A DNA stretch of 10,025 nucleotides, from the IMG/VR virus record IMGVR_UViG_2693429733_000018. One strand, 5' to 3'. The notes below the pieces were generated by a model. The model ran no database searches and was not told the origin of the DNA. It saw only the letters and a program-made list of their open reading frames with translations. Origin of the DNA: a virus. Taxonomy: Duplodnaviria; Heunggongvirae; Uroviricota; Caudoviricetes. This document shows, one piece after another, positions 1 through 10,025 of the stretch (position 1 is its first letter; every line of letters starts with the position of its first letter). The translations under genes and the position numbers were made by a program.

Positions 1-6203: not shown

Positions 6204-6280
6204 CCGCCATTAGCTCATCAGGAAAGAGCGCCAGCCTTCGAAGCTGGCTGCGCGGGGTTCAAGTCCCCGATGGCGGTCCA
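6204..6280 (+). tRNA. argN: tRNA-Arg (anticodon TCG), second copy
   Basis: Identical to 3795-3871. Confidence 0.8.
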
Positions 6281-6293
6281 TTATCTGCATCAT

Positions 6294-6370
6294 GCGTTGT
6301 TAGCTCAGCCGGACAGAGCAATTGCCTTCTAAGCAATCGGTCACTGGTTCGAATCCAGTACAACGCGCCA
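6294..6370 (+). tRNA. argO: tRNA-Arg (anticodon TCT), third copy
   Basis: Identical to 3885-3961. Confidence 0.85.
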
Positions 6371-6384
6371 CACTTATTTTCCCT

Positions 6385-6410
6385 GGCTCGCTTTTGCGGG
6401 CCTTTTTTTT
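6385..6410 (+). terminator. Intrinsic terminator after tRNA cluster C
   Basis: Identical to 3976-4001. Confidence 0.7.
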
Positions 6411-6432
6411 AAATGTCTCACAATTCAGACGG

Positions 6433-6469
6433 TTGACAGTTGTCTGTTTTGCGGGGAGTTTGTTAAAAG
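6433..6469 (+). promoter_or_regulatory. Promoter of module C
   Basis: Identical to 4024-4060. Confidence 0.45.
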
Positions 6470-6607
6470 AAACTGGCATGGTGAATCCCCCTGTGCGGAG
6501 GGGCAATCAGCGAGTAGGTATATGGGATAATCGCGGATTCAGGTGCTGGTACTGAATTCACCGGGAGGCACCCGGCATCATGCAATGGCACATAGCGCCA
6601 CTCTCCA

Positions 6608-6630
6608 GCCCTCTCCGGAGGGGCTTTTCT
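6608..6630 (+). terminator. Module C terminator, weakened (one C lost from the 5' arm gives a bulge; T tract reduced to TTTTCT)
   Basis: GCCCTC-TCCG-GAGGGGC then TTTTCTGTG; compare the perfect hairpin and longer T-rich tail at 4199-4234. Confidence 0.45.
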
Positions 6631-6819
6631 GTGCCGGATACATCACAGTTTCTGGAACCTTAGGTACTACAGTATCAGTCAGGGTGCTATATTTTCAGAT
6701 GTGATGAAAGCCTGTCAGCAGGCAGGGCGTATCGGAAATGACCCAGTAGAGAAAACGTTGACTCAGATACCGGTGCTGAGTTACCGGGAAACCGGCATCA
6801 CATGACCGCTATCCTTCCA

Positions 6820-6846
6820 GGCCCATCCGCTCCGGTGGGCCTTTTT
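6820..6846 (+). terminator. Intrinsic terminator-like hairpin upstream of module D (GGCCCATC...GGTGGGCC followed by T5)
   Basis: Stem of 6-8 bp and a T run read from sequence. Confidence 0.5.
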
Positions 6847-6899
6847 ACTGCAGAAAACAGGTTCCCCGTTAAATGCTATGTTGCTCACAATTCAGTAAG

Positions 6900-6936
6900 T
6901 TGACAGTTGCCTGTCAGACTGGGCATTTGTTAAAAA
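6900..6936 (+). promoter_or_regulatory. Promoter of divergent module D (TTGACA; extended -10 TGtTAAAAA)
   Basis: Same element order as modules A-C with diverged sequence; nearest such promoter upstream of the nanS-p/lysis genes. Confidence 0.4.
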
Positions 6937-7093
6937 AATTTCGCATGGTGAATCCCCCTGAGCGGAGGGGCGACTGGTGACGGTATAATCTCTGATTATC
7001 AAAACGAGAATGACGCGGGTTTAGTGGCACCGGGCTGAACTCACCGGGAGGCACCCGGCACCATGTGCATGATGATACAGATACGCGGCTTTA

Positions 7094-7117
7094 GCCCCTC
7101 TCCGGAGGGGTTTTCTT
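7094..7117 (+). terminator. Module D terminator (GCCCCTC-TCCG-GAGGGG followed by TTTTCTT)
   Basis: Hairpin conserved with modules A-C; shorter T tract. Confidence 0.6.
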
Positions 7118-7130
7118 GTGGGCAAAAAAA

Positions 7131-7152
7131 GCCCGCGCTGGGAGACGCGGGC
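7131..7152 (-). terminator. Minus-strand intrinsic terminator candidate (GCCCGCG-loop-CGCGGGC, followed by T7 on the minus strand)
   Basis: A7 run at 7124-7130 precedes the hairpin on the plus strand, so the T run follows it on the minus strand. Confidence 0.35.
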
Positions 7153-7345
7153 GGCAAGGAATAAACAATAAAACGTGAAGTAATATTTCAGCTGGCGAAT
7201 AATACCCCATAGTAATCACTCTGCGCAACTGCGCGGTCTTTTTCGAATTGCGGGCTGTCGTCTCTCTTCTGCCATTGTCCTGTAACTTCCGGACTTCAGC
7301 CCGCTCCTTATTTTACTCACAATATTATCCCGGCCGGGAGGATTC

Positions 7346-9199
7346 ATGGCATTTAAACACTATGACGTGGTCAGGGCGGCATCGCCGTCAGACCTTGCGA
7401 AACGACTGACACAAAAACTGAAGGAGGGCTGGCAGCCGTTTGGTAGTCCGGTGGCCATAACCCCTTATACCCTGATGCAGGCGATTGCAGCAGAAGGTGA
7501 TGTGGTCGTCAGTGGTGCAACTGAGCCGGAGTGGTACTACGTCATCGTACTGGCCGGGCAATCCAATGCCATGGCTTACGGTGAAGGTCTTCCGCTTCCG
7601 GATTCATACGATGCGCCCCATCCGCGCATTAAGCAACTGGCCCGTCGTAACACAGTGACTCCCGGTGGTGAAGTATGCGTATTTAACGACATCATTCCTG
7701 CTGACCATTGTCTGCATGATGTTCAGGATATGAGTACGATTAACCATCCCCGGGCTGACCTGAGCAAAGGGCAGTACGGCTGTGTCGGACAGGGCTTACA
7801 TATTGCCAAAAAACTGCTTCCGTATATCCCTAATAATGCGGGGATCCTGCTGGTACCATGCTGTCGTGGTGGTTCGGCATTCACCCAGGGCACGGAGGGG
7901 ACATTCAGCGAGTCCACGGGGGCCAGTCAGGATTCGGCTCGCTGGGGAGTGGGTAAGCCGTTATATCAGGATCTGCTTTTCCGCACGAAGGCAGCATTGC
8001 AGAAAAACCCGAAAAACGTTTTGCTGGCGATATGCTGGATGCAGGGGGAATTCGATATGACGAATGCCAGTTACGCCCAGCAGCCAGCAGCATTTCTTGC
8101 AATGGTACAGCAGTTCCGTGCTGACCTTGCCGGGCTGGCGGCGCAGTGTCACGGTGGAAGTCCGGCATCAGTCCCCTGGATTTGTGGCGACACGACATAC
8201 GCGTGGAAACAAGAACACGGTACGCAATATGAAGTGGTATATGGTGCATATAAAGGTAAAGAATCCCAGCAGATTTATTTTGTTCCCTTTATGACCGATG
8301 GTAGCGGAGTTAATACACCGACAAACAACCCGTCAGAAGATCCTGATATTGCCGGGTCTGGTTATTACGGTTCGGCATCCCGAACGAACAAAAACTGGGT
8401 ATCATCAAATCGCCCGACGCATTTCAGCTCATGGGCGCGTCGTGGCATTATTCCCGATCGTATGGCAACTGCTATTCTGAACGTAGCCGGTCGCACCTTA
8501 GCCTTCATTAGTGGTAAGGCACCGGAAATCAAACCCTCGCCCGGCGGCGACACGCCATCGGGGCCGTCTGAAGATGCATCCATACGCACAATCTCCCTGT
8601 TGCCGACAGCCGGAGACGCTGCTGCGCAGGGCTGGAGCATTAAGAATGGCGGAGTTCAGTTGTCAGATGGTGTATTTAAGATCACCAAGCAGAGCAATAA
8701 AGCCTGGTCCCTGACGCGCCCGGTGGATGACGCAGTCTCCCTGCTGACACGGGGTGGCAGACTGAGCTGTAAGTTTCGACTGTCAGGCGCACTGACCACC
8801 AACCAGTTCGGTCTGGGAATTTATCTGTATACCGATGTAGCGTTACCTGACGTCGTGGCGATGACCGGGACTGGTAACCCGTTCCTGATGTCGTTCTTCA
8901 CCCAGACCACAGACGGCAAACTGAATCTGATGCATCACAAGAAAGCAGGAAACACAAAGTTGGGCGAGTTCGGGAATTACAGTAACGACTGGCTGACGCT
9001 GGAGCTGGTGTTCACCGCCGGCAGTGCCACGGTTACTCCGAAACTGAATGGAGTGGCTGGCCCGGCATTCCAGGTCATAAAAGACAGTCTGACACTGGGG
9101 CTGAATGCGCTGACGCTGACGGATATTACCAAAAATGCAGCGTATGGCGTTGAGATAGAAAGTCTGGTGCTGGAGATAAATGCACCGGCATCATCATAA
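7346..9199 (+). CDS. nanS-p: Prophage sialate O-acetylesterase-like protein (NanS-p type): N-terminal DUF1737-like segment, SGNH/SASA esterase domain with GQSN motif, C-terminal domain of unknown function
   Basis: Strong RBS GGGAGGA 5 nt before the ATG; N-terminus MAFKHYDVV and motif VLAGQSNAM match my recollection of NanS-p esterases encoded downstream of stx in lambdoid prophages. Confidence 0.75.
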   Translation: MAFKHYDVVRAASPSDLAKRLTQKLKEGWQPFGSPVAITPYTLMQAIAAEGDVVVSGATEPEWYYVIVLAGQSNAMAYGEGLPLPDSYDAPHPRIKQLARRNTVTPGGEVCVFNDIIPADHCLHDVQDMSTINHPRADLSKGQYGCVGQGLHIAKKLLPYIPNNAGILLVPCCRGGSAFTQGTEGTFSESTGASQDSARWGVGKPLYQDLLFRTKAALQKNPKNVLLAICWMQGEFDMTNASYAQQPAAFLAMVQQFRADLAGLAAQCHGGSPASVPWICGDTTYAWKQEHGTQYEVVYGAYKGKESQQIYFVPFMTDGSGVNTPTNNPSEDPDIAGSGYYGSASRTNKNWVSSNRPTHFSSWARRGIIPDRMATAILNVAGRTLAFISGKAPEIKPSPGGDTPSGPSEDASIRTISLLPTAGDAAAQGWSIKNGGVQLSDGVFKITKQSNKAWSLTRPVDDAVSLLTRGGRLSCKFRLSGALTTNQFGLGIYLYTDVALPDVVAMTGTGNPFLMSFFTQTTDGKLNLMHHKKAGNTKLGEFGNYSNDWLTLELVFTAGSATVTPKLNGVAGPAFQVIKDSLTLGLNALTLTDITKNAAYGVEIESLVLEINAPASS

Positions 9200-9283
9200 A
9201 AAGTGAGCCAGCCAAATGGAAGGTATCGTTAAACTCACCGGTAGTGTCAGTGGGTCGTCTGAGATGCCTGCATGAGTTATCAG

Positions 9284-9314
9284 AGCCATCAGTACTTAAC
9301 TGGTGGCTTTTTTT
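9284..9314 (+). terminator. Intrinsic terminator-like hairpin between nanS-p and the holin (9-bp stem with one G-U, 7-nt loop, T6)
   Basis: AGCCATCAG-TACTTAA-CTGGTGGCT followed by TTTTTT. It lies inside the N-terminal extension of ORF 9272-9565, supporting the internal holin start at 9350. Confidence 0.55.
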
Positions 9315-9349
9315 ATTGTTGTCAGCTTCCGGATAACGGGAGACGGGGT

Positions 9350-9565
9350 ATGTACCAGATGGAAAAAATCACAACAGGTGTGTCATACACCACGTCAGCG
9401 GTGGGAACGGGCTACTGGTTCCTGCAGTTGCTGGACAGGGTTTCCCCGTCTCAGTGGGCGGCAATAGGCGTGCTGGGGAGTCTGCTGTTTGGGCTGCTGA
9501 CATATCTGACTAACCTGTATTTCAAAATCAGAGAGGACCGTCGTAAGGCTGCACGGGGAGAGTAA
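9350..9565 (+). CDS. Class II holin, phage-21 S-type pinholin (71 aa; possible dual start at Met1/Met4)
   Basis: [28 protein letters not shown]...[13 protein letters not shown] resembles my recollection of S21; GGAG-type RBS upstream of 9350; two hydrophobic segments and a charged C-terminus. Confidence 0.8.
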
Positions 9566-9569
9566 TTCA

Positions 9570-9884
9570 ATGACTCAAAACTATGAACTGATTGTGAAAG
9601 GGATCCGCAATTTTGAGAATAAAGTTACGGTAACTTTAGCGTTACGGGACAAAAAACGCTTTGACGGTGAAATTTTTGACCTGGACATCTCGCTGGACCG
9701 TGTTGAAGGTGCCGCGCTGGAGTTTTATGAGGCAGCAGCCAGAAGGAGCATCAGACAGGTCTTCCTGGATGTTGCTGCCGGGTTATGTGAAGGGGACGAG
9801 CTGTTGCCAGAAACGCGCCCCTGTTCAGAGGCGCGGTATACCATAAAAATTAACAGTTCTGATAACTCGATTACGGGTTGTTAG
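9570..9884 (+). CDS. Hypothetical protein between holin and endolysin; YdfR-like (Qin prophage, DUF1327 by recollection), function unknown
   Basis: GGGGAGAG RBS; start 4 nt after the holin stop. Family assignment rests on recalled gene order essQ-ydfR-rrrQ in E. coli K-12 and is not verified. Confidence 0.6.
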   Translation: MTQNYELIVKGIRNFENKVTVTLALRDKKRFDGEIFDLDISLDRVEGAALEFYEAAARRSIRQVFLDVAAGLCEGDELLPETRPCSEARYTIKINSSDNSITGC

Positions 9885-9939
9885 CTTTTTGCAGTTGGCT
9901 TTCCAGTATCTTTCATTGGTAGCATCCTGATAAATATCC

Positions 9940-10025
9940 ATGAGCGCAAAAATCAAATACGGCCTGTCAGCTGCTGTTCTGGCGCTGATTGCAAAATGGC
10001 ATCTGAATCGATCGCAGTTTGGCAT
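9940..10025 (+). CDS. Endolysin N-terminus (partial, runs off the window end), probable SAR-type lysozyme
   Basis: MSAKIKYGLSAAVLALIA... is a hydrophobic Gly/Ala/Leu-rich N-terminus typical of signal-arrest-release endolysins that pair with pinholins; only 28 codons visible. Confidence 0.5.
   Translation, partial: MSAKIKYGLSAAVLALIAKWHLNRSQFG

Follow-up and report, generated by a model that had tools for sequence, protein, structure and literature searches.

Module D, at positions 6943-7117 on the plus strand of the 10,025-nucleotide stretch of Caudoviricetes DNA analyzed here (IMG/VR record IMGVR_UViG_2693429733_000018; "the window"), is an intact copy of STnc100, a catalogued family of prophage sRNA genes. 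Its hairpins are conserved as RNA structure: helices P1 and P4 show covariation among 94 distinct homologues, and P4 and a pseudoknot carry compensated changes between D and its sister modules A-C. The preliminary description of the window, made from the sequence alone, had argued for structural conservation of this kind, and on this point it was right. As originally presented, however, modules A-D are a rediscovery of an already known Rfam family, homologues of which have been studied by experiment. Modest novelty may lie in the pseudoknot, the modular organization of 5′ domain and 3′ tail, the tandem arrays and a cryptic lineage represented by a further copy, module E.

Module D is a canonical member of the STnc100 family

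We scanned the window against all Rfam families. Four modules on the plus strand matched RF02076 ("Gammaproteobacterial sRNA STnc100"), all above the gathering threshold of 47 bits: A (RNA at 1533-1692; 132 bits), B (4067-4224; 134 bits), C (6476-6634; 124 bits) and D (~175 nt, 6943-7117; 161 bits). The match to D spans 6914-7123 (E = 5e-37). All four RNAs were also recovered with our own covariance model, which scores D at 94 bits, and the assignment of B is further supported by its MFE fold. Module C has a G-U wobble in P1 and a terminator that is short of one C. Since D scores 161 bits compared to 124-134 bits for A-C, it is the most canonical copy; rather than being the divergent one, as first described, it lies nearer the family consensus than its sisters. 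The consensus helices of STnc100 (P1, P2, P4, P5 and the terminator) are all able to form in D, as judged from the cmscan alignment, the MFE fold and pair counts in homologues, and D sits in the prophage late region, between Q and the lysis genes, which is the genomic context of STnc100.

Exact pattern matches on the plus strand of the whole window confirmed that a fourth module with the same promoter type, hairpins and terminator is present at 6880-7117. The string CATGGTGAATCCCCCTGNGCGGAGGGG starts at 1534, 4068, 6477 and 6944; CACCGGGAGGCACCCGGCAYCATG is found at 1616, 4150, 6559 and 7042; and the upstream box TCACAATTCAGNNNGTTGACWGTTGYCTG is found at 1475, 4009, 6418 and 6885. Each string occurs exactly four times and in none of 200 shuffles of the sequence, for a chance expectation of 0. 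The counterparts in D occupy 6885-6913 (upstream box), 6944-6970 and 7042-7065.

Comparison of D with B bore out the earlier impression that the copies have the same ends and a different middle. Identity was 97% from P1 to P2 and 100% over P5 and the P1 3′ strand, in contrast to 45% in the stretch 3′ of P2 and 64% in P4. Of the remaining parts, the promoter (-60 to -1) was 73% identical, the terminator 84% and the linker 53%, and a 15-nt segment of D is missing from A-C. Thus, the middle has diverged as claimed, but it is not simply a different sequence, as it holds P4 and a pseudoknot strand, that is, structure maintained by compensated changes.

As stated previously, D is the copy nearest upstream of nanS-p (ORF 7346-9199). 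About 230 complete E. coli genomes, that of the type strain among them, carry D at ≥99% identity, and RefSeq carries no annotation of D in these genomes. The whole window is found in no single complete E. coli genome (best coverage 80%, in 7 pieces); its duplicated array and IS are a rearrangement of a common ~6.3-kb layout.

Homologues of D have been characterized in several strains. In uninduced EDL933, 11 STnc100 copies are expressed, one of which was confirmed by Northern blot (PMC5331693). The stx2-adjacent copy overlaps the Hfq-bound sRNA EcOnc27/sRNA103 (PMC12711010; PMC7873438); Hfq binds EcOnc27 in CRAC, and EcOnc27 was also confirmed by Northern blot (PMC7873438). RpoD ChIP-exo signal has been reported at the STnc100 promoters of Salmonella LT2 (PMC10794520). 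Some phage records annotate STnc100 75 nt past stx2B, upstream of yjhS/nanS-p. D matches the full-length model and shares its promoter type and 5′ domain with this copy past stx2B; as in Stx2 phages, it lies upstream of nanS-p/yjhS and has a convergent partner sRNA arrangement. The Stx2-phage copy differs from D in linker and terminator, and D has no stx gene upstream.

According to a proposal in a 2026 preprint, two EPEC sRNAs known from RIL-seq, PasD1 and PasD2, are structural homologues of STnc100. Hfq is needed for PasD stability, and the RIL-seq seed of PasD sits in its linker (PMC8550237). In EPEC E2348/69, PasD1 and PasD2 are encoded, like D, directly upstream of a sialate esterase gene; they share the 5′ start GCAUGGUGAAUCC and have P1, P2, P4 and the pseudoknot (AAUGAUC/GAUCAUU in PasD). 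However, they score 38-41 bits on RF02076, under the threshold, and have lost P5. Moreover, the PasD seed CCUUGUGAG is absent from D, whose linker is unrelated by alignment. For D, expression, Hfq binding and the position of the seed are taken from this literature on homologues.

The helices of D covary across homologues

When D, B and E were folded separately, their MFE structures agreed in architecture. In D, an 8-bp P1 that begins at the first nucleotides predicted to be transcribed (5′ strand GCAUGGUG, 6943-6950; 3′ strand CACCAUGU, 7059-7066) closes a junction. The junction contains a short G-C-rich P2 (CCCCCUGAGCGGAGGGG, 6954-6970), a variable insert, an 8-bp P4 (GGGUUUAG/CUGAACUC, 7017-7042) whose loop carries pseudoknot strand a′, and a 5-bp P5 (CCGGGAGGCACCCGG, 7044-7058) that abuts the P1 3′ strand. 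P1 was identified from the MFE fold and, for its 3′ strand, also from homologue pair counts; P2 from the Rfam alignment and the MFE fold; P4 from homologue pair counts; and P5, which is 99% paired, from Rfam and the MFE fold.

The preliminary description had proposed a structure-aware alignment of the copies with database homologues. A model-guided alignment of this kind contained 141 matches, 94 of them distinct. The diversity of homologues derives from a scan of IMG/VR; a pattern scan of genome contigs yielded 14 loci, several of which were chance matches in unrelated MAGs. In pair counts that take no account of kinship, 91.5% of pair cells were paired across the 94 distinct homologues, compared to 41-49% when the partners were slid, and the observed values were reached in 0 of 500 shuffles. 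Twenty-five diverse members aligned with plain MAFFT gave 88% paired, compared to 43-52% with partners slid.

Sixteen pairs were altered on both sides among the 94 homologues: all eight of P4, five of P1 and three of P2. In P1, covariation was found chiefly in the outer 3 bp, with one pair divided between AU (42) and GC (41). The two-sided changes in P2 arose only through rare variants, and both P2 and P5 are nearly invariant in the main family.

A covarying pseudoknot between the P4 loop and the strand 3′ of P2

In nearly all of 36 non-redundant domains, 5-9 nt just 3′ of P2 are complementary to the loop of P4. In D, these are strand a (CUGGUG, 6974-6979) and CACCGG (7028-7033) in the P4 loop. 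The corresponding sequences are AUCAGC/GCUGGU in A-C and CCAGUC/GACUGG, CUAGAC/GUCUAG and AAUGAC/GUCAUU in other members, with more than 15 different helix sequences across members. Since the strands follow one another in the order a, P4 5′ strand, a′, P4 3′ strand, their pairing creates a pseudoknot. The mean duplex energy of cognate strands was -8.9 kcal/mol, compared to -4.6 kcal/mol for non-cognate combinations, and 0 of 5000 permutations reached the cognate value. These comparisons of sequence point to a covarying pseudoknot that links the post-P2 strand to the P4 loop. The spacing around a′ (2-4 nt before and 0-1 nt after) would fit coaxial stacking of the pseudoknot helix on P4. The pseudoknot is not in the structure line of RF02076, nor is it mentioned in the Pas preprint.

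The window contains a fifth, cryptic copy

Although four copies had been counted, the window holds five. The additional copy, module E (6699-6846, plus strand), lies between C and D and was detected as a sub-threshold Rfam match (6675-6848; 30 bits, E = 0.0017) and by its independent MFE fold. This fold (z -2.6) has the same P1/P2/P4/P5 architecture, made up of helices of largely different sequence: AUGUGAUG/CAUCACAU in P1, GCCUG-UCAG-CAGGC in P2, GACUCAG/CUGAGUU in P4 and CCGG-GAAA-CCGG in P5, with UAUCGG/CCGGUG as the pseudoknot. E has its own extended -10 element (TGcTATATT, 6685-6693) and its own terminator (6819-6842). In an 86%-identical variant of E, additional compensated changes maintain P2 and the pseudoknot. 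Of 5426 complete E. coli genomes, 673 carry the E lineage, and C-E-D is the standard order in a common prophage, such as that of ATCC 11775, where the three copies are 100% identical to those of the window.

E is the strongest evidence in the window for the "natural covariation" that the four copies had been thought to provide. Since changes in P1, P4 and the pseudoknot are compensated and E is recoded, we conclude that there is selection on RNA pairing.

Promoter, terminator and linker of module D

The upstream box of A-D (TCACAATTCAG-N3-GTTGACAGTTGCCTG, 6885-6913; four exact pattern matches compared to 0 expected) holds a TTGACA that is 7 bp too far upstream for a -35 role. It also holds the right half of a CRP-like site, centered at -61.5 relative to the predicted +1. 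The predicted sigma-70 promoter (6907-6936) consists of the -35 element TTGCCT (6907-6912), an 18-nt spacer and the extended -10 element TGtTAAAAA (6928-6936). With G6943 as +1, the promoter has canonical geometry: TAAAAA falls at -12 to -7 and TG at -15/-14, with TTGCCT 18 nt upstream. Because a strict consensus scan of the window calls no promoter for D, its +1 rests on homology and geometry. The RNA-seq 5′ end of PasD2, a 172-nt RNA, is on the homologous G of GCAUGGUG, and transcription of D would likewise start at about G6943. In 20 of 40 non-redundant upstream regions of the family, -10-like hexamers gather at one offset. Many of the 40 have textbook TTGAC-17-TAAATT promoters, with little other shared sequence, and the strict scan calls TTGAAA-17-TAAATT in one Salmonella-type member.

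A terminator scan identified the intrinsic terminator of D (AGCCCCUCUCCGGAGGGGUU, 7093-7117) as a hairpin at 7093-7112 followed by TTCTTGTG; the U-rich tract starts inside the called stem and extends to 7117. The U-tail is UUUUCUU in D, CUGUUUAUAUU in A and B, and U8 in PasD. For a canonical Hfq sRNA, the tail of D is short and that of A and B is worse, which is a weak point of the sRNA reading. Strict terminators 16-31 nt after P1 were found in 29 of 47 non-redundant 3′ tails, and several of the remaining tails have imperfect terminators by eye. In one Salmonella-type member that we examined, the terminator follows an extension of ~160 nt.

The linker between P1 and the terminator (7067-7092) is mostly unpaired in the MFE fold, with its last few nucleotides drawn into the base of the terminator stem. 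It occupies the position of the PasD seed and is entirely unlike the linker of A-C. Across the family, one and the same 5′ domain carries 3′ tails that are unrelated to one another, with the switch exactly at the P1 3′ strand, and the tail of D is also present on an A-like domain. Since the tails of D, A-C and E differ, the copies should have different targets. Pairing of the D linker with the six translation starts in the window was no better than chance. When the linkers of D, A, C and E were compared with these six starts, the best combinations were E with nanS-p (z -2.6) and A with the methylase gene (z -3.0), neither of which was significant over 24 tests.

Two other readings of the module were rejected. 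A small ORF beginning AUG GUG AAU (11 codons in D, 25 in A-C) does not have a conserved frame, since Salmonella-type members read GUG UGG UGA. The module is also not a tRNA mimic, as ARAGORN and the Rfam tRNA model call just the 8 true tRNAs of the window. A search for a PasA homologue between nanS-p and the holin gene revealed no real similarity.

Module D is separate from the Q-dependent late promoter

The preliminary description had implied that D is a Q-responsive cassette that drives nanS-p. The window encodes a lambda-type Q, as a partial ORF at 51-452 (3-452 in frame) that is duplicated at 1711-2040. It matches PF03589 (E = 1e-31), and it shares 39% identity with lambda Q over the C-terminal part of the latter. 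By direct comparison with lambda pR′, the late promoter cassette of this Q is at 2046-2145 (plus strand), with a second copy at 417-516. The cassette at 2046 has the -35 element TTGATT, a 16-nt spacer, the -10 element TAAATT (2068-2073), 6 nt and the pause box AACGATGGG (2080-2088), with a tR′ hairpin at about 2123-2145. This is the layout of lambda pR′ (TTGACT-17-TAAATT-TGACTC-AACGATGGG), in the same place directly after the gene. Five unrelated IMG/VR prophages likewise conserve the cassette downstream of Q, with a separate STnc100 unit after it. At every locus inspected, the module has Q/pR′ on one side and the lysis genes on the other, and it runs in the same direction.

The layout of a -10 TAAATT, 6 nt and a pause box (AACGAT+GGG) is absent from 6880-6960 and present at 2046-2088 and 417-459. 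Moreover, a minus-strand terminator (7131-7152) and a plus-strand terminator-like hairpin (7221-7236) lie between the terminator of D and nanS-p. Since Q has a separate cassette, D does not have its features and terminators intervene, we reject the reading of D as a Q-responsive nanS-p promoter. For the first two of these reasons, we also rejected D as a Q-loading site.

The lambda pR′-tR′ transcript is the 194-nt 6S RNA. Like the lambda pR′-qut-tR′ unit with its 6S RNA, and like StxS, D is predicted to give a short, constitutive, terminated transcript between Q and the lysis genes; unlike the lambda cassette, it does not have the lambda-like -10/pause box layout. StxS is a pR′-tR′ by-product that serves as an Hfq sRNA.

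A candidate sRNA converges on module D

The minus-strand terminator at 7131-7152 belongs to a convergent candidate sRNA of ~54 nt (7124-7177), identified from the terminator scan and from its similarity to an EPEC candidate. It agrees with E2348C_1409.1408.IGR, a 52-nt EPEC candidate from RIL-seq, at all but four positions. Convergent sRNA "dyads," AsxR/EcOnc27 and AgvB/EcOnc06, have been reported in at least 8 Sakai prophages, and AsxR holds the equivalent place in an Stx2 phage. The AsxR and AgvB models found no match in the window at E up to 1. Together, D and the minus-strand candidate reproduce the dyad arrangement of EHEC prophages.

Discussion

We favor a model in which D is an autonomous sigma-70 unit that produces a ~175-nt Hfq-associated sRNA in the lysogen, with its seed in the linker and its 5′ domain as a scaffold; on the present analysis, we regard this as probable. 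D would be a "moron" that a lambda-like prophage carries in its late operon, with Q/pR′ before it and the nanS-p/lysis genes after it. In the lysogen, the sigma-70 polymerase of the host would start at about G6943 and stop at the terminator at 7093-7117 to give the ~175-nt RNA. The first ~124 nt would form a compact domain, namely the P1-closed junction with P2, P4, P5 and the pseudoknot. The next ~26 nt, largely single-stranded, would together with the terminator make up the Hfq-binding, target-pairing part. During lytic growth, if the lambda model applies, Q-modified polymerase from pR′ would read through module D. Action of the RNA in trans is our inference, as is a stability or scaffold role for the 5′ domain. 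A weak point is that a pseudoknotted 5′ domain of 124 nt is more than a seed-plus-terminator sRNA needs, and the sRNA model does not explain it.

It is possible, although we consider it unlikely, that the ~110-125-nt 5′ domain (P1/P2/P4/P5 and the pseudoknot) is a functional module in its own right, to which interchangeable seed and terminator tails are attached. The domain would then bind a host or phage factor or act on polymerase or RNases, STnc100, PasD and E would be versions of a modular platform rather than ordinary Hfq sRNAs, and the E lineage would be an unannotated sister family that falls below the Rfam threshold. More doubtful is a role in cis in the late transcript, where the modules would be extra terminators that shield the lysis genes or would punctuate the mRNA for processing or stability. 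This would account for the position of the module, which is always between pR′/tR′ and the lysis genes and in the same direction, for the tandem arrays of up to 4-5 modules (five in this window), and for the enrichment of terminators in 6380-7360 (11 compared to 0.9 expected). StxS provides a precedent for a pR′-tR′ by-product turned sRNA, and reviews call the reason for the arrangement unclear. However, a bare terminator would suffice for such a role, leaving the covarying 5′ domain, the fixed-distance promoter and the Hfq-dependent target pairing by PasD unexplained.

The pattern of conservation in the 5′ domain is riboswitch-like, with a multi-helix junction and pseudoknot, stems that covary, a terminator that varies, and junction and loop positions that hardly change. 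The architecture also recalls junction-plus-pseudoknot riboswitches such as SAM-I, in which a closing helix likewise encloses a multi-helix junction and a hairpin loop pairs with a junction strand to form a pseudoknot, a likeness that we take to be analogy only. In D, unlike in SAM-I-type aptamers, there is no conserved alternative terminator pairing, and STnc100 is its sole Rfam match. We therefore weighed whether the 5′ domain could be a protein or ligand sensor that modulates its own terminator and hence transcription into nanS-p and the lysis genes. The 5′ strand of the A-D terminator (GCCCCUC) is indeed complementary to the P2 3′ strand (GAGGGGC), but members with unrelated terminators show no complementarity to the domain, and MFE folds retain both the domain and the terminator; on these grounds, a riboswitch-style antiterminator was rejected. 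Copy E changes the otherwise "invariant" stems and loops of P2 and P5, discrete terminated RNAs are abundant in lysogens, and the terminators at 7131-7152 (minus strand) and 7221-7236 (plus strand) intervene before nanS-p. Thus, we consider a sensor of either kind quite improbable. We give very little credence to the idea that D is a Q-utilization cassette (late promoter, qut and tR′) from which Q supplied in trans would extend transcripts into nanS-p. The promoter and terminator layout, the position upstream of the late genes and an RNA length near that of lambda 6S RNA would all fit. However, the Q of the window is of lambda type (PF03589) with its cognate cassette directly after the gene, the same pR′-type cassette precedes STnc100 in the five unrelated prophages, D has neither a pause box nor a Q-binding spacer, and upstream regions across the family share only generic -35/-10 elements. 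Equally remote is the proposal that the invariant blocks are kept as DNA-level homology "linkers" for recombination between lambdoid prophages, with no RNA function. Unrelated tails (47 non-redundant) are joined exactly at the P1 3′ strand, as such linkers would predict, and the window is itself a rearranged, duplicated array beside an IS. Against this, P1, P4 and the pseudoknot change in a compensated way and E is fully recoded, which reveals selection at the level of RNA pairing. Recombination probably contributes to the uniformity of these sequences but not as their primary function.

In pathogenic E. coli, RNAs of the STnc100 type, to which the one predicted for D belongs, are encoded beside stx2 and the lysis genes. 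A 2025 study found that variants just upstream of the EcOnc27/STnc100 transcript are among the top predictors of haemolytic uraemic syndrome; we read these as promoter variants. Our analysis confirms the hairpins as covarying RNA structure and sets the module apart from the Q/pR′ switch. The pseudoknotted structural model, the swappable 3′ tails and a sister copy that standard annotation misses provide handles for mutational work on this family.

A pseudoknot shared by all STnc100-type copies in the window

In module D, the strand that follows helix P2 (6974-6979) and the loop of P4 (7028-7033) form a covarying pseudoknot, and a pseudoknot occurs at the equivalent positions in every copy. This pairing is found neither in the Rfam STnc100 structure line nor in the Pas preprint.

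The copies include a fifth, cryptic STnc100-like gene, copy E, on the plus strand between modules C and D (6699-6846). Its fold is that of the modules, pseudoknot included, while its sequence is largely different; it scores 30 bits with the Rfam STnc100 model, under the threshold. Copy E is present in 673 of 5426 complete E. coli genomes. Between its linker (6800-6822, UAUCCUUCC) and the Shine-Dalgarno region of nanS-p (7315-7375) there is complementarity, with an energy (-23 kcal/mol, z -2.6) that is not significant given 24 tests.

STnc100-type modules also form tandem arrays, with three to five members spaced ~250-260 nt apart, between Q and the lysis genes of three other IMG/VR prophages (L079, L027 and L043). 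At a further locus, L033, a Salmonella-type member (5334-5631) carries a ~160-nt extension that separates the 5′ domain from the terminator, giving an RNA of ~295 nt. Several other loci contain tails similar in sequence to that of this member.

Genomic surroundings of the modules

Converging on module D is a candidate sRNA of ~54 nt with a strong terminator, encoded on the minus strand (7124-7177). It matches a 52-nt EPEC RIL-seq candidate except at four positions. Together, module D and this candidate form a "dyad" of the type described for AsxR/EcOnc27.

Relative to a common layout of ~6.3 kb, the window is rearranged. A second nanS-p copy is represented by a truncated 5′ end (4849-4979), interrupted by a minus-strand IS element (5019-~6110), and the two are flanked by a duplicated tRNA-STnc100 unit (3712-4224 and 6121-6634). 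Q is partly duplicated at 1711-2040. Directly after the lambda-type Q gene, a lambda-like pR′/pause box/tR′ cassette is present on the plus strand at 2046-2145 and 417-516, and is predicted to yield a short StxS-like transcript. In cassette copy 1, the pause box reads AACTATGGG, where it is otherwise AACGATGGG, and the Q stop codon has been lost through a 9-bp deletion.

Promoter and transcription start

Speculatively, the conserved TCACA box could serve as the right half-site of a CRP-like sequence (6874-6889) centered at -61.5 from the predicted +1. The equivalent putative site in Stx2 phage F039 (L002, 4990-5005) is near-consensus, TGTAA-N6-TCACA.

About 29 nt of the Rfam STnc100 model precede the likely transcription start, with model positions 1-29 corresponding to 6914-6942. 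Pairing of STnc100 with stxB has been proposed through model positions 5-15 (PMC12370729), which probably lie outside the transcript made from the module's own promoter. Variants associated with HUS have been described after stx2B, namely a SNP at +90 and a T deletion at +103 (PMC12711010). If +1 is G5059 in the Stx2 phage, these changes map, with numbering accurate to about ±1 nt, to the STnc100/EcOnc27 promoter (L002, 5044-5058), in its extended -10 and its discriminator. Under that assignment they would be promoter variants that leave the RNA body unchanged.

Follow-up and report, generated by a model that had tools for sequence, protein, structure and literature searches.

The window, the whole stretch of 10,025 nucleotides that was analysed, carries an intact prophage gene for a sialate O-acetylesterase, nanS-p, and the beginning of a second copy (nanS-p'). 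The intact gene sits within a run of tRNAs, STnc100, nanS-p, a P21-type holin and DUF1327, an order that is the same in the E. coli H3 and APEC O18 prophages and in phages 933W and 86. The three tRNAs (Ile, Arg, Arg) are annotated in the H3 and APEC O18 prophages, and 933W has the same set. Here, then, is the late-region position of NanS-p genes, 3' of tRNAs and 5' of holin S in a lambdoid prophage. Below, the part that carries the intact gene is called locus B, and the part that carries the broken copy is called locus A. Features of both are collected in Table 1.

Table 1. Features of the two nanS-p loci and of the scaffold gaps (positions in the window)
Feature	Position	Strand	Evidence and remarks
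Second scaffold gap	1710	.	N in public record; STnc100-to-Q-internal junction
Truncated nanS-p', first 43 codons, prophage remnant A	4849-4978	+	119/130 nt (91.5%) vs 7346-7475; DUF1737 only (Pfam)
IS600 (IS3 family), 1138 bp of element	4976-6113	-	NCBIfam transpos_IS3, E 1e-99; annotated IS600 in E. coli matches
Scaffold gap	6114	.	N in public record; separates contig 2 (end of locus A) from contig 3 (locus B, intact nanS-p)
tRNA cluster of locus B: ileZ-type (CAT), argN-type (TCG), argO-type (TCT)	6121-6370	+	ARAGORN; 5' of the STnc100 units
STnc100-family sRNA unit ("module D"), RF02076	6914-7123	+	Rfam, 161 bits, E 5e-37; terminator 7093-7112; adjoins nanS-p upstream
nanS-p leader	7124-7345	+	Alignment with 933W, phage 86 and H3; terminator scan
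Shine-Dalgarno GGAGG	7337-7341	+	Sequence; 4 nt 5' of nanS-p ATG; kept in 933W, phage 86 and E. coli H3 prophage
nanS-p CDS, prophage sialate O-acetylesterase, intact	7346-9199	+	ORF list and sequence; 617 aa plus stop, ATG start
DUF1737 domain of intact nanS-p, aa 3-50	7352-7495	+	Pfam PF08410, E 1.3e-15
NanS-like SASA/SGNH esterase domain, aa 59-379	7520-8482	+	phmmer alignment to 3PT5
C-terminal lectin-like jelly roll, aa 421-613, putative carbohydrate-binding module	8606-9184	+	Pfam DUF6645, 6YP6, AF2, Foldseek
P21-type class II holin S, next gene after nanS-p	9350-9565	+	Pfam PF04971, E 9e-33; annotation in L002, L003

A first-pass annotation of this DNA had described an intact gene with a strong ribosome binding site, and this is what is found: a single open reading frame on the plus strand with its Shine-Dalgarno sequence close before the ATG. 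The span that had been given to it, 7118-9199, does contain the gene; its start adds 228 nt of non-coding leader. The protein is not new. NCBI already contains the exact 617-aa sequence, named YjhS [Shigella sonnei], and its 90% cluster has 3161 members, the allele staying intact at 99% identity. Only a handful of S. sonnei drafts have the exact sequence itself, which is a few amino acids different from the E. coli versions.

The surrounding DNA is equally familiar. Positions 6115-10023 are 100% identical in a sister scaffold (L008), from 7328 onward also in another (L010), and E. coli prophages match locus B at 99.2% identity. The absence of stx genes had been noted correctly, as tblastn and blastn with the 933W stxAB queries gave chance matches only over the entire window, with no stx remnant among them. 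The stx-negative order had also been taken as special. It is actually the common one: an stx-free STnc100-STnc100-nanS-p block is present in 757 of 5426 complete E. coli genomes, when presence means at least 80% coverage. Thus, 7346-9199 is an ordinary, catalogued NanS-p allele, already known, and its type is found very often in stx-negative E. coli prophages.

The encoded protein has the three-part architecture of NanS-p; a Pfam search recovers DUF1737 (PF08410), SASA (PF03629) and DUF6645 (PF20350). The SASA match covers aa 66-262, and all three matches exceed the gathering scores; NCBIfam offers no esterase model. Across aa 59-379, the protein is 58% identical to E. coli NanS (PDB 3PT5; E 4e-122). 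Four sequence blocks are recognized: GQSNA (71-75, with Ser73), RGGSAF (174-179), MQGEFD (232-237) and RPTHFS (356-361, with His359). They align to 17-21, 120-125, 178-183 and 299-303 of 3PT5, using the block list for that structure in PMC10792757. The GQSN motif of the first-pass annotation accordingly lies at aa 71-74, and the catalytic SGNH residues whose absence would have spoken against an esterase, Ser73 and His359, are both present and aligned to 3PT5. Among 26 homologues (59-89% identity), Ser73, Gly175, Gln233-Gly234-Glu235, Asp237 and His359 are invariant. These are the marks of the NanS subgroup: GQSN with the nucleophile Ser, a block II Gly, QGE(F)D and a block V His, with no catalytic Asp, as in 3PT5.

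Modelling with AF2 from a 26-sequence alignment leaves most of the esterase domain below a pLDDT of 50 (aa 72-202, 321-367). Foldseek, run with this low-confidence model, ranks 3PT5 first (E 1.4e-24, TM 0.70, rmsd 6.3). The SGNH fold is inferred here from the 58% sequence identity to 3PT5.

The only well-modelled domain is at the C-terminus, where pLDDT is about 85-92 for aa 415-612. The last 250 or so amino acids had been called unassigned. Pfam, however, places DUF6645 on aa 467-577 (E 3.4e-19, above the gathering score), and aa 421-613 match by sequence the solved C-terminal domain of a NanS-p, PDB 6YP6 (E 4e-30), with 37% identity to the crystallised domain. The predicted jelly roll superposes on 6YP6 as well (Foldseek E 3.5e-23, TM 0.83, rmsd 2.1 A, 214 columns), the next matches being L-type lectins and the sialic-acid-binding domain of the V. 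cholerae sialidase. The accompanying suggestion of a carbohydrate-binding domain fared better; the region is lectin-like, and a C-terminal domain of carbohydrate-binding type has already been published for the family (Franke et al. 2020, as cited in PMC8065619 and PMC10462455). The residues proposed to form the glycan site in vb_24B_21, Y510, Y515, Y540 and F611 (listed in PMC10462455), align to F488, Y493, F518 and L584, so that three of the four are aromatic. By homology to the solved phi24B NanS-p domain, this concanavalin-like jelly roll probably binds glycans.

The closest relative among phages is that of phage 86 (95.4% nucleotide identity). Its NanS-p (YP_794050; "NanS-p sequence 20" in PMC10462455) is 95% identical in the esterase domain and again in the C-terminal domain. 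It shares the RPTH of block IV, a sequence reported to set this Stx2 phage 86 allele apart from all other Stx2a-phage alleles (PMC10462455). The downstream neighbours (holin, YdfR) and the STnc100 upstream are also the same. The two differ at the N-terminus, where phage 86 has a 933W-like sequence and a longer linker, whereas the protein here has a short linker and a DUF1737 100% identical to that of the P0062-type allele. They differ also in that phage 86 carries stx2AB upstream of STnc100, while the window does not.

The NanS-p of 933W (L0105 / z1466) and that of phi24B (vb_24B_21 / gp84, whose C-terminal domain is the one solved in 6YP6) share with the present protein the three-domain architecture, the SGNH blocks and the position between STnc100 and holin. 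Identity to them is 56% overall; the esterase domain reaches 70% and the C-terminal one 37%. Of the four aromatics proposed for the binding site, one is replaced here by leucine (L584). The linkers carry no S-S-P motif, and no AsxR homologue is found upstream of nanS-p, unlike in 933W/phi24B.

E. coli chromosomal NanS (YjhS, 3PT5) shares the four blocks, the Ser/His pair and the lack of an acidic residue, with the 58% identity over the catalytic domain given above. It has neither DUF1737 nor the C-terminal lectin-like domain, however, and belongs to the chromosomal nan regulon rather than to a prophage late operon. Closest of all are prophages of non-STEC E. coli (H3, APEC O18, CE10 and others), with 99.2-99.5% nucleotide identity over the tRNAs, both STnc100 units and nanS-p; gene order agrees as well, all the way from Q through lysis, and the sole difference is the host species, here S. 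sonnei.

What the first-pass annotation called module D is the STnc100 unit next to nanS-p. The leader beyond it has two parts. From 7124 to 7220 it is a spacer of divergent sequence; a terminator hairpin on the minus strand lies there, at 7152-7131. From 7221, where the matches to phages begin, to 7345 it is conserved with Stx phages, starting with a terminator-like hairpin (7221-7236). The terminator scan gives two further such hairpins, at 6607-6625 and 7093-7112, and no consensus promoter is found on the plus strand in 6371-7345. Because three intrinsic-terminator-like hairpins stand between the tRNA cluster and the ATG, nanS-p would most likely be transcribed as part of the Q-antiterminated late transcript upon induction. 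NanS-p alleles are known to be induced together with late genes (PMC8065619, PMC10462455). In locus B, Q is followed by a small ORF, a DNA methylase, the Ile/Arg/Arg tRNAs, the two STnc100 units, nanS-p, and then holin and lysis genes.

It had been remarked that no stx genes separate module D from nanS-p, as if that were their expected place. In 933W and phage 86, STnc100 itself stands between stxB and nanS-p, directly upstream of nanS-p; because it adjoins nanS-p in this way, stx would never separate the two. Locus B corresponds to the late region of an Stx phage that lacks the stx cassette.

The RNA content of the region otherwise offers little. STnc100 was considered as the pR'-tR' leader RNA and rejected, as it lies 3' of stxB in 933W, far from the annotated pR'. 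Terminators resembling tR' are found directly after Q, at 492-511 and 2121-2140. Rfam gives nothing credible in the spacer between nanS-p and holin, and on the minus strand upstream only a sub-threshold OmrA-B match, with an unexceptional predicted fold (z -1.7).

What might such a protein be for? In phi24B, cryo-EM and proteomics have located the NanS-p homologue gp84 on capsids, where DUF1737 is the domain that binds hexons (bioRxiv 10.64898/2026.04.10.717836). By analogy, the present NanS-p may also travel on virions. This raises the view that its main role is structural and phage-centred, a DUF1737-anchored capsid decoration that shows or releases esterase and lectin, rather than nutrition of the lysogen. 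The constant location of nanS-p in the late region beside the lysis genes fits that view. The relatives H3 and APEC O18, however, have lambda-like head genes (terminase, portal, S49 protease) and not the podovirus T=9 capsid of phi24B, and a growth benefit from NanS-p on Neu5,9Ac2 is documented (PMC8065619). Further, the S-S-P motifs, proposed (and only proposed) in the same preprint as processing or cleavage sites of gp84, are missing from both linkers of the 617-aa protein (aa 51-62, EGDVVVSGATEP, and aa 381-420). A chiefly structural role is therefore unlikely, if still worth keeping in mind. Structural and nutritional roles are, of course, not mutually exclusive.

A narrower form of the idea can be drawn from the same analogy. 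Other NanS-p alleles have some 15-20 aa more between DUF1737 and esterase; because the linker here is short and has no proposed cleavage motif, the protein would remain tethered to the capsid. That NanS-p could also serve lambda-like, siphovirus-type prophages as a DUF1737-anchored virion protein, with the whole esterase-lectin held on the capsid, is a rather improbable extension. Were it true, the particle would bear mucin-sialate-modifying and mucin-binding activity, and the findings of the phi24B preprint would extend to another capsid type, in thousands of non-STEC E. coli and some Shigella.

Returning to the arrangement of the DNA, the first-pass annotation had reported a second copy with an approximately 90% identical 5' end, disrupted by an insertion sequence. 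This much is right, the element being IS600. Its transposase is of the IS3 type, its TG...CA end (TGAGGTG... from 4976) abuts the target, and the part in the window is 99.6-99.8% identical to the full-length element that occupies this site in complete S. sonnei genomes. In those genomes, locus A is contiguous, and IS600 continues at full length past the point where the public record has an N, to be followed by unrelated genes, as in strain 53G.

This N matters. The public record of the window is scaffold CXDM01000170.1, from a Shigella sonnei draft genome with assembly accession GCA_001253895.1. A base-by-base comparison shows that it has N at 1710 and at 6114, where the window reads A. Only 1138 bp of IS600 are present because the contig ends inside it; this is not a truncated copy. 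Because of the two Ns, the seemingly truncated IS600, the proximity of the two nanS-p copies and part of the multiplicity of modules are products of assembly. The two copies had been placed within 3 kb of each other, but the route between them crosses 6114, and neither their distance nor their adjacency is thereby established.

The order of the scaffold might nevertheless be right, with a newly acquired prophage B lying beside remnant A and only IS600 and a short gap between. Such an arrangement could arise by recombination between the tRNA, STnc100 and Q repeats that the two share, and lambdoid prophages do recombine via such shared modules. Three independent scaffolds (L008, L009, L010) all join pieces of A and B, and the STnc100 copy at 3984-4243 is a B/A hybrid. 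But the three scaffolds disagree on the order of the pieces. Shared repeats alone can, moreover, create false links and hybrid paths in short-read assemblies, and here they include 130 bp that do not vary between any of the STnc100 copies, 300 bp of Q at 100% identity, and tRNA segments. The contig ends are also duplicates, 1463-1709 repeating the locus A unit at 3997-4243, and 3706-~4170 repeating 6115-~6580. The scaffold order thus has a slim chance of being correct. As for a unique rearrangement at the IS600/tRNA junction, this was considered and set aside, the N at 6114 explaining the junction better.

The reading that is very probably right is that an intact NanS-p allele lies on an stx-free lambdoid prophage B, that the broken copy comes from a remnant A, and that their adjacency is a scaffolding join. 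For the intact allele, the esterase activity and its substrate are predicted from sequence. Ser73 (in GQSNA) would be the nucleophile and His359 (in RPTHFS) the base, with no acidic triad residue, as in E. coli NanS; Gly175/176 belong to block II, and QGEFD is block III. The predicted enzyme would take the 9-O-acetyl group off Neu5,9Ac2, free or bound in mucin glycans, to make the sialic acid usable. The NanS-p of 933W is a proven Neu5,9Ac2 esterase, and a growth advantage on this substrate via NanS-p is documented (PMC8065619); active alleles come from both Stx and non-Stx prophages (PMC8065619, PMC10462455).

An intact reading frame might, of course, encode an enzyme that is inactive or that takes another substrate. 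The allele has diverged from 933W NanS-p, to which it is 56% identical overall and 37% in its C-terminal part, and its block IV is unlike that of all Stx2a-phage alleles other than that of phage 86 (PMC10462455). Against this, neither the nucleophile and base nor blocks I-III have changed, and all are invariant; E. coli NanS, 58% identical, is active; the cluster of 3161 sequences preserves the allele intact at 99% identity; and every NanS-p allele of EDL933 and O104:H4 that was tested proved active (PMC8065619). Loss or change of activity is accordingly very unlikely. The biological weight of the finding is small: a further intact nanS-p allele, carried here by a few S. sonnei isolates. Provided that the enzyme is active and that S. 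sonnei still catabolises sialic acid, the prophage could open to it the O-acetylated sialic acids of mucin.

The view that the window holds neighbouring paralogs in ongoing local turnover, one functional and one decaying, can scarcely be right: the copies stand 2.4 kb apart in the window as given and their 5' ends are similar, but the intervening 6114 is an N, the contig of the broken copy ends in an IS600 that elsewhere runs on into unrelated genes, sister scaffolds from the same project order the pieces differently and again across N gaps, the two copies have unrelated upstream sequences, and the IS600/tRNA junction is in no complete E. coli or species-representative genome (searched as an exact 41-mer with one genome per species; among complete E. 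coli genomes, none carries the bulk of 4250-6450 at a single place). The copies are thus best taken as members of two different prophage loci, joined only across a scaffold gap. The lesson here is technical. In a short-read scaffold, N gaps replaced by a base have given a false truncated-IS/tRNA junction, a false nanS-p linkage, and an inflated count of tRNA, STnc100 and Q modules.

Locus A itself is an old prophage remnant, separate from B, that was broken by IS600 in the S. sonnei lineage and fixed there. Its nanS-p' reads on into IS600 to give a 57-aa product, which is found identically on 981 contigs, every one of them labelled Shigella sonnei or Shigella; nanS-p' is an S. sonnei-wide remnant of a different prophage.

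The flagged interval holds a single long open reading frame on the plus strand, 7346..9199, which begins with ATG and runs for 617 codons plus a stop. A ribosome-binding site, GGAGG, lies at 7337-7341, and the ATG follows 4 nt further on. With the Pfam domains listed in the table, this bears out the first-pass annotation of an intact gene of the nanS-p type (a prophage sialate O-acetylesterase) with a good ribosome-binding site. The gene stands; its proposed start at 7118 does not, since the first 228 nt are a non-coding leader. The gene sits in the late operon directly before the holin. Its identification as nanS-p is correct, and it lies in every respect within the known NanS-p family.

Features of the window and of the NanS-p protein
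Feature	Position	Strand	Basis or remark
DUF1737	aa 3-50		Pfam, above gathering score
SASA sialic-acid-specific acetylesterase	aa 66-262		Pfam, above gathering score
DUF6645	aa 467-577		Pfam, above gathering score
Q, 3' half, repeated	89-388; 1710-2009		100% identical
Region downstream of Q, repeated	406-524; 2035-2153		96% identical; terminators 492-511, 2121-2140
tRNAs heading phage cluster ileZ-argN-argO	555-630; 3712-3787; 6121-6196		ARAGORN: tRNA-Met (CAT)
PmrD-family ORF, 111 aa	4253-4588	minus	between STnc100 and nanS-p'; annotated anti-adapter protein IraM in E. coli prophages
STnc100 (RF02076), module D	6914-7123		Rfam, 161 bits
STnc100 (RF02076), further copies	1504-1693; 4038-4227; 6447-6636		Rfam
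STnc100, degenerate copy	6675-6848		Rfam

In comparison with solved structures, aa 59-379 match the chromosomal E. coli relative NanS/YjhS (3PT5, E 4e-122), and aa 421-613 match the crystallised C-terminal domain of the phi24B NanS-p (6YP6, E 4e-30). Thus, the C-terminal 250 or so residues, earlier taken to be unassigned, hold a domain that is already named (DUF6645) and whose structure is known from a homologue.

The NanS blocks in 3PT5 are GQSNA (17-21), RGGSAF (120-125), MQGEFD (178-183) and an R-x-SHFS block ending at 303, with the acidic residue replaced by a main-chain oxygen (PMC10792757, a review of SGNH active sites). At the aligned positions, the window protein has GQSNA 71-75 (Ser73), RGGSAF 174-179, MQGEFD 232-237 and RPTHFS 356-361 (His359), and these residues are invariant across 26 aligned homologues that are 59-89% identical to it. 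Since the blocks are both present and invariant, the loss of SGNH residues that might have spoken against an esterase is not what was found; on this alignment, the catalytic apparatus of the NanS type is complete.

An AF2 model built from the 26-sequence alignment has a mean pLDDT of 62; the esterase domain came out poorly and the C-terminal domain (aa 415-612) well, with values of about 85-92. In a Foldseek comparison with the PDB, the top hit is 3PT5 (E 1.4e-24) and the second is 6YP6 (E 3.5e-23, TM 0.83, rmsd 2.1 A). These are followed by the L-type lectins VIP36 and ERGIC-53, by the domain of V. cholerae sialidase that binds sialic acid (2W68), and by binding domains of clostridial neurotoxins, through their lectin-like half. 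The C-terminal domain has a lectin fold, and the matches agree with published work, which describes a lectin-like jelly roll that is probably a carbohydrate-binding module (PMC8065619; PMC10462455). The aromatics proposed to form the binding site in phi24B (Y510, Y515, Y540, F611) align with F488, Y493, F518 and L584.

The RPTH of the fourth block is a peculiarity of the Stx2 phage 86 allele (Pascal et al., PMC10462455), and phage 86 is also the best phage match (95.4% nt). The allele is a mosaic of domains. Against a P0062-type allele, identity is 100% in DUF1737 (aa 1-50), 74.8% in the esterase (aa 59-380) and 36.5% in the C-terminal domain (aa 421-613); against phage 933W, the corresponding values are 70%, 70% and 37%. 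Phage 86 matches at 95% in each of the last two segments, but its N-terminus is unlike that of the window allele, being of 933W type with a longer linker. The DUF1737-esterase linker here (7496-7519, aa 51-58) has about 15-20 residues fewer than that of 933W, phage 86 and most other alleles, and the S-S-P motif, proposed as the processing site in the phi24B homologue (preprint 10.64898/2026.04.10.717836), was not found in it.

That phi24B homologue is found on capsids, where DUF1737 is the domain that binds hexons, and it is cut by proteolysis between its domains (10.64898/2026.04.10.717836). A like role may hold for the window allele, whose linker is short and whose relatives have a lambda-like head. 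By analogy with published work on other alleles, nanS-p would be expressed as one of the late genes once Q has acted as antiterminator; the stretch from the tRNAs to the ATG contains three terminator-like hairpins. In STEC, nanS-p rises on induction (PMC10462455; PMC8065619). The enzyme would strip 9-O-acetyl groups from Neu5,9Ac2 and mucin glycans, allowing sialic acid use, as other alleles suggest (PMC8065619).

NCBI already lists the exact protein under the name "YjhS / SASA family carbohydrate esterase [Shigella sonnei]". The cluster to which it belongs at 90% counts 3161 members; among the members listed, the remaining named ones are Escherichia coli. Of 5426 complete E. coli genomes, 757 contain block 6371-9199, which is made up of two STnc100 units and nanS-p and lacks stx, at >=80% coverage. 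Among the best matches, which are 99.2-99.5% identical, are APEC O18 and CE10 (O7:K1). The order in E. coli H3 and APEC O18 is Q, a 65-aa ORF, a DNA methylase, tRNA Ile/Arg/Arg, a spacer, the esterase, holin, YdfR, lysozyme, spanin, and lambda-like terminase and portal genes. Non-Stx prophages are known to carry nanS-p, and such alleles are active (PMC10462455; PMC8065619).

A second copy, nanS-p', was said to be about 90% identical at its 5' end and inactivated by an insertion sequence, and so it is. Between 4849-4978 and 7346-7475, 119/130 nt are identical, with five synonymous codon changes and four amino-acid changes; the copy codes for the DUF1737 part only (Pfam) and is cut at 4976 by IS600 (IS3 family). 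Upstream of their ATGs, the two copies are unrelated in sequence, and an iraM/PmrD-family gene precedes the broken copy. The fused 57-aa product occurs in 981 contigs, each of which bears the name Shigella sonnei or Shigella.

The inference of ongoing turnover from one functional and one decayed copy within 3 kb is not supported: it rests on a scaffold gap. The window is the entire 10,025-bp public record CXDM01000170.1, an S. sonnei scaffold (assembly GCA_001253895.1, found by the exact protein match), differing at positions 1710 and 6114 only, where the record has N and the window A. Both coincide exactly with biologically senseless junctions. At 1709/1710, an STnc100 unit is joined directly to the interior of Q; at 6113/6115, IS600 breaks off after 1138 bp, 6 bp short of a tRNA-Ile, whereas in complete genomes it goes on past that point. 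Thus, the window consists of three contigs (1-1709, 1711-6113 and 6115-10025) joined by single-N gaps. The second Q copy begins right at a gap, so the STnc100-Q "fusion" ORF 1600-2040 is an artefact.

The contig ends are repeated. Locus A has a single STnc100, to which 1463-1709 and 3997-4243 alike map, and the stretch from 3706 to about 4170 is the same as that from 6115 to about 6580 in locus B. A hybrid STnc100 copy lies at 3984-4243: it is B-like in its 5' flank and first 55 or so nt and A-like at its 3' end, and the switch falls inside a core of 130 bp that does not differ between any of the copies. Either the assembly changed paths here or the copy is a natural recombinant; a path switch induced by repeats would produce such a B-to-A change.

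The simplest reading is two separate loci: A, an old remnant with the broken copy, and B, a prophage with the intact one. Complete S. sonnei chromosomes (e.g. 53G, HE616528) carry A as RusA, Q (284 aa), tRNAs, DUF3927, STnc100, iraM, nanS-p', a full-length IS600 and unrelated opposite-strand genes; B is 99.2% identical to E. coli prophages. That A and B are truly adjacent in the isolate, as the scaffold presents them, is improbable. Sister scaffolds from near-identical isolates of the same project order the pieces differently, and every odd junction in them falls at an N gap (L008: 2232 and 6087; L010: 1096-1099, 5238-5248 and 5974-6164). The nanS-p sequence itself is reliable, because it lies wholly inside the third contig and is identical in L008 and in L010, where an N gap falls just upstream of the start codon.

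The window has four STnc100 units and one degenerate one. Part of this multiplicity is assembly redundancy, since two copies map to one locus in complete genomes; locus B genuinely has two tandem units upstream of nanS-p, like E. coli H3. In 933W and phage 86, STnc100 occupies the interval from stxB to nanS-p, with AsxR after it in the opposite orientation, and window 6885-7453 aligns to the 933W stxB-nanS-p spacer; the STnc100-nanS-p pair is thus a conserved unit. The stx cassette, in phages having one, lies upstream of this pair, flanked by the argO-type tRNA on one side and STnc100 on the other. That no stx separates module D from nanS-p is therefore real but expected, as every phage of the type shows it. 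No stx remnant was found anywhere in the window.

The tRNAs heading the clusters are tRNA-Ile in RefSeq, and their 933W counterpart is ileZ (AUA-reading). By our own reading, a late-promoter-like site, TTGATT-17-TAAATT, lies just after the first Q copy (about 418-446).

A 2026 preprint (10.64898/2026.05.13.724894) describes the same sRNA-esterase-sRNA-holin layout, with <3% of chromosomal PasA loci adjoining stx. Where 933W has AsxR, a possible small RNA lies on the minus strand (7124-7212), unrelated to AsxR in sequence. It has a strong terminator hairpin (7152-7131) with a U run and an unexceptional predicted fold (z -1.7); in Rfam, it matches OmrA-B below the threshold (25 bits and E 0.026, against a gathering score of 40). 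The nanS-p/holin spacer (9200-9349) gave no credible match in Rfam; it holds a 12-pair hairpin with a T run at 9282-9310, and this is where a 2026 preprint puts the PasA/PasC sRNAs.

Follow-up and report, generated by a model that had tools for sequence, protein, structure and literature searches.

The window, a 10,025-nucleotide stretch of DNA from a virus of the Caudoviricetes (IMG/VR record IMGVR_UViG_2693429733_000018), carries genes in the order Q, tRNAs, nanS-p, S, ydfR, R. The product of S (positions 9350-9565, + strand) is a 71 amino acid class II (phage 21-type) holin that matches PF04971 ('Bacteriophage P21 holin S', E = 9e-33); the annotation of the E. coli 042 locus, which is 99.9% identical, names it 'class II holin family protein'. 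It is followed by a ydfR-family CDS (DUF1327; 9570-9884, + strand) that begins with ATG, encodes 104 amino acids and ends with a TAG stop at 9882-9884. After a 55-nt spacer (9885-9939, + strand), conserved as a 5' leader in BP-4795 and K-12, the lysozyme (endolysin) gene R starts at 9940, a position confirmed by the RefSeq annotation of the E. coli 042 locus and of phage mEp460. R is present as a 5' stub of approximately 18 codons (MSAKIKYGLSAAVLALIA...; 9940-9992, + strand), identical to the 042 and mEp460 starts, and is interrupted by the left end of an insertion sequence (9993-10025, + strand). Homology to intact lysozyme genes ends at about 9988-9993 and the exact junction is ambiguous within that range. 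The insertion sequence end has up to 35 matches per genome on chromosomes and plasmids and, in another genome, is found about 200 nt 5' of an istA gene of the IS21 type, the adjacency by which it was assigned to the IS21 family. The prophage is defective; the region is rearranged and bears insertion sequences, and the endolysin is interrupted. The labels 'pinholin' and 'SAR endolysin' for the S and R products are to be read as putative, following from family membership.

The ribosome-binding site of ydfR lies within the holin gene. The holin stop TAA (9563-9565) and the ydfR ATG are separated by 4 nt (TTCA), and a good Shine-Dalgarno element, GGGGAGAG (9555-9562, + strand), can be read directly in front of the stop codon of S; its GGAG core lies 9 nt 5' of the ydfR ATG. 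The original prediction of a 104-aa ORF with a good ribosome binding site, 4 nt after the holin stop and 55 nt before the endolysin, is confirmed by these coordinates. Inspection of the sequence preceding the endolysin ATG (9940) revealed no Shine-Dalgarno element, the leader reading CCTGATAAATATCCATG. A scan found no promoter-like site in 9150-10025, and together with the shared strand and the 4-nt spacing this agrees with the earlier expectation that ydfR is almost certainly co-transcribed with S and R, as judged from gene layout. The scan also located a weak terminator-like hairpin at 9859-9884, ending at the ydfR stop just 5' of the spacer. A second, GC-rich hairpin at about 9813-9834 (CGCGCC…GGCGCG) was considered and rejected; neither strand has a T-run after it and the scan did not report it, so it was treated as coding sequence at a mosaic junction. 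No Rfam family matched within 9200-10025, giving no evidence for an RNA element replacing or lying within the ORF.

These signals bear on a reading in which the protein itself matters little and the insertion acts as a translational spacer that captures the Shine-Dalgarno element of R, lowering or re-timing endolysin synthesis. The arrangement GGGGAGAG-TAA-N4-ATG stands before ydfR in the window, in BP-4795 and in K-12, and before R in VT2phi_272, which is devoid of ydfR and reads ...GGGGAGAGTAAGCTGATG(lysozyme), the same element serving the endolysin there. In ydfR-bearing arrangements the R leader is CCTGATAAATATCCATG with no purine-rich element, and in K-12 the ydfR stop and the rrrQ start share the sequence ATGA, an overlap that would permit translational coupling. 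However, the distance between ydfR and R ranges from -4 to about 510 nt, so that no coupling geometry is conserved, the core is kept at the protein level down to 25-35% identity (Yersinia, Pantoea) under purifying selection, and homologues located in tail operons cannot serve such a purpose. We consider a pure spacer function unlikely.

The ORF is with certainty an intact, ordinary member of the YdfR/DUF1327 family. The profile search proposed along with the original prediction assigned residues 1-96 to positions 1-90 of the 93-position Pfam model DUF1327 (PF07041) with a score of 132.8 bits (cut-off 25; E = 5.1e-39), and phrog_2735 was matched with E = 3.5e-55, all matching PHROG families being labelled 'unknown function'. 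NCBIfam yielded no matching model, single-sequence and profile searches of solved structures (PDB) gave no match and a viral-contig scan with a family alignment returned no confirmed relatives. An alignment of 31 sequences (down to 25% identity) shows conserved Y5, V21, G47 and L50 in a core of about 72 residues and an invariant Y53-E54-x-x-A57 motif at the helix start, which is present in the window protein. The core has evolved with a dN/dS of 0.24-0.44 relative to diverged homologues, indicating purifying selection, and homologues at 25-35% identity share the same conservation pattern; together with the Pfam score these values place the ORF far beyond chance. DUF1327 genes are found in 4249 of 5426 complete E. 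coli genomes (about 78%) with up to 8 copies per genome and roughly 7,900 copies in all, and homologues occur in prophages of Escherichia, Shigella, Salmonella, Yersinia and Pantoea. The window copy fits the family in its setting too, being sense-oriented in the late operon of a lambdoid Enterobacterales prophage. Proteins 100% identical to the window protein are already in public data. The window ydfR is therefore an already known, ordinary gene, catalogued as DUF1327/YdfR and among the commonest E. coli prophage ORFs.

Comparison with the cryptic Qin prophage of K-12 supports the YdfR-like identity that had been suggested. K-12 YdfR (b1555, UniProt P76160; DUF1327) belongs to the same family and its gene likewise follows a class II holin gene (essQ) by 4 nt in the same Shine-Dalgarno context. 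The two proteins share about 82% identity over residues 1-72 and 65% overall, whereas their C-terminal tails differ (…LSEKVESYLQHQYSFKIENPANKHERPHHKYL against …LCEGDELLPETRPCSEARYTIKINSSDNSITGC), as does the downstream layout, with the stop-start overlap of K-12 replaced by the 55-nt spacer in the window. Closer still is gp55 of phage mEp460, a 'YdfR family protein' with a single amino acid difference (K29N). The mEp460, E. coli 042 and strain 300709 copies share the S-ydfR-R layout and the spacer of the window; mEp460 in addition possesses an intact lysozyme gene and Rz downstream, in contrast to the window lysozyme gene cut by the insertion sequence. The function of the gene, described at the outset as uncharacterised, is still listed so for YdfR (PMC11551758).

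The setting in a defective prophage raises the question of whether the window gene is a decaying, functionless remnant. The region is rearranged, carries insertion sequences and has an interrupted endolysin, the tail of YdfR is poorly conserved, and the near-identical (99.9%) copy of E. coli 042, annotated as 'frameshifted', carries a +1 frameshift (A7) at a homopolymer that is A6 in the window (9651-9656, + strand). The window ORF itself is nevertheless intact and 100% identical to copies elsewhere, at the DNA level to that of E. coli strain 300709, the gene occurs in phages that are inducible or form plaques (mEp460 and BP-4795, for example), and the core is under the purifying selection described above. 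Decay to a remnant is thus very improbable.

The window protein (11.7 kDa, pI 4.85) is predicted to be soluble and cytoplasmic. Its maximum 19-residue Kyte-Doolittle hydrophobicity is 0.75, indicating no membrane segment, and the hydrophobicity profile shows no membrane, SAR, periplasmic or signal segment. An AF2 model contains strands at residues 5-14, 18-27 and 34-43 and a helix at 50-74, forming an antiparallel beta-beta-beta-alpha core; over residues 1-70 the pLDDT block means are 76-93. This conserved core domain (residues 1-74; 9570-9791, + strand) is delimited by the model, the alignment, the dN/dS values and distant members that consist of the core alone (72-76 aa). One protein, P0177, contains the core in tandem. 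The variable, low-confidence or poorly ordered C-terminal tail (residues 75-104; 9792-9881, + strand) has pLDDT values below 50 for residues 77-89, and the family possesses at least four alternative tails or extensions. The tail spans a mosaic breakpoint region, homology with Stx2-86 and phiSTEC1575 stopping at 9821 and that with PhiR12_1 at 9871. Fold searches gave no informative match and supported no activity.

A role in lysis timing or regulation, originally suggested from the position of the gene, is not supported by its distribution. This holin family is found in 436 phage records and DUF1327 in 101, so that at least 335 of the 436 lack DUF1327; among Stx2a-converting phages the numbers are 124 and 2, respectively. 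DUF1327 is absent even from phages with a 98.6-100% identical holin. In the Stx2a phage VT2phi_272 (holin 98.6% identical) the lysozyme gene begins 4 nt after the holin gene, and in phage cdtI the endolysin gene directly follows the holin gene with no DUF1327 gene between them. The absence of the ORF from these phages and its disruption in E. coli 042 are observations that had been named beforehand as evidence against the proposal. Consistent co-occurrence with lysis genes also fails in the other direction, homologues being located between tail genes. Searches of Pfam, NCBIfam and the PDB revealed no homology to known lysis regulators, the one match being DUF1327. Known lysis regulators include the S21 antiholin isoform, T4 RI and RIII, P1 LydB and the endolysin regulators of Mu. 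Like these, ydfR lies in or next to the lysis cassette, and YdfR is small like T4 RIII. It differs from them in having no membrane or periplasmic segment and no homology, its distant homologues are unlinked to lysis genes, and cassettes with the holin family of the window work in its absence.

A link with the holin is nonetheless visible in E. coli. In 12 of 12 E. coli arrangements examined, ydfR follows a class II holin gene by 3-4 nt and precedes the lysozyme gene, and phiSTEC1575 retains the holin-ydfR pair although it has other lysis genes downstream. So close a linkage may yet reflect a role connected with the holin, for example as a cytoplasmic antiholin cofactor acting on the pinholin or SAR endolysin to tune timing. 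Three distant homologues are encoded immediately 5' of holin genes, and a ydfR mutant of the Keio collection was a hit in a CPRG screen for envelope integrity (PMC3879167, supplements). Judging from the gene layout, this hit could be due to a polar effect of the resistance cassette on rrrQ, the lysozyme gene that ydfR overlaps, and K-12 ydfR overexpression caused no growth defect (PMC13232886). Added to these points are the many holin-family records without DUF1327, the homologues between tail genes M/L and I/J, the lack of a membrane or signal segment and the frameshifted 042 copy, and a lysis regulator accordingly appears improbable. The distribution instead suggests that ydfR is a portable accessory gene and not part of the holin/endolysin timing machinery; the gene probably belongs to an accessory cassette dispensable for lysis. 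Position in the interval between S and R should consequently not be taken as evidence for a function in lysis.

Homologues in other Enterobacterales reveal the extent of this portability, their contexts being taken from the contigs that encode the homologous proteins. In Yersinia, a 72-aa homologue (P0188) and a 99-aa convergent partner occupy the I/J junction of the tail genes in one prophage and the M/L junction in others, and the cassette sequence stays near-identical as far as the ATG of the gene that follows. The Pantoea cassette is placed between Q and another type of holin gene, and further homologues are found in tail operons or 5' of unrelated holin genes in the Q-holin interval. A convergent ORF follows DUF1327 in all 19 non-E. 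coli loci recovered (L003-L012, L021-L026), and 6 of the 12 E. coli arrangements have a unit of DUF1327 and an antisense ORF in the S-R interval. At least seven unrelated PHROG families (25324, 10490, 1853, 2572, 2411, 18578 and 6806) are represented among the antisense ORFs, which gave sub-threshold noise only against Pfam and the PDB. In the Yersinia cassette the antisense gene is flanked by two terminators, its own and a second, + strand terminator-like hairpin at the right end, and a consensus scan found no promoter for it.

The window represents a 'short allele' of the cassette. Alignment by blastn matches window positions 9340-9871 to 2558-3088 of PhiR12_1 (L014) and positions 9924-9992 to 3600-3668, so that a 52-nt segment (9872-9923, + strand) stands in place of 511 nt that encode, according to the PhiR12_1 annotation, a C-terminal extension of YdfR and a convergent antisense ORF. 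With 52 nt instead of 511 nt, the window copy has no antisense gene. Long alleles with a convergent antisense ORF are found in Stx2-converting phage 86 (gp05/gp06), PhiR12_1, PhiR5_1, PhiR63_1, Stx1_499 and phiSTEC1575. They agree with the window in the N-terminal core and in following the holin gene, homology extending from the holin to about 9821-9871 and resuming 16 nt before the R start. They differ in their C-terminal extensions, which bring the proteins to 114-268 aa, and in an antisense ORF (86-233 aa) where the window has 52 nt. An antisense ORF of 66 aa at 9825-10025 was considered as a remnant of the partner gene; it was rejected because it starts inside insertion sequence and lysozyme sequence and has no homologue among the partner families.

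These features suggest that YdfR is part of a portable, 'moron'-type accessory cassette that has inserted precisely at the holin-endolysin gene boundary in a lambdoid prophage. Lambdoid morons, as reportedly described by Hendrix and colleagues, are accessory genes inserted between conserved late genes. The cassette shares with them presence or absence with exact boundaries (VT2phi_272, cdtI), several late-operon junctions (I/J, M/L and the Q-holin interval) and a base composition unlike that of its neighbors. The GC content of ydfR is 47% compared with 53% (0.473, with GC3 of 0.505; 0.532 and 0.639 for the holin gene, 0.536 and 0.557 for nanS-p). ydfR differs from morons in its sense orientation and lack of a detectable promoter, being apparently dependent on late read-through. 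Having only a weak terminator-like hairpin and no promoter that could be detected, ydfR alone misses the classical moron definition, and only its antisense neighbor resembles a classical self-contained moron.

The recurrence of the convergent ORF raises the possibility that DUF1327 works with its small antisense neighbor, for example by neutralizing or regulating a prophage-expressed moron product or its RNA in the lytic phase, in which case the window copy would be an orphan left after deletion of the partner. The pair occurs in the 19 non-E. coli loci and in half of the E. coli arrangements, moves as a single unit with its own terminators, and in several phages the 3' end of ydfR overlaps the antisense ORF. 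The reported association of K-12 YdfR with RNase E and RNA would likewise suit the handling of convergent transcripts (PMC13232886). On the other hand, the variety of at least seven unrelated antisense families argues against a specific protein-protein pair, no antisense protein matches a defence-system or toxin model, and solo copies (window, mEp460, BP-4795, YYZ-2008, K-12) are intact and under purifying selection. Dedicated partnership with the antisense cargo thus seems rather unlikely.

Several phage proteins are known to modulate RNase E or the degradosome, among them T4 Srd, which binds the N-terminal half of RNase E, the T7 gp0.7 kinase and phiKZ Dip, alongside the host inhibitors RraA and RraB. 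The only experimental functional lead for YdfR is binding of the K-12 protein to RNase E (PMC13232886). In that 2026 study, residues 1-72 of K-12 YdfR were recovered in a two-hybrid screen with RNase G (Rng) as bait, and in follow-up tests this fragment interacted more strongly with constructs of RNase E than with RNase G (PMC13232886). Full-length YdfR was positive only with Rne 1-597 (PMC13232886). Rne 1-598 co-eluted with Strep-YdfR, and DNase-resistant nucleic acid co-purified with K-12 YdfR, although according to the authors the RNA might have been bound by a contaminant (PMC13232886). Overexpression of K-12 ydfR changed few transcripts (PMC13232886). The RNase E data come from this one study and its overexpression and two-hybrid assays (PMC13232886). 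With its acidic pI of 4.85, the window protein is no obvious RNA binder.

The RNase E-interacting part of K-12 YdfR corresponds to the conserved core of the window protein. We tentatively favor, with a probability of roughly 0.45, the overall reading that YdfR is an accessory cassette protein that docks on RNase E; for RNase E binding to be the relevant activity is possible, though the odds lie somewhat below even. Given the orientation, spacing and lack of a promoter-like site, ydfR would be part of the late, Q-antiterminated transcript that also covers S and R. Translation would start from the strong GGGGAGAG in the 3' end of S, the element that, as read from the sequences, serves the endolysin in cassette-free phages. 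The protein is predicted to fold into the beta-beta-beta-alpha core (residues 1-74) and a dispensable variable tail. By extension from the K-12 Qin orthologue, the core may dock, perhaps along with RNA, on the N-terminal, catalytic half of the RNase E of the host, and RNA turnover in late lytic growth might conceivably be adjusted as a result. If the K-12 result carries over, YdfR would be a (pro)phage RNase E binder that, like T4 Srd, targets the N-terminal half.

Another host-takeover or anti-defence function, with YdfR as a small acidic inhibitor of a host or rival-phage protein other than RNase E, was also considered. PADLOC scans of YdfR and eight antisense partners returned nothing meaningful, the best match (E = 7.8e-4) being that of one antisense ORF to a candidate-system model, and neither a PADLOC model nor a convincing structural match connects YdfR with known defence or anti-defence proteins. 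We regard such an activity as a minor possibility.

For the window itself little is at stake, its ydfR being a database-identical copy in a defective prophage with a disrupted endolysin. Specialists might take an interest in a portable cassette with a variable antisense partner and several late-operon insertion junctions, and in the recent experimental link to RNase E. Confirmation of the RNase E link in a real induction would add temperate lambdoid phages to the manipulators of host RNA decay and would provide a function for a gene that about 78% of the complete E. coli genomes carry. A more speculative and rather doubtful extension is that DUF1327 forms the sense half of a mobile two-gene cassette, inserted at S/R, Q/S, M/L and I/J junctions, that docks on RNase E and manages RNA decay around the convergent unit or across the late transcript, with an interchangeable antisense gene and the window as a solo copy. 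If true, it would represent a new class of phage RNase E modulator.

The ydfR-family ORF (9570-9884, +) is clearly a genuine gene, as evidenced by its DUF1327 and PHROG 2735 matches, the dN/dS values of its core and its distant homologues. It extends from an ATG at 9570 to a TAG at 9882-9884 (104 codons). Profile searches yielded 132.8 bits against Pfam DUF1327 (PF07041, cut-off 25), bearing out the YdfR-like identity suggested in the original prediction, and E = 3.5e-55 against PHROG 2735. The core shows a dN/dS of 0.24-0.44 relative to diverged alleles, and homologues at 25-35% identity keep its hydrophobic pattern. The start codon is located four bases downstream of the stop (9563-9565) of the holin gene S (+), which begins at 9350 and encodes a 71 aa protein matching Pfam PF04971 'Bacteriophage P21 holin S' (E = 9e-33); a longer mechanical ORF starting at 9272 was set aside in favor of this better start. 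The upstream gene is annotated as a class II holin at the 99.9% identical E. coli 042 locus. A strong Shine-Dalgarno sequence, GGGGAGAG, is present at 9555-9562 (+). At 9940, the endolysin ATG coincides with the lysozyme start as annotated in E. coli 042 and phage mEp460, whose sequence is identical there, and the 55-nt spacer between ydfR and the endolysin is therefore correct. The predicted layout of a 104 aa ORF with a good ribosome binding site, 4 nt past the holin stop and 55 nt before the endolysin, is thus confirmed.

The window ydfR is already known, both as a family and as a sequence. Public collections contain proteins identical or 99% identical to the window YdfR, E. coli strain 300709 carries all 315 nt of the gene at 100% identity and ydfR-like DNA, in up to eight copies per genome, is carried by 4249 of 5426 complete E. 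coli genomes. The gene is ordinary among E. coli prophages and is found here inside a damaged lysis cassette. DUF1327 represents a narrow protein family: among 1.84 billion representatives searched exhaustively with HMMER, only 73 clusters reached E ≤ 0.001, and the members with a name belong to Escherichia, Shigella, Salmonella, Yersinia and Pantoea.

A role in lysis timing or regulation, originally proposed from the position of the gene, is not upheld by comparison with other phages. In VT2phi_272, which lacks ydfR and possesses a 98.6% identical holin, the lysozyme ATG is located 4 nt past the holin stop and uses the same GGGGAGAG element; pairwise blastn homology to the window ends exactly at the holin stop (9565) and returns only within the lysozyme gene. 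The endolysin of phage cdtI, also without ydfR, abuts the holin. Counts of phage records (tblastn, E ≤ 0.001) include many near-duplicate genomes and hence represent presence/absence polymorphism rather than frequency, with the holin family of the window found in 436 records and the DUF1327 core in 101 (124 versus 2 for 'Stx2a-converting' records). In the E. coli 042 prophage, ydfR has seven A residues where the window has the A6 run (9651-9656), and its annotation reads frameshifted, although the additional base could be a sequencing error; with the dN/dS values of the core on the other side, a functionless remnant is highly improbable. The most telling of the three comparative lines against a tie to lysis is the location of distant homologues outside lysis cassettes, namely between tail genes M and L (comparison loci L004, L007 and L024-L026), between tail genes I and J (L010 and L023) and between the antiterminator gene Q and holins of unrelated families (L005, L011 and L021). 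In all 12 E. coli arrangements examined, ydfR immediately follows a class II holin, and phiSTEC1575 keeps the holin-ydfR pair beside a different lysis cassette. A holin-related role therefore retains a small probability; YdfR is unlikely to be a lysis regulator.

Insertion of the cassette alters the translation signals of the endolysin gene R. In phages without ydfR, the endolysin is served by the holin-embedded GGGGAGAG while the R leader downstream of ydfR is conserved, contains no Shine-Dalgarno sequence and reads CCTGATAAATATCC-ATG (window 9924-9939, comparison locus L018 2205-2220). Translation of ydfR would accordingly start from the Shine-Dalgarno sequence that otherwise serves R. An insertion acting purely through the translation of R could account for this exchange of signals and, set beside the conserved protein core, appears improbable.

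The conserved YdfR unit consists of the first 72-76 residues, and distant members are composed of this unit alone. In an alignment of 31 sequences, Y53, E54 and A57 are invariant and Y5, L7, V21, G47, L50, A69 and L72 nearly so. An AlphaFold2 model based on this alignment shows antiparallel strands at 5-14, 18-27 and 34-43 followed by a long helix at 50-74, with pLDDT block means of 76-93 for residues 1-70, below 50 for residues 77-89 and a low-confidence hairpin at the C-terminal end. A second, earlier model has identical topology. The acidic character of YdfR (pI 4.85) and the lack of any hydrophobic segment in a 19-residue Kyte-Doolittle scan (maximum 0.75) predict a soluble, cytoplasmic protein. 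Past the core, at least four different tails or extensions make the C-terminal part mosaic and result in proteins of 103 to 287 aa, and window homology to other phages breaks off within ydfR at 9821 or 9871. One homologue, P0177 (176 aa, L011 4001-4531), contains two tandem DUF1327 cores. Its gene is flanked by a DUF4406 gene and an antisense ORF and precedes the genes of a holin and a lysozyme. The tandem cores suggest that single-core YdfR proteins may act as dimers.

The sole functional study of YdfR found, other mentions being incidental, points to the RNA degradation enzyme RNase E. A bacterial two-hybrid screen baited with RNase G yielded residues 1-72 of K-12 YdfR, and in follow-up assays this fragment responded more strongly to RNase E constructs than to RNase G; full-length YdfR was positive only with Rne 1-597 and FLAG-tagged Rne 1-598 co-eluted with Strep-YdfR (PMC13232886, RNA Biol 2026). 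The interacting part corresponds to the conserved core, where the window protein is ca. 82% identical (59 of 72 residues). By this likeness, the favored but tentative reading is that the window YdfR core would bind the catalytic half of host RNase E, through which it may influence RNA turnover late in infection. DNase-resistant nucleic acid co-purified with K-12 YdfR, a contaminant not being excluded by the authors, and its overexpression left growth unaltered and shifted few transcripts (PMC13232886). In another study, ydfR overexpression increased the streptomycin MIC 3-fold (PMC12924614). A different host-takeover or anti-defence target is an unlikely alternative. The Keio ydfR mutant was among the hits of a CPRG envelope screen (PMC3879167 supplements), a result that, judging from the K-12 gene layout, we suspect to reflect polarity on the overlapping rrrQ lysozyme gene. 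As originally stated, ydfR is still considered uncharacterised, being listed as such in a 2024 review (PMC11551758).

Outside E. coli, DUF1327 is followed by a convergent opposite-strand ORF of 70-186 aa in every context recovered, with one hairpin terminator between the two genes and a second past the antisense gene. One and the same 72 aa protein, P0188, is encoded in Yersinia prophages at I/J in one case and at M/L in others, within DNA that is near-identical from a TTAATTAA motif through to the ATG of the downstream gene. This ca. 720 bp cassette (L023, L024, L025 4975-5722; L021 4990-5783), composed of DUF1327 and a convergent ca. 100 aa ORF (phrog_25324), has TTAATTAA as its left boundary, and a GCCCAC…GTGGGC-T6 hairpin immediately preceding the downstream ATG forms the right one. 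Near-identical copies are present at I/J and M/L in Yersinia enterocolitica prophages, and in Pantoea it lies between Q and holin. In E. coli phages, DUF1327 and an antisense ORF are found between S and R in 6 of 12 arrangements examined. The antisense ORF is annotated in Stx2-86, PhiR12_1, PhiR5_1 and phiSTEC1575 and unannotated in PhiR63_1 (86 aa, L030 2000-2260, -) and Stx1_499 (233 aa, L029 2041-2742, -), where it is located between ydfR and the lysozyme gene and overlaps the 3' end of long YdfR alleles. At 9872-9923, the window has 52 nt in place of the 511 nt in which PhiR12_1 encodes a YdfR extension together with the antisense ORF. YdfR as functional partner of the antisense cargo would fit this recurrent pairing and is rather unlikely, with the antisense ORFs spread over at least seven unrelated PHROG families of unknown function and lacking convincing matches in Pfam, PDB or PADLOC. 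No antisense gene is present in the window, mEp460, 042, BP-4795, YYZ-2008, HannyBb and K-12. Taken together, presence/absence, tail-gene contexts, the cassette and GC content (47% for ydfR versus 53% for neighbor genes) indicate that ydfR is probably an accessory, moron-like insertion and not a core lysis gene. The window YdfR would be a late-expressed soluble accessory protein carried by a portable cassette. The gene itself, its family, the make-up of the insertion and the mobility of the cassette are demonstrated; RNase E binding is demonstrated for the K-12 orthologue, and both its extension to the window protein and any physiological effect are inferred. A tentative and doubtful proposal goes further, making DUF1327 the invariant member of a two-gene cassette that hops within late operons and, in addition, a novel type of RNase E modulator encoded by phages.

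Homology of the endolysin to all intact lysozyme genes is lost after ca. 18 codons (region 9988-10025), and the last ca. 33 nt of the window match the left end of an insertion sequence present in multiple copies, which in another genome lies ca. 200 nt ahead of an IS21-family istA gene; the prophage lysis cassette is therefore disrupted. The late regulatory region at 1-7350 is segmentally duplicated with direct repeats spaced 2409 nt and 2534 nt. It includes tRNA clusters at 555-807 (Met-CAT, Arg-TCT), 3712-3961 and 6121-6370 (both Met-CAT, Arg-TCG, Arg-TCT) and two copies of the C-terminal part of the Q antiterminator (51-452 and 1600-2040). Four copies of the Rfam sRNA STnc100 (1504-1693, 4038-4227, 6447-6636 and 6914-7123; 124-161 bits, gathering score 47) are present, one in each duplicated segment. 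They are probably markers of the leader region of the late promoter, the last being located just upstream of an intact SASA/NanS-p-like esterase gene (7346-9199, 617 aa). A truncated DUF1737 N-terminus at 4834-5022, the broken second copy of the esterase gene start, abuts an IS3-family transposase ORF (5019-5837, -; rve and HTH_21 domains). Between the esterase gene and the holin, a strong terminator-like hairpin of 12 pairs followed by a T-run is present at 9282-9310, and late transcription would need to pass it before reaching S, ydfR and R.
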